Part shown: positions 1 to 64,000 of the stretch, in pieces | Position numbering within the stretch: the stretch's first letter is position 1 | Layout: each line of letters starts with the position of its first letter | Assembly (NCBI GenBank): GCA_026184295.1 | Contig: JAHCJK010000006.1 | Location: forward strand, 4,891-68,890 | DNA from: Planctomycetota bacterium | GTDB taxonomy: Bacteria; Planctomycetota; SZUA-567; H5-PLA8 | Length of the DNA stretch: 64,000 nucleotides | Direction: 5' to 3' | Notes under the pieces: model-generated | The model's database searches: none | What the model saw: the letters and a program-made list of their open reading frames with translations, nothing else | Told to the model about the DNA's origin: nothing | Translations under genes and position numbers: made by a program

Positions 1-1244
1 CCCGGCCGCGCGCTGGCGGGGTCGGTCTCGAGTTCGATGTCCACCTTGAAGACCTGGCGGTCGGCGCGCCCGATCAGGTCGCGCGTCTCTTCCATGTATT
101 CCTCGAATTCGTCCTGCCCGTGCTCGGCCACGGCGGTCACCTTGCCGGGCATCGCCGGCGCGCTTCCGCGTCCCTGTCCGGCGAGCACGGACGCGCGCAC
201 GGTGGCGGCATGGCCGGGCGCGAGCATACCGACGCGCCCTTCGTCCACGAAGACGACGGCCTTCACGCGGCTCAGGTCGCTGAACTTCATGATCTCCCGC
301 CCGCCCACCGAAAGGCCCGGGCCGTACTTCACGCCGCGGCGGCTGCCGATCAGCACGTACCCCGGCGCGGGCGCGAGCACCTTCGATTGGTCGATGTTCT
401 CCTGAAGCTCCGCGCGGCGGTCCTCCGCGTCTTTCAGGCGCTTGGCGAAGGCGGCCTCGTTGCGCTGCATGCTGCGTTCGACGGTGGCGGCCTTGTCCTG
501 CGCGGCCCGCAGGCCGTTCTTCGCGTCGTGAATCTTCTGGCGCTGCTCGGTGACGGCCACCACGTCCGCGCGCAGGAGTTTCTCCAGCGCGAGGCGCGCG
601 GCCTCGACCTTGATCTTCTGTTCCTGCAAGTCCAGGCGTTTCTGTTCCAGCAGCGCCTTCGAAAACCGCGCCTCTTTGGCCAGCGACGACATCAGCGTCA
701 GTTCGTCGGTCATCGAGCGGTGCAGGGTGCGCGCGTTCTCGAGCTTCACCTGCGCGTCGAGGCGTTCGCTCTCTTCGGGGCCGTCCTCGAGGTCCTTCAG
801 CTTCAGTTGTTCGAGTTCCAGGCGCTCGGCGGTCTGCCGCACCTGGCCCTGCGCCGTGCGCAGGTCCTTCGCGAGCGCCTGGCGGTCCTTCATCTGTTCG
901 GCGTAGATGCGCGCGAGCAGCGCTTCCTGTTCCGCGAGCTGTTCCTGAAAAGGCAGCGCGTCGATCTCGAGCAGCAGGCCGCCTTTTTCGACGCGCGCGC
1001 CGTCTTCGGCCACGCGCAGCAGCGTCCCGCGCACCTTCGACCGGATGCCCTGCGTCGCGAACGGCTGCAGCGAACCCCGGGCGCGCACGACGTCTTCGAA
1101 TCGCCCGCGTTTCACCGTCGCGAACGGCAGTTCCACGGCGGGCCCGCGCCCGAACGCCAGCCAGCTCAGCGCGAGCGCCGACGCGCACACGGCCGCGGCG
1201 AGCGGGACCGGGCGGGCGAGGCGATGTAGAAGTGCGATGCGCAT
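1..1244 (-). CDS. HlyD / membrane-fusion-protein family efflux adaptor subunit (C-terminus runs off the window start)
   Basis: Absent from the ORF track because it is open at the window edge. Hand translation of the minus strand from the ATG at 1244-1242 gives MRIALLHRLARPVPLAAAVCASALALSWL (membrane anchor). This is followed by KVRGTLLRVAEDGARVEKGGLLLEID, a long coiled coil (LEQLKLKDLEDGPEESERLDAQVKLENAR...) and SKVLAPAPGYVLIG, the layout of HlyD-type adaptors. The + strand ORF 120..1229 is its Arg/Ala-rich mirror. Confidence 0.7.
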   Translation of the reverse strand, partial: MRIALLHRLARPVPLAAAVCASALALSWLAFGRGPAVELPFATVKRGRFEDVVRARGSLQPFATQGIRSKVRGTLLRVAEDGARVEKGGLLLEIDALPFQEQLAEQEALLARIYAEQMKDRQALAKDLRTAQGQVRQTAERLELEQLKLKDLEDGPEESERLDAQVKLENARTLHRSMTDELTLMSSLAKEARFSKALLEQKRLDLQEQKIKVEAARLALEKLLRADVVAVTEQRQKIHDAKNGLRAAQDKAATVERSMQRNEAAFAKRLKDAEDRRAELQENIDQSKVLAPAPGYVLIGSRRGVKYGPGLSVGGREIMKFSDLSRVKAVVFVDEGRVGMLAPGHAATVRASVLAGQGRGSAPAMPGKVTAVAEHGQDEFEEYMEETRDLIGRADRQVFKVDIELETDPASARP

Positions 1245-1300
1245 CCCATGATTGTCGGACGAGCCGGTTCAAAAGGTGCAAGAAATCCCAAGGTGCACGC

Positions 1301-1338
1301 AAAAAAAAGACGCCGCCCTCGCGGACGGCGCCTTTCTT
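1301..1338 (-). terminator. Rho-independent terminator (A8 / GC hairpin / T-rich; reads as hairpin + T8 on the minus strand)
   Basis: aaaaaaaa-gacgccgccctcgcggacggcgcc-tttctt. On the minus strand the GC stem is followed by TTTTTTTT. It lies downstream of the 1646..2698 gene and upstream of the adaptor gene start. Confidence 0.6.
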
Positions 1339-1498
1339 AAATTTTATAAATCAAGCTCGCGCAGTTTGGTGATTTGCTTTACGGCTACGCGCTCACCCTC
1401 ACTCGCATTTCTTAAGCACTGGGTTGCAAACGGTACGCTTAGCGCCGGGTTCGCCGCTCGCGGACACCCTCATCTCGGTCTCGCTTCGCTCGCTCGGT

Positions 1499-1567
1499 CT
1501 TCTCCCTTTAAGGGAGAAGGCTGGCGCAGCACTCCTGCCGTGGAGCCCTCTCCCTTCAAGGGAGAGG
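1499..1567. repeat. Two copies of a palindromic REP-like unit (CTCCCTTyAAGGGAG core)
   Basis: cttctccctttaagggagaag (1499-1519) and cctctcccttcaagggagagg (1547-1567). Each is a perfect or near-perfect 10 bp inverted repeat, and both lie in the roughly 300 nt untranslated gap between 1339 and 1645. Confidence 0.7.
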
Positions 1568-1645
1568 CCGACGTGAGTGCAACGAACGCGGGTGAGGGTG
1601 TGCGCAGCCTTAGGCCGAGCGCTGCGCGCATGCCTCGGGACCAAC

Positions 1646-2698
1646 TTACGCGATGCGTACTTCGCGGCCGGTCGAGCCGGACTCGTAGATCGCGTCGAGG
1701 ATCTTCTGCAGCTTGAGCGACTCCTCGGGCTTCACCAGCGGCGGGACGCCTTTCAGCACGCAATCGACGAAGTGGACCATGCGTTCTTCGGGGACGGGCA
1801 GCGTCTCGAGCACCGGCGCGGCGCTGGTGATCTCCTTGCCCTGGGCCTTGTGGATCATGGCGGGGAAGAGGCTCGCGCCGGCTTCCGTGCCGTAAATGTC
1901 CACGCCGTGGTCCTTGCCCTTTTCCGCGTGCAGCGCCCAGCTGACTTCCAGGATCGCCGACTTGCCGCCCTTCAGGCGCACCAGCGCGCCGGCAAAGTCT
2001 TCGACTTCGAACGGCTTGTTCGGATCGACTTCGCCCTTGCCCCACGAGCCGTCGCCCAGCCCGCGCGGGCCGAACTTCGCGTACGTCACGCCGCTCACGG
2101 CTTCGGCGTCGAAGTTGTCCATGATGTGGAGCAGGCAGTCGAGCAGGTGCACGCCGATGTCGTAGCAGCATCCGCCGCCGGCCATCTTCTTCTGCGTGAA
2201 CCACGAGCCGATGCGCGGAATCCCCGAGCGGCGCAGCCAGTGCGCGCGCCCGTGGTAGATTTCGCCAAGTTCCCCAGCGGCGGCGGCGGCCTTGACCTTC
2301 TGCGTTTCGGGGTTGAAGCGGAAGTTCTGCCCGACCATGAAGACGACCTTCTTTTCCTTCCACGCGTCCACGATCTGCTGCGCCTCGCGCGCGTTCGTGG
2401 CCATGGGCTTGTCGAGCAGCACGTGCTTGCCGGCCTTGATCGCCTCGGTGGCCACCGGCGCGTGTAGCGCGTTGGGCAGCGCGACGGAGACGGCGTCGAT
2501 CGTCTTGTCCTTCAGCAGTTCCTTGTAGTCCTCGACGCCCTTCGGCAGCGCATATTTGGCGACGGCTTCGGCGCGGCGTTCGGGGTTCACTTCCGCGACC
2601 GCGGCCACTTCGGCGTCGGGATGTTTTTGAAAACCCTGGATGTGGTGCAGGCCGATGGCGCCCGCCCCGATGACGGCACAACGCAGCTTCTTGCTCAT
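1646..2698 (-). CDS. Gfo/Idh/MocA family NAD(P)-dependent oxidoreductase
   Basis: 350 aa. N-terminal Rossmann motif LRCAVIGAGAIGLHH, then EVAAVAEVNPERR and KHVLLDKPMA, typical of the family. Normal amino-acid composition, unlike the overlapping frames. Confidence 0.85.
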   Translation of the reverse strand: MSKKLRCAVIGAGAIGLHHIQGFQKHPDAEVAAVAEVNPERRAEAVAKYALPKGVEDYKELLKDKTIDAVSVALPNALHAPVATEAIKAGKHVLLDKPMATNAREAQQIVDAWKEKKVVFMVGQNFRFNPETQKVKAAAAAGELGEIYHGRAHWLRRSGIPRIGSWFTQKKMAGGGCCYDIGVHLLDCLLHIMDNFDAEAVSGVTYAKFGPRGLGDGSWGKGEVDPNKPFEVEDFAGALVRLKGGKSAILEVSWALHAEKGKDHGVDIYGTEAGASLFPAMIHKAQGKEITSAAPVLETLPVPEERMVHFVDCVLKGVPPLVKPEESLKLQKILDAIYESGSTGREVRIA

Positions 2699-2733
2699 CT
2701 TTCGTCCTCTCGGTGGTTGGAAAAAATCCGCGG

Positions 2734-3474
2734 TCAGCCCGCCTGCGCGGCGAGCCTCCGCGCCAATTCCTCGCGCAGCCGCGCCAGCACCTGGTCCTGG
2801 GAAAGGCTGCTGGAATCGATGTCGATGGCGTCGTCGGCCTTGCGCAGGGGCCCGACCTCGCGGCTCTCGTCGACCTTGTCGCGATACTCGATCTGCTTCT
2901 TCAGGCCTTCGACGTCGAAGGGTTCGCCCCGCGCGCGGAGTTCGTCGGCGCGGCGGCGGGTGCGTTCGTCCAGGTCGGCGTGCACGAAAAACTTGATGAA
3001 CGCGTCGGGAAAGACCACGGTGCCGATGTCGCGGCCTTCCAGCACCACGCCGCGCGCGCCGGACGCCAGCACCTTGCGCGCCGCGGTCTGCATCTTGGCC
3101 ACCAGGGCCGCGCGCACGTCGCCGTTGTTCACGACGGGCTTGAGCGTCAGCGTCAGCGCGGCGGTAAAGAGTTCCTCGGTGTGGTCGTTCAGCGGCTTGC
3201 CGGGCTTGGCGGCGATCAGAAAGCGCTGCTTGTCGTCCACGATGCGGTACTCGAACTGCATGTCGCGGGCGATCTCGGTGACGCGGTCGGGGGCTTCCTC
3301 CGCGTTGATGGCGCCCTGCAGGGCCAGAAAGGCCACCGCGCGGTACATCGCGCCGGTGTTCAGGTGCGCGTAGCCTTCGGCCTGGGCGAGCAGACGCGCG
3401 GCGGTGGACTTGCCGCTGCCCGCGGGCCCGTCGATCGCCACGATGATGCCCTGGGTCTTGCTCATGCGTTCCAT
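2734..3474 (-). CDS. cmk: Cytidylate kinase
   Basis: P-loop IIVAIDGPAGSGKSTAARLLA, then HLNTGAMYRA and VLEGRDIGTVVFPDA. The start is trimmed to MERMSKTQG (ATG at 3474; an alternative ATG is at 3465). The 290 aa track ORF has an implausible Arg/Ala-rich extension. Confidence 0.9.
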   Translation of the reverse strand: MERMSKTQGIIVAIDGPAGSGKSTAARLLAQAEGYAHLNTGAMYRAVAFLALQGAINAEEAPDRVTEIARDMQFEYRIVDDKQRFLIAAKPGKPLNDHTEELFTAALTLTLKPVVNNGDVRAALVAKMQTAARKVLASGARGVVLEGRDIGTVVFPDAFIKFFVHADLDERTRRRADELRARGEPFDVEGLKKQIEYRDKVDESREVGPLRKADDAIDIDSSSLSQDQVLARLREELARRLAAQAG

Positions 3475-3547
3475 GCCGCGTGCGCGCGGCGCAAAAAAAG
3501 AGGGGCAGTCGCCTGCCCCCGGTGCAGCGGGAGATGCTTCCGCGCGG

Positions 3548-4096
3548 CTACTGCAGTTGAATGACCGTCGTCTCGACGTCGGTGCTGCTCGAGGAGCGCC
3601 CGCCATCGCTCGTGCCGCCGCTCTTGGACTTCGAACCCGAGTTCGTGCCCGCGGCTTCGCGCTTCGATTCCTTCTTGCTCTCGCTGCCCGAATACTTCGA
3701 GCGCGCGATGTACTCGGCGCGCAGGCGCGCGTCTTCCTTCTCGCGGTTTTCCTTCATGCGCTGTTCTTCCTGGGCGTCCTTCGCCGCCTGGGCGGCCGCC
3801 TTCTTGCGCGTCTCCGCGATCATCTTGTCGAATTCCGCGTCGGACTTGTTCTTCTTCTTGGCTTCCATCTCGGCGAGTTCCTTGCGGACCGCTTCCTTCT
3901 CGGCGGCCCACTTGGCTTTCTCGGCTTCCCACTTGGCCTGTTCGGCGCGGAGCTTGTCCGCGGCCGTGGTCAGGCGGCCTTCGATCTCGTTGTCGTACAG
4001 GCGCTCGGCCTTGGGGGCGTCTTCGGCGCGCAGGCCGCTCATTCCGCCCAGCGCGAGAACCACCAGCAGGGGCCAGCACGAACCAAGCTGCCGCAT
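3548..4096 (-). CDS. Secreted K/E/A-rich coiled-coil protein, function unknown
   Basis: 182 aa. Signal peptide MRQLGSCWPLLVVLALGGMSGLRA|EDAPK, then charged heptad-like low complexity and a Ser/Gly-rich tail. No recognisable family. Confidence 0.6.
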   Translation of the reverse strand: MRQLGSCWPLLVVLALGGMSGLRAEDAPKAERLYDNEIEGRLTTAADKLRAEQAKWEAEKAKWAAEKEAVRKELAEMEAKKKNKSDAEFDKMIAETRKKAAAQAAKDAQEEQRMKENREKEDARLRAEYIARSKYSGSESKKESKREAAGTNSGSKSKSGGTSDGGRSSSSTDVETTVIQLQ

Positions 4097-4208
4097 AGCG
4101 CACCTCTTGAAAGGGTTTGACGAAAGCCCTTACAGGTTACGCAATTGGCGCATTCTTTCCAAGCGAAAATCGGGTAGACCGCCGAAGCTCGAACCTGAGG
4201 AATCTCAA

Positions 4209-4415
4209 GTGTGTATCGTAAAGGTCATATACAAGTCAGGGTCCGGCTGCTGGCGCGTAGTCGTCGGCCATGGTATGGGCTTGCTGGATGGCGGGGTCGA
4301 ACAGGATTGGCCGGAAGCGTACGTGCCTGAGGAAGCGCGCCAACCCAACGCAGTTTTCTATGTTGTGAAGTATGTGGATGGCGTGCCGATTACGAAATTG
4401 CGCGAAGGGCCTTGA
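4209..4415 (+). CDS. Possible small protein (about 68 aa), function unknown
   Basis: Tail of the spurious track ORF 3561..4415. GC content drops locally over 4100-4420. A GTG at 4209 is preceded by gagga (4195-4199). The peptide is VCIVKVIYKSGSGCWRVVVGHGMGLLDGGVEQDWPEAYVPEEARQPNAVFYVVKYVDGVPITKLREGP, which has normal composition. No family recognised. Confidence 0.3.
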   Translation: MCIVKVIYKSGSGCWRVVVGHGMGLLDGGVEQDWPEAYVPEEARQPNAVFYVVKYVDGVPITKLREGP

Positions 4416-4425
4416 AGCGCCGATT

Positions 4426-5028
4426 CTATTCCTTCAGCTCCACGTCCCAGTAGGCTTCTTCCAGGAAGCGCTCCCAGCTTTCCTTGCGCTGGCGGCCGAT
4501 CTTGTCGCCCACGCGCGTGGCCCAGGCGGGCTTGACCGGCTTGCGCAGCAGCCTCATGTGAGCCTCGTGCGGCAGCTTGTCGCCCTTGCGGATGTTGCAG
4601 TCGAGGCAAGCGAGGACGATGTTTTCCCACGTGCCGGTGCCGCCGCGCGAGCGCGGGACGATGTGGTCGAGCGTCAGTTCGCCGCGTTCGAACTTCTTGC
4701 CGCAGTACTGGCAGACGTTGGCGTCGCGTTCGAAAATGTTGCGGCGGGAGAACTTCACTTCCTTGGTAAAGCGCCCGTTGAAGCTCGTCAGCACGATCAC
4801 TTCCGGCACCGCAATCGAGAAGGTCGCGGAGCGGATGCGCTTGCCGGACTTCGCGGCATGCGTGGCTTCGACCCAGCCGTCGAAATCGTACGTCGAGTAA
4901 TCGTTGGGAGAGACGATGCGCGCGGCGTTTTGAAAAACGAGGGTGAGCGCCCGGCGGACGCTGGCAACGTTGATGGCGATCCACGAACGGTTGAGAACCA
5001 GTACTTTATCGGAGAGTACCATTTCCAT
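4426..5028 (-). CDS. HNH endonuclease family protein
   Basis: Start trimmed to MEMVLSDKVLVLNRSW (ATG at 5028). HNH core: CQYCGKKFERGELTLDHIVPRSRGGTGTWENIVLACLDCNIRKGDK (CxxC...H...N...CxxC zinc finger). Confidence 0.85.
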   Translation of the reverse strand: MEMVLSDKVLVLNRSWIAINVASVRRALTLVFQNAARIVSPNDYSTYDFDGWVEATHAAKSGKRIRSATFSIAVPEVIVLTSFNGRFTKEVKFSRRNIFERDANVCQYCGKKFERGELTLDHIVPRSRGGTGTWENIVLACLDCNIRKGDKLPHEAHMRLLRKPVKPAWATRVGDKIGRQRKESWERFLEEAYWDVELKE

Positions 5029-5311
5029 GCGTGTTTGAAGCGCGGGTCTCGCGCCCCCTCGCCCCTCGCGATATGCAGGCCTAAAGCCTACGGTAGACTT
5101 TAGTGCATCGCAAGAATTTGTCAAGACCTGTAAAAGCCGACACTTATGAGAACGGCTCGCGCCGTTAGGCCCTTGCGAGAAGCGTCTGACTTTTGGATGA
5201 ATCCGCGCGGCGCATAGCTCACCTACCATCTGGTCGGTTATGTTCGCCAAAGCATTGCCGCGGAAGGAGGACCAAGGTAAGGTGTCGGCTCCCGCGCGGA
5301 GGATTTTCCCC

Positions 5312-6496
5312 ATGCGTATGCTCACCCTCGCCGCCGGCCTGCTTTCGCTGGCCGCGAACCTCGCCGCCGCCGAAGCGCCCGAGAAGGTCAAGGACGGCTT
5401 CGAACTCAACTACAAGGCCGCCGTCCAGGCCGTCACCGAGAAGGACTGGCCCACCGCCGAAGTGATGTTCGAAGCGGCGCTGAAGGCCCTCGGCGAGGCC
5501 GACCACCCGAACAAGCTCGCCGCGCAGACGCTCTTCGCCAAAGCGCAGGGCATCAACAAGAAGAACAAGGAGATCCGCGACACGCTCCGCGCCGCCGACG
5601 AGATGCTCAAGCTCAAGCAGTGGCCCGAAGCGAAGGAACTCTACGCGAAGGCCGGGGAACTCGGCGCGCCCCAGGAAGCCGTGCAAAAAGGGCTCGCGCT
5701 CGCCGAATCCGGCGCGAAAGGCGGCGACGCGAAGCCTCCCGCCGATCCCGCCAAGCCCGCGACGCCCGCCACCGAAGCCCCCGCGGCCGGGAAGTCGTAC
5801 GACCAGTACGTGAAGGACGGCCTCGGCAAGCTCGAGAAGAAGGACTTTAGGGCCGCGAAGGACGACTTCGAGGCCGCGCTGAAGCTCAAGCCCGGCGACG
5901 CGGTGGCCGCCACGGGCCTGAAGGAAGCCGAGCGCGGCCTGGGCGTCACGTCCGCGCCCGCGCCGGAAAAGCCCGCCGCGCCCGAGACCCCCGCGGCCGC
6001 CGCGGCGATTCCGCTGCCGCAGCCGGTGGCGCTCGTGCGCGAAGAATGGGACCAGGGCGCCGGCTCGGCCACGCTCTGGGCCGGCGAACTCCTGCATCTC
6101 AACGAAGGCGACGAGAAGTTCCGCCGCGTGCTGAAAGGCGACTTTGCCGCCTCCGTGGCCATCGAAGCGCGCATGGACGAGCAGTCGATGATCTACCTCG
6201 ACCTGCGCCCCGAAAAGAAGAGCGGGAAGAAGTACCCGATCCTGCACGGCTACGGCAGCAAGGCCGGCTCCGCGCCGTTCCTGCAGGTGGACAAGGAGAC
6301 CGCCGGGAAGGGCGACGCGCAGCCGCGCAACAGACAGATCACGCTCTCGTTCCGGCGCACGGGCGGCCGGATCGAATTCTTCTGCGACGGGGTCAAGATC
6401 GCCGAAAGCGATGCGATTCCCGCCGACGTGCCCGTCTGGCTGTGGTGCTGCGGCAAAGGCGAGATGAACGGCGCGAAGGTGGAGGGCGGGAAGTAG
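5312..6496 (+). CDS. Secreted protein with TPR-like helical N-terminal half and Pro/Ala linkers, function unknown
   Basis: ATG at 5312 is preceded by ggagga (5298-5303). Signal peptide MRMLTLAAGLLSLAANLAAAEA. Repeated '...A..DF.AALKLKP' helical units, and a C-terminal roughly 150 aa beta-rich domain. Confidence 0.6.
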   Translation: MRMLTLAAGLLSLAANLAAAEAPEKVKDGFELNYKAAVQAVTEKDWPTAEVMFEAALKALGEADHPNKLAAQTLFAKAQGINKKNKEIRDTLRAADEMLKLKQWPEAKELYAKAGELGAPQEAVQKGLALAESGAKGGDAKPPADPAKPATPATEAPAAGKSYDQYVKDGLGKLEKKDFRAAKDDFEAALKLKPGDAVAATGLKEAERGLGVTSAPAPEKPAAPETPAAAAAIPLPQPVALVREEWDQGAGSATLWAGELLHLNEGDEKFRRVLKGDFAASVAIEARMDEQSMIYLDLRPEKKSGKKYPILHGYGSKAGSAPFLQVDKETAGKGDAQPRNRQITLSFRRTGGRIEFFCDGVKIAESDAIPADVPVWLWCCGKGEMNGAKVEGGK

Positions 6497-6497
6497 G

Positions 6498-7937
6498 CTA
6501 CGCCCCCGCCGTGCAGAGCCCGTAGATCGTGTAGACGGCGAAGCCCGTGTAGACGCACGTCGCCACGAGCATCATGACAATGCAGAACGGACCCGGGCGC
6601 GCGGACTTGGGCAGGTAGCGCAGGTTCATGTAGAGCATCAGCGGCACGTACACGGCCATCGCGATCCCGCCCATGAACGCGGCGTTGGTGAGGAACGCGA
6701 GCCCCGAGGTGCCCTTCCAGTGTTCCATCACGAAGGTGATGCCGACGCCGGCCACGATCCAGGCGCCGGCGATCACCGCGTACCACCAGGATAGCTCGCG
6801 CTTCTGCGCGCCGGCGAAGTTGGTGTAGACGATGTCCGCGATGGAGCGCGCCACGCCGTCCACCAGCGCCAGTTGGGTGCTGAAGAGCGTCGCGACGCCG
6901 ACCATGAGAAAGATCACGCGCCCCGGCGCGCCCCAGACTTCGCCCAGCACCTGCGCCTCGTCCCAGATCAGCGAGCCCGCCCCGGGGACGATGCCCTTCG
7001 GGTGGAGCACTGCCAGCGAGCCGAAGATGAAGAGCATGATCGTCAGCGAGTTCAGGAACCAGAAGAAGAGCAACTGGTCCTGGACGATGTACTTGAACCA
7101 GCTTTTGAAGCGCGCGCCGTTTTCCGCGTTATCTTGGTAACGGAAGCCCGTCGAAGGGATCGTTTCGTGCCGTCCGCGCAGCAGGTTCGGCATCGCGGGG
7201 ATGTGCGCGCCCATGCCGATGTTCTTGTCGCGCAGGTAAAAGGTATAGAACAGGTTCGCCGTGCCGCCCGCCCCGGCGAAGACGAGCAGGATGAAGAAAT
7301 CCTTCGTCGCGACGCCTTCGGGCACGTTGGGGATGTTGACCAGCCCCGCGCCGAGTTCCTTCCAGACGCTTGACGTGCCGACGACCACCGCGACGGCGAT
7401 CAGCCCCAGCGTGACGATCGCGACCATCACCTCGATGGAGATTTCGACCGACTTGTAGACGACCTTGGGGCCGAAGAGCAGCAGCGCGACCGCGCCGAAG
7501 GTGAGCGCCGTCCAGCAGGTGTCCGAGCCCCAGAAGGAATCCTTGGCGAACTCGGGCGAGAAGATCAGCGCTTTGAGCGCGTTGCCGCTGGCGCGGGCCC
7601 AGCCCGGCGCGATCCAGCCGAGGATCGTGAGCAGGATGAAGACCGGCGCGAAGCCGCGCCAGACGCGCGCGAAGCCGGTAAAGACCGTCTCGCCCGTGGC
7701 CACGGTCCAGCGTCCGACTTCGAAGTTGATCCAGAGCTGGAGGAAGACGCCGAGGACCGCGGCCCAGATCATGCCCGCGCCGTGCTCCGCGACCGAACGC
7801 GGCCAGATGATGATCTCGCCCGCGCCGATGGACAGACCGACCAGGATCGCGCCCGGGCCGGCCATCTTCCAGAAGCCCAGCGAACGCTCCGGGAGGTCGG
7901 CCTGTTTGAAATCGTTCAACGGCGCAAAAAGAGCCAT
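6498..7937 (-). CDS. Nramp-family-like polytopic membrane transporter
   Basis: Start trimmed to MALFAPLNDF (ATG at 7937). About 11 hydrophobic segments. N-terminal GPGAILVGLSIGAGEII resembles Nramp/MntH-related transporters. The substrate cannot be inferred. Confidence 0.55.
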   Translation of the reverse strand: MALFAPLNDFKQADLPERSLGFWKMAGPGAILVGLSIGAGEIIIWPRSVAEHGAGMIWAAVLGVFLQLWINFEVGRWTVATGETVFTGFARVWRGFAPVFILLTILGWIAPGWARASGNALKALIFSPEFAKDSFWGSDTCWTALTFGAVALLLFGPKVVYKSVEISIEVMVAIVTLGLIAVAVVVGTSSVWKELGAGLVNIPNVPEGVATKDFFILLVFAGAGGTANLFYTFYLRDKNIGMGAHIPAMPNLLRGRHETIPSTGFRYQDNAENGARFKSWFKYIVQDQLLFFWFLNSLTIMLFIFGSLAVLHPKGIVPGAGSLIWDEAQVLGEVWGAPGRVIFLMVGVATLFSTQLALVDGVARSIADIVYTNFAGAQKRELSWWYAVIAGAWIVAGVGITFVMEHWKGTSGLAFLTNAAFMGGIAMAVYVPLMLYMNLRYLPKSARPGPFCIVMMLVATCVYTGFAVYTIYGLCTAGA

Positions 7938-8156
7938 ACGCAGGCGGCCCCCGGGTTTCGATTGCCTTGGTCGTGTTGAAAATAGAGCAGGCAAGCACCC
8001 TAACGCATTCGAAGAAAAACTGCATTTTCGATTCTGGGTGAATGCTTCACCGCGGAGGCGCGGAGGACGCGGAGCACGGCCCGTATTGGGCACGGAGCTG
8101 CCACAATGAGCTTTTACAAGCTTGCTTGGACGGTGTTCTTCCAGGACACCGGCGCC

Positions 8157-8278
8157 CCCTCACCCTCAATCCCTCTCCCCCGCAACGGCGCGGGGGCGAG
8201 GGAGGACTGGGCAGGTGAGGGTCTGTTGGCGGCGCGGGGACGAGGGAGGACTGGCAGGTGAGAGTCTGTTGGCGGCGT
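8157..8278. repeat. GC-rich REP-like hairpin plus a 43-44 nt tandem duplication
   Basis: ccctctcccccgc...gcgggggcgaggg forms an inverted repeat. The unit gggg(g/a)cgagggaggactgg(g)caggtgag(g/a)gtctgttggcggcg occurs twice in tandem (about 8192-8235 and 8236-8278). Confidence 0.75.
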
Positions 8279-8341
8279 GGTGGTGGTCGGCAAAAGGCGG
8301 CGAAGTCCACCTTCACAGTTCTGTTTCCTGCGTGCTGTCGC

Positions 8342-8419
8342 CAGGTCCCAGGTCCCAGGTCACTGTCCTCTGTCCTCCGATCCCTGTCCTCTGATCCCTG
8401 TCCCCTGATCCCTGTCCGT
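8342..8419. repeat. Short tandem repeats (7-mer caggtcc x2-3; 14-mer tgatccctgtccyc x3)
   Basis: caggtcccaggtcccaggtca, followed by cgatccctgtcctc tgatccctgtcccc tgatccctgtccgt. Noncoding, upstream of rpsU. Confidence 0.8.
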
Positions 8420-8554
8420 TCGCTCTTGGACTTGCGCGGCGCGCGGGTCTGACTATCCTTTTGCGCACTCCGGGCGAAGTGGGGGCGTGCCTCGTGGGAG
8501 GCCGGCGGTCCGGAGTCTCGTTGTTTTTGGCGTTTAGCAAGTGACGGAGATTGC

Positions 8555-8746
8555 ATGATCCGCGTGGAAGCCCGTGCCGGCGAGTCGCTCGACAAGACGC
8601 TGCGCCGTTTCAAGAAGCAGTGTGAGAAGGAAGGTCTGACGAAGGAAATGAAGAAGACCTCCTATTTCGAGAAGCCCAGCGAACGCAAGCGCCGCAAGAT
8701 GCGCGTGAGCGAGAAGAACAAGGAAAAGGCTGGGCGCACGAAGTGA
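8555..8746 (+). CDS. rpsU: 30S ribosomal protein S21 (bS21)
   Basis: 63 aa. MIRVEARAGESLDKTLRRFKKQCEKEGLTKEMKKTSYFEKPSERKRRK matches the bS21 pattern (..ALRRFKR.CEK.G......R..YEKP...RKR). Confidence 0.9.
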   Translation: MIRVEARAGESLDKTLRRFKKQCEKEGLTKEMKKTSYFEKPSERKRRKMRVSEKNKEKAGRTK

Positions 8747-8749
8747 GGT

Positions 8750-8772
8750 TTGTCGGGAAGCCGACAGACGTC
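8750..8772 (+). terminator. Hairpin immediately after rpsU (possible terminator, no clear T-tract)
   Basis: gtttgtcgg-gaag-ccgacagac: a 9 bp stem (one G-U pair) with a GAAG loop. Confidence 0.35.
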
Positions 8773-9006
8773 AGTTCAAATTCTACCAATCCGGCCCAAC
8801 GAACGCGTCCCAAGGGCGTCTAATTCGCCAAAGGCCGCGCGTATTCCCGTTCGATGCTTGCCGAAGTAAATCGACACGGTTATAGAGAGCGCCTTGTTTT
8901 GCCGCGCACACACGCGGTACGCGTGAAACGCGCGGGCTTCCGTGTTTTCCATATGACAGCCGGACGTTGCTAAATCCAGCCGCGGGGTGGCAGGGAGGGG
9001 ACGGGC

Positions 9007-11625
<2,619 letters not shown>

Positions 11626-11636
11626 GCTGCGCGCGC

Positions 11637-12011
11637 ATGAAAGGCCTCGACATCGCCACCTTTGCCGCCCGTGAGGCGGACGACAAGAAGGGCGGCGACA
11701 TCATCGTTTACGATCTGCGCGGGCTCTCCGACGTGACGGACTACCTCGTCCTGGTCACGGCGCAGTCCAAGCTGCAGATTCGCGCCATCCTGCATGCCAT
11801 CGACAAGGGCATGAAGAGCCAGGGCGTGTACATGCTGGGCAACGAAGGCGACTCCAACAGCCAGTGGATGCTGCTCGACTACGCCGACTGCGTGATCCAC
11901 GTCTTCTCCCCCGAACTGCGCCAGTACTACAACCTCGAATCGATGTGGGGCGACGCCCCGCGCGTCGAATGGCAGGCCGGCGAAGCCAGGCCCGCCGCCT
12001 CGCGCGGCTAA
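11637..12011 (+). CDS. rsfS: Ribosome silencing factor RsfS (iojap family)
   Basis: 124 aa. GGDIIVYDLRGLSDVTDYLVLVTAQS...WMLLDYADCVIHVFSPELRQYYNLESMW is the RsfS pattern. Confidence 0.9.
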   Translation: MKGLDIATFAAREADDKKGGDIIVYDLRGLSDVTDYLVLVTAQSKLQIRAILHAIDKGMKSQGVYMLGNEGDSNSQWMLLDYADCVIHVFSPELRQYYNLESMWGDAPRVEWQAGEARPAASRG

Positions 12012-12078
12012 GCCTTACCTCTTTATCCCCCACGTCCGAACCCGTATGCTCGCGCCGCCCCGGCGCAGGAGAACCCGC

Positions 12079-12696
12079 ATGTACGTGCCCAAGCATTTCG
12101 CCGAAGAAGACCCCGCCGTGCTCCACGCGCTCATGCGCGAAAACGCCTTCGCCACGCTCGTCACCGTCGAGAACGGCATGCCGTTCGCCACGCACCTGCC
12201 GGTGCTCTTCGATCCCCACGCCGGGCCGCGGGGCACGCTGCGCGGGCATATCGCGAAGGCCAATCCCCAGGCGCGGCACCTCGCGCGCGGCGAGGAAGCG
12301 CTGGTCCTCTTCCAGGGCCCGCACGCGTACGTCTCGCCGTCGTGGTACCGCCCCGGAGTCAGCGTGCCGACGTGGAACTACGAGGCCGTTCACGCCTACG
12401 GGCGCGTGACGCCGGTGCAGGACGAGGCCGAGCTGCTGGCCATGCTGCGCGACCTGGTGGCCGTCTACGAAGCGGGCTTCGAAACTCCGTGGGTCTATCC
12501 CGAGGACGAGCCGCGCCACCGCGCGCTGCTGGCGGGCATCGCCGGCTTCCGCATCGAATGCACGCGCCTGGAAGGCAAGCGCAAGCTGAACCAGAACCGT
12601 CCGGCCGAAGACCGCGCGGGCGTCGTGGCCGCCCTGCGCGCGCTCCCGGACCCGCTGGGCCAAAAAATCGCTGAATCCATGGCGAAGCTGCCGTAA
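12079..12696 (+). CDS. FMN-binding negative transcriptional regulator, PaiB family
   Basis: Start trimmed to MYVPKHFAEED (ATG at 12079). HLPVLFD...GHIAKANPQ...YVSPSWY...VPTWNY..VH..G and KLNQNRP are typical of PaiB. Confidence 0.8.
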   Translation: MYVPKHFAEEDPAVLHALMRENAFATLVTVENGMPFATHLPVLFDPHAGPRGTLRGHIAKANPQARHLARGEEALVLFQGPHAYVSPSWYRPGVSVPTWNYEAVHAYGRVTPVQDEAELLAMLRDLVAVYEAGFETPWVYPEDEPRHRALLAGIAGFRIECTRLEGKRKLNQNRPAEDRAGVVAALRALPDPLGQKIAESMAKLP

Positions 12697-12777
12697 TCCC
12701 CGCGGACCGGCGGCGCGCTTTGCGCCGCCGCCGGGCCGTCGGTACAGTGCTGCGAGTCCCCCGGAAAGGAGCCTCGC

Positions 12778-13809
12778 ATGCCTGCGCCGCGCGCGGTGGT
12801 GATCGGCTACGGATTCGCCGGCCGCTGCTTCCACACGTATTTGATCAAACTCACGCCGGGCCTGACGCTCCACGGCGTCGCCTCGCGCAGCGCCGAGACC
12901 CGCGCGCGCGTGACGAAGGACCTCGGCTGCAAGACCTACGAAGGCTTCGACGAGGTGCTCGCCGATCCCGAGGTGGACCTGGTGGTGCTCGCCACGCCCC
13001 ACGACACGCATTGCGACCTCTCCGTGCGCGCGCTCCAGGCCGGGAAGCACGTCGTCACCGACAAGGTGATGTGCCTCGACCTGGCCGAATGCGACCGCAT
13101 GATCGCCGCCGCGAAAACGTCGGGAAAGGTGCTGAACGTCTTCCACAACCGGCGCTTCGACGGCGACTACCTGACGGTGAAGAAGCTGATGGCCGAGGGC
13201 GAACTCGGGCGCGTGCACTGGACCGAGATGGCCTGGCAGGGCTTCGGCCCGCCCGGCGGCTGGCGCGGGACCGCGGAGGCCGGCGGCGGGCGCTTTTTCG
13301 ACTTGGGCGCGCACATGGTCGATCAGACGGTGCAGATCTTTCCGCAAAAGATCGAGAGCGTCTACTGCCGCATGCACCACCACTTCGAAAAGTCCGACGT
13401 CGAGAGCCACGCGACGATCGTCATCGGCTTCGAAGGCGGCTGCACCGGCGTCGTGGACGCGGGGAGCATGGCCGGCGTGCGCAAGCCGCGCTTTTACGTG
13501 CTGGGCGACAAGGCCGGCTACGCGAAGTTCGGCGTCGATCCGCAGGAAGCCGCGATGATCAAAGGCGACATCGACGCCGCGCGCGAAGACGAGAAGCTCT
13601 TCGGCAAACTCGGCAACGGCAAGACCGAGCAGGTCGTCCCGACGCTCCCCGGCCGCTGGCGCAACTATTACGAGAACATCGCCGACGTGCTGACGAAGGG
13701 CGCGGCGCCGGCCGTCAGCCTAGCCAGCGTGCGCCGCGCGATGGCGGTGCTCGACGCGGCGAAGAAATCGGCCGCGAGTGGGGACGTGATTCGGAATCCG
13801 GAGTTCTAG
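12778..13809 (+). CDS. Gfo/Idh/MocA family oxidoreductase
   Basis: 343 aa. RAVVIGYGFAGRCFH Rossmann motif, KHVVTDKVM, and a C-terminal alpha/beta domain. It is a second family member in the window but not a close paralog of 1646..2698. Confidence 0.85.
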   Translation: MPAPRAVVIGYGFAGRCFHTYLIKLTPGLTLHGVASRSAETRARVTKDLGCKTYEGFDEVLADPEVDLVVLATPHDTHCDLSVRALQAGKHVVTDKVMCLDLAECDRMIAAAKTSGKVLNVFHNRRFDGDYLTVKKLMAEGELGRVHWTEMAWQGFGPPGGWRGTAEAGGGRFFDLGAHMVDQTVQIFPQKIESVYCRMHHHFEKSDVESHATIVIGFEGGCTGVVDAGSMAGVRKPRFYVLGDKAGYAKFGVDPQEAAMIKGDIDAAREDEKLFGKLGNGKTEQVVPTLPGRWRNYYENIADVLTKGAAPAVSLASVRRAMAVLDAAKKSAASGDVIRNPEF

Positions 13810-13824
13810 AGGGCGGAGGCGAAT

Positions 13825-13908
13825 CGTAAAACGTAATACGTAAAGCGTAATTCAACGGCCCAGGATCCGCAGCCTTTCGCCGTAATTACGTTTTACGCAT
13901 TACGTTTT
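13825..13908. repeat. Long imperfect inverted repeat built from ACGTAAA/TTTACGT units
   Basis: Left arm: cgtaaaacgtaatacgtaaagcgtaattcaacgg. Right arm: ccgtaattacgttttacgcattacgtttta. They are separated by a spacer of about 20 nt. The repeat lies between the oxidoreductase stop and the GH78-like start. Confidence 0.8.
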
Positions 13909-13961
13909 ATTTCCCGCGAACCCCCAAGCCATGAACGCAAAACCCTGAACCGAGACCGCCC

Positions 13962-16430
13962 ATGCGAATCCCGCTGACCGACGACCCCTTTATCGCGCGC
14001 ACGCTCAAGCAGCCGTTCTGGCTGAAAGGCACCTGGCGGAGCCACTGGATCGGGTGCCGCTCGGCGGGCGAGACGCCCTTCGTGCTCGCCTTCCGCCGCG
14101 TCTTCACCATGAAGAAGAAGGCGACGGTGCGCGTGCACGTCAGCGCCGACGAACGCTACGAACTCTTTCTCGACGGCCAACGCATCGGGCGCGGTCCTGA
14201 ACGCGGCGACACCAACCACTGGTACTACGAAAGCTACGCGCTGCCGCTGAGCGCCGGGGAACACGTGCTCGTCGCGCGCGTCTGGGCGCTGGGCGACGCG
14301 CACCCGGACCAGCCGGGCGACAAGCCCGAACACCTGGGCAGCTCGGTCATCGGAGCGCTCGCGCCGACTTCGCAGATGGGCTCGCGTCCGGGCTTCATCC
14401 TCGCGCCGGACGCCGGGCCGCACGAGAAACTGCTCGGCACCGGCCAGTCCGCCTGGGATGTCAAGAAGCTCGACGGCTACGCGTTCGTGCGCTTCCACCT
14501 CGGCGCGCAGCTCACCGGCGCCAAGCTGGACCTCGACGGCGCGCGCTACGACGCCCGCGCGATTCACGGCGGCGGAGACGGTTGGGAACCGGCGCAGACT
14601 CTGCATCCCGGCGTGGACGGTGCGCGCGGCAACGACCGCACGCCGCTCCACCAGCTCCTGCCCGCGCAGCTCCCGCCGCTGCATCACGCGCCCATTAAAG
14701 GTGGCACGGTGCGGCACGCGGCGGAGGTCTCCGCGCCCGACACGCGCGCGGTGGCGGTGCGCGCGAAGGACCACGACCGCCGCCAGGCCGCCGAATGGTC
14801 GCGCTGGCTGAAAGGCGGGCGCCTGACGATTCCGCCGCACACGCGCCGACGCGCGATCGTGGAACTGGACGACTATTACTGCGCCTACCACGGCGTGGAA
14901 ACCTCCGGCGGCGCCGGCGCGCGCGTGCGGGTGCACTGGGCCGAAGCGCTTTTCGAAGACGCCCCGCCCAAGGATCAAGCGGAACTCGAGCGCTGGTGCC
15001 CGCGCTGGAAAGGCCGCCGCGGCGAGGTGGACGGCAAGCACTTCGTCGGCATGGGCGATACGTTCAGGCCCGGCGGCGGCGCGCGGCAGGTCCTCGAATC
15101 GCTGTGGTGGCACGCTGGGCGCTACCTGGAAATCTTCGTCGAGACCGCCGCGGAGCCGCTCACGCTGCACCGCCTGCGGCTCACCGAAACCCGTTATCCG
15201 CTCGAGGCAGACGCGCGCTTCGAGAGCAGCGACGCGAAGCTCCGCGCGATCGAACCGATGATGCTGCGCGCGATCCAGATGTCCGCGCACGAGACCTTCG
15301 TGGACTGCCCGTACTACGAGCAGCTCATGTACGCCGGCGACACGCGCCTGGAATGTCTGATCTCGTACGCGCTCAGCCCCGACGCGCGCCTGCCGCAAAA
15401 GGCCGTGCGCCTCTTCGAGGCCTCGCGCCTGACCAGCGGGCTCACGCAGTCGCGGTATCCGTGCCGCGTGCGCCAGGTCATCCCTACGTTCTCGCTCTGG
15501 TGGATCGCGATGGTGCGCGACGCGGCCTACTGGCGCGACGGCGTGCCGCTCGTGCGCGCGATGTTGCCCGGCGTGCGCGGCGTCATCGACTGCTTCGCCG
15601 CGATCCGGCGCAAGGACGGCCTCGTCGCCGGTCCCAACGGCTGGAACTACATGGACTGGGTGCCCGCGTGGAAGGACGGCATCCCGCCCGACGGCGAATA
15701 CGGCGCGAGCGGCCTCATCAACTGGCTCTTCGTCCTGAACCTCGGCTACGCCGCGGACCTGGAAGAGATCGGCGGCGAGCGCGCGCTGGCCGTGCGCAAC
15801 CGCCGTCTGCGCGACGACCTCGCCCGCGTGCTCCTTGCGCGCTACTGGAACGCGAAGCGCGGATTGCTCGCCGACGACCTCAAGCACGCGCACTTTTCCG
15901 AACACACGCAGTGCCTCGCGCTGCTCAGCGGCTGCGTGGACGCGGAGAAAAAGGCCGCGATCGCGAAGAACCTCTTCGCGGACAAAGACCTCGCGCGCAC
16001 GACCATCTTCTTCACGCATTACCTCTTCGAGGCCTGCCGGCTGCTCGGGCGCATGGACGTCTTCCACCGCCGCCTGGGCCTCTGGCACGAACTGAAAAAG
16101 CTCGGCTTCAAGACCACGTTCGAATGCCCGGAGCCTTCGCGCAGCGACTGCCACGGCTGGGGCGCGCACCCGCTCTTCCACTACTATGCGTCGATTCTGG
16201 GCATCCGTCCGGCCGCGCCGGGTTTCGCGAAGGTGGAGATCGCCCCGCAGCTCGCGCACCTGACGCGCGCCGCCGGGCGCATGCCGCATCCCCGGGGCGA
16301 GATCGCCGTCGCGTTCCGCCGCAAGGGCCGGACGCTGACCGGCCACGTGACGCTCCCCAAGGGCGTCGCGGGCGTGCTGAAGGTGAACGGCGAGGCCGTT
16401 ACGCTGAAGGACGGGAAGACGGTGTTTTGA
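13962..16430 (+). CDS. Alpha-L-rhamnosidase-like glycoside hydrolase (GH78-like, six-hairpin catalytic domain)
   Basis: 822 aa. The N-terminal segment (FRRVFTM..ATVRVHVSADERYELFLDGQRIGRGP) resembles the rhamnosidase N domain. The central FVDCPYYEQLMYAGDTR resembles the (alpha/alpha)6 catalytic-domain entry motif. This is a family-level call only. Confidence 0.6.
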   Translation: MRIPLTDDPFIARTLKQPFWLKGTWRSHWIGCRSAGETPFVLAFRRVFTMKKKATVRVHVSADERYELFLDGQRIGRGPERGDTNHWYYESYALPLSAGEHVLVARVWALGDAHPDQPGDKPEHLGSSVIGALAPTSQMGSRPGFILAPDAGPHEKLLGTGQSAWDVKKLDGYAFVRFHLGAQLTGAKLDLDGARYDARAIHGGGDGWEPAQTLHPGVDGARGNDRTPLHQLLPAQLPPLHHAPIKGGTVRHAAEVSAPDTRAVAVRAKDHDRRQAAEWSRWLKGGRLTIPPHTRRRAIVELDDYYCAYHGVETSGGAGARVRVHWAEALFEDAPPKDQAELERWCPRWKGRRGEVDGKHFVGMGDTFRPGGGARQVLESLWWHAGRYLEIFVETAAEPLTLHRLRLTETRYPLEADARFESSDAKLRAIEPMMLRAIQMSAHETFVDCPYYEQLMYAGDTRLECLISYALSPDARLPQKAVRLFEASRLTSGLTQSRYPCRVRQVIPTFSLWWIAMVRDAAYWRDGVPLVRAMLPGVRGVIDCFAAIRRKDGLVAGPNGWNYMDWVPAWKDGIPPDGEYGASGLINWLFVLNLGYAADLEEIGGERALAVRNRRLRDDLARVLLARYWNAKRGLLADDLKHAHFSEHTQCLALLSGCVDAEKKAAIAKNLFADKDLARTTIFFTHYLFEACRLLGRMDVFHRRLGLWHELKKLGFKTTFECPEPSRSDCHGWGAHPLFHYYASILGIRPAAPGFAKVEIAPQLAHLTRAAGRMPHPRGEIAVAFRRKGRTLTGHVTLPKGVAGVLKVNGEAVTLKDGKTVF

Positions 16431-16434
16431 ACAG

Positions 16435-16540
16435 CCGTAAAACGTAATTTGTAACGCGTAAAGATGAGACGTAAGAGCCGCGCGTTGGCTTACGCTTTAC
16501 GTATTTACGTTTTACGTTTTACGTTTTACGTTTTACGTCT
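16435..16540. repeat. Inverted repeat of ACGTAAA units including an (ACGTTTT)x4 tandem run
   Basis: ccgtaaaacgtaatttgtaacgcgtaaag...cttacgctttacgtatttacgttttacgttttacgttttacgttttacg. The heptamer run spans 16507-16537. It sits between convergent genes, so it is probably also a bidirectional terminator. Confidence 0.8.
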
Positions 16541-16542
16541 TA

Positions 16543-17877
16543 CTACTTCACCTCCACCACCACTTCGCCGACAAACGCCATGCTCAAATCCCGGCGTTCG
16601 TCGAGGTACTGCATCAGGAATTTTAGCGACGAGGCCGCGGGGCCTTCGTAGGCGGGTTTGCCGTCCACGACGATCTTGAGCGGCTTCTTGAAATCCACGA
16701 GGTTCGGGGAAAGGAAGACGCGGAACTTTTTCACGTTCTGCGACTTCACCTCCAGCGTGTTCGGCGCCGTCCAGCTCGCGTCCAGCGTGCCCATCTTGAG
16801 CTTGTGCTTCATGCGCGGCGTGCCGCCCTGGTCGAGGCCGTCCATCTCGAGCTGCGCGGGGCCGGTCTCGTCGATGGTCAGCCAGCGGTCGGGCGGCGAA
16901 GGCGCCACCGCGACCATGAAGTCCTTGGCGCGCGGGCTGGCGAAGACGATGCGCTTGGGATACGGATTGCGTTTCTGCTTCAGGAGCCACTCGACGGCGG
17001 CCTTGTCCTCGGCCGGCGGCACCATGAAGTGGTTGCAGTCCATCGCGCGGAACTCGTACTTGTAGTCGGGCCCCAGTTCCTTCAGGCAGGCGGCCGCGTT
17101 TTCGGCGTTGGGGAAGTCGGTGAAGTTCTTGCCGCGCATGTCCTGCTTGCCGTGCCAGATGTAGACGGGCGTGTTGAGCAGCGCGGCCCAGTAGACGCCC
17201 TTCCACGCGCCGCCGCCGGGGGCGATGGCCGCGTAGCGGTCGCACCCGCGCGGGCCGAGGTAGTACGTGCCGATCCCGCCCATCGAGTACCCCATCAAAT
17301 AGACCTTGTCGTGATCGACGGGGAACTGCCGGCCCATTTCCTTCACGAGCAGGTCGAGCATCGCTTCGTTTTTCGGATTGCGCCAATAGAAGTTGTTGCC
17401 CAGGTCCACCGAGGTGGGACAGACGATGATCGCCGGCAGGCTGACCGCCGACATCATCGACTGCATGAACTCCTTGCCCGAACCCGAGCCGCTCCCGCCG
17501 CCGTGCAGGCCGATCACCAGCGGCCAGAGCTGATTCGGGGCGTAGCGCGACGGCACCGAGAGCGAGTATTCGCCGGGCTTGTCGCTCACCGAGGCCGGCA
17601 GGTCCAGCTTCAGTCCGTGCTGCACGCCGGGCTTCGCGGGCGGGTAGCCGGCCGGCTGGAGCAGCCGCAGAAACGGCTTCGGGTCGTCCGCGGGGGTCTC
17701 GCCCGCCTGCGCGAGCAGCGCCTTCTTCTTCTCGGGGTCTTTCTCGGCGAGGTACTTCTTGGCGAGTTCCACCGCCTGCGAGCCGTTCAGCGGCTTCGGC
17801 GCGTCCTCGGCGCGAAGCACGCCGGCCGCCGCCAGCACCACGATCATCGCGAGTCCCAGCCCGCACGTTCGTTTCAT
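16543..17877 (-). CDS. Secreted alpha/beta-fold esterase/hydrolase
   Basis: Start trimmed to MKRTCGLGLAMIVVLAAAGVLRA|EDAPK (ATG at 17877, with a ggaggtgg RBS upstream). Oxyanion-like LHGGGSGSGSG and nucleophile elbow GYSMGG. Confidence 0.75.
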   Translation of the reverse strand: MKRTCGLGLAMIVVLAAAGVLRAEDAPKPLNGSQAVELAKKYLAEKDPEKKKALLAQAGETPADDPKPFLRLLQPAGYPPAKPGVQHGLKLDLPASVSDKPGEYSLSVPSRYAPNQLWPLVIGLHGGGSGSGSGKEFMQSMMSAVSLPAIIVCPTSVDLGNNFYWRNPKNEAMLDLLVKEMGRQFPVDHDKVYLMGYSMGGIGTYYLGPRGCDRYAAIAPGGGAWKGVYWAALLNTPVYIWHGKQDMRGKNFTDFPNAENAAACLKELGPDYKYEFRAMDCNHFMVPPAEDKAAVEWLLKQKRNPYPKRIVFASPRAKDFMVAVAPSPPDRWLTIDETGPAQLEMDGLDQGGTPRMKHKLKMGTLDASWTAPNTLEVKSQNVKKFRVFLSPNLVDFKKPLKIVVDGKPAYEGPAASSLKFLMQYLDERRDLSMAFVGEVVVEVK

Positions 17878-18027
17878 ACCCACCTCCCGGTTCCGTAATG
17901 AGACGTATCGTAGACCGCGCCGGATGAATACAAGCGGAAGTAAAAAGATGCAAATTCTGCAACAGCCGCACGTCCTGTGTGAGCGCATGGTTGCCTGCGT
18001 GTGCGAACGCGTCCGGCTCGGCGCGCC

Positions 18028-19509
18028 CTACGGCGCGAGGTCGAGGACCGTCAACGAGACGGCGGGCAGGTCCAGGCTCAACGTGCCGCCTTCGATCGAG
18101 CATTCGCCCGCGCGCGTCCATGCGGGCTGCTTGTCTTCGGCGTCCTTGCCGCTGAACAGATGGCGCGATCCGGAGAGCTTCGCGGGGACGCCCTTCAGCG
18201 TCAGCGCGCAGGCATGCGCTTCCTTATCCTTATTAAGGAGAAAGACGCTCAGCGCCTGCGTCCCGGGCGTCCACGACGCGAACGCGCGCACGTGCTTGCC
18301 CGAAGTGGCGGCGACGAGCTGTTCCTTGAGGAACGCGCGCCAGATGGCCAGCACGCGGCCCGTGGGGAGGAGCCGGTTCTGCGCGTCCAGCGCGTCCCAG
18401 AGTTCCGGGTCCGTTTCGTTCTTCATCCAGCGCGTGTTCCAAAGGAGCTGCATGTCGGTGCGCGGGTGCTGCATGGCCGAGCCGAGCAGGTCGAAGAGCA
18501 CCAGCGCGTGGCCCAGATTGTTGAGGTGCTTCCAGCCCTTCTGTTCGGGAAAGCCGAGCCAGTCGGCGGAATTGAGTTCGGTGACGCAGAGGCGCAGGCG
18601 CTTCGCATCTTCGGCGCGGGCGAACTTTTGGACGGCGTCCGTGGCGGTCTTTTCATCCTTGGCCAGATCGGGCGCATGCGCGGGGTAGTAGTCGTAGCTC
18701 TTCCATTCCCAGCACGGATACGAATGCACGGCCAGAAAGTCGATCGCGCCGGAGGCCTGCGGGAGGACCGCCTTCCACCAGTCGCCCGCTTCGCTGGGGC
18801 CGTTGGCGCCGATCTGGATGGTGGGATCGACTTTCTTCATCGCTTCGGAAAAGGCGCGCAGATCCTTCGCATAGTCTTCGGGCGTGGCGAAGCCGTTGTA
18901 GCCCTTCATGTAGGACTCGTTGCCGATCTCCCAGTACTTCACGCCGTATTTCTTGGTCACGTTCGCGTAGCGCACCCACGCGACGGCGGTCTCGAGCAAT
19001 TGTTCGCGGGTGGGCGCGGTGCCGCCGGGCACGGCGGGCAGGTACATCGAGTCGTAGCAGACGACGAGCACCGGTTCGGCGCCGGTGGCCTTGCAGAGGT
19101 CCATAAAGGCGTCGAAATCGAGCGGCGCGCGCTTGAAGGTCCGGCCGTCGGCTTCGAAGAGCGTGCGGTCGGACGAAGGCCACTGCGTCGGGCCGGTGCG
19201 CGCGAGCGTGGGCCGCGGCTGTTCGAAGGGCGGGACGGACCAGAGGTACGAGTCGGCCTTTTCGCCGCCGGGGTAGCGCAGCGCCTGCACGCCCAGTTCC
19301 TTCAGCGCCCCGGCAAGCGGGCGCGCGCCCGGCGGGCGGTTGCGGTCGTGGTCGAGCAGGTAATTGACGTTGATGCCCAGCTTGCAGGCGGCGGCCGCGC
19401 GGAGCGGCTTAGAGGCATCCACGTCGATGCGTTCGGTCTCGGCAGGCATGGCCGCTCCCATCGCCGCAAGGGCGAACACCGCGGCGCACAGCGGGCGCAC
19501 GGTTCGCAT
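18028..19509 (-). CDS. Secreted clan GH-A (TIM-barrel) glycoside hydrolase, family unresolved (GH51/GH39/GH79-like)
   Basis: Start trimmed to MRTVRPLCAAVFALAAMGAA (ATG at 19509). LRYPGGEKAD, the acid/base motif YWEIGNESY and the nucleophile-like CVTELNS are the clan GH-A hallmarks. Confidence 0.65.
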   Translation of the reverse strand: MRTVRPLCAAVFALAAMGAAMPAETERIDVDASKPLRAAAACKLGINVNYLLDHDRNRPPGARPLAGALKELGVQALRYPGGEKADSYLWSVPPFEQPRPTLARTGPTQWPSSDRTLFEADGRTFKRAPLDFDAFMDLCKATGAEPVLVVCYDSMYLPAVPGGTAPTREQLLETAVAWVRYANVTKKYGVKYWEIGNESYMKGYNGFATPEDYAKDLRAFSEAMKKVDPTIQIGANGPSEAGDWWKAVLPQASGAIDFLAVHSYPCWEWKSYDYYPAHAPDLAKDEKTATDAVQKFARAEDAKRLRLCVTELNSADWLGFPEQKGWKHLNNLGHALVLFDLLGSAMQHPRTDMQLLWNTRWMKNETDPELWDALDAQNRLLPTGRVLAIWRAFLKEQLVAATSGKHVRAFASWTPGTQALSVFLLNKDKEAHACALTLKGVPAKLSGSRHLFSGKDAEDKQPAWTRAGECSIEGGTLSLDLPAVSLTVLDLAP

Positions 19510-19519
19510 GGGACGGGTT

Positions 19520-21685
19520 CTATTCCTGAGGGCGCTTGCGCGCGAGCGCATCCACGACGCGCCCGGGCAGCACGATGGTGCCGCCGGCGAACGACGCGGT
19601 GACATCCTTCTCGCCGATGGCGACGACGCTGACCGCGAAGCGGCTGCCTTGCCGCAGGGTCAGGAGCCATTCGTGCTTCTCGCCGCCCCCCGCCGCGGCG
19701 GCGGGCGGAAAGACCAGGTAGCGCGCCGTGGCGAGGTCGATGGGCCAGGCGCCGCCGCCGTCCTTGGGATCGACGACGAGTTCGTTGGTTTCGGCGTTCG
19801 CGCCCAGGATCTCGGCGTTGTCCATGCGCGGCATGCCCGCGGCGGGATTGTGCTCGGGGTCCTTCTTCTCCGGCTCGGGCTGCGGGGCCGCATCGTTCCG
19901 CGCGACCATCTTCTTCTTGAACTCGACGCCGGGCTTTTCGTCCGCGGCGACGCTCAGGGGCGCGGGCGCTTCGCCGGGCACTTCGGCCTCGGGATACAGA
20001 TCGATCTTGCGCAGCACGCCGCGCGGGAGCTTCAGTTCCGCGCCGCCGGCCAGGTCGAAGACGACCTCGTCCTTGTCGAGCTTGACCAGGTGCGCGCGAA
20101 AGGCCTCGCCGTTCTGGAGCAGCACGTCCTGCGGCGGGCCGATGCGGCGGACGCGCCGGGGTTCCTTTTCTTCGCCTTCGCCCGGCTTCACGGCCAGGGC
20201 CTGTTCCAGCAGGTCGGGTACGCCGGGTTCCCAGCGGGTCAGGCCGGCGAGCGGGATCTCCCACGCGGGATCGCCCTGGGCGAGAAAGAGCGGGCGCACG
20301 GCCACGCGGTCTTTCGCGCCGCCGGGCACGGGAGCGGGGTGCCCGATCAGGCGGTCGCCACGCAGGGTCTCGGCCGCGCAGTAGCGTTCGTCGCGGTCGG
20401 CGGGTCCGACGCGGTCGAAGGCCAGGTCGTCGATGCGCAGCAGCGCCGGGCCGCCGGGCACCACGCGGTAGACGCGCAGGCGCACGATCGGGACGCTGGA
20501 ACTCACGCCCAGAAAATCGGCCAGCTGCCGGCCCTGCGCCGGGTCGCCGGACTTGCGGTTGAGCACGCGCAGGAGCAGCCGCCCGTGTACGTCGTAGGCT
20601 TCGAGCCCGAGCTGACCTTCTTCGGCGGCGCCGATGGAGACGCCGGCGATGTGCACGCCGCCCGGACGGCCCGTGCGCGTCTTGGGATCGTAGCTCCCGC
20701 GCTGCACGAACGTGATCTCGATGCCCGCGCGCCCGCGCCCGTCTTCCGCGTCGGCCATCGCCGACATCCCCGGCGTCATCCCGGCCACCGGTTCGGCGTC
20801 GTCGGCGACGATACGGCTGCGCCCGCGCCCGGCCTCGGGCCTCAGCAGCGCGCCCCAGGCGGCGTACAGGTCTTCGACGGGGTCGTTGGCCTTCGGCTGG
20901 GTCTTGCGGTCGGCGCCTTTTTCGAAGCCGCACAGCGTGAGGCCGGCCAGCAGGTTCGGCGGGCCTTCGCGGCCCTGGATGATCGCGTCCAGGTCGGCGT
21001 CCTCGGGGCCGTAACGCTTCGCACCCGAACCGGGCGGTTCCGGCGGGGGCGCGACGCCCACCGTCGCCTTCGCGCCCTCCACGGCGGGCCCCAGGGATTG
21101 CGCCAGCGCCGCGGCCTCGGCGGCCGCGAGCACCTCGATGCGTTCCAGCGTGGACGCGGGCAGCACGAGCGGGCCCCAGCCGGTGCGCAGGTCCAGGGTC
21201 TCGAGTTCGACGCGCCCGGAAAACTTCGTGCCGTCGGCCTTCTCGATGGCATCGCCGCCGTCGTCGTTGCCTTTCGCGGCCATCTCGGCCAGCAGCATCC
21301 GCGCCTTGGTGGAAACTTCCGCGTCCGCCGCCTGCGTGGCCTCGCGCAGCGCGGGGGCGGCCGCCCAGCCCAGGCCGCGCAGGCGTTCCTCGGCCTTGGC
21401 GCGAACCTGGTAGACGTCGTTCAGCAGGTCCTTGACCGCGGCGCGCGCGTCCGCGTCGAGCTTGGGATCGACGCGTTCGGAGAGCTTGAGCGCGCGCAGG
21501 GCGCTCCAGGAAAGTTTTTCGGCGGGGCCTTCGCCCGTCTTGCAGGAGACGCCGGCGTCCTTGAGCAGGGCCATCAGCCGCGAACCGTCGCGCGTGGTGA
21601 CGCGCACGGGCACCCAGCCTTCGGCCGCGGAGGCGGCGCAGGCGAGAAGCACGGCGAAGAGGGCGGCGGCGGTTATGGTCTTCAT
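19520..21685 (-). CDS. Large secreted protein, function unknown
   Basis: 721 aa. Signal peptide MKTITAAALFAVLLACAASAAEG. Normal composition and no recognisable motif. It ends 10 nt upstream of the glycoside hydrolase gene start, so the two are probably co-transcribed. Confidence 0.6.
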   Translation of the reverse strand: MKTITAAALFAVLLACAASAAEGWVPVRVTTRDGSRLMALLKDAGVSCKTGEGPAEKLSWSALRALKLSERVDPKLDADARAAVKDLLNDVYQVRAKAEERLRGLGWAAAPALREATQAADAEVSTKARMLLAEMAAKGNDDGGDAIEKADGTKFSGRVELETLDLRTGWGPLVLPASTLERIEVLAAAEAAALAQSLGPAVEGAKATVGVAPPPEPPGSGAKRYGPEDADLDAIIQGREGPPNLLAGLTLCGFEKGADRKTQPKANDPVEDLYAAWGALLRPEAGRGRSRIVADDAEPVAGMTPGMSAMADAEDGRGRAGIEITFVQRGSYDPKTRTGRPGGVHIAGVSIGAAEEGQLGLEAYDVHGRLLLRVLNRKSGDPAQGRQLADFLGVSSSVPIVRLRVYRVVPGGPALLRIDDLAFDRVGPADRDERYCAAETLRGDRLIGHPAPVPGGAKDRVAVRPLFLAQGDPAWEIPLAGLTRWEPGVPDLLEQALAVKPGEGEEKEPRRVRRIGPPQDVLLQNGEAFRAHLVKLDKDEVVFDLAGGAELKLPRGVLRKIDLYPEAEVPGEAPAPLSVAADEKPGVEFKKKMVARNDAAPQPEPEKKDPEHNPAAGMPRMDNAEILGANAETNELVVDPKDGGGAWPIDLATARYLVFPPAAAAGGGEKHEWLLTLRQGSRFAVSVVAIGEKDVTASFAGGTIVLPGRVVDALARKRPQE

Positions 21686-21825
21686 AGGCCTGACAGCATT
21701 TAGCCCCCGGGAGCGGGCGGGGTCAAGACCCGGAAGGTGCGCACATGACGCCCCAAGGCCTCGGTTCGAACGGGGTCTTCTGGTATGCTTACCGATCGGC
21801 CGCGACCTCTTTCAAGGAGTTCGGT

Positions 21826-22431
21826 GTGACGGGTGCGATTCTCGCCGGGGGGCGCTCCCGGCGCATGGAAGGCCTCGACAAGACCCGCCTGCGCCTGGGC
21901 GGCGTGCGCGTGCTCGAACGCCTGGCGGGCCTGCTGCGCGATGCCTGCGGCTCCTGCGTGCTGGTGGCGCGCGAGGAACAGCTCGGCGAACTGGAAGCGC
22001 TGGACCTCGGCGATGTCTACGGCGATCTCTTTCCCGAGCGCGGGCCGCTGGGCGGGCTGTACACGGTGCTGCAGGAGACCGGCGACGACGTCTTTCTGCT
22101 CGCCTGCGACCTCCCGTTTCTCGAAGCGCCGCTGCTCGAAAAGATTCTGCTCGCTTACCGTTCGGCCCCCAAGACGTTCGCGATGCTGCCGCGTTCGCCC
22201 GATCCGTCGCTCGCCGACGACCCCTGGCGCATGGAACCGCTCTGCGCGGTCTGGTCGCAGATGGCCAAGCGCCCCGCGTACCTGGCGCTGGAATCCCAGG
22301 AACTCTCGATGACCGCTTTCGCGCGGAGCCTGAACGCGCGCACGCTGGACCTGTTGCCCGAAGAGGCCCTGCATCTGCGCAACATCAACCATTTGAACGA
22401 GTTGGAAAAAGAAGGCCTCTCGATTTCGTAG
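21826..22431 (+). CDS. mobA: Molybdenum cofactor guanylyltransferase
   Basis: GTG at 21826 lies 6 nt after AAGGAG (21814-21819). AILAGGRSRRMEGLDK, ...ERGPLGGLYT... and LLACDLPFL are MobA motifs. Confidence 0.8.
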   Translation: MTGAILAGGRSRRMEGLDKTRLRLGGVRVLERLAGLLRDACGSCVLVAREEQLGELEALDLGDVYGDLFPERGPLGGLYTVLQETGDDVFLLACDLPFLEAPLLEKILLAYRSAPKTFAMLPRSPDPSLADDPWRMEPLCAVWSQMAKRPAYLALESQELSMTAFARSLNARTLDLLPEEALHLRNINHLNELEKEGLSIS

Positions 22432-22732
22432 CCGGTTTTTTCTGAAATGACCTGCCCGGCCGAGGCTTGCATAAGGTTGGATCGCCTCTACAGTTACATA
22501 AAGTCTCAAACGCAAGGGCCTGGGTGCGAATACGTGTAAAGGCGCGCACGTCTGGTCATGCAGCAGGACGCGCGGGTGCGGTGTCCATCTAGAACACGGA
22601 GCCCGTGCTCCAACGAATGTCGAAAAGACGGCAAGGCAGGGTGGGCCCGCGTTCTTGGGCGCGCCGCCGCGAAGCGCGGACGGTGCGGAACACGGGGGCT
22701 TTGCCGGCTGTGGATTGGCGAGGAGAGTGTCC

Positions 22733-23212
22733 ATGAAGAGGAACGTGTGGGTGTGGGGGTTGGTGCTGGGGCTGTGCGTGCTCGCGGCGCCGGTGATGAA
22801 GGTCCGCGCCGAAGGCGAAGGCGACAAGAAGGAAGCCCGCAAGGCGCGCAAGGGCGGCGGCGGCTTCAACCTGATGCTCGTCGATACGATCCAGGAGAAG
22901 CTGGGCACCGGCGAAGGCATGGTCCTGACCGAAGATCAGAAGACCAAGATCAACGCGCTGCGCGAAGACCTGAAGAAGAAGTTCGACGAGAAAATGGCCG
23001 CCGGCAAGGAAAAGATCGACGGCGCGAAGACCCCCGAGGAACGCAAGGCCGCCTACAAGGAAGTGATGGGCGACTTCAAGGCCAACGAGGAATACAAGAC
23101 GGGCCTGAAGGGCATCCTCAGCGAAGCCCAGTTCACGAAGCTCTTCGAAGGCGCCAAGGAAGAAAAGAAGGAAGAGAAGAAAGAGGACATGAAGGAAGAG
23201 AAGAAGGAATAG
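22733..23212 (+). CDS. Secreted K/E-rich low-complexity protein, function unknown
   Basis: Start trimmed to MKRNVWVWGLVLGLCVLAAPVMKVRA|EGEGD, followed by a charged helical region and a KEEKKEEKKEDMKEEKKE tail. Confidence 0.55.
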   Translation: MKRNVWVWGLVLGLCVLAAPVMKVRAEGEGDKKEARKARKGGGGFNLMLVDTIQEKLGTGEGMVLTEDQKTKINALREDLKKKFDEKMAAGKEKIDGAKTPEERKAAYKEVMGDFKANEEYKTGLKGILSEAQFTKLFEGAKEEKKEEKKEDMKEEKKE

Positions 23213-23239
23213 CTCCGCTTCTTTCCCCGCCGGACCCTC

Positions 23240-23270
23240 GGCGGTTCACGGAAACGTGGACCGCCGTTTC
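23240..23270 (+). terminator. Hairpin terminator after 22733..23212
   Basis: ggcggttcac-ggaaac-gtggaccgcc followed by gtttc: a 10 bp stem with one mismatch. Confidence 0.5.
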
Positions 23271-23524
23271 AATTATACATTGTTAGTAGCGGATACATTC
23301 TAATCATCAATACAATTTGGGTTAACAAGAATTCGACAAAAATTCGTTGGTGCAGAAAAATTTCCGCTTAGTGCATTTTATACCAAACTCATGAAACAAA
23401 TGAGATACGTATTGCGTATTTTTATTGAATATTTCTATACGGCGATATGACCAATAACGTAATCCCTTGGAGCGATGATATTGCGCGAAGATAAGGGATG
23501 TATATTTAATACTGGAGACAGATC

Positions 23525-23980
23525 ATGCGTAGTTTTTCCTGGACATTATTAATTCTAGCTATTGTTTGTACTGGTAGAATTCGGGCTGAAGATGCAACCC
23601 TAACGGAAGTTAAAGTTGTATTTCATACAACCGATGACGACAAGGACCATGATACAACTCTCTCAATGTGGATTAAGATTGATACCAAGACACTCGCCTA
23701 CAGCGAAGGGTTTGCAAATAATACGCGATTTCCTGATAAGACTGATAGTTCGCCCTTCCCGCTTGGAGAAGTAGATAAGAAGATTTCCAAACAGGAAGTC
23801 GCTAAGGGAGTCAAGGCTCGGCTTAAAATGACAACAAATGGAGACGATAATTGGTGGTTTAAGTTTACAGTTACATTTAAGTTCTCGGACGATAGCACTA
23901 TTGTAATGGAAATGACTGAAAATACGAAGTTTGATGACGATGAAACTACCGACAAGACGTGGGATCTAAAGCCAAAGTAG
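23525..23980 (+). CDS. Small secreted D/T/K-rich protein, orphan, in AT-rich islet
   Basis: 151 aa. Signal peptide MRSFSWTLLILAIVCTGRIRA|EDAT. Beta-strand-like alternation (VKVVFHTTDDDKDHDTTLSMWIKI; WWFKFTVTFKFSDDSTIVMEM). ggagaca RBS 5 nt upstream. No family recognised. Confidence 0.65.
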   Translation: MRSFSWTLLILAIVCTGRIRAEDATLTEVKVVFHTTDDDKDHDTTLSMWIKIDTKTLAYSEGFANNTRFPDKTDSSPFPLGEVDKKISKQEVAKGVKARLKMTTNGDDNWWFKFTVTFKFSDDSTIVMEMTENTKFDDDETTDKTWDLKPK

Positions 23981-24020
23981 GGCGACTTTCGAGTTCAATA
24001 CTAGAAACAAGTATAAGATT

Positions 24021-24057
24021 TGCGCGATCAAGTATTGCCTTGGTCGCGCATTCTTTC
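24021..24057 (+). terminator. Hairpin terminator after the islet ORF
   Basis: tgcgcgatca-(10 nt loop)-tggtcgcgca followed by ttctttc. Confidence 0.5.
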
Positions 24058-24167
24058 ATGTACCTAAAATTGAGCGCGTTGAAGCGATAAAAAGATCGGC
24101 ATGGTCATGTGCGAATTTTCCCCTCAGACTCCGGCCGGGACCTAACCTCGCTAGCTTTTCCGCTGCG

Positions 24168-25577
<1,410 letters not shown>

Positions 25578-25650
25578 GGAGGCTCCCCTCTCGGATTGAA
25601 CTCGGACCGGGCGTGAGACGTACGTATATCCCAAGCGCGGCGAATTTCGA

Positions 25651-27495
25651 TCAATTGTCGTGCGCGATGCCCAGGTACATCGTGTCCACGGGCGCGTAAT
25701 CGTCGGTCAGGACCGGCACGTCTTCCAGATCCTTCGCGGTCGGGCCGTCGCGGTACTGGTTGCGCGCGTGCCACTCGAAGACCTCCGGGTCGATCTTCAC
25801 CACCGGATCGGCTCCCAGCGAAAGGAACCGCGCCTGCCGCACGATCTCCTCGTGCGCGCGCGCCTCGGGTTCGTCCGTGCAGATCACGATCACGTTGCGA
25901 ATCTCGTGCGGCGAGGCGTAGACGCTCTCCCCCGGGAAGAGCCGCGGGAAGAGGTACAACTGCCGGAAGAGCGGCGCGCGGTCTTCCTCGGACGGTTGCG
26001 CGATCCGCAGGGCCTCGGCGCGGCTCGCGCGCAGGGTCTTTACCGCCGAAAAGAGGATGTCCGCCGGGCGCGGCTTCTCGGGGTCGTCGTTGTGCAGCGC
26101 CGCGCGGATGTTGCTCAGCACCACGCCGCCCGGGGCGAGGCGCGCCTTCACGTCCCGCAGGAACTCCCAGGTAAGCAGGTGGTAGGGAATCTGGCTCGCG
26201 GAGGCGTACGCGTCGAGCAGGATCAGGTCGTAGGCCCCTTCCAGGCGGTTCAGCGCCGTGCGCCCGTCGCCGACGTGGAAGACAACTTTGCTCCGCGGAA
26301 TCTCCGGCTGGAAGAATTCCTGCGCCAGACGCACCACTACGTCGTCGATCTCGAGCACGTCCACGCGCTCGATGCTCGGATAATGGAGTTGGAACTCCGC
26401 CGGCACCACGGCCACGCCGGCGCCGACCACCAGCATGCGCCTGGGCTTGGGCACCCACGCAAGCGAGAGATGCACGAGCTGGCTGAAGGTCATCGCGTTG
26501 CTGTAGCGCCCGCGGTACGCGTAGGTGCCGCCCTGCATGATCTCGCGTTCCATGTCGAAGGTGAGCCAGCGGCGGATATTCGGCGGGTCGATCAGCACGT
26601 GGCCCTTCAGCGTAAGGACCTCCTCGATCACCGCGACTTCCTGGTAGCTCGATTCCTCGTAGCGGATCAGGCGGAAGCGTTCGGGCACGTACGGGCGGGG
26701 CGGAAAGAGCAGCCAGGCCTCCGCGCCGGCGAGCGCCAGCAGCCCCAGCGCCGCGGCCGCGTGGCGCGCGGATGCGCGAAGCGCCCCCGCCGCGCGCTCG
26801 AAACGCACGAATCCCCACAGCGCCAGCAGCACCGCCAGCAGCCCCAGGCCGCAGAGGATGTTCGCGACTTCGAACGCGGGGATCAGCACGAAGGTCGTCA
26901 GCAGCGTCCCGGCGATGGAACCGAAGGTCGAGAGCGCGTACAGGCGCCCGGCGACGCCGCCCACGCCCGTCAGGTTGCGCGCGGCGAGCTTGACCGCGAA
27001 GGGCGAGACCGTCGCGAGCAGGAAGCAGGGGGCGAAGAAGAGCGCCGCCGCCGCGAGCAGCGGGCCGAAGGTCCGGTGCGGCACGCGCGCGGCGATCTCG
27101 CGGCAGACCGGCCCGCCGAAGTACGGCACGGCAAAGACGAACGCGCCCGCGAGCGCCACGATCCAGGCCAGCAGGACGGGCCGGGGAAAACGGTCGGCCA
27201 GGCGCCCGCCGATCCAGTACCCCGCGGCCATGGCGCCCATCAGCAGGCCGATCAGCCCGCCCCAGACGAAGATCGAGTTGCCGAAGCTGGGCGCGAGCAC
27301 CCGCGACCCGGCGATCTCGACGCCCATCATTACGCCGCCGCAGACCCCCGCGGTCCACGCCAGGGCGCGCCCGCCCGCCGGGCCCATGCCCGCGCCGATG
27401 GATGCCGCGCCCGCCGCATCTTTTCCGGCCGACTGGTTCACGCTCTGTTCCCGAGGACTGTGCGAAGAGCTTAGACGCGCGCCCGGCGCAAGCAA
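25651..27495 (-). CDS. Fused membrane-domain / spermidine-synthase-like protein
   Basis: The N-terminal roughly 270 aa hold about 7-8 transmembrane segments. The C-terminal half is an aminopropyl/methyltransferase fold ([12 protein letters not shown]...[11 protein letters not shown]...FHVGDGR...YDLILLDAY). The start codon is uncertain; several in-frame Met lie between 27495 and 27330. Confidence 0.65.
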
Positions 27496-27528
27496 CTTGT
27501 GGCGCAGACCTGCACGGGGCCGCCCGGC

Positions 27529-28350
27529 TTACTTGGCCTTGGTCGTCACCCGGCGGAAGGCCTCGGTGACGGCGCGGACGGCCTCCTTGAACTCGGGGCG
27601 TTCCTGCGCTTCGAGGGGCTTGATGCCCAGCGACGGGGGGATGCCGTCGCGGATGTCGTAGCCGATCTGTCCCGGCGCGTTGGTGAAGATCCACACGCGT
27701 TCGCCCAGGTAGACGGCCTCGGTGATGCTGTGCGTGATGCACAGGATCGTCGGATGGATGCGGTGCCACAGCGTCACGAGCAGTTCCTGCATCTCCAGGC
27801 GCGTGGGCTCGTCCAGCGCCGAGAACGGTTCGTCCATCAGCAGGATGCGCGGCTCGATGGCCAGCGAGCGCGCGATGGCCACGCGCTGCTGCTGCCCGCC
27901 CGAGAGCTGGTGCGGATACTTCTTCTCGTGCCCGTCCAGGCCGACGTGCCCAATCAGGGCCATCGCCTTCTCCCGCTGCTGCCCGGGCGAAAGCCCCATC
28001 TCGCGCGCGTTGATGCGCAGGCCGAAGAGCACGTTGTCGAGCACCGTCAGGTGCGGGAACGAACTGTACTGCTGGAAGATCATCCCGCGTTCGCGCCCCG
28101 GGCCTTCGATCGGCTTGCCGCGCACCAGCACGTCGCCGCTGGTGGGCTTCAGAAACCCCGCGATCAGGTTCAGCAGGGTGCTCTTGCCGCAGCCCGACGG
28201 GCCGACGACCGAGATGATCTCGCCCTTGTCCGGCGCGTCTTCGATGGTGAACGAGACGTCGTTCAGCGCGGTGAAGCCGCCGAAGCGCAGCACCACGTTG
28301 CGGAACTGCACGACCGGGGGCGGGCCGAGGTTGGGAAGCGGGTCGCTCAC
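27529..28350 (-). CDS. ABC transporter ATP-binding protein (NitT/TauT nitrate/sulfonate/bicarbonate-type)
   Basis: GTG start at 28350 overlaps the permease stop (GTGA). Walker [11 protein letters not shown]-loop IFQQYS, signature LSGGQQQR, Walker [13 protein letters not shown]-loop ITHS. Confidence 0.9.
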
Positions 28351-29171
28351 CGTTGCGTGCTCCGGTAGGGGAAGAGAAGCCGCCCCGCGTATTCCCACAG
28401 CAGGTCCGCGATCCACGCGGAGACCGAGATGATCAGGATGATCAGCCAGACGCGCCCGGGCTTGCCCAGGCGCTGCGCGTTGCCGACCATGTCGCCCAGG
28501 CCGCCGTCCTTCACCACCACTTCGGCCAGCACGAGGTACGTCCAGCCGACGCCGAAGGCCAGGCGCATGCCGTGCCAGATGTCCGGCAGCGCGACGGGCA
28601 CCAGCACCTTGAAGATCGATTCCGTCCGCGAGGCCCCCAGCGTGTACGCGGTGCTCAGGTAGACGTTGGGCACGCCGTCGATGGCCTTCACGATCATGGG
28701 CAGCAGGTAGATCACGTAGGCGAGCGCCAGGAAGACGATCTTCTGTTCCTCGCCGGTCCCGAAGAGCGACATCGTCAGCGGCACCAGGGTCGCGATGGGG
28801 ACGTAGCCGCTCACCGTGGCCAGCGGCAGGAAGATCGCGCGCACGCTCCCGAAGGCCCCCATCCCGACGCCCAGCGGCAGCGTAATGCCCAGCGCGATCA
28901 GGAAGCTGAACGCCACGCGCTTGAGGCTGATGTAAACGTGAGAGGGAAGCGCGCGGCCTTCGTTGTCGGGCTGGTCGATCATCGGGCGGAAACTGTCCAC
29001 CACGTCGCTCGGGCTGGGCATGTTGAGCGCGCCGATGCGCCGCTCTTCGGGCTCGCCCTTGGTCATGTACCACCACAGGGCAAAGGTGATCAGGATCGGG
29101 ATCAGCCCCAGCGCCACGGCGGCTTTCCTGGGGACTTTGCCGCGAATTTGAGTAAACCAGGACGGAAGCAT
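28347..29171 (-). CDS. ABC transporter permease (binding-protein-dependent type)
   Basis: 274 aa with six hydrophobic segments, translationally coupled to the ATPase gene. No substrate-binding-protein gene is adjacent. Confidence 0.8.
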
Positions 29172-29361
29172 TTCGGTACCTTACGCGATGTCCGGAAGGG
29201 CTGTCAATCGTGGGCCAACGCACGCGTGCAATGCCGCCGAAACTTGACCCCTGCCCGCGCCTGTTTTTGTCCCACCGCCAGGATCAGCGCACAACCTTAT
29301 GGAATTTCATAGGTTGCGCGAATACAATTTTCCAATCGTAAGGCAAGTTACGGGAATATGT

Positions 29362-30228
29362 ATGGATCTTTCGCGATTTAGTGGCGGGTCGGAAACGCCG
29401 TCCGCGGAGAAACCTCCGCGCGACGAGCGTGCCGAGATCGGGAGCCACATGCCGGCAGTGCAAGCACCAGCATTCGAGCGGACTGGCCTGCCGCTCGCAC
29501 CGCCCCTTCTTGCCGCTTCCGGCAAGGAGGGGCCGGTTGCATTGCGACCCGCGCTCTCGGTCATTCTCCCGGTGCTGAACGACCGCGAGCTGCTGCCCGC
29601 GGCGCTGGAAAGCGTCTTCGCTTCGCCTGCCCGCGTCGAAGCGATCGTCGTGGACGGCGGCAGCACCGACGGTTCCGCCGAAACCGCGCGTGCCCTGGGC
29701 GCGCGCGTGATCCCAAGCCCGCGGGGCCGGGCGCGGCAGATGAACGCCGGCGCGGCCGAAGCCCGCGCGCGGGTGCTCCTCTTCCTGCATGCCGACACGC
29801 GCTTGCCGCGCAACTACGAAGCGCAGGTGCGCGAAGCCCTGGGCCGGCCGGCGGCGCTTGGCGGCGCGTTTCGCCTGCGGCTGGACGCGGCGGGCCTGCG
29901 GTACCGCGTGGCCGAACGCCTGGTCAACGCGCGCGCGCGGCTGCTCGGGCTGCCCTACGGCGACCAGGCGCTTTTCGTGCGCGCCGAGACCTTCCGCGCG
30001 ATGGGCGGCTTTCCCGAACAATGCGTCATGGAGGACTACGAGTTCGTGCGGCGGTTGAAGGCCCGTGGGCCGCTGGCGCTGGCGCCGGTCTGCGCGGTCA
30101 CCTCGGCGCGCGCGTGGCAGCGCCACGGCGTCCTGGGGTACGCGGCCTTGAATTGGACGTCGGTGGCGGCCTACCGGCTGGGCGTATCGCCCGGCCGGAT
30201 CGCGGCTTGGAGAGGGGTCCGACCTTGA
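29362..30228 (+). CDS. Family 2 glycosyltransferase (pattern resembles the TIGR04283 rSAM/selenodomain-associated transferase 2 group; from memory)
   Basis: LSVILPVLNDRELL...EAIVVDGGSTDGS...GRARQMNAGA...LLFLHADTRLP...YGDQALFVRAETF...MEDYEFVRRL. Start is uncertain (ATG at 29299, 29362 or 29449). Confidence 0.65.
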   Translation: MDLSRFSGGSETPSAEKPPRDERAEIGSHMPAVQAPAFERTGLPLAPPLLAASGKEGPVALRPALSVILPVLNDRELLPAALESVFASPARVEAIVVDGGSTDGSAETARALGARVIPSPRGRARQMNAGAAEARARVLLFLHADTRLPRNYEAQVREALGRPAALGGAFRLRLDAAGLRYRVAERLVNARARLLGLPYGDQALFVRAETFRAMGGFPEQCVMEDYEFVRRLKARGPLALAPVCAVTSARAWQRHGVLGYAALNWTSVAAYRLGVSPGRIAAWRGVRP

Positions 30229-30305
30229 AAACAGGTGCGAGCGCCCTAACGTGGAATGCATCCTGGCGGGAAAACCGAGGGGTGCAAAAGACCACGGGTG
30301 GGACT

Positions 30306-30917
30306 ATGGACGCGACGGCTTCAAAATCCTTATCGTCGCAGGACTTGCACAAGCGCCGCGCGGCCTTTGTAGAGGTCGCGATGCCGCTGGCCGAGATCCT
30401 GTACGCGACGGCCTACCGTATGACGGGGAATTCGGCCAAGGCCGAGGACCTGGTCCAGGAGACCTTCGTCCGCGCCTGGAAGAACTTCGACCGCTTCGAA
30501 GCGGGCACGAACTTCAAGGCCTGGATCTTCAAGATCATGATCTTCGTGAACCGGAACGACCGGCGCAACCCGCGGCAGCGCGAGGTCACCGTCGATTTCT
30601 CCGGCGAAGAGCATCCCGTCGAGGCCGCCGCGCCGGCCGAAGCGCCCGCCGCGGGCGTGAACTGGGAAGGCCTGTACGGCGAACTGGTGGAAGACGAATT
30701 CAAGCGCGCCCTCGACCGCCTGGACGAGGACCAGCGCACGGTGCTGATGCTGGTGACGCTGGGCGAGCTTTCGTACCAGGAAGTCGCCGAGTCGCTGGGG
30801 GTGCCGATCGGGACCGTGATGTCGCGGCTCTTCCGCGCGCGCAAGCGCCTGCAGGAAGACCTGTACGACTACGCGAAGGAGCGCGGACTGGTGAAGAACA
30901 AGGAGCCCCTGGCATGA
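30306..30917 (+). CDS. ECF-type RNA polymerase sigma-70 factor
   Basis: Start trimmed to MDATASKSL (ATG at 30306). Region 2: AEDLVQETFVRAWKNFDRFE...FKAWIFKI. Region 4: LSYQEVAESLGVPIGTVMSRLFRARKRL. Confidence 0.9.
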   Translation: MDATASKSLSSQDLHKRRAAFVEVAMPLAEILYATAYRMTGNSAKAEDLVQETFVRAWKNFDRFEAGTNFKAWIFKIMIFVNRNDRRNPRQREVTVDFSGEEHPVEAAAPAEAPAAGVNWEGLYGELVEDEFKRALDRLDEDQRTVLMLVTLGELSYQEVAESLGVPIGTVMSRLFRARKRLQEDLYDYAKERGLVKNKEPLA

Positions 30918-31990
30918 CGGACGGCAAGGCGCCCGACGCCTTCGACGCCTTCGACGCCTTCGTGCGGCGGGCCGGTTCGGCCGCGACGCCCCCGCCGGGG
31001 CTGCGCGACCGCATCCGCGCGCGCCTGGACGCCGCGGACCGCGAGGTCGCGTCGGACCTCGACCGCCAGGCGTTGCACGCGTTTCTGGACGGGCAACTGC
31101 CGCCCGGCGAAGCCTCCAAGGTTCGGGAACGCGCCGGCGAAGACCCGAACCGTTCGAAAGAAATGGAGGCGGAGCGAGCCTTCCTCGCGATGGTCAAGAA
31201 AGCCAGCGCGCGAACGGCCGCGCCGGAGGGCTTTCGCGAACGGCTTGCGGGTACGCTCGGGAAAGAGTACGCGCATCCGCCGGAAAAACCCGCCGCCGCC
31301 GAACCCGCTCCCGCCGTAGCTCCGGTTCCGCCCGCGAAAGAACCGCGCCGCGAGGCCGAGGCGCCCAAGGTCGTGCGCGGGCACTTCGGCCGGCGCGCCT
31401 TCCTCGGGGCGCTCGCCGCCTGCGTGCTCGCGGCGGCCGGCGTCTACATCTACCAGCAGGCGACGATGCAGTGCCCGTACATCCTCGGCTGCGTCGATCA
31501 GCACCGCGCGATCCTGGAAGGCAAGGAGAAGCTGGCGGTCGCCGGCGCCGACCCCGAAAAGATCGTGGAATTCGTCCGCGCCAACGCCGACCGCACGCTG
31601 GCCGCGCTGCCGGACCTGAGCGCCTTCGGGCTCGAACCGGTCGGGGCGGGCATCGCGCCGTTCTCGAACCTGCCCGCCGACTGGAAGGCCCCCCAGGGCG
31701 CCTACGTGGAACTGAAGGGCCCGCAGTCCGAGGTCGCCACGCTGATCGTCCATCCGTGGCTCGAAGAAGAACCGATGGACGTGAGCATGAAGATGATCGC
31801 CGGGCGCCGCTACTGGTTCGCCGACCACCACGGCTACCGCGCGGCCGGCTGGAAGCTGAAGAACGGCGTCCTGGTCATCCTGGTCAGCAAGCGCAGCATG
31901 GACGAGATCAAGAAGCTGGCCGTGAAGGCCTACGCCAGCATGGAACCCCAGTCCGCCGCCCTGGAATCCCCCGCGCGCCCGCCGCTGTAA
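30914..31990 (+). CDS. Putative membrane-spanning anti-sigma factor
   Basis: ATGA overlap with the sigma-factor stop (30914-30917). Cytoplasmic N-terminus (...LHAFLDGQLPPGEASKV...), Pro/Ala linker, one transmembrane segment (AFLGALAACVLAAAGVYIY) and an extracytoplasmic domain of about 200 aa. The call rests on position and topology. Confidence 0.65.
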   Translation: MTDGKAPDAFDAFDAFVRRAGSAATPPPGLRDRIRARLDAADREVASDLDRQALHAFLDGQLPPGEASKVRERAGEDPNRSKEMEAERAFLAMVKKASARTAAPEGFRERLAGTLGKEYAHPPEKPAAAEPAPAVAPVPPAKEPRREAEAPKVVRGHFGRRAFLGALAACVLAAAGVYIYQQATMQCPYILGCVDQHRAILEGKEKLAVAGADPEKIVEFVRANADRTLAALPDLSAFGLEPVGAGIAPFSNLPADWKAPQGAYVELKGPQSEVATLIVHPWLEEEPMDVSMKMIAGRRYWFADHHGYRAAGWKLKNGVLVILVSKRSMDEIKKLAVKAYASMEPQSAALESPARPPL

Positions 31991-32105
31991 CACCGTCCTT
32001 AGTTTGAATCTGTCATCAGCATACGTATCATCTACCCTCTGCATGCCGCACTACGATCCGGTTCGGCGTTGTCACTTTTGGGTTTATCCGGGGTGGGTGT
32101 ATCTC

Positions 32106-33977
32106 ATGGCTTCCGGCGGCGCGCACATTCATCACGTCCTGCATACCCTGGCCCGGCGGGTCTCCGCCTGCACCGGCCTGCCCGACGAGAAGATTCTGGG
32201 CATGCTGCGCCCGCCGCCCAAGGCGGAAATGGGCGACTACGCCTTTCCCTGCTTCGAACTGGCCAAGGAAAAGAAGAAGGCCCCGCCGGTCCTGGCGAAG
32301 GAACTCGCCGAGGTCCTGATCCGCGACGTGGAACTCGCGCAGGTCGTCCACCGCGTCGAAGCCGAGGGCCCGTTCCTGAACTTCCACGCGCAGCGCGGGG
32401 TGCTCTGTTCCGCCGTCCTGCGCAAGGTCTGCGACCCGACGGCCCCGTACGCGCAGAGCGGCGAGGGCGCGGGCAAGACGATCGTCATCGACTACAGCGC
32501 GCCGAACATCGCCAAGCCCTTCCACGTCGGGCACCTGATGAGCACCGTGCTGGGCGCGTCGCTGGTGCGCATCCACCGGCTGCTGGGCTACAAGGTCGAA
32601 GGCGTGAACCACCTGGGCGACTGGGGCACGCAGTGCGGCTACCAGTTCCTGGCGTGGCAGCGCGCCGACCCCAAGGTCCGCGAGGAACAGCTCGCCGCGC
32701 GCGGCCTGGAGTACCTCGTGGAACTGTACGTCGGGATCAATCAGCCGGCCAAGACGATCAAGGGCCTGGAAGAGGAACTGCTCGACAAGAACATCGCCGT
32801 GCAGCCCGATATGCGCGCCAAGCTCGAGGCCCAGATCGCGGAGCGGAAGCCCGCCGCGGACGAGATCGACCGCGAAGCGCGCGCGCTCTTCAAGAAGCTC
32901 GAGGACGGCGACGCCGAACTGCGCGCGCTCTGGCTGCGCATGCGCGAGACCACGCTGGCCGTCCTGCAGAAATCGTACGACCGCCTGGGCGTCTCGTTCG
33001 AAAGCAGCGCGGGCGAGGGCTTTTACGAAGAGTACATGAAGAAGATGGTCAAGGAGCTGAAGGACGGCGGCAAGCTGACCTTCAGCGAGGGCGCGTGGGT
33101 GATCCCGCTTTCGGAAGAAGGCGCGAAGAAAAAGCGCCCGCCCTTCATCATCATCAAGAGCGACGGCGGCACGAAGTACGACACGCGCGACCTGGCCGCG
33201 GCGATCTACCGCAAGGAGACGTACGGTTTTTACAAGAACCTGTACGTGGTCAGCGTCCCCCAGTCGGCGCACTTCGAAGGCCTGTTCCTGGCGCTCGAGA
33301 AACTCGGGCACGCCTGGGCGAAAGACTGCGTGCACGTCAGCTTCGGGATCATGCAGATCAAGGAAGGCGACGAGACGCTGCCCATGAGCACGCGCAGCGG
33401 CCGCATGATCCCGCTCAACGAACTGCTCGACACGATGGTGGAGATCGTCCGCAAGATCGTCGAGGAGAAGAACCCCGAACTGCCCGCGGCGCAGAAGGCC
33501 GTGGTGGCCGAGGCCGTCGGCGTCGGCGCGATCGTCTTCTGGATCCAGTCTCGCCGGCGCACCAGCAACATCGTCTTCGACTGGAAAGGCGCGACGAGCC
33601 CCGAGGGCGACACGGGCCCGTACGTCCAGTACACCCACGCGCGCGCGTGCAGCATCCTGCGCAAGTTCGGCGCGAAGGTCCCGCTCCAGGCCGACCTGAC
33701 GCTGCTCGTGGAAAACGAGGAACTGGCCGTCTGCAAGCAGCTCGAACGCTTCCCCGCCGTCGTGCAGGACGCCGCCGCCGGCTACGAACCGTCCCTGATC
33801 GCCACGTGGCTGCTGGAAACTTCGCGCGCCTTCAACGACTTCTACAACAAGCACCAGGTCCTGAAGGCCGAGCACCTGAACCTGATGCAGGCGCGCCTGG
33901 TCCTGGTGGACGCCACCCGCGCGATGCTCGCCAAGGGCCTGGGCCTGCTGGGGATCAGCGCCCCAGAAGAGATGTAA
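32106..33977 (+). CDS. argS: Arginine--tRNA ligase
   Basis: Start trimmed to MASGGAHIHH (ATG at 32106). HIGH motif SAPNIAKPFHVGHLMST, GDWGTQCGY, MSTRSG (KMSKS equivalent) and a C-terminal DALR anticodon-binding domain. Confidence 0.95.
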   Translation: MASGGAHIHHVLHTLARRVSACTGLPDEKILGMLRPPPKAEMGDYAFPCFELAKEKKKAPPVLAKELAEVLIRDVELAQVVHRVEAEGPFLNFHAQRGVLCSAVLRKVCDPTAPYAQSGEGAGKTIVIDYSAPNIAKPFHVGHLMSTVLGASLVRIHRLLGYKVEGVNHLGDWGTQCGYQFLAWQRADPKVREEQLAARGLEYLVELYVGINQPAKTIKGLEEELLDKNIAVQPDMRAKLEAQIAERKPAADEIDREARALFKKLEDGDAELRALWLRMRETTLAVLQKSYDRLGVSFESSAGEGFYEEYMKKMVKELKDGGKLTFSEGAWVIPLSEEGAKKKRPPFIIIKSDGGTKYDTRDLAAAIYRKETYGFYKNLYVVSVPQSAHFEGLFLALEKLGHAWAKDCVHVSFGIMQIKEGDETLPMSTRSGRMIPLNELLDTMVEIVRKIVEEKNPELPAAQKAVVAEAVGVGAIVFWIQSRRRTSNIVFDWKGATSPEGDTGPYVQYTHARACSILRKFGAKVPLQADLTLLVENEELAVCKQLERFPAVVQDAAAGYEPSLIATWLLETSRAFNDFYNKHQVLKAEHLNLMQARLVLVDATRAMLAKGLGLLGISAPEEM

Positions 33978-34037
33978 GGCTTTTCGAATCCTATCATTTG
34001 TAGTAGGATAAAGTGTGGGAGAAATGGAGTACTGAAT

Positions 34038-35213
34038 ATGCTTTTGCACTTGGGCCTTAAAAACTTTCGTTCTTTGAAACACGTAAATATAAAATTTACC
34101 TCGCCAATGAGTGTTATTATTGGCGCTAACAACACCGGAAAGAGTTCAATACTCCAAGCTATTAACATGTTGCATGCATTTTCTATCGGTCGCCTGAGTG
34201 AAGTATTTAGCGGCTTAAATGGAATAGATCTAATTAAGAGCATTGGATTAGACTCGCCAATCGAATTCTTCGTAATTCTTGAAGGTCATTCTCAAAATGG
34301 TTACGCAGTGCAATTTGAATATAGACTCGAAGTAACAATGCAAGACATAACTGGGTTAACTGTTCGTAGCGAAGAGCTCTTGCGCAGAATATCTGATGGC
34401 ACCGTGGAGCAGTTGCTTAATCGCGCTCCTGGGCAATCTCACTGGACCTATCTTGATGAAGCGAGCCAAAAATCAGAGAGCTATCATGGTGATCCAACAA
34501 CACATGCGCTTCCTCACCTTCAGGATCGTATAAAAAATAGACACATACAAGAGTTCAAGGCGCTCCTATCATCAGGCTGGGTGATGGATATTCAGCCTCG
34601 AAATATGCGCACTATTTCACCTGTTAGACCTAATACTATGATATCCTGGGACGGAAGTAATCTTGCAACAGTACTTGATGGACTTTTGGGTGAGCACCCA
34701 GAGGCGTTTTATCAATGGAAGAAGGATCTAGCCAGATTAGCTCCAGAAATTAAGGAGGTTTTGCTTCGCTCAACTGATGATGGGAAAAAGTACGTTGTAT
34801 TCCGTGAAAATAATCTAACTGAACCAATTTCAATTTTTCAAGCCAGTGATGGCTTGTTACGAATAATGGCGATTCTTGCTGCGTTACATTCGTCTTGGAA
34901 GCCAAATCTCTTAGCTATAGAAGAACCAGAAAATGGCATTCATCCCCGTCGACTCGAACAAGTGGTTGACCTGCTAAGGTCATACTCTGAAGGGACAACG
35001 GATGGTATTCGACGACAGGTAATAATTACAACCCACTCTCCCTATTTAATCGATGAAGTACATCCTGACGAAATATTCTTAACTTCCAAAGACGAAACAG
35101 GAGTATCCATTCGACCAATCGAGGACAAGGCACTTCTTGAAAAGCTATTAGAAGACGCAACGCTTGGCGAAATTTGGCATAGAGGTTCTGTCGGAGGTGT
35201 TCCGACGTTATGA
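34038..35213 (+). CDS. ABC-type (AAA_21/AAA_15-like, OLD/AriA-like) ATPase
   Basis: 391 aa. Walker A IIGANNTGKSS (34122-34145), WDGSNLATVLDGLL, signature-like FQASDGLLRIMAILAAL, Walker B/D-loop LLAIEEPENGIHP (34911-34946), H-loop VIITTHSP. Confidence 0.8.
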   Translation: MLLHLGLKNFRSLKHVNIKFTSPMSVIIGANNTGKSSILQAINMLHAFSIGRLSEVFSGLNGIDLIKSIGLDSPIEFFVILEGHSQNGYAVQFEYRLEVTMQDITGLTVRSEELLRRISDGTVEQLLNRAPGQSHWTYLDEASQKSESYHGDPTTHALPHLQDRIKNRHIQEFKALLSSGWVMDIQPRNMRTISPVRPNTMISWDGSNLATVLDGLLGEHPEAFYQWKKDLARLAPEIKEVLLRSTDDGKKYVVFRENNLTEPISIFQASDGLLRIMAILAALHSSWKPNLLAIEEPENGIHPRRLEQVVDLLRSYSEGTTDGIRRQVIITTHSPYLIDEVHPDEIFLTSKDETGVSIRPIEDKALLEKLLEDATLGEIWHRGSVGGVPTL

Positions 35214-35749
35214 AGATTGGAATTTGGGTTGAGGGCTTTACGGACTCCGCATTTTTCCCTACAATTGCAAAGAGAATATTGGGGGAAGAACATGAACAAG
35301 TGATTCGAGATCGGCGTGGTGGCTGCATCCACCAAATGCACATTGGATTGCCCAAAGCAATTAAAGAATTTTCCATCCACAATTGCTCTCATATTCTAAT
35401 ATGTGCAGACAACCACAGAACTTCTCCTGGTCTTGCCGCGAAAAAGAAATCTGATGCCATAGCTATGACTATGGGCAAGCCAACTATTGTTGCAGTTGCT
35501 CTTGAAAGCTTGGAGGCCTGGATGCTGGCTGATTATGTTTGTCTAAGTCGGATTCTAAACATTCCAAACATTAACAAGCCCCCAAAGGTAGAAGGGATTA
35601 GCGATCCCAAGAACTATTTAAAAAGTGTTTGTGGAACCTATCCAACAAATCAACAAATAGTGGAAATTGCTAGTTCAATGTCCTTGGAAGTAAGAAGGGA
35701 AGTTCCAAGTTTTGACCTGTTTCTTCGTGACTTAGATGGATGGTTGTAG
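35210..35749 (+). CDS. DUF4276-family protein (Toprim-like fold suspected)
   Basis: 179 aa. ATGA overlap with the upstream ATPase gene. N-terminal MKIGIWVEGFTDSAFF (strand + conserved Glu at 35231-35233), HILICADNH, and VALESLEAWMLAD (35504-35533). This is the pattern I recognise for DUF4276, which typically partners with an AAA_21-type ATPase. Confidence 0.65.
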   Translation: MKIGIWVEGFTDSAFFPTIAKRILGEEHEQVIRDRRGGCIHQMHIGLPKAIKEFSIHNCSHILICADNHRTSPGLAAKKKSDAIAMTMGKPTIVAVALESLEAWMLADYVCLSRILNIPNINKPPKVEGISDPKNYLKSVCGTYPTNQQIVEIASSMSLEVRREVPSFDLFLRDLDGWL

Positions 35750-35781
35750 TGGTTTTCCCTGCCGTACGTCGAGGAGACACC

Positions 35782-36801
35782 ATGCTGATCGTACTCAAGC
35801 CCGATGCCACCCACGCGCAGGTCGAGAAGGTCTGCGCGGAGGTCAAGAAGCAGGGCTTTCAGCCGCATCCCATGCCGGGCGCGGGGCGCACGGCCATCGG
35901 GATCACCGGCAACAAAGGCCCGGTCAACCCGCTGCCGTACGAGGCGTTGCCGGGCGTCGAGCAGTGCATCCCGGTCACCAAGGCGTACAAGCTGGTCCTG
36001 CGCGAGATGAAGCCCGAGGGCACGCGCTTCAAGATCAAGGGCACCGAAGTCGGCGGCGGGAAGAACTTCACCATCATCGCCGGGCCGTGCTCGGTCGAAT
36101 CGGCCAAGCAGATGACGGCGGTCGCGAAGTTCCTCAAGGACCAGGGCGTTCACATCCTGCGCGGCGGCGCGTTCAAGCCCCGCACGAGCCCCTACAGCTT
36201 CCAGGGGCTGGAAGACGAAGGCCTGGCGATCCTGAAGGAAGTCGGCGAGAAGGAAAAGATCGCCACGATCACCGAGGTGATGGACACGGCCGCGGTCGAG
36301 GCCGTCGAGGCCAGCGCGGACGTGCTCCAGATCGGCGCGCGCAACATGCAGAACTTCTCGCTGCTCAAGCGCGTCGGCAAGGCCAAGGCCCCGGTCTTCC
36401 TCAAGCGCGGCATGTCCGCGACGCTCGAAGAGTTCCTGCTCGCGGCGGAGTACGTCCTGCACGGCGGCAACCATGGCGTGATTCTGTGCGAGCGCGGCGT
36501 GCGCACCTTCGCCGACCACACCCGCAACACCCTGGACCTCTCGGTCGTGCCGAGCGTGCAGAAGCTTTCGCACCTGCCGATCTTCGTCGATCCCAGCCAC
36601 GCGATCGGCAAGCGCGAGTTCGTCGAACCGATGGCCAAGGCCGCGCTGGCCTGCGGCGCCGACGGCCTGATGGTCGAAGTGAGCGACGATCCCGACCACG
36701 CGCTCTCCGACGGCGCGCAGACGCTCAGTTTCAAGGGGTTCGAACGCTTGTTGCAGGAGTTGAAGCCGCTGGCCACGGCCTTGGGCAGAAAAATCAATTA
36801 G
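35782..36801 (+). CDS. aroF: 3-deoxy-7-phosphoheptulonate (DAHP) synthase, class I-beta, with N-terminal regulatory extension
   Basis: Start trimmed to MLIVLKPDAT (ATG at 35782, gaggagacacc RBS). IAGPCSVES, LRGGAFKPRTSPYSFQGL, IGARNMQN, CERGVRTF, DPSH. Confidence 0.9.
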   Translation: MLIVLKPDATHAQVEKVCAEVKKQGFQPHPMPGAGRTAIGITGNKGPVNPLPYEALPGVEQCIPVTKAYKLVLREMKPEGTRFKIKGTEVGGGKNFTIIAGPCSVESAKQMTAVAKFLKDQGVHILRGGAFKPRTSPYSFQGLEDEGLAILKEVGEKEKIATITEVMDTAAVEAVEASADVLQIGARNMQNFSLLKRVGKAKAPVFLKRGMSATLEEFLLAAEYVLHGGNHGVILCERGVRTFADHTRNTLDLSVVPSVQKLSHLPIFVDPSHAIGKREFVEPMAKAALACGADGLMVEVSDDPDHALSDGAQTLSFKGFERLLQELKPLATALGRKIN

Positions 36802-36922
36802 TAAGGATTGCGGAAAGGCACGTTGTGTCGTAAGCGTTATATTATAAGAAGCTGTCCGACCTTCTTAACTTGAAGCCACATCCATAGTAGCACGCAAATC
36901 GACGCCGGGGGGGCCTCCGAAC

Positions 36923-37744
36923 ATGCCGACTCTTGAAGCGGAACTTATTGGCGAAACCCTGTGGATCACGGGGAACGTGGACCGCTCCATGGAAAAAGAT
37001 CTGACCACGGCGCTCGAAAAGTTCGTGCGCGAAGGGCGCATCGACCACGCCATCGTGGACATGTCGAACGTGAACTACTTCGCCAGCTCGGCGGCCAAGG
37101 TGCTGATCGGCGTCGCGCAGGACATCGAAGCCAAGGGCAACAAACTCAAGGTCCGCTCCTCGATGCCCGTCGTCCAGACGCTGAACCTGCTCGGCGCGCG
37201 GACCTGGCTCGAGATCGAACCCTGCCAGAAGCCCAACGCCAAGCCCGCGGGCGCGCCGGCGGCCAAGGAGAAGACCTCCGCGACCAGCATCGCGCCGGTC
37301 TCGCGCACGTCGTCCACGGGCATTCAGCCGGCGACCGCGCAGGCCAAGGGCGGCACGGGCACGTACACGCCCACGGTTCACCTCAAGCCTGCCGCGCCCG
37401 AACCTCCCAAGACGCCGACCGGCAACACGACGCAGGTGCTGAAGGCCCACGCCAGCGGCGTTCGGCAGGCCATCAGCGGTTCGGAAAAGGCCGAGGAGGC
37501 CGTCTCGACGGCCGCCGACCGGGCTGGCGCGCTCCTGATCGAAGACGAGATGGAACTCGACGAAGACTACGGCGTGCTGCGTGAACTGGTGGTAATGGCC
37601 ACCTATACGTTCCGCTTCGCCAACGGCACCGACCTGACCGGCAAAGTGCTCGATCACATCAGCGGCCCGTGGATTCTGATCGATACGCGCGGCGCCAAGC
37701 GCATGGTCAACGTCGGCACCGTCTCGAGCATCGACATCCTGTAA
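36923..37744 (+). CDS. STAS-domain (anti-sigma-antagonist-like) protein with Pro/Ala/Thr linker and unknown C-terminal domain
   Basis: The N-terminal roughly 100 aa (LWITGNVDRSMEKDLTTALEKF...IVDMSNVNYFASSAAKVLIGV...LKVRSSMPVVQTLNLLG) have the STAS pattern. The remainder is unassigned. Confidence 0.55.
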   Translation: MPTLEAELIGETLWITGNVDRSMEKDLTTALEKFVREGRIDHAIVDMSNVNYFASSAAKVLIGVAQDIEAKGNKLKVRSSMPVVQTLNLLGARTWLEIEPCQKPNAKPAGAPAAKEKTSATSIAPVSRTSSTGIQPATAQAKGGTGTYTPTVHLKPAAPEPPKTPTGNTTQVLKAHASGVRQAISGSEKAEEAVSTAADRAGALLIEDEMELDEDYGVLRELVVMATYTFRFANGTDLTGKVLDHISGPWILIDTRGAKRMVNVGTVSSIDIL

Positions 37745-37774
37745 GCGGCTCTACTCCAGCGACTGCAACTCCAA

Positions 37775-37806
37775 CAAAAAACCCTCCCGGCTCGGGAGGG
37801 TTTTTT
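37775..37806. terminator. Bidirectional rho-independent terminator
   Basis: aaaaaaa-ccctcccg-gct-cgggaggg-tttttt: a perfect 8 bp GC stem flanked by A7 and T6, between the convergent genes 36923..37744 (+) and dnaN (-). Confidence 0.9.
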
Positions 37807-37832
37807 CATGCGTACGCCGAATGGTTTCTGCT

Positions 37833-38954
37833 TCAGTCCTTGGCGCTTACCGGCATCAGGACGTACAGGAAGTCGCTGCCTTCGCGAATCACGCCGGGGC
37901 GGGAGCTGTCCTTCATCTCCATGCGCAGCGTCTCTTCGTTCAGCACCTTGAGCGCGTCCTGCACGTACTGCGGATTGAAGGCGATGCCGATCTTGTCGCC
38001 GCCGAATTCGACTTCGACGGTGACGGCGGCCACGCCCTTGTCGGGGCTGCGCGCTTCGATCAGCAGCGTGCCGGGCGTGAAGGTAAGCGATACCGTGCGC
38101 GTGTCGTCGCTGGTCAGGTAGGCGGCCTTGCGCAGCGCCTGCAGGACGGCCTCGCGCTTGAACGTGGCCTCGCGGTCGCTGTCCTTGGGGATCACCTGCT
38201 GGTACTTGGGGAAGATGCCTTCGACGACCAGGCTGGAGAGCGTGGTCGCGGCGTCTTCCTTGCCGCCGCGCACGAGCACCGAGCGCCCGCGCACCGCGAG
38301 TTCGATGTTCTCGCCTTCGGCCATGCGCCCGCAGAGCTTGCGGATCTCCTGCATCATCTTGATGGGCACGATCACGCCTTCGTCGATGCCGCCGCCGGCC
38401 TTGAGCTTGCGCTTGCAGTAGGCCAGGCGCCGCCCGTCGGTGGCGACGAGTTCGAGCAGCTTGTCCTTGTACTGCACGAAGACGCCGTTGATCGCGTAGC
38501 GGCCCTGCTCGCGCGCCGCGGCGAAGACCGTGCGGTCGATCATCTGGCCCAGTTCGGAGGCCGGCACGCTGACGCTGGCGCCTTCGCCCAGTTCGGGGAC
38601 TTCGGGGAAGTCGGAGGACTCCTGCCCGAGAATCTCGAAGCGGTCGCGCCCGATCTTCAGGATGCCCTTGCTGCCTTCGGTCTCGAGCGTCACGACGTCC
38701 TCGCTGCATTCCTTCAGCAGGCCGGCGAGCGTGCCGCAGGGCAGGCAGAGCGAGGCGGGGTCTTTGACCGATTCGGCTTTGAACTTGTAGCGCAAACCAA
38801 CCTCCAGGTCGGTCGCGCGAATCTCAAGTTCGCCGTCTTTGCTCGCGACGAGCAGGGCGTTCTTCAGATTCGGGCGCACGCTGCGCAGCGGAACGACCGC
38901 GGCGGCGGCATCGAGCGCGGCGAGGAAGGGTTCGCGTTTAACCACCAGTTTCAT
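37833..38954 (-). CDS. dnaN: DNA polymerase III beta sliding clamp
   Basis: 373 aa. MKLVVKREPFLAALDAAAAVVP.RS..P.L.N.LL......LEIRATDLEVGL, ...ATDGRRLA..., FNPQYVQDALK. Three-domain length. Confidence 0.9.
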   Translation of the reverse strand: MKLVVKREPFLAALDAAAAVVPLRSVRPNLKNALLVASKDGELEIRATDLEVGLRYKFKAESVKDPASLCLPCGTLAGLLKECSEDVVTLETEGSKGILKIGRDRFEILGQESSDFPEVPELGEGASVSVPASELGQMIDRTVFAAAREQGRYAINGVFVQYKDKLLELVATDGRRLAYCKRKLKAGGGIDEGVIVPIKMMQEIRKLCGRMAEGENIELAVRGRSVLVRGGKEDAATTLSSLVVEGIFPKYQQVIPKDSDREATFKREAVLQALRKAAYLTSDDTRTVSLTFTPGTLLIEARSPDKGVAAVTVEVEFGGDKIGIAFNPQYVQDALKVLNEETLRMEMKDSSRPGVIREGSDFLYVLMPVSAKD

Positions 38955-39629
38955 GAATCACCTCTAAGCGTTGTTGGGCCGTACGATGTTGTATGGTATT
39001 TAAAAATCATCAACATCAACATCAGGACCGACGAAAGCTGTGAATAACTGCTCCGCGACGGGCTTAACTTCCGTCACACGGAATCGTTACCGCCGACAAA
39101 CCGAGCGTGAGGCATCCGTGGAAAAGCGGTGTTATTCATCCCAGCATCGCCGTGGATGATCCGGATAACAGCCGCCGCTTCCTTTTCTAGGCGTAGGGCC
39201 GCCGCGCGGGCACAGGCACAAAGGGTCGAGTTCTGCTGGTCCATCTTAGGGTGCCTGGATGCGTTGGTCCGTTCGGAGGCCCTGTTGATCGCGGTGGAAA
39301 ACAACGCGCCTCACGAAATCTTCATCGAATCCCAATTCAATGGTTAAGGGACCGTAAAACGACGGTTCTCCACACCTAATTCACACGTGCCCGGCGCAAT
39401 TCGTTGGAGTCCGTGCGATTAAGCGCGGCAAAGTGGGCGGAGTCTATGCCATTTTTTGGGGTAGTCAAAGCCTTCTTACTACGTCTCTACCTAGGCGAAC
39501 CCCACCAACCGTTAGGGTGGTTTCGATGCGCTAGATGCCGTCTGTAAAACGCTTTCAAGCATCGAACCTTTGTGTTAGATTCGGGTCCCTTGCGGCTCAG
39601 CAAGGTCCCAGCCTTTCGAGGAGGTCCCT

Positions 39630-40838
39630 GTGATGTTCAAGCGTCTGGCTTTGGTGGGTTGCGTATGCCTGTTGGGATGCGCCCTGTACGGACGGAACGC
39701 CCGCGCCGCGGAAATCCTCGACAACGCCAAGCTGCGCGACCTCCTCAAGGCCAAGATTTCGCTCGGCGTCATCGAGGAGATGATCAAGGCCTCCAACACC
39801 GACTTCCGCTGCGACACGAAAGAGGTCGTGGAGATTTCCAAGGCCGCCACCGAAGGCGGGATGCCGCAGAGCGACATCGACAAACTGCTCAAGATTCTGA
39901 TCGCCGAATCGAACCGGAGCCAGACGCGCCTGCGCGACCTGGTCTCGCGCTTCATGAATATGTGCGTGAACGGCAACGAGCAGGAATACGCGGCGATGAT
40001 GCGCACGCTGCTGCGCGAAGGCCCCGCGGCGGTCCCGTATCTCCTGGAAAAGATCGAGCAGGAGAACGAGCGCATGCGCGTCGGCCTGCTCGACGCCCTG
40101 GGCCAGATCGGCGACAAGTCCGACCGCGTGGTCCAGTCGGTCAAGCTGATGGTCAACGACCGCGAAAAGTCCGTGCGCGCGCAGGCGGCCAAGGCCGTCG
40201 CGCTGCTCGCCGGGCCCAAGACCTGCGCGGAACTGATCGAGGACCTGAACCCCAAGAAGCACGAGCACCTGGACGGCTACGCCCTGGCGCTCGGGCATCT
40301 GGGCGACAAGAACGCCGTGGTGCCGCTGGTCACGCTGCTCAAGGACACCACCGACGAAGACACGGCCGTCTGCGCCGCCTTTTCCCTCGGGCTGCTGCGC
40401 GCCAACGACGAACGCACCGTCGGCGCGCTGCTGGACAGCATCCTGAGCGACCGCTGGGAGATGCTGCGCTACACCAGCGCCAAGTCCCTGGCGCTCGTGG
40501 GCGAACCGCGCACGGTCAGCTACGTAATCCGCGCCTTCCAGCGCTACCGCGAAGGGCGCGCGCACCTGGTCTCGACGCTCTCCAAGTTCAAGTACTTCGA
40601 AGCGATCGAGTTTCTGGTCAACTGCACCAACGACGACAACAACAACGTCCGCAAGTCGGCCATGGAGACCCTCCAGGTCGTCACCGGCGAACGCTACGAC
40701 AACTACGACGACTGGTATTCCTGGTGGAACATCAACAAGGTCCGCCCCGACTGGGAACGCATCGGCAAGGACGCCAAGGCGGGCATGAACCCGAAGGCCG
40801 CCGAGACCCTGGTCCAGCAGCCCGACACGGCCAAGTAA
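39630..40838 (+). CDS. Secreted HEAT-repeat protein
   Basis: gaggaggtccctgtg precedes ATGATG. Signal peptide MMFKRLALVGCVCLLGCALYG. Repeated ...R..A..ALG.IGD..AV..L..LL.D units typical of PBS-lyase-type HEAT repeats. Confidence 0.7.
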   Translation: MMFKRLALVGCVCLLGCALYGRNARAAEILDNAKLRDLLKAKISLGVIEEMIKASNTDFRCDTKEVVEISKAATEGGMPQSDIDKLLKILIAESNRSQTRLRDLVSRFMNMCVNGNEQEYAAMMRTLLREGPAAVPYLLEKIEQENERMRVGLLDALGQIGDKSDRVVQSVKLMVNDREKSVRAQAAKAVALLAGPKTCAELIEDLNPKKHEHLDGYALALGHLGDKNAVVPLVTLLKDTTDEDTAVCAAFSLGLLRANDERTVGALLDSILSDRWEMLRYTSAKSLALVGEPRTVSYVIRAFQRYREGRAHLVSTLSKFKYFEAIEFLVNCTNDDNNNVRKSAMETLQVVTGERYDNYDDWYSWWNINKVRPDWERIGKDAKAGMNPKAAETLVQQPDTAK

Positions 40839-40875
40839 CCCGCGGCCCGGCGCGCGCCGGCCTCCTCGAATCCGC

Positions 40876-41586
<711 letters not shown>

Positions 41587-41619
41587 GGCACGGCCGCGCG
41601 GGCCGCGCCGAGCGACAAC

Positions 41620-42582
41620 CTACTTGGCTTCGTCTTCGACCTTGCCGCCGGTCTTCGCGGGATCTTGAGACTTCTCTTCGGTCTTGCCGCCCAGGCCGGG
41701 GATGCCGCCGACGGTATTGTCCTTCTTCTTCTTGTCTTCGTCGGCCTGCTTGGCCTCGTCTTCCTTCACGTACTTCTCGACGATCTTGGCGTTGGCGTCG
41801 CTGGCGCGCTGGCAGGCCTCGAGAAAGCTCTTCACCGTCGGGATGCCGCCCGCGCGGTCCCAGGCGTTCAGCGGCGCGCCTTCGCAGGTGAGCAGGAAGA
41901 CGACGCCGGCGGTCTTGGCGCGCTGCATCATGTCCTTGGGCCACAGCGTGGAGGTGCTGTCGAGCTTGATGCAGGTGAAGCCCGCGAGGGTCTTCTCGAC
42001 GTTGGGATCCATGAAGAGCGAGTTGTTGAAGAAGTTCAGCACCTGGTCGTCGCTCTTGGCCAGCTTGTCGTAGACGAACAGGACCACGGGCTTGCGCGCG
42101 GCTTTGCAGCCGAAGGCGTTCTTCTGGGTCCAGTCGATGCCGCCGGAGGCCGCGGCCCCGCCCATCCCGCCGCCGCCCATGGCTCCGCCGCCCGCGTTGC
42201 CTCCGTTGCCACCCGCGTTGCCGCCGGCCGGCCCGGCCGCGGGACCGCCGGCCTTGCGCGAGATCAGAATCCCTTCGCCGTCCGCGAAGGCCTTGGCGTT
42301 CATCGAAGCGGCCACGGCGTCGCACGCGGCGATAAAGTTGAGGCCTTCGATCTTGATCTTGGGGACGACCACCGCGTTCAGGTCGGCATCGGCGGTCACT
42401 TTGAGCACGTTGAACGAATTCAGGGTCTTGACCAAGTCCCCGCCCTTGGCGTTGATGAAGCCCAAATTCCAGTTGGAACCTGAGGCCTTCTCCTGAGCGG
42501 CGGGCGGCAGCTTGCCTTCCAGCGCGGCGGCCGAAGCGGCGAGCAGGCCCACGAAGGCGGCGAGCAGGCAGAGCGTACGCAT
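41620..42582 (-). CDS. Secreted protein with Gly/Asn/Ala low-complexity linker and possible thioredoxin-like C-terminal domain, function unknown
   Basis: Start trimmed to MRTLCLLAAFVGLLAASAAA (ATG at 42582, aggagg RBS). GGNAGGNGGNAGGGAMGGGGMGG linker and K/E/D-rich tail. Confidence 0.55.
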   Translation of the reverse strand: MRTLCLLAAFVGLLAASAAALEGKLPPAAQEKASGSNWNLGFINAKGGDLVKTLNSFNVLKVTADADLNAVVVPKIKIEGLNFIAACDAVAASMNAKAFADGEGILISRKAGGPAAGPAGGNAGGNGGNAGGGAMGGGGMGGAAASGGIDWTQKNAFGCKAARKPVVLFVYDKLAKSDDQVLNFFNNSLFMDPNVEKTLAGFTCIKLDSTSTLWPKDMMQRAKTAGVVFLLTCEGAPLNAWDRAGGIPTVKSFLEACQRASDANAKIVEKYVKEDEAKQADEDKKKKDNTVGGIPGLGGKTEEKSQDPAKTGGKVEDEAK

Positions 42583-42922
42583 GGCGGATCCTCCTAATAC
42601 AATCACGGCGTAGACGATGGACGGATAGGGTTCTTCAGGCGCTGCCGATATTACCAAGTGCAGGGCAGGAACAAGGGGTCAGACCGGAATAGCACAAGGT
42701 GCAACGAGTATTTTTCGGGCGATAACCGCTGGCTTGAAAACGGGGGCTTCCCGTGGTATGACCTTTGCGGGTCTTCCGATGGGAAGACCTTTTATGTTTT
42801 TAGACGGCAGACCCGGCAGGAGAAGCGCAGAACGCTAGGCAGGCATCCCGTGGTTCCGTGATTTCGGCTTCGCCGCAACACGCACTGGCCGCACCCCTCT
42901 CGTTCGACCGCAACCCAACACC

Positions 42923-44761
42923 ATGGCGCACGACCAGAGCAAACACCGCAACATTGCCATCATCGCGCACGTCGACCATGGCAAAACGACCCTCGTCGAT
43001 CACCTTCTGCGCCAGGCCGGGACCTTCCGCGCCAACCAGGAAGTGACCGAATGCGTGATGGACAGCAACGACCTGGAGCGCGAACGCGGCATCACCATCC
43101 TGGCCAAGAACTGCGCGGTGAACTACCAGGGCACCAAGATCAACATCATCGACACGCCGGGCCACAGCGACTTCGGCGGCGAAGTGGAACGCGTGCTGAA
43201 GATGGCCGACGGCGCGATCCTGCTCGTCGACGCGGCCGAAGGCGTGCTTCCGCAGACCAAGTTCGTGCTGCGCAAGGCGTTCATGCACGGGCTGCGCCCG
43301 ATCGTGGTGGTGAACAAGATCGACCGCCCCGACGCGCGCCCGCATGAAGTGCTCGACCAGGTCTTCGACCTCTTCGTCGAACTCGGCGCCAGCAACGAAC
43401 AGCTCGCGTTCCCGCACCTCTTCGCCGCGGGCCGCCTGGGCTACGCCAAGAAGGAACTCGAGGACGACAGCAAGGACCTGCGCCCGCTCTTCGAGGTGAT
43501 CCTGGCGCACGTCCCGCCGCCGCCCGGCGACGCGGACGCGCCGCTCAAGATTCAGATCAGCAACCTCGACTACAACGATTTCGTCGGGCGCATCGCGATC
43601 GGGCGCATCTTCCAGGGCGCCATCCGCCAGGGGCAGACGTACACCTGCATCGCGCAGGACGGCAAGCGCCGCAACGAGAAGGTGATCAAGCTCGAAGTCT
43701 TCGAAGGGCTGGCGCGGCGCGAAGTGACCGAGGCGGGCACGGGCGAGATCGTGGCGCTGTCGGGCTTCGAGGACATCTTCATCGGCGACACGCTGGTGGA
43801 AGGCGAAAACGCCGAGCCGCTGCCGCCGGTGCCGATCGACGAGCCGACGCTGAGCATGCTCTTCGTCGTCAACAACAGCCCGTTCTGCGGGCGCGAAGGC
43901 AAGTACGTCACCAGCCGCCAGCTCAAGGACCGCCTCGACCGCGAGCGCCTGAAGAACGTGGCCATGCGCATCGAAGCGCTGCCCGAGCCGGACAAGTTCA
44001 TGGTCTTCGGGCGCGGCCTGCTGCACCTGGGCGTGCTGATCGAGACCATGCGCCGCGAAGGCTACGAACTGCAGATCGGCAAGCCGCACGTGATCACCAA
44101 GGAAGTGGACGGCGTGCTGAACGAGCCGTTCGAGTCCGTGATCGTGGACGTGCCCGAAGATTACATGGGCAAGGTGATCGAACTGCTCGGCTACCGCCGC
44201 TGCGTGATGGAGCACATGACCCAGCACGCGGGCCATTCGCACCTGGAATTCACCGGGCCCAGCCGCGGCCTGATCGGGCTGCGCAACAAGCTGCTCACCG
44301 CCACCAAGGGCGAGGCCGTGCTGCACCACTCGTTCCTGGAGTTCCGGCCCTGGGCGGGCGAACTGCCCAGCCGCACCAACGCCGTTCAGGTGGCCAGCGA
44401 GTCCGGCCGCGTGACGGCCTACGCGCTCCTGAACCTGCAGGACCGCGGCGAGTTCTTCGTCGAGCCGGGCGACGAGGTCTACGAAGGGCAGATGGTCGGC
44501 GACCTGGGCAAGGACAAGGACATCGCCGTCAACGTCTGCAAGGAAAAGCACCTCACCAACATCCGCGCGGCCAGCAAGGACGCGACGGTGAAGCTGAAGG
44601 CCAAGATCCTCTTCACGCTGGAAGAGGCGCTGGAGTACATCGAAGAGGACGAACTCGTCGAGGCGACGCCGACGTCCATCCGCATGCGCAAGAAGCAGCT
44701 CAAGGAACGCGACCGCATCAAGGGCCTGCGCGAGAAGCAGGCGCTCGAAGAAGCGCGCTGA
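42923..44761 (+). CDS. typA: Translational GTPase TypA/BipA
   Basis: 612 aa. G1 [13 protein letters not shown]2 RGITI, G3 DTPGHSDF, G4 NKIDR. Domain order and length typical of BipA. Confidence 0.95.
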
Positions 44762-44764
44762 CGC

Positions 44765-47341
44765 TCAGGGCACGTTCCGGCGGAGCGCCGCGGCGGCCGC
44801 CGGCGGCACGAAGGCGTCCAGCGGCAGCGGCTCGAACTCCGTTTTTCCCGGCGGCTTCCACTGCAACTCGATGCCCGAAGCCCAGCTCCGGTCGATCAGC
44901 GTGAATTCCACGGGGTAGAGCCCGCCCTTCTGCAGCGGAATCGGCTTGCTCTCCACGCCCTTCTCGGTGCCCTTCGCCACCAGCGTCCTGGCCAGCTTCA
45001 TCTCGCCGGCGTTGTTGGCACTGAACCTGAAGACGTAGACCCCGCTCGTCTCGATCTTCAGGAAGCCGGTCCACTTGGCGTTCCACCCGTTTTCGGGAAT
45101 CTGGGGATCGGGCGAGCCCGACGTGCCGAAATAGTGGTTGAGCGCCGCTTCCATGCGCCGCACCGTGGCGCGCCCGGCGGCATATTCGGCCAGCAGGCCG
45201 TGATCGATCTTGCCGTAGTCCTTCTGGCCCGCCTTGCGCGCCCGGGGCTGTTCGGCGCGCACCCAGGTCTCGGGCATCGGCGCCGACTTCCAGCGGAACG
45301 AGAGGCGCGCGACCCAGTCGTAATCCTGGAACTCCAGCTTCACGAAGTAATGCTTGCCGCCGGTCAAATGCAGCGTGGGCGCTTCCTTGATCTCGCCGTT
45401 CGCGCAGAGTTTGTCGAAGAGCACCACGTCGTCGATGCTCAGGCGCGCGCCCGCGTCGGCATCGACGAGAAACGTGTAGTCGCAGTCGGCCGGCGGAGTC
45501 ACCCAGCCGGTCCAGCGCCCGCAGAATTTGTCGTTCTTGATGCCGGGCGCGGGCGAGGCGTGCAGCCAGTCGGCGCCCGCGCGGTCTTCGATGCGCGTGA
45601 CGGCCGGCTTCTCGTCGCCCATGTTCCAGTACTCGGCCAGAAATCCGATCGGCGGCAGTTCGCCCGTGGGCGCGGCGTCGGGCAGCGCGGCGCGCACGAG
45701 GACTTCCGCTTCGCCGCCGAAGGACCAGTACAGGCGGCAGAAGGCGACCCAGTCGAATTCCACCATTTCGACGCGCACGAGGTACGTCTTGCACTCTTCC
45801 AGGGGCACGGGATTGGAACGGACGCGCTGCTTGGTTCCGCCCGTGGTGTCGAGGATCGCCAGGTCGTTGACGCAGACCCGCGCGCCCGCGTCGGCGTCGA
45901 GTGTGAAGACGTACTCGCCGGACTTCGGCGCGGTCACCAGCCCGCTCCAGGTGGCCCAGAACTGGTCGTGGGGCGCCTCGGGGCTGGGCGGCCCGTTGCC
46001 GAAGTCGGCGTTGACCGCGATCTCGTTGCGCGTGCCCAGGATTTCCTCGGAACCGAGCTTCCCGCAGGCGAATTTCCAGCCGCCCTTCCAGTCGGCGCGC
46101 GGCGGGGCCTGTTCGGCGGTCTCGGGCAGCATCCCTTCCAGCGGCGCGGCCGGCCCGGAACCCGCGCGCCAGCGGACCTCGAAGACGAAGGGCACGGACT
46201 TGTCGGTGTAGCAGGCCTGAAACCGGTACTTCTTCCCGACCTCAAGGTCGATCGGCAGCGACTCGCGGTCTTTCTCGTGGCCGTACAGCGTGGAGAAGAT
46301 CTCGATGCCGTTCATCCGCAGCGTGATGGCGCCCCGGCCTTCCACCACGAACGTGTACGTGCCCGAGGCCGGCGGGACCAGAAAGCCCTGGAAGCGGCAC
46401 GCGACGCCTTCCTTGCCGCTCACGCCCGGCACCCCCTGCGCGGGCCAGGCCAGGCGCGCCGCCGGTTCCACCGAAGCGCGCGCGGGCGCTCCGGCGAAGG
46501 ACTGCCCGTTGAAGAGTTCGCACGCGAACCCGCTGCCCGGCCGGGGCGGCGCGATCGCGGCCTCCACCGGCGCCTTTGCCGGCGCTTCGGCCGGCGGAAC
46601 CGCCCGGGCCTCGCCGGCCGGCGGGTCCTGCGGGGTCTTCGCGGCGGCGGGGGCTTCACCGGGCGGCTTGAGTTCGTCGAGCATCACGCGCGCGCGCGCC
46701 GCCTGGAGCGAGCCGCCGAACTCGCGCAGAAAGTCTTCCAGCGCCGCGGCCTTGCCCGCACGGTCGTCGTCCTTCAGGCCCTCGAACCGCAGCACCTTCT
46801 CGAAGGCCTCGGCCGCGGGGTCCTTCGGGGCCGGCTCGGCGGAGTCCGGTTCGGGCTCGGGGACCGTGCGGACGGCCTCGCGGCGCGGCGCGGGCCGGGC
46901 GGGCGGTTCGGGCGCGCGCGTCGTGGCCGGCGCGGGCACCGGTTCGGCGGATTCGGCCGCGGGCGCATGTACCACGGGCTTTTCGCCGCCGCCGGCCAGC
47001 ATCAGCAGCGCGACCGCCGCGACGGCCAGGCCCGCGGCCAGCCCGATCAGCACGGCTTTCGTGTTCCGGGGTTCCGGCGCAAGGCGGGCCTCGCGCGTCT
47101 CGCGCGGGCTCGCGACGGGGATCGCGTGCGCGCTGGTGCTCCGCTTGCGCGGATGGGAAGCGGACGCCTCGTTCGCCTTGCGGCCGGGCAGATCGCCCAG
47201 CGCTTGCAGTTCCTTGGTCAGCACGCCTTTGGCGCACTGGCTGCAGTAGACGCCGTTGAGCTTCTTGTCGCGGGCCTTGCCCTCTTCGAGGTCCTTTTCG
47301 GTGATGCGTTTGCCGCAGGATTCGCAGAAGAAGAACTTCAT
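44765..47341 (-). CDS. Membrane-anchored protein with N-terminal zinc ribbon and four PA14 domains
   Basis: 858 aa. FCESCGKRI...YCSQCAK (CxxC...CxxC), one transmembrane segment (AVLIGLAAGLAVAAVALLMLA), a Pro/Ala-rich linker, then four units of the type F.G.L..P.SG.Y.F.(V/L)DADAGARL..(N/D)D..., i.e. PA14-like. Confidence 0.7.
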   Translation of the reverse strand: MKFFFCESCGKRITEKDLEEGKARDKKLNGVYCSQCAKGVLTKELQALGDLPGRKANEASASHPRKRSTSAHAIPVASPRETREARLAPEPRNTKAVLIGLAAGLAVAAVALLMLAGGGEKPVVHAPAAESAEPVPAPATTRAPEPPARPAPRREAVRTVPEPEPDSAEPAPKDPAAEAFEKVLRFEGLKDDDRAGKAAALEDFLREFGGSLQAARARVMLDELKPPGEAPAAAKTPQDPPAGEARAVPPAEAPAKAPVEAAIAPPRPGSGFACELFNGQSFAGAPARASVEPAARLAWPAQGVPGVSGKEGVACRFQGFLVPPASGTYTFVVEGRGAITLRMNGIEIFSTLYGHEKDRESLPIDLEVGKKYRFQACYTDKSVPFVFEVRWRAGSGPAAPLEGMLPETAEQAPPRADWKGGWKFACGKLGSEEILGTRNEIAVNADFGNGPPSPEAPHDQFWATWSGLVTAPKSGEYVFTLDADAGARVCVNDLAILDTTGGTKQRVRSNPVPLEECKTYLVRVEMVEFDWVAFCRLYWSFGGEAEVLVRAALPDAAPTGELPPIGFLAEYWNMGDEKPAVTRIEDRAGADWLHASPAPGIKNDKFCGRWTGWVTPPADCDYTFLVDADAGARLSIDDVVLFDKLCANGEIKEAPTLHLTGGKHYFVKLEFQDYDWVARLSFRWKSAPMPETWVRAEQPRARKAGQKDYGKIDHGLLAEYAAGRATVRRMEAALNHYFGTSGSPDPQIPENGWNAKWTGFLKIETSGVYVFRFSANNAGEMKLARTLVAKGTEKGVESKPIPLQKGGLYPVEFTLIDRSWASGIELQWKPPGKTEFEPLPLDAFVPPAAAAALRRNVP

Positions 47342-47480
47342 AACGGTTTCCGGGGCAGCGGGAAGATACGTGCCTGTATTTATATTCTCCAGGTGGGGCG
47401 TAATCGAGGTTTAGATTGCTGCAAGACGATCTTTTTCAGGCTTCTTGCACGAGTGCCCGGAAGGAATCCGGCGCGCAGCG

Positions 47481-48677
47481 CTATTTGAACAGGTCCTGCA
47501 CCTGCGCCTTGGCCCACGCGGTGCCCACGTAGCCCAGGTGCCCGCCGCGCGGCAGCAGGAGCAGTTGCCCCGGCTTCGCGGCCGACTTCAGTTCGTCGAG
47601 TTCCTTCGGATCGTTGAGCGGGTCGTCCACGGCCAGGAAGGCGCGCACGCCTTCGGGCATTTTGGGCAGGAGCTGGCGCAGGTCGCCCATCGCGGCCAGG
47701 TCGGCGGGCGATTTCAGCGCGCCCTGCTTCGTCCAATAGGGGACGACCAGTTCCTCGTAGTACCGCGAGAAGACCCGCCCGCCCAGCGGATCGGTGAACT
47801 TGCCCGCCGGCCCCATCCCGACGCTCTGCGGTTCCATCCGGCAGTCGTAGACCTCGCTCGCGCAGAGAATCGCTTCCTCCAGGTCCTCGCGGAAGACGTA
47901 CGCGATGCCCGCGCGCATCAGCGAGGCCTCGAAGGGCACGGGCGCGCCCTCGGGCGTGGGCTTCTGGCCTTTTAAGCGCGCGAGCTGCAGGAGCGCGAAC
48001 TGCGAACGGTCTTCGTCGAAGTAGCGGTCGAGCAGCGCCGCGGCCGTGCGCATGCTCACCGGCGACGAAAAGATGCGCGCGCGCTCGGGCTTGAGCTTCG
48101 TCTTGCCGTCCTGCGCCAGCCGCATGACGTTGAGCGCCAGCATTCCGCCGTAGCTCGCGCCGAGCAGCCCCACCTTGGTCACGCGCCCCTGCACGTCCGG
48201 GTGCGCGGCAAAGGCTTCGACCACCTGCGCGACCGCCAGGGCTTCGGCCTCGAGGTACCCCGGCAGGCCGTGGCGCGAGCGTTCGTTGAAGGACCGCCGG
48301 AAGACCGAGTCGAACGCGAGCACGTGAAAGCCGGCCTCGTAGGCCTGCTGCTGCCAGAGCCGCGCGAGCGGGTCTTTGCTCTGCGTGGCCAGCCCGAGCA
48401 GGATCACGGCCAGCGGCGCGGGCTTGTCCTGAAGCAGCGCGCGCACCGAGACCGACATCTTGAAGCCGGGCAGGTCCTTGAGCTTGATGACCTTCTCGCC
48501 CTTGATCTTGGGGGCCTCGAAGCTGTCCATCGCGGTGACGGTGGCGAAGAGCCCGTCGGCGACGGGGTATTCGAAGCCCGCCGGCGCGGGAACGCGTTCC
48601 GCCGCGCGGAGGCTGTGAAGGCTTGGAAAGAGTGCGAGCAGAACGGCGGCCGCCAGCGCGGCACGCGCGTGGGTCAT
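47481..48677 (-). CDS. Secreted alpha/beta hydrolase (paralog B)
   Basis: Real start is MTHARAALAAAVLLALFPSLHSLRA (ATG at 48677), forming an ATGA overlap with the stop of the upstream paralog. Nucleophile elbow LLGASYGG. The 798 aa track ORF is a read-through artefact. Confidence 0.75.
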   Translation of the reverse strand: MTHARAALAAAVLLALFPSLHSLRAAERVPAPAGFEYPVADGLFATVTAMDSFEAPKIKGEKVIKLKDLPGFKMSVSVRALLQDKPAPLAVILLGLATQSKDPLARLWQQQAYEAGFHVLAFDSVFRRSFNERSRHGLPGYLEAEALAVAQVVEAFAAHPDVQGRVTKVGLLGASYGGMLALNVMRLAQDGKTKLKPERARIFSSPVSMRTAAALLDRYFDEDRSQFALLQLARLKGQKPTPEGAPVPFEASLMRAGIAYVFREDLEEAILCASEVYDCRMEPQSVGMGPAGKFTDPLGGRVFSRYYEELVVPYWTKQGALKSPADLAAMGDLRQLLPKMPEGVRAFLAVDDPLNDPKELDELKSAAKPGQLLLLPRGGHLGYVGTAWAKAQVQDLFK

Positions 48678-49948
48678 TCGAAGATCTTCTGGATGCGCGC
48701 CTTGGCCCAGCGGGTGCCCAGGAAGCCCATGTGGCCGCCGTTGGGCAGCACCTTCAGGACGCCGGCGGGCGTGGCGCTTTGAAGCTGCGTGAGTTCGGAG
48801 GGATCGTTGAGCGGGTCGTCGGCGGCGATGACGACGTGAACGTTGTCGGCGCACTGCGGGAGGATCTGGCGGAGGTCGCCGGCGTCCCAGAGCTGGTCGA
48901 TGCTGTGGACGTTCCCGTTCTTGTGCCAGTACGGATACGTCATCTGCTCGATGAACTTGGTGAAGGTCCAGGTCTCGGCCCAGTCGCGGCGGTACTGGTC
49001 GTCGTTGGCCGATTCCTTGGGGAGCAGGCCCAGCTTGTAGAAGCTGTCGTTGTGGTTCACCACTTCCTTCAGGTCCAGGCGGAAGACGGCCGCGAGGCCC
49101 GCGCGCATCTCTTCGTCGCTGAAGGGAATCGGTTCGCCCGGCGCGACGGGCTTGTGCCCGGCCAGGTCGGAGTAGAGATCGCTGAGCTTGTAGTTCCAGC
49201 GGTCCTCGGCCCACCACTTGTCGAGGCGCGCGGCGGCGGTGCGCATGTTCACCGGCGGGGAGATGGCCAGCACCGAGGCGACCCGGAGCTGAACCTTGTG
49301 TTCCTTGGAGAGCTTGGCGATGTTGAGCGCCAGCGTCCCGCCGTAGCTCGCGCCGACCAGCCCGACCTTGGTGACCAGGCCCTTCGCCTGCGAACTGCGG
49401 GCGGCGGCCTCGACGATGTTCGCGCAGAGCGTGGCCTCGGCTTCCAGGTTGCCCGCGACGCCGTGGCGGCTGCGGTCGGAGAAGGCCGGCAGGAACGGCG
49501 AATCGAAGGTGATGACGTGGTACCCGGCGTTGTAAAGGTAGGACATGTACACGCGCGCCATCAGCGAACGGCTGCGCGAGCCCAGGCCCAGCAGCACGGC
49601 CACCAGCGGCGCGGGTTCGCGGTGGAAGGCCGCGCGGACTTCGATGTCCTTCTTGAAGCCGGGGATCTTGGAGACCTTGAGCTTGCCGTCGTCGAAATCC
49701 TTGGGATCTTCGAGGGCGTTCAGCGCCGTGATGGTGGCGTAGAGCCCGTTGCCGATCTGGTAATCGTACGGCGGCAGTTCGTCGTCGATCTTGACGGTGT
49801 TGCCGAGCTTGTTCTTTTCGTAGCTGACCGAGCTGAGTTCGCCTTTGGACTCGTCGCTGGCGCTGCTGCGCGCGCAAAAGACGAGCGCCAGCGCGAAGAA
49901 GGCCGCCGCGAGCAACGGCGAGCGGCGGAAGAGGGGCCGTGCGAACAT
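48674..49948 (-). CDS. Secreted alpha/beta hydrolase (paralog A)
   Basis: Start trimmed to MFARPLFRRSPLLAAAFFALALVFCA (ATG at 49948, aggag RBS). Alignable by eye with paralog B along its whole length (LVGASYGG; FDS.F...F..RSRHG..G.LEAEA; ...DDPLNDP.EL..L.S...G.L..LP.GGH.G..GT.WAKA..Q..F). Confidence 0.75.
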   Translation of the reverse strand: MFARPLFRRSPLLAAAFFALALVFCARSSASDESKGELSSVSYEKNKLGNTVKIDDELPPYDYQIGNGLYATITALNALEDPKDFDDGKLKVSKIPGFKKDIEVRAAFHREPAPLVAVLLGLGSRSRSLMARVYMSYLYNAGYHVITFDSPFLPAFSDRSRHGVAGNLEAEATLCANIVEAAARSSQAKGLVTKVGLVGASYGGTLALNIAKLSKEHKVQLRVASVLAISPPVNMRTAAARLDKWWAEDRWNYKLSDLYSDLAGHKPVAPGEPIPFSDEEMRAGLAAVFRLDLKEVVNHNDSFYKLGLLPKESANDDQYRRDWAETWTFTKFIEQMTYPYWHKNGNVHSIDQLWDAGDLRQILPQCADNVHVVIAADDPLNDPSELTQLQSATPAGVLKVLPNGGHMGFLGTRWAKARIQKIFE

Positions 49949-50115
49949 GGTTACTGCTCCTGGCATTGCTGCCGTGTATGCGTTCTTTGGGTGTTTGGCT
50001 GAGCCTTGAGTAAAGCTACCGGCTTCTCCGGCAAACCAATCATAGCGTCGAAGCCTTTTAATTAACATCCGTGGATGCTCCACACAACCAGAATTGTGGC
50101 CGTACCTTCGGAATT

Positions 50116-50805
50116 TCAACCCGTCTCGAGGACCTTCTTTTCAAAGGGGCATACCGACGCCAGCGGGCAGCCCGTGCAGCGCGGTTTGGGGGCCTTACAG
50201 TAGGCGCGCCCGTGTGCAATCATGCGGTGCCCGAACGCCACCCAATCTTCTTGGGGTATTAGGGGCATCAGGTCGTGCTCGACCTTAACGGGGTCCTTAT
50301 GGCGGGTGAGTCCGAGCCTAACCGAGAGCCGGCCGACGTGCGTATCGACGACCATCCCGGGAATCCCGAAGGCATTGCCGAGGACCACGTTCGCGGTCTT
50401 GCGCCCGACCCCGCGCAGGGCCGTCAGTGCTTCCAGGTTGTCGGGCACCTGCCCGCCGTGCTTGGCGACGATGTCGCGGCACGCCGACTGAATGGAGAGC
50501 GCCTTGTTGCGGTAGAAGCCCGTGGACTGGATCATTTTTTCCAGTTCGCGCAGGCTCGCCTGGGCCAAGGCCGCGGCGTCGGGATACTTCGCGAAGAGGG
50601 CGGGCGTGACCATGTTCACCCGGGCGTCGGTGCACTGCGCCGAAAGGATCGTCGCGACCAGCAACTGCAGCGGGCTCGCGTGCGTAAGCCAGCAGTGAGC
50701 GTCGGGATAGGCCCGTGCGAGCGCCTGGTTCACCCGGCGGCCCTGCTCGATGCGTTGCGGCGAGGGCGCGCGTTTGCGCGCGGCACGGTTCGGATTCGAG
50801 GGCAT
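50116..50805 (-). CDS. nth: Endonuclease III (DNA-(apurinic or apyrimidinic site) lyase)
   Basis: 229 aa. LLVATILSAQCTD, HhH-GPD motif LTALRGVGRKTANVVLGNAFG, catalytic VDTHV, and Fe-S motif CKAPKPRCTGCPLASVC. Confidence 0.95.
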   Translation of the reverse strand: MPSNPNRAARKRAPSPQRIEQGRRVNQALARAYPDAHCWLTHASPLQLLVATILSAQCTDARVNMVTPALFAKYPDAAALAQASLRELEKMIQSTGFYRNKALSIQSACRDIVAKHGGQVPDNLEALTALRGVGRKTANVVLGNAFGIPGMVVDTHVGRLSVRLGLTRHKDPVKVEHDLMPLIPQEDWVAFGHRMIAHGRAYCKAPKPRCTGCPLASVCPFEKKVLETG

Positions 50806-50952
50806 GCCCGCGTTGTAGCGCCTGGCCTCCGATACTCAAGACGTGTTGGCGCGCGCGGACCTTAGCGGGCGATTCGCGGCCGTGGAAGCGTTGACCTGGA
50901 CCCGCCGAAGCGATACGATGCGGCCAGCTTCGTAATTGAAGGGAGGCTCCGC

Positions 50953-51192
50953 ATGATTACGCGTAAGATGCGTATCGAAGATATGAACTGCAACGGCTGC
51001 GCCGCGCGCGTGGTGTCCACGCTTATGAACCTGAAGGGCGTCGTGAAGGTGATCACCGACCTCGACGATCAGGAAGCCGAAGTGACCTTCGACGAACGCG
51101 CCCTGATGGAAGCCGACTTGCGCGAAGCCCTGCGCACCGCGGGCTTCGGTTCGGCAAGCAAAGAGTTCTGCGAGAACGCCAAGGTCAACTAG
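50953..51192 (+). CDS. Heavy-metal-associated (HMA) domain protein, CopZ-like
   Basis: 79 aa. MxCxxC metal-binding motif MNCNGCAARV within a beta-alpha-beta-beta-alpha-beta-length domain. gggagg RBS upstream. Confidence 0.75.
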   Translation: MITRKMRIEDMNCNGCAARVVSTLMNLKGVVKVITDLDDQEAEVTFDERALMEADLREALRTAGFGSASKEFCENAKVN

Positions 51193-51393
51193 ACCTTTCG
51201 TGCCTAAAACCGACGCGAGGACGCGCCAGGCCAGCCGGCAGATCCTGCCGCACATGTGCCGCCGCGCCTTTGCACCCCAAGCCCTGGGGTTCCGGCCTCT
51301 TTCACGCTGTTCCTCTGCCGCTCGTCTGGAATTGATCCAACAACCAGGCGCATGCTTCGTTGGTACATCGGCGGAGGCTGAGCGAGGTGAGTT

Positions 51394-51846
51394 ATGTCGG
51401 TGCTTTCCATCCCACCCCATCAGCTCGGATTGGTAGGATTCGCCAGCCTGGGCGAAAAGGACCGCGCGCTCCTGGGCCGCGTCTATGAACTGGCCAAACG
51501 CAGTTGGGCCCGGGGACAGAAGGTATGCACCCCGCGCGAAGCCGAAGCCTATGCGCGGTGGCTGAACGAAATGGTTCCGAGTTCCTTTATCGAAGAATTG
51601 CAGGGGCTTGGGGTGGAAAGCGTCGCCCGCAACCGTGACCTGACCGCGTACTTTCATTCGATCAAGGCCGACCGGCTGACCCTTTTCGTCGGACGGATCG
51701 GCATGCTCCAGCTCCGGCCCAGCGCGCTCGAGCGCGTCTATGCCTGCGCCCACGCCGGCCGCGAACTGGCCGAACGCATCCACGGGCTCACCCTCGGCAT
51801 CGAAACCTTCCCGCCTCAAACGAGCGCCCACGCCGGTTCGGCGTAG
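51394..51846 (+). CDS. Hypothetical protein
   Basis: 150 aa. gaggtgag RBS 4 nt upstream. Balanced composition and no recognisable family. Confidence 0.45.
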   Translation: MSVLSIPPHQLGLVGFASLGEKDRALLGRVYELAKRSWARGQKVCTPREAEAYARWLNEMVPSSFIEELQGLGVESVARNRDLTAYFHSIKADRLTLFVGRIGMLQLRPSALERVYACAHAGRELAERIHGLTLGIETFPPQTSAHAGSA

Positions 51847-51969
51847 GCGCTCGGCCCGCGCCGGACCAAATCCGCCGGCCCAATCTGCCCTTTCATCCCC
51901 GGCGAATGCGGGTACGCCGTTGCGTATCGAGCGCATTTCCTGGTGAAAATTTCAGCGAGGAGGGATTCC

Positions 51970-52710
51970 ATGGGTTTGGGTTACGAAGACACGCCGCTCC
52001 TGCCGGGCGGGAAGTGGACGGTTCACGACGGGCGCCGGCCGCAGCCGCCGGTCGTCGATCCGGGCACGTCGTCGACGCAGGAAGCCGCCGGGCGGCCGCC
52101 GTCGGACGCGACGATTCTCTTCGACGGCAAGGACGCCTCGAAGTGGGTCGACCGCGACGGCAACCCGGCGAAGTGGAAGGTCGAGAACGGCTGCTGGGAA
52201 GTCGTCCCCAAGACCGGCGACATCCAGACGAAGGAACACTTCGGCGACTGCCAGCTCCACGTGGAACTCGCGTCGCCCACGGTGGTGAAGGGCGAGGGCC
52301 AGGGACGCGGCAACAGCGGCGTCTTCCTGATGGGGCGCTACGAGATTCAGGTGCTCGACTGCTACCAGAACCAGACGTATCCCGACGGCACGTCCTGCGC
52401 GATGTACGGGCAGTACCCGCCGCTGGTGAACGCCTGCCGCAAGCCCGGCGAATGGCAGACGTACGACGTGATGTTCGTCGCGCCGCGCTTCGAAGGCACG
52501 CGCCTGCTCACGCCCGCCTTCATCACCGTGATCCACAACGGCGTGGTCGTGCAGTACCACCGCCAGCTCCAGGGCCCGACGCAGCACAAGCGCCTGGCCT
52601 GCTACGATCCGCACGACGCCAAGGGCCCGATCAAGCTCCAGGATCACGGCGACCTGGTGCGCTACCGCAACATCTGGATCCGCCCGCTGGATTATTACGT
52701 GAACGCCTGA
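51970..52710 (+). CDS. DUF1080 (3-keto-disaccharide hydrolase-like, concanavalin fold) protein
   Basis: Start trimmed to MGLGYEDTP (ATG at 51970, ggaggg RBS). ILFDGKD.SKW...W.VENG...........T...FGD..LH.E.......GNSG...........EIQVLD and IKLQDHG..V.YRNIWIRPL are the DUF1080 hallmarks. Confidence 0.85.
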   Translation: MGLGYEDTPLLPGGKWTVHDGRRPQPPVVDPGTSSTQEAAGRPPSDATILFDGKDASKWVDRDGNPAKWKVENGCWEVVPKTGDIQTKEHFGDCQLHVELASPTVVKGEGQGRGNSGVFLMGRYEIQVLDCYQNQTYPDGTSCAMYGQYPPLVNACRKPGEWQTYDVMFVAPRFEGTRLLTPAFITVIHNGVVVQYHRQLQGPTQHKRLACYDPHDAKGPIKLQDHGDLVRYRNIWIRPLDYYVNA

Positions 52711-52797
52711 CCGTACGTCCGGACCACGCACGAAGAACCTGGAGCCGCGCGAGCGCTCCGGGTTTTTTCGTGCCTGAGGATCGGGGAAGCGAAGGCC

Positions 52798-53850
52798 TTA
52801 CGGCTGCATCAGGATTTTGAGCGCGCCGGCAGGACCTCTGCGTTCGGAAAGCGCGGCGAGGAGTTCGGGGCCCTGCGCGAGAGGGAGCTTGTGCGTGACG
52901 ACTTCGGGCGCGCGCACCTTGCCCGCGCGCAGCAGGTTCACGGCGTCGGCGTAGCTCGAACCGCCGCCCACCGCGCCGACGATCATGCGTTCGCCCGCGA
53001 TGAGCAGGTCGGGGTTGATGCGCGGGTGGTGTTCGCCGAAGCAGCCGACGACGGAGACGCGCCCGAGCCGCGCGAGCGCCAGAGGCAGGTGTTCGAAAAC
53101 GGCGGCCGCGCCCGCGCATTCCAGCGCGACGTCGAAGCCTTCGCCCGCGGTGACGGCCTTGGCGCGTTCGGGCAGTTCGGCCGGCGAGAAGGCGCTCGCG
53201 TCGAGGACTTCGTCGGCGCCGAGCTTCTTCGCCAGGGCCAGGCGCGCGGGGTCGCGGTCGAGCACCGTCACGGACTGCGCGCCGCAGGCGCGCGCGCATT
53301 GCAGCGAGAGCAGCCCGATGGGCCCCGCGCCGATCACCAGCACGCGGTCGGGGTAGGCGACGTTCACTTTGCGGCAACCGTTCAGCGTCACGGCGGTCGG
53401 TTCGGCCAGCGCGGCGTGGGCCGGGTCGAGGCCTTCGGCCTTGCGCAGGTTCGAGGCCGGGATGCAGGCGAACTGCGCGAAGCCGCCGTTCTGGTTGATG
53501 ATCCCGACTTCGCGGCGGTCGGGGCAGACGTTGTAGTGCCCCGAACGGCAGAAGCGGCAGGCCCCGCAGCCGAGCGCGACTTCCGCGATCACCGGATCGC
53601 CGGCTTTCACGTTGGTCACTTCGCGCCCGGTGGCGACGACGGTGCCGGTCCATTCGTGCCCGGGGACGATGGGCAGCCGTGCGTAGCCCATTTTGTAGTG
53701 CAGCAGGTGTTCGTTGACGAAGAGTTCCACGTCGGTGCCGCAGATGCCGGCGAAGGCGACCTGCACGACCGCTTCGTGCGGCGCGGGGGCCGGATCGGGC
53801 ACGGTCTCGAGCGACATAGCGCGCGGGCCGGTGAGCACCAGGGCTTTCAT
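52798..53850 (-). CDS. Zinc-dependent medium-chain alcohol/polyol dehydrogenase
   Basis: 350 aa. GICGTDVE, PGHEWTG, structural-zinc cluster CGACRFCRSGHYNVC and Rossmann motif VIGAGPIG. Confidence 0.9.
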   Translation of the reverse strand: MKALVLTGPRAMSLETVPDPAPAPHEAVVQVAFAGICGTDVELFVNEHLLHYKMGYARLPIVPGHEWTGTVVATGREVTNVKAGDPVIAEVALGCGACRFCRSGHYNVCPDRREVGIINQNGGFAQFACIPASNLRKAEGLDPAHAALAEPTAVTLNGCRKVNVAYPDRVLVIGAGPIGLLSLQCARACGAQSVTVLDRDPARLALAKKLGADEVLDASAFSPAELPERAKAVTAGEGFDVALECAGAAAVFEHLPLALARLGRVSVVGCFGEHHPRINPDLLIAGERMIVGAVGGGSSYADAVNLLRAGKVRAPEVVTHKLPLAQGPELLAALSERRGPAGALKILMQP

Positions 53851-54038
53851 GCCCGGTGGTTATAGCGGGCGCCCGCGCCGCTGCCAGTGACGCACGCCGC
53901 CTCCTTTATTGGTGGGACAGGCGTCCCGCCGGTCCGCGCCCAAGGAGGTGAGCGCGGTGCTTGCAGAGATCTCGCGGTTCGTGCGATGGCCTGGAAATCC
54001 TGTTTACGTTTGCGGGCCAGCGCATATGACTACGCGCC

Positions 54039-54800
54039 ATGAGCGACCCCGAACGAATCGGCATCGTCGTGGCTTTGCGCGAAGAAGACGCCGCGGTGCG
54101 CGCGGCGATCGACGCGCTGCCGGAGGCGCAGCGCGTGCGGGTCAAGCTCGCGCGCGGCGGCATGGGCTGGAAGGCCGCCGAAGCCGCCGCCACGCAGCTC
54201 GCGGCGGTGCCCGGCGTCCGGCTGCTGTGCAGCAGCGGGTTCAGCGGGGCGCTGCAGGACGGGCTGGAAGCCGGATCGCTGGTGCTGGCCGAACGCGTCG
54301 TCGCGCTGCCGCCGACCACGGCGTCCTTCGCGTCGAACAAGATCGAGAAGCCCGTGCCGGTGCACGAGAACGCGCTGGCCGAGGCCGCGCGCGCGCTGAT
54401 GGCCGCGGGCCTGGCGTACCGCGGCGGGCAACTGGCCACCGCGCGCGAGCCGGTGCTGAAGAGCCAGGACAAGCGCATGCTGGGGCTGGGCCTGCAGGCG
54501 GTGGCGGTGGACATGGAATGCGCGGCGGTGGCCTACGCGGCGCGCAACCGCAGCCTGGGCACGTTCGCGCTGCGCGCGATCAGCGACACGGTCAACGACG
54601 ACCTGCCGCCGGAAGTCGCGACCTTTCTCGACGAGAACGGCCAGGTGAAGATGGGCAACGTCGCGAAGTTCGCGATGAAGGGCCCCAGCAACGTCGGGAC
54701 GCTGATGAAGCTGAAGTCCAACGCCGAAAAAGCTTCGGCGGCGCTCGCCGCGGGCTGGAAGGCGGTGCTCCCCGCGCTGCTGGAACTCTCGCTGGGCTGA
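54039..54800 (+). CDS. PNP_UDP_1-family phosphorylase-like protein (HpnG/nucleosidase-like)
   Basis: 253 aa. IGIVVALREE...GMGWKAAEAAA..L......LLCSSGFSGAL...AVAVDMECAAVA...ALRAISD is the phosphorylase superfamily pattern. Substrate unknown. Confidence 0.6.
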   Translation: MSDPERIGIVVALREEDAAVRAAIDALPEAQRVRVKLARGGMGWKAAEAAATQLAAVPGVRLLCSSGFSGALQDGLEAGSLVLAERVVALPPTTASFASNKIEKPVPVHENALAEAARALMAAGLAYRGGQLATAREPVLKSQDKRMLGLGLQAVAVDMECAAVAYAARNRSLGTFALRAISDTVNDDLPPEVATFLDENGQVKMGNVAKFAMKGPSNVGTLMKLKSNAEKASAALAAGWKAVLPALLELSLG

Positions 54801-54804
54801 GCCG

Positions 54805-57800
54805 CTACTTCGAGACGGCTTTGTAGTAGTCTTCGACGGGCTTCCGGTATTCGGGCGCGACCTTGGCCTGCCCCTGTTCGATCAGGCGGCGCAGGCTGTC
54901 TTCCTGCAACTCGCCCGGGCGGCTCTGCACCGACTTCAAGTCCTGCGCCTTCTCCGAAAGATTCGAGCGCACGCGCCCTTCGGCTTCCTTGCGGGCGGGT
55001 TCCTCGGCGCGCGGCGGCGCGGGGCCTTCGGCCTCCGGCGCGGGCGTCTTCTCGATCTTGTCCTTCAGCGCCGTGCGTTCCTTCTCGTCGAACTTCCGCA
55101 CCGAACTGTTCAGGCTCTCGACGGCTTCGCGCAGCAGCGCGGTGGTGTCCTGCCCCAGGTCACCCTTGCGCATGCGCGTGGCCGCCTCGGTCATGCGGTC
55201 GCGGATCGGGCGCAGGTCGCCGCTGGTGGCCGGATCGGCCTCGGTCTTCTTCGTCGCCGGGTCGCTCAGTTCTCTCGGCGCCTTGTCGGGCCCCGTTTCC
55301 CCGCTCCCGCCGCCGCCGTGCCCGGGCTTCCCACTGCCGCCCTTCCCGTTCGTGCCCTTCGAATTGGACGGAGTTCCTTGGCCCTGGCCTTGTCCCTGGC
55401 CTTGGCCTTGTCCCTGGCCTTGGCCTTGTCCCTGGCCTTGGCCTTGTCCCTGGCCCTGACCTTGTCCCTGGCCCTGACCTTGGCCTTGCCCCTGACCTTG
55501 TCCCTGGCCCTGACCTTGTCCCTGGCCCTGACCTTGGCCTTGTCCCTGTCCTTGTCCCTGCCCTTGGCCCTGTCCCTGCCCTTCGCCTTGCCCCTGACCT
55601 TGTCCCTGTCCTTCGCCCTGGCCCTGGCCTTCGCCCTCTCCTTCGCCCTGGCCGCTCTTGCCTTTTCCGGATTGGCCTTGTTCGCCTTCTCCTTCGCCCA
55701 GGCGGGGTTTCTTGCCTTCGCTGTCGCCGCTCTGGCCTTTGGGTCCTTCCGGACCGGGCTGTTCGCCTTGACCCTGCTCGCCCTGCGGGCCTTTCGCGCC
55801 GCCTTCTTCCTTCTCGCTGCCCTGGCCCTTGGGACCGTTCTGGCCCTGTTCGCCGCCGGACTGAGCGTTCTGCCCCTGCTCGCCGTTCTGTGCACCGTTG
55901 GGACCCTGCGGGCCCTTCGGGCCGTCCTGTCCGGGCTGCCCGGTCCTGCTCGGGCCTTCCGGACCTTTCTTCTCCGTCTGGTTCTGCGGGCCCTGCGGGT
56001 CCTGGCCGGACTCGTTCTGGTTCGCGGCGTTATCCTGAGCTTTGGGTTCGTTCTTGCCGTTCGCGCCGTCCGAGTTTTCCTTCGGGAGGTCCTCGTAGCC
56101 TTTTTCCTTCTCCTTATGGTTCTGGGCGTCGGCGAGCTGCTTCTCCTCCTGCGCCTTCCGTTCGATCAGCTCGTTGAGCCGTTCGACCAAACGCTGCTGT
56201 TCCTCGGCAAGTTCCTCAAGCTTCTTGCGGTCGCCGCTCTCCTGCGCTTCGCGTTCGAGTTTGCGCAGCAGCTCTTCCTGGTCCTTGCGCAGCTTCGCGA
56301 GTTCCTCCTCGGTGCGCGGATCGTCGCGCGCCTCGTCCTTCTTGCCGTCCTTGGACGGTTCGGTCTTCTCCTGCTTGTCGGCGGTCAGGCGTTCGACCTC
56401 GTCCTTGGGGCCCGGGTCGAGCTTCTTCCGTTCGGCCTCCTGGAGCTTGCGCAGCATCTCCTGGAACGGATCGCGTCGCTCCAGGTTGCGGCGGGCCTGC
56501 TCGGCGTCGGGCTTGCGGCCGGCCTCGCCCGCGATGGGGATGCGCACGTCCTTGCTGGTCACGCGGTTGGGGCTGGGGCAGACGTCTTCGAGCGTCAGGC
56601 GCGCGACGAGCGTCATGCCCGGCCGGGCGTGGACGCGCGCAAGGTCGATGGAGACGGTCGCGTTGAGCGCCGGGGCGGCGAGTTCGGGCGTGCATTCGGC
56701 GAGCAGGACGCGGCGGCCGTCGAGTTCGAAGGCGACGCTGGCGTGGCGCAGGCCCAGGTCGTCGCGGCCGGTGGCGCGGAGCACGACCACGGCGTCGGGC
56801 GCGGCGGGTTCTTCGGCCTTGGCGTCCTCGCGGGTCAGGCCGGCCTCGGGCGGAGCGTCGGGCAAGGCCTTGGCCTGGTAGACGACGCCGGGCGGGCTCT
56901 GGTAGCCGCTGCCGCTGGTGTAGGCGATGCGGTACGAGGCGTCGCGGTCGAGGACGAACTGCGCCGAGAGCGTCTGTCCGTTGACGGCCATGGGCAGCTT
57001 GCCGCCGCGGATTTCCATCCAGGCGGGCACCTGGCCCAGGGCGAGCTTGTCCGCCGGGGGCGGCGGCTGGTTGACGGAGGCGTGCACTTCGATGCGGCTG
57101 CCGGCGACGGCCTGCACGTGGCCGCCGGAGACTTCGCGCGTGGGCCCGTTGGGCGCGTAGATGGGCGGGAGGACGCGCAGGTTCACGGCCGTCACCAGCG
57201 GGCGGTCGATGGGCGTGAGCGTGAAGGGACCCTTTTCGGCGTCGTTGCAGATCACGCGGTAGGTCACCGCGCGCGTGAAGCCGGGGAGTTCCAGCGCGTA
57301 GCGGCCGAGGCCCGTCTGCGCCAGCGCCGCCTCGGACTCGTCGGCGTCGCCCTCGATGCGGTAGCGCAGCAGCGCGGTCTTGGGGAGCTTGCCGTTCGCG
57401 CGGATTTCGAACGTGACGGGTTCGCCGGCCACGACGGCGCCGTCGCCGGGCTGGACTTCCTGAATGGTGGTGTCGCGGGGCGGCGCGATCTCCTGCCAGG
57501 GCTGGAGCGTGCGCTTGAGCGTCGTCCAGAAACTGGAGCCGCACCAGACGCCAAAGAGGAGCAGCACCGCGGCCAGCACGCCCACGGCGCGCCCGCCCCA
57601 GGTCAGCGAGCGCAGGTCCACGACGCGGTCGGCGTCGAGGCCGTTCATGCGTTCGACAGCGCGGCCGGCGAGCAGTTCGGCGGCTTCGCGTTCGTCGCGA
57701 CCGAGTTCCTTGCGGCGGCGCAGGTCGATGTAGGTGATCAGCGCGTCGTCGCTCAGCCCCATGCTGCGGTCGATCGCGCGTGCGTAGCGCAGGGGGTTGC

Positions 57801-58140
57801 GCGCGCGGAAGAGCACCAGCGCGCCGAAGAGCAGGCCGCTGAGCGCCACCGATCCGGCGGCGAGGTGCAGGTTGCCGATGCGCGTGTTGCTGGTGAATTC
57901 CCAGATGCGGTCGGCGAGCATCGCGCCCAGGAGCAGCAGGATCGCGAGGGCGCAGCAGCCGAGCAGCACGGCGAGGAGGTGGTACAGGCGTTCGCGGCTG
58001 CGGATCGAGTTCAGCGTGCGGACGACGGGGTCCTTCGTCCACGGCAGGTTGACGATCTCGGGGCGCGGGACCCAGGCGCCCGCGGGGCGGCTTGGCGCGT
58101 TCGACCGAACCTCGGTGTCGTGCATGCCCGCCCCCCGCAA
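54805..58140 (-). CDS. Giant membrane-anchored low-complexity protein (DUF4175-like architecture) with a Gly-Gln dipeptide array
   Basis: 1111 aa (an alternative ATG is at 58125). Three N-terminal transmembrane segments, a beta-rich region of about 450 aa, a K/E/R coiled coil, a G/Q/E/P/N low-complexity region containing the uninterrupted GQ run, and a conserved-looking C-terminal tail (...PEYRKPVEDYYKAVSK). Confidence 0.75.
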   Translation of the reverse strand: MRGAGMHDTEVRSNAPSRPAGAWVPRPEIVNLPWTKDPVVRTLNSIRSRERLYHLLAVLLGCCALAILLLLGAMLADRIWEFTSNTRIGNLHLAAGSVALSGLLFGALVLFRARNPLRYARAIDRSMGLSDDALITYIDLRRRKELGRDEREAAELLAGRAVERMNGLDADRVVDLRSLTWGGRAVGVLAAVLLLFGVWCGSSFWTTLKRTLQPWQEIAPPRDTTIQEVQPGDGAVVAGEPVTFEIRANGKLPKTALLRYRIEGDADESEAALAQTGLGRYALELPGFTRAVTYRVICNDAEKGPFTLTPIDRPLVTAVNLRVLPPIYAPNGPTREVSGGHVQAVAGSRIEVHASVNQPPPPADKLALGQVPAWMEIRGGKLPMAVNGQTLSAQFVLDRDASYRIAYTSGSGYQSPPGVVYQAKALPDAPPEAGLTREDAKAEEPAAPDAVVVLRATGRDDLGLRHASVAFELDGRRVLLAECTPELAAPALNATVSIDLARVHARPGMTLVARLTLEDVCPSPNRVTSKDVRIPIAGEAGRKPDAEQARRNLERRDPFQEMLRKLQEAERKKLDPGPKDEVERLTADKQEKTEPSKDGKKDEARDDPRTEEELAKLRKDQEELLRKLEREAQESGDRKKLEELAEEQQRLVERLNELIERKAQEEKQLADAQNHKEKEKGYEDLPKENSDGANGKNEPKAQDNAANQNESGQDPQGPQNQTEKKGPEGPSRTGQPGQDGPKGPQGPNGAQNGEQGQNAQSGGEQGQNGPKGQGSEKEEGGAKGPQGEQGQGEQPGPEGPKGQSGDSEGKKPRLGEGEGEQGQSGKGKSGQGEGEGEGQGQGEGQGQGQGQGEGQGQGQGQGQGQGQGQGQGQGQGQGQGQGQGQGQGQGQGQGQGQGQGQGQGQGQGQGQGQGQGQGQGQGTPSNSKGTNGKGGSGKPGHGGGGSGETGPDKAPRELSDPATKKTEADPATSGDLRPIRDRMTEAATRMRKGDLGQDTTALLREAVESLNSSVRKFDEKERTALKDKIEKTPAPEAEGPAPPRAEEPARKEAEGRVRSNLSEKAQDLKSVQSRPGELQEDSLRRLIEQGQAKVAPEYRKPVEDYYKAVSK
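55378..55650 (-). repeat. Coding hexanucleotide-type repeat (GGN-CAR)n encoding (GQ)n with flanking GE/GQ units
   Basis: By hand count, 68 consecutive codons alternate Gln and Gly from 55378 to 55581 (about 34 GQ dipeptides). Mixed GEGQ units follow, up to about 55650. Synonymous codons vary between units (ggc/gga/ggt/ggg; cag/caa). Confidence 0.9.
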
Positions 58141-58269
58141 CCGCGCGAACGTCCGTCCTTGTATGACGAATGGACGGGCGGCGCGTTTCCACTAATTGAA
58201 AGATTATCGCGACGCGGTTTCATCACACAAACTTATATTAGCCAAGGAGATCGAACGGCTTGGCCGGAC

Positions 58270-59076
58270 TTAGCCGCCCATCAGCGAGAGCCGGCGGCGG
58301 ACCATGCGCCAGGCGAGTTCGCAGAAGACCAGCAGCGCGACCGTCCAGGCGAGCTGGAGCAGGAGTTCCGAGCGCATCTGTTCGGGGTTCCAGCGGCCCA
58401 GGTAGACCATCATCGGCGTGTACGAGATGCCCTTGAACGGCAGGATCGCAAAGGCGTCGCGCACGATCGGATACGGGTTGAACATCTCCAGCGGCAGCAA
58501 CTGCCCGGAGAGGAACTGGATGAGCATGAACTTGGCCCAGAGGAAACCCTGGAGCTTCTCGGTAAAGATCGCGCAGAGCCCGGTGAGAAAGTTGATCGCG
58601 AAGAAGAGGTGGAAGGCGAGGATCACCGAGGCGCAGAAGAGCAATCCGTGCAGCAGCGAGGCCGGCGGGACGAGCTGGAAGCAGACCACGATCAGCACGC
58701 CGACAGGGAGGCTCATGAAGAGGGCGCGGAAGAGCAGTTCGCCCAGGGCCGTGCCGTAGAACTGGAGCAGCATGGAGGTCGGGCGCAGCAGGTCGCTGGT
58801 GATCTCGCCCTTGTTGATGCGCGCGGCGAGCACGTTGTCGCTGTTCGAGAAGTAGGTCGCGCGCACGATCCAGTTCACGCAGACGTAGGTGCGCATCTGT
58901 TCGAGCGTCCAGCCGGCCACGGTATCGTGCCCGTGAAAGACGGCCGTCCAGAGGTACCAGGCCACCGCCGCGTAGACGAAGTAGTTGACGACCCCGATCA
59001 CGTAGCGCAGCCGGTGCGCGAGCATGATCAGGAAGCTCGAGCGGGCGAAGGCGAACGTGAGCGCGGCCGAGGACAT
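58270..59076 (-). CDS. ABC-2-type transporter permease-like membrane protein
   Basis: 268 aa with six hydrophobic segments. The overall pattern resembles ABC-2 family permeases. No cognate ATPase gene is in the window. Confidence 0.55.
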   Translation of the reverse strand: MSSAALTFAFARSSFLIMLAHRLRYVIGVVNYFVYAAVAWYLWTAVFHGHDTVAGWTLEQMRTYVCVNWIVRATYFSNSDNVLAARINKGEITSDLLRPTSMLLQFYGTALGELLFRALFMSLPVGVLIVVCFQLVPPASLLHGLLFCASVILAFHLFFAINFLTGLCAIFTEKLQGFLWAKFMLIQFLSGQLLPLEMFNPYPIVRDAFAILPFKGISYTPMMVYLGRWNPEQMRSELLLQLAWTVALLVFCELAWRMVRRRLSLMGG

Positions 59077-59126
59077 GCGCGGAGTTTAGCGGGCACGCGC
59101 GCCCGCGCACGTCGCGTTTGGCCGGC

Positions 59127-60950
59127 TTACGCCCCGCTGCCGGCCGTGACCTTCTCGCGCGGCGCCTGAGCCGCGTGGAAGCCGAGAAACGCCTCGGCGC
59201 CCTCGGGGCCCATGTAGCGCCGGAGGATGGACGGCTCAGTGCGGGTCAGGTCCACCAGCACCAGGCAGTCGAGCACCCACGAGAATTCCGGATCGAGGTT
59301 GAAGCCGAGCACCCGCCCGCCCAGCCGCAGGTACTGCCGCAGCAGCACGGGAATGCCCTTGCCGTCGGGTTCCAGGTCGCTCACCAGCGAGGAAAGGTCT
59401 TCAAGGCTCGAGGGTCCCCCGCCGAGCATACGCGGGTCCTGGTCGGTCGGGCGCATCGAGCGGAAGGTCCGGCGCGGGCGGACGAACTTGGCCCACTCGC
59501 TCATGAAATCGAGCCGGCTGAGGAAATCGACCATCACCCCGCGCGAGTAGTTCGGGTACGCGTTGCTGATGCTCACGGGCCCGAAGAGGTAGCGGAACTG
59601 CGGGTTGCGCACCAGGTACCGGCCGATGCCCTTCCACAGCAGCATCAGCGCCGGCGAATGCTGGTATTCCGGGCGCACGAACGATCGCCCCAGTTCCAGC
59701 GCCGGGCGCATGTGCTTGAAGAGTTCCGGGCGGAAGCGGAAGAGCGTGCTGGTGTAGAGCCCCAGTTCGCCGCGCGCGCGCACCAGGTCGTCCACGTGCC
59801 CGACCCGGTACGCCCCCGCCACCTGCTGCTTGGCCTTCTGCCAGACGAAAAGGTGCAGGTACTCGTCGTCGAAGCGGTCGAGGTCGCGTTCCTTGCCGCT
59901 GCCTTCGCCGGCCTCGCGGAAGGAGACCTCGCGCAGCCGTCCGATCTCGAGCAGCAGGCGCGGGATCTGCCGCGAACGCGCCGTCCAGATCTCGTATTCG
60001 CCTTCGGCGTGAACGCGCTGCTCGCGGGGCAGCTCGCGGATTTCCTGGTCGAGCACCTCGCTGGGTTCCCGGGGCGCGACGGGCACGTCCGAAGGAGCGG
60101 TCAGGCGGTGCGCGTCGGGTTCGCCGCGGTGGCGCAGCGCGTAGGTGCGCTGACGCAGGTACGCGATGCAGGTCCCGTCGTCGGGGAAGACCGCCAGGCG
60201 CGCGTGGGGCACCGGCTTGCCGGCGCGGATTTCCAGGCGCGTCCCGCGGTGGCGCAGGAACTCCCGCGGCAGCAGCGCGGTGCGCAGGCGCGGATGCACC
60301 AGCCCCGCGGCGTGAAAGAGCGCGCTGTTCCCGCCGTTCACGAAGACGGGCAGGACGTCGGCCCGGCCCGCCAGCGCCAGCCGCGCGATCCCCGGTTCCC
60401 ACGCGCCGTCGGTGACGGCCGCGTTGCGCCACTGGTAGTGCGAGACGCTGCCGGCGGGAAAGACCACCACCATGCCCCCCGCGCGCAGGAAGCGCAGCGC
60501 GTCCTTCATCGGGGTGACGTTGCGCCCGGCTGCGCCTTCGCCGCCCATGGGATCGACGAAGATGCATTCCTCGCGGAATTCAGGGATCGCGCCGAGCAGG
60601 TAGTTGGCCAGGAACTTGTAGTCCGGACGGATCGACCGCAGCAGGCTCAGCAGCGCCAGGCATTCGACGCCGCCGGTCGGGTGGTTGGCGACCAGCACCA
60701 CCGGCCCCGTGGCGGGAATGCGCGCGCGGTCCCCCGCGGAAATGTTGTACGCCGCGCCCAGGCTGTCGAGCAGGCGGTCGGCAAAGGGCCGGGCCGGGTC
60801 GAGCTTGCCCGCGGCGGCGTGGAGTGCGTTCAACTGGCGGAAGCAGCAGAGCCATTCGAGGCCGCCGAGGGCGAGCCTGGTCAGCCCCGGGTGCTGGCTG
60901 CCGGGCGGCACGTCCAAATGGAAGGTGGGGCGCGCAGCAGGAATATCCAT
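59127..60950 (-). CDS. Fused lysophospholipid-acyltransferase (PlsC/OlsA-like) / GNAT N-acyltransferase (OlsB-like) protein; OlsF-like
   Basis: Start trimmed to MDIPAARPTF (ATG at 60950). N-terminal half: VLVANHPTGGVECLALLSLL...VVVFPAGSVS (acyltransferase HxxxxD/E and PxG blocks). C-terminal half: RDLDRFDDEYLHLFVWQK..QQVAGAYRVG......LYTSTLF.F......ALELGRSFVRPEYQ (OlsB/hemolysin-like GNAT). Confidence 0.65.
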   Translation of the reverse strand: MDIPAARPTFHLDVPPGSQHPGLTRLALGGLEWLCCFRQLNALHAAAGKLDPARPFADRLLDSLGAAYNISAGDRARIPATGPVVLVANHPTGGVECLALLSLLRSIRPDYKFLANYLLGAIPEFREECIFVDPMGGEGAAGRNVTPMKDALRFLRAGGMVVVFPAGSVSHYQWRNAAVTDGAWEPGIARLALAGRADVLPVFVNGGNSALFHAAGLVHPRLRTALLPREFLRHRGTRLEIRAGKPVPHARLAVFPDDGTCIAYLRQRTYALRHRGEPDAHRLTAPSDVPVAPREPSEVLDQEIRELPREQRVHAEGEYEIWTARSRQIPRLLLEIGRLREVSFREAGEGSGKERDLDRFDDEYLHLFVWQKAKQQVAGAYRVGHVDDLVRARGELGLYTSTLFRFRPELFKHMRPALELGRSFVRPEYQHSPALMLLWKGIGRYLVRNPQFRYLFGPVSISNAYPNYSRGVMVDFLSRLDFMSEWAKFVRPRRTFRSMRPTDQDPRMLGGGPSSLEDLSSLVSDLEPDGKGIPVLLRQYLRLGGRVLGFNLDPEFSWVLDCLVLVDLTRTEPSILRRYMGPEGAEAFLGFHAAQAPREKVTAGSGA

Positions 60951-61185
60951 GACTTGATCCCCCGCGTACAGTTCCCCAGCATCGAAGGGTCGGAGAATTC
61001 TGTTTGGGGCGCGTGGGGAAAAAATAAGGCCTGCGATAAATGCGGGCTTGCGGGCGGTAAGAACAGGGCAAGCCGCAGGTTCAAGCCCGGACCCGGGTTG
61101 CATGAGACAAGACAACAGGCTCCGATTTCCTCTTTACTTACCCGCGCCGCGTTGGAATATGGCGGGCTGACAACCGAAGAGCGTG

Positions 61186-63374
<2,189 letters not shown>

Positions 63375-63382
63375 TCATGTAG

Positions 63383-63401
63383 GACAGGCGTCCCGCCTGT
63401 C
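63383..63401. repeat. Palindromic unit GACAGGCG-TCC-CGCCTGTC (also a likely thiC terminator hairpin)
   Basis: A perfect 8 bp stem 9 nt after the thiC stop. A degenerate copy, gacaggcgtcccgccggtc, lies at 53916-53934. Confidence 0.7.
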
Positions 63402-63456
63402 TGTAACTTGCCCTGCGCGATCATTTCCGCCGCGGGTGAAACCCTTCGCAGTCGCT

Positions 63457-63680
63457 CCCGGCGCGCGGCCAGCGCGCCGGGGTCTTTTGTAGCGCCGGCA
63501 TCTGGCCGGCCGTGTCGCCGGCGTCCCGCCGGCCGAGCGCAGGTGAAAACCTACTCGCGTCCCGTGCCGGCGGGGACGCCGGCGCTACGGCGCTGTCCGC
63601 GCTCGGAACACATGCGCAGGCGGGACCGGCACACCGCGTTGCGGTGTGGCACCCACGAACGGCTCGAATCTACAAGCACC
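63457..63680. repeat. Composite GC-rich repeat, copy A (about 224 nt)
   Basis: Runs from cccggcgcgcggccagcgcgccggggtcttttgtagcgccggc... to ...ggcacccacgaacggctcgaatctacaagcacc. It is made of nested palindromes (ccggcgcgc/gcgcgccgg; gccggcgtcccgccggc; ccggcggggacgccgg; acaccgc/gcggtgt). Confidence 0.9.
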
Positions 63681-63715
63681 AATGTCTTTGTGGTGCAGAC
63701 CTCCAGGTCTGCACG

Positions 63716-63963
63716 CCCGGCGCGCGGCCAGCGCGCCGGGGTCTTTTGTAGCGCCGGCCTCTGGCCGGCCGTGTCGCCGGCGTCCCGCCGGCCGAGCGAA
63801 GGTGAAGGCCCACTCGCGTCCCGTGCCGGCGGGGACGCCGGCGATACTGCCGGCCGGGAGGCCGGCGCTACGGCGCTGTCCGCGCTCGGAACGCATGCGC
63901 AGACGGGACCGGCACACCGCGTTGCGGTGTGGCACCCACGAACGGCTCGAATCTACAAGCACC
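63716..63963. repeat. Composite GC-rich repeat, copy B (about 248 nt, direct repeat of copy A with a 24 nt insertion)
   Basis: Near-identical to copy A by eye, apart from a few substitutions and the insertion atactgccggccgggaggccggcg. The copies are separated by a 35 nt spacer holding another palindrome (gtgcagacc-tcca-ggtctgcac). Confidence 0.9.
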
Positions 63964-64000
63964 GAGTTCAACCACCTGGGGTCAAGCGCCGCCAACCATT

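Follow-up and report, generated by a model that had tools for sequence, protein, structure and literature searches.

An ABC ATPase–DUF4276 gene pair of foreign composition in the argS–DAHP synthase interval of a planctomycete, assigned to HEC-01, a candidate anti-phage system

Two co-oriented open reading frames lie between argS and a DAHP synthase gene in the window (the whole stretch of 64,000 nucleotides that was analyzed), on the + strand like every feature described here. ORF1 (34038–35213; 391 amino acids) encodes an ABC ATPase of the AAA_21/AAA_15 class and HEC-01A type, as called by Pfam, PADLOC, and AF2/Foldseek, and ORF2 (35210–35749; 179 amino acids) encodes a DUF4276 or HEC-01B protein, a putative Toprim-like nuclease, as called by Pfam, PADLOC, and AF2. 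The ORF1 stop and the ORF2 start overlap by 4 nt in an ATGA (35210–35213), indicative of translational coupling; an earlier note made from the sequence alone had placed both frames and their overlap correctly. The left boundary, outside the cassette, is argS (arginyl-tRNA synthetase; 32004–33977; Pfam tRNA-synt_1d, DALR_1, and Arg_tRNA_synt_N), and the right boundary, likewise outside, is a gene for a type I-beta DAHP synthase (35782–36801; Pfam DAHP_synth_1 and DAHP_snth_FXD), which begins 32 nt past the ORF2 stop. ORF1 is preceded by the AT-rich leader of the inserted DNA (33978–34037; 60 nt, 38% GC), which carries a GGAG 8 nt upstream of the ATG and bears only a loose likeness to the leader of one relative (L085). 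The neighbors of the pair identified by Pfam are ArgRS, the DAHP synthase, a STAS protein, and DnaN, with no transmembrane or transporter partner among them, as had been claimed, and neither a methyltransferase nor a recombinase partner was found at the locus. Scans for a sigma-70-like promoter and for a terminator did no better than chance, and an Rfam search of the cassette region detected neither a tRNA nor any other RNA. The cassette has no mobility gene and no convincing end repeats or target duplications, and its ends are not conserved between members of its close clade.

GC content shifts abruptly where argS ends (33977) and again where ORF2 ends (35749). ORF1 and ORF2 have 42.1% and 41.9% GC and GC3 values of 0.35 and 0.38, as compared to 65–66% GC and GC3 of 0.90–0.93 in the flanking genes (argS, GC 0.653 and GC3 0.90; DAHP synthase gene, 0.658 and 0.93) and a window mean of 65.7%, and the codon usage of the cassette is far from that of the host. 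The contrast reported in the earlier note is real, but its figures (37–40% for the genes, about 70% for the genome) need correcting. The junctions of 60 nt on the argS side and 32 nt on the DAHP synthase side hold no further foreign DNA. Horizontal acquisition of the pair, proposed beforehand from its composition and isolated position, is supported by the GC3 contrast, by a cassette GC lower than that of the flanks in 29 of 32 relatives (by 6.6 points on average), and by an insertion point that was different in every genome examined. When contigs were scanned with the DAHP synthase for an empty argS–DAHP synthase junction in a sister genome, the best match was only 59% identical, indicating that a close relative of the host is absent from the scanned contigs. 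At five Pyrinomonadaceae loci argS also adjoins a DAHP synthase gene, but the ArgRS is only 25% identical.

ORF1 carries the full set of ABC ATPase motifs. Among 80 homologs, G29, N31, G34, and K35 are invariant in the Walker A motif GANNTGKS (34122–34145), the signature-like ASDGLLR (34842–34862) has an invariant S270 and G272 and a nearly invariant D271, and E295, E296, and E298 of the Walker B motif and D-loop, LLAIEEPENGIHP (34908–34946), and H333 of the H-loop ITTHSP (35025–35042) are likewise invariant. All motifs named for either ORF in the earlier note were recovered, with the start of the Walker B/D-loop segment moved from 34911 to 34908. Pfam matched the protein to AAA_21 (6e-34) and AAA_15 (2e-26). 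A Foldseek search with the AF2 model (pLDDT 93) placed PtuA, from Septu and retron systems, and the head of Rad50 at the top (E about 1e-13), with a TM of about 0.5 for PtuA. With both the motif set and the head fold in place, ORF1 is an ABC ATPase of the Rad50/SMC/PtuA-like kind. A beta-rich insert in the ATPase head (residues 61–165; 34218–34532), modeled with six long strands, varies more than any other part of the protein (mean pairwise column identity 0.16 versus 0.43–0.50 in the core) and is a candidate sensor or specificity surface. An ABC transporter was ruled out, there being no membrane permease neighbor and only weak, local matches of transporter models to ORF1. An exact look-up of the ORF1 sequence found it not on record.

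ORF2 matches Pfam DUF4276 (1e-7) with 32.8 bits, above the gathering score of 30.2, and with this the domain assignments foreseen for the two proteins both stand. Its motifs KIGIWVEGFTD (35213–35245), LICADNH (35396–35416), and ESLEAWMLAD (35504–35533) contain the acidic positions of interest. E8 and D12 (35231–35245), conserved in 71 and 73 of 74 family members, respectively, follow directly on strand 1 (residues 2–7), with E8 at the position of the Toprim-type glutamate. D67, N68, and H69 (35408–35416) follow strand 3 at the family's D-x-D position, where D67 is found in all 74 members, and E102 and W104 of the segment E102-A-W104-x-x-A-D108 (35513–35533) are equally invariant (D108, 72/74). 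At position 69 the family has Asp in 65 members, His in four, Glu in four, and Lys in one; in ORF2 the second acidic residue of D-x-D is a His, as in each of the six close-clade members that were aligned. Because His replaces the second Asp, catalysis by the putative nuclease may be altered or lost.

The Toprim fold, defined by a four-stranded parallel sheet in a three-layer alpha/beta sandwich, was weakly reproduced here. In the AF2 model of ORF2 (pLDDT 88.9), DSSP assigned three strands only; a fourth, expected at about residues 92–98, is modeled with low confidence. No PDB entry scored below E 0.03 in Foldseek, and the 50 matches listed included no Toprim; the top BFVD match was an RloB-like protein of weak resemblance (E 5e-3, TM 0.53). 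Alignment with P2 Old by hhalign was not significant (probability 1.6%), and a sequence search of the PDB gave nothing meaningful. ORF2 has no match to DUF4435 (E up to 0.1), RloB, or OLD-like_TOPRIM in Pfam, nor to AriB or AbiLii in PADLOC; among its 74 relatives there are single weak cross-matches to OLD-like_TOPRIM, RloB, and DUF4435. DUF4276 and Mad4 have been assigned to Toprim in the literature (PMC12065111). The suggestion that ORF2 is Toprim-like agrees with the placement of E8, the invariance of D67, and these published assignments, whereas the fold comparisons are weak and H69 departs from the D-x-D motif.

On the basis of profile matches and gene order, the pair is assigned to HEC-01, an already catalogued two-gene candidate anti-phage system. 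The best PADLOC match of ORF1 is HEC-01A (PDLC04182; 5.1e-62; residues 4–383 on model positions 6–398 of 406), ORF2 matches HEC-01B (PDLC04210, 2.8e-10; PDLC04196, 1.9e-8, near full length), and the genes are adjacent and co-oriented, which agrees with the earlier placement of the locus among defense pairs that join an ABC ATPase to a Toprim-type protein. The accompanying claim that ATPase plus DUF4276 is a distinct combination lacking experimental characterization is outdated, since the type has been named and tested and genetics exist for mad3 and mad4. HEC-01 was described in the 2024 preprint of Payne et al. [quoted passage not shown] For another, distant representative, protection of E. 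coli B was reported against one or more of T4, T5, and T7, with no mechanism given, and HEC-01 was among the 12 most abundant system types in one survey (2026 Nature Communications; PMC12881386). In MADS, mad3 and mad4 are each needed for defense (10.1101/2023.03.30.534895), and MADS3-4 has been placed with PARIS and AbiL (PMC11464382).

The pairing is kept among relatives. Of 66 metagenomic ATPase relatives whose downstream sequence is long enough, 57 have a DUF4276 ORF immediately downstream on the same strand, and the same order is present in L001, L004, L085, L168, L169, L176, and L178; a short ATGA-type overlap recurs in L004 and L086, and in L001 and L085 the ATPase stop and the start of ORF2 are at most a few nucleotides apart. 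All 74 DUF4276 family members match HEC-01B. A word-based homolog search with ORF2 returned the query alone, and an exhaustive search was needed to find relatives; among 1.84 billion cluster representatives it yielded only two DUF4276 representatives above 40% identity to ORF2. Close relatives are 43–46% identical and the next about 29%, and a scan of metagenome contigs gave relatives of 23–42% identity among the matches listed, with the close clade absent from those listed. Four distinct homologous cassettes were found in the small clade, and judged by these identities the window's copy belongs to a rare, divergent HEC-01 subclade. Around 20 long relative loci the neighbors are mainly metabolic genes. 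Defense matches are scarce, comprising one each to HmaB and HmaC, a single type IIG enzyme, and several more, and no defense-island enrichment was found at these loci. Of what the earlier note expected from such a survey, stable pairing and variable sites were observed but enrichment in defense islands was not. Two insertion rules were discarded, a dnaN-linked site because dnaN is nearby in only two loci, and a DAHP synthase-linked site because the second DAHP synthase is of a non-orthologous type.

These observations are probably best explained by a foreign, stand-alone HEC-01-type pair in which the ATPase would act as a sensor of infection and govern a metal-dependent nuclease. Positions 33978–35781 (1.8 kb) would represent foreign DNA inserted in the argS–DAHP synthase spacer, a cassette that combines a Rad50/PtuA-like ABC ATPase bearing a hypervariable beta-rich insert with a translationally coupled DUF4276 protein whose acidic constellation (E8, D67-x-H69, E102, and D108) appears to be of Toprim type. 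By analogy with PARIS, Septu/PtuAB, OLD/Gabija, and Mad3–Mad4 genetics, an oligomer of the ORF1 ATPase may hold or regulate the small nuclease ORF2, and a cue from the phage or an altered ATP state, read via the variable insert or the nucleotide cycle, would free or activate it. The invariant C-terminal tail LGEIW...GG is a possible interface between ORF1 and ORF2. The metal-dependent nuclease might then cut nucleic acid, either DNA or RNA such as tRNA, and so stop propagation of the phage or another mobile element, possibly at the cell's cost. This reading is weakened by the lack of protection from the HEC-01 representative of Payne et al., by the scarcity of defense neighbors, by the weak Toprim evidence, and by the His in the D-x-D motif; with respect to expression, it is also weakened by the absence of a promoter signal and by codon usage very unlike that of the host.

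Instead of conferring anti-phage immunity, the nuclease could act on the host or on competing mobile elements or plasmids to the benefit of the cassette, as a selfish addiction-type or exclusion module. Such a role, which we regard as unlikely, would suit a two-gene unit that stands isolated, has a foreign composition, and occupies variable sites, and toxin-antitoxin-like genes adjoin some relatives (DUF4160/DUF2442 in L001, PIN in L168, and DUF433/DUF5615 in L178). Loss of the mad5 methylase is tolerated only when mad2 or mad3 is also lost (10.1101/2023.03.30.534895), an indication that a module of this type can harm the cell, and the test by Payne et al. yielded no phage phenotype. However, the cassette lacks mobility genes and end repeats, no plasmid homolog of ORF2 was found, 2.9 million viral contigs gave only three weak matches, and one HEC-01 representative did protect against phage (PMC12881386).

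A stranded MADS or Hma module, made up of Mad3–Mad4-type genes that stayed behind or were picked up without the methylase, helicase, and remaining components and are now inert or low-expressed, is very doubtful. The discovery of HEC-01 pairs inside Hma systems is in line with such an origin, as are the best NCBIfam match of ORF1, which is MAD3 (1e-35), the weak mad4 matches of 39 of the 74 DUF4276 relatives, and the HmaB and HmaC neighbors at one surveyed locus. The MAD3 match, however, reaches only 123.5 bits against a cut-off of 420, the short junctions to argS and the DAHP synthase gene hold no other foreign DNA, and in most relatives, the whole close clade included, the pair stands alone, its ORFs unbroken and its catalytic positions preserved. 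RecF–RecR also has the architecture of an ABC ATPase with a small Toprim protein, the ORF1 N terminus matches RecF, RecN, and Rad50 models, and this pair and that of Aquisphaera giovannonii lie 2 and 2.8 kb from dnaN, but a role in replication or repair near the origin rather than in immunity is highly improbable given a RecF equivalog score of 36.4 bits against a cut-off of 172 (residues 4–46 only), a GC3 of 0.35 in a genome of GC3 0.9, which speaks against a core gene, the presence of dnaN nearby in just 2 of some 30 long loci, and a position that differs between genomes.

Within the preferred reading of a stand-alone HEC-01-type defense pair, the small clade might be a functionally distinct offshoot in which D-x-H alters metal or substrate use (e.g., toward RNA as in PARIS) and a naked cassette of about 1.75 kb lands precisely in housekeeping spacers with no recombinase of its own, a conjecture to which we give little credence. 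The natural D-x-H variant is a ready-made probe of the nuclease site. HEC-01-type pairs are widespread, and the window's copy is a clean minimal example of two genes with sharp borders, no methylase, and no additional foreign DNA; at 42% GC, the cassette may express more easily in E. coli than host DNA of 66% GC.

The pair can be compared with several known systems. OLD and Gabija GajA join an ABC ATPase of the AAA_15/21 type to a Toprim nuclease in one protein, whereas here the domains occupy separate ORFs and no OLD-like_TOPRIM match was found, which excludes membership. The PtuA–PtuB pairs of Septu and retron I-A provide the closest solved structures to ORF1 and the principle of an ATPase oligomer controlling a small nuclease, but the PtuB-type partner is an HNH nuclease rather than DUF4276, and with the PtuA equivalog ORF1 reaches only 53.8 bits, the cut-off being 500; the pair is not PtuAB. 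AbiL is likewise a two-gene system of an ATPase and a small putative Toprim; ORF1 matches the PADLOC AbiLi model (2e-29) and the best fold match of ORF2 is RloB-like, but ORF2 is set apart by having only that weak fold resemblance and no RloB-family AbiLii sequence match, and a single one of the 74 relatives touches RloB, weakly. MADS Mad3–Mad4 is a homologous domain pair and the only place where genetics shows that both genes matter; the window's pair, flanked by ArgRS, DAHP synthase, STAS, and DnaN genes and with a MAD3 score far under the cut-off, is not a MADS member, having neither a methyltransferase nor mad6–8 nearby, and with no methyltransferase nearby, self/non-self discrimination here cannot rely on methylation. 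The best mechanistic template is PARIS, with its split ABC ATPase (AriA) and small Toprim effector, in which the nuclease is kept sequestered by the ATPase assembly and cleaves tRNA once a phage provides the trigger (PMC11464382). The AriA match of ORF1, to a 304-position model, covers the same residues as Pfam AAA_21; in contrast to PARIS, ORF1 has a beta-rich insert and ORF2 matches neither DUF4435, the family of AriB, nor AriB itself, and membership is excluded. With HEC-01 the pair shares the co-oriented order of an ABC ATPase gene followed by a DUF4276/TOPRIM-like gene and the same ATPase fold class with a beta-sheet Insert 1, and it differs in standing alone rather than inside Hma, in its rarity and divergence, and in having D-x-H in place of the family's D-x-D. 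The finding opens no new category of system and is a divergent addition to HEC-01.

The cassette consists of two plus-strand genes, ORF1 (34038–35213, 391 aa) and ORF2 (35210–35749, 179 aa), joined through an ATGA overlap. The motifs quoted in the earlier note were all recovered, either exactly where it had placed them or at most 3 nt away: on the plus strand in ORF1, Walker A GANNTGKS (34122–34145), the signature ASDGLLR (34842–34862), the Walker B region LLAIEEPENGIHP (34908–34946) and the H-loop ITTHSP (35025–35042), and in ORF2, KIGIWVEGFTD, LICADNH, and ESLEAWMLAD. GC content was 42.1% for ORF1 and 41.9% for ORF2 (GC at third codon positions, GC3, 0.35 and 0.38), as against 65.3% for argS (GC3 0.90), 65.8% for the DAHP synthase gene (GC3 0.93) and a mean of 65.7% for the window; the compositional contrast described in that note holds, its figures of 37–40% and ~70% being slightly off. 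At both edges GC shifts close to a stop codon, a few bases from that of argS (33977) on the left and from that of ORF2 (35749) on the right; the foreign segment so delimited, ~33978–35781, opens with a 60-nt AT-rich leader, and a spacer of 32 nt separates ORF2 from the DAHP synthase start at 35782.

ORF1 matched Pfam AAA_21 (6e-34) and AAA_15 (2e-26), and its best PADLOC model was HEC-01A (5e-62, full length). The top named NCBIfam family was MAD3, at 123.5 bits for a cut-off of 420; ORF1 fell far short of the PtuA and RecF NCBIfam cut-offs, the RecF match being confined to N-terminal residues 4–46. A model built from 80 homologues (pLDDT 93.1, pTM 0.92) displayed an ABC head carrying a beta-rich insert of six strands (roughly residues 70–150), and its closest solved structures were PtuA (Septu, retron I-A) and the Rad50 head (E about 1e-13, TM 0.5–0.58). 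Across the 80-sequence alignment, the Walker A, signature, Walker B, and H-loop residues were invariant, and no other part varied nearly as much as the insert (residues 61–165), whose pairwise column identity was 0.16, versus 0.43–0.50 for the core. The C-terminal tail LGEIWHRGSVGGVP (residues 377–391, window 35167–35210), in which the 80 homologues all share G377 and W380 and nearly all share E378, ranks with the best conserved parts of ORF1 and may be a docking site for the DUF4276 partner.

ORF2 scored 32.8 bits against Pfam DUF4276, above the gathering score of 30.2, and its best PADLOC model was HEC-01B (2.8e-10; near full length at 1.9e-8). Conservation counted over 74 family members outlined an acidic constellation of E8 (71/74), D12 (73/74), D67 (74/74), E102 and W104 (both 74/74) and D108 (72/74); position 69 was D in 65 members, H in four, E in four and K in one, the window's clade having D-N-H where the family has D-x-D. 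In the ORF2 model (pLDDT 88.9), E8 follows strand 1 (residues 2–7) and D67-x-H69 follows strand 3 (residues 61–65), the pattern published for Toprim (PMC12065111), and the fourth strand expected for Toprim was of low confidence. Foldseek of this model against the PDB returned no match below E 0.03; against viral models, an RloB-like protein came first, weakly (E 5e-3, TM 0.53), with a DnaG Toprim domain at rank 20. Pfam cross-matches among the 74 relatives were single and weak (OLD-like_TOPRIM, RloB, DUF4435), and hhalign with P2 Old aligned the strand-1 Glu region at a probability of 1.6%. Because these fold and profile tests were weak, the putative Toprim assignment draws mostly on the motif pattern and on the literature, in which DUF4276 and RloB were placed in Toprim in 2025 (PMC12065111; see also 10.1101/2024.01.29.577857).

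Close relatives of the cassette are rare. In an exhaustive search covering 1.84 billion cluster representatives, no more than two DUF4276 proteins exceeded 40% identity (46% and 43%; next 29%), and ORF1 had the same few close relatives (37–47% over aligned regions) before identity fell to about 32%. Four distinct homologous cassettes, each ATPase-then-DUF4276, were found: beside a type I-alpha DAHP synthase gene (L001 to L003), after a MeaB-like gene (L004, its DUF4276 ORF left uncalled in the source annotation), between NAD synthase and a 605-aa protein (L085), and on a short contig (L086). In all three on contigs long enough to measure, the cassette was GC-poorer than its flanks (0.61 versus 0.67, 0.49 versus 0.60, and 0.46 versus 0.59). 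The DUF4276 partner at L004 (9173–9748) has a GTG start; its C-terminal third departs from the rest of the family, perhaps through a frameshift or decay. At L001 (6582–9715), the cassette's closest relative (44% identity) likewise adjoins a divergently oriented DAHP synthase gene; the encoded enzyme is type I-alpha and non-orthologous, tblastn giving no match to the window's type I-beta enzyme, and the shared neighbor is probably coincidence.

Among the matches listed, 80 more distant metagenomic ATPase relatives included 66 with enough downstream sequence, and in 57 of these the ATPase gene was followed immediately, on the same strand, by a DUF4276 ORF. In 29 of 32 pairs examined, the cassette was GC-poorer than its flanks (mean gap 6.6 points), the window's gap of about 24 points being the largest. 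Across 20 long loci, the genes lying up to 5 kb away were mostly metabolic (epimerases, aminotransferases, glycosidases, peptidases), with few defense matches (a single HmaB, a single HmaC, one type IIG enzyme, and a UvrD-like helicase); four planctomycete loci (L168, L169, L176, L178) had like settings, sometimes with small toxin–antitoxin genes adjoining. From this pairing, the GC gaps and the mostly metabolic neighbors, we conclude that the pair is an obligate unit that moves between genomes, lands at differing sites and typically lies outside defense islands, as do most candidate systems shortlisted by Payne et al. (10.1101/2024.01.29.577857). Searches for an integrase or tRNA at the cassette, end repeats, ends conserved between relatives, and plasmid copies found none, and viral copies were few. 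That such a mobile pair is a selfish or exclusion module is unlikely.

HEC-01, by definition an ABC ATPase paired with a TOPRIM protein, was found embedded in Hma systems and has a predicted metal site like that of BpOLD, and the representative tested gave no protection in E. coli (10.1101/2024.01.29.577857); in a 2026 study of cold-seep microbes, a randomly chosen representative shielded E. coli B from at least one of T4, T5, and T7 (PMC12881386). MADS defense was weakened by deleting mad3 or mad4, and the methylase gene mad5 could be deleted only together with mad2 or mad3 (10.1101/2023.03.30.534895), a requirement that ties the MADS ATPase to a self-harming activity. The PARIS paper grouped MADS3-4 and AbiL with ABC ATPase plus TOPRIM systems (PMC11464382). 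Together with the HEC-01A and HEC-01B matches, this literature bears out the earlier assignment to an ABC ATPase and Toprim-type class; the accompanying view that the pair was uncharacterized is superseded by the HEC-01 tests and the mad3/mad4 genetics. The cassette is a real, correctly recognized, horizontally acquired HEC-01-type pair. That it is a module stranded from a MADS or Hma system, as the embedding of HEC-01 and the MAD3 match might suggest, is improbable; the MAD3 score lies below its cut-off.

In five Pyrinomonadaceae genomes (L025, L029, L032, L033, L059; about 7900–11000 each), a type I-beta DAHP synthase gene lies directly downstream of argS across a spacer of about 50–160 nt, an arrangement that looks like the window's junction with no insertion in it, though the ArgRS proteins are only 23–26% identical. 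A second AT-rich islet (23200–24100, GC 0.35–0.42 versus about 0.65) holds a plus-strand orphan ORF (23525–23980, 151 aa) that has no Pfam match and whose hydrophobic N terminus resembles a signal peptide, and adjoins a minus-strand class II aminoacyl-tRNA synthetase gene (24168–25634), much as the cassette adjoins argS. Elsewhere, an 18-nt tandem repeat (55375–55653, 15.5 copies, strongly T-skewed, AT skew −0.74) seems to code, on the minus strand, for a low-complexity run rich in Gly and Gln, and a plus-strand TPP riboswitch (61182–61289) scored 55.5 bits, just over the 54.3 that Rfam sets as its gathering score. Between the cassette and dnaN (37833–38954, minus strand) there are 2 kb, and beyond dnaN comes a non-coding stretch of lower GC (0.54–0.57; about 38955–39629) that could be the replication origin. 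A RecFR-like repair pair would fit the architecture and the dnaN-proximal position, shared with Aquisphaera giovannonii (L168, pair 2.8 kb from dnaN) and seen at no other long cassette locus, and is very improbable.

The cassette is a new, divergent member of the known HEC-01 kind, noteworthy because it stands alone in minimal form, is sharply bordered by a housekeeping gene on either side, belongs to a rare clade, and carries a D-x-H site. It comprises two translationally coupled genes: the first encodes an ABC ATPase that keeps its catalytic motifs intact and has a hypervariable insert, the second a small protein in which an acidic constellation is conserved; a methylase is absent. In the reading we favor, with some assurance, an ATPase oligomer would regulate the small putative nuclease and, on sensing a phage product or a change in nucleotide state, free or activate it to cut DNA or RNA; we hold any one substrate with much less confidence. 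MADS differs from the cassette in having a methylase, and MADS-style methylation cannot be the self/non-self signal here. The best templates for the mechanism are PtuAB and PARIS, whose Toprim tRNase is released upon trigger.
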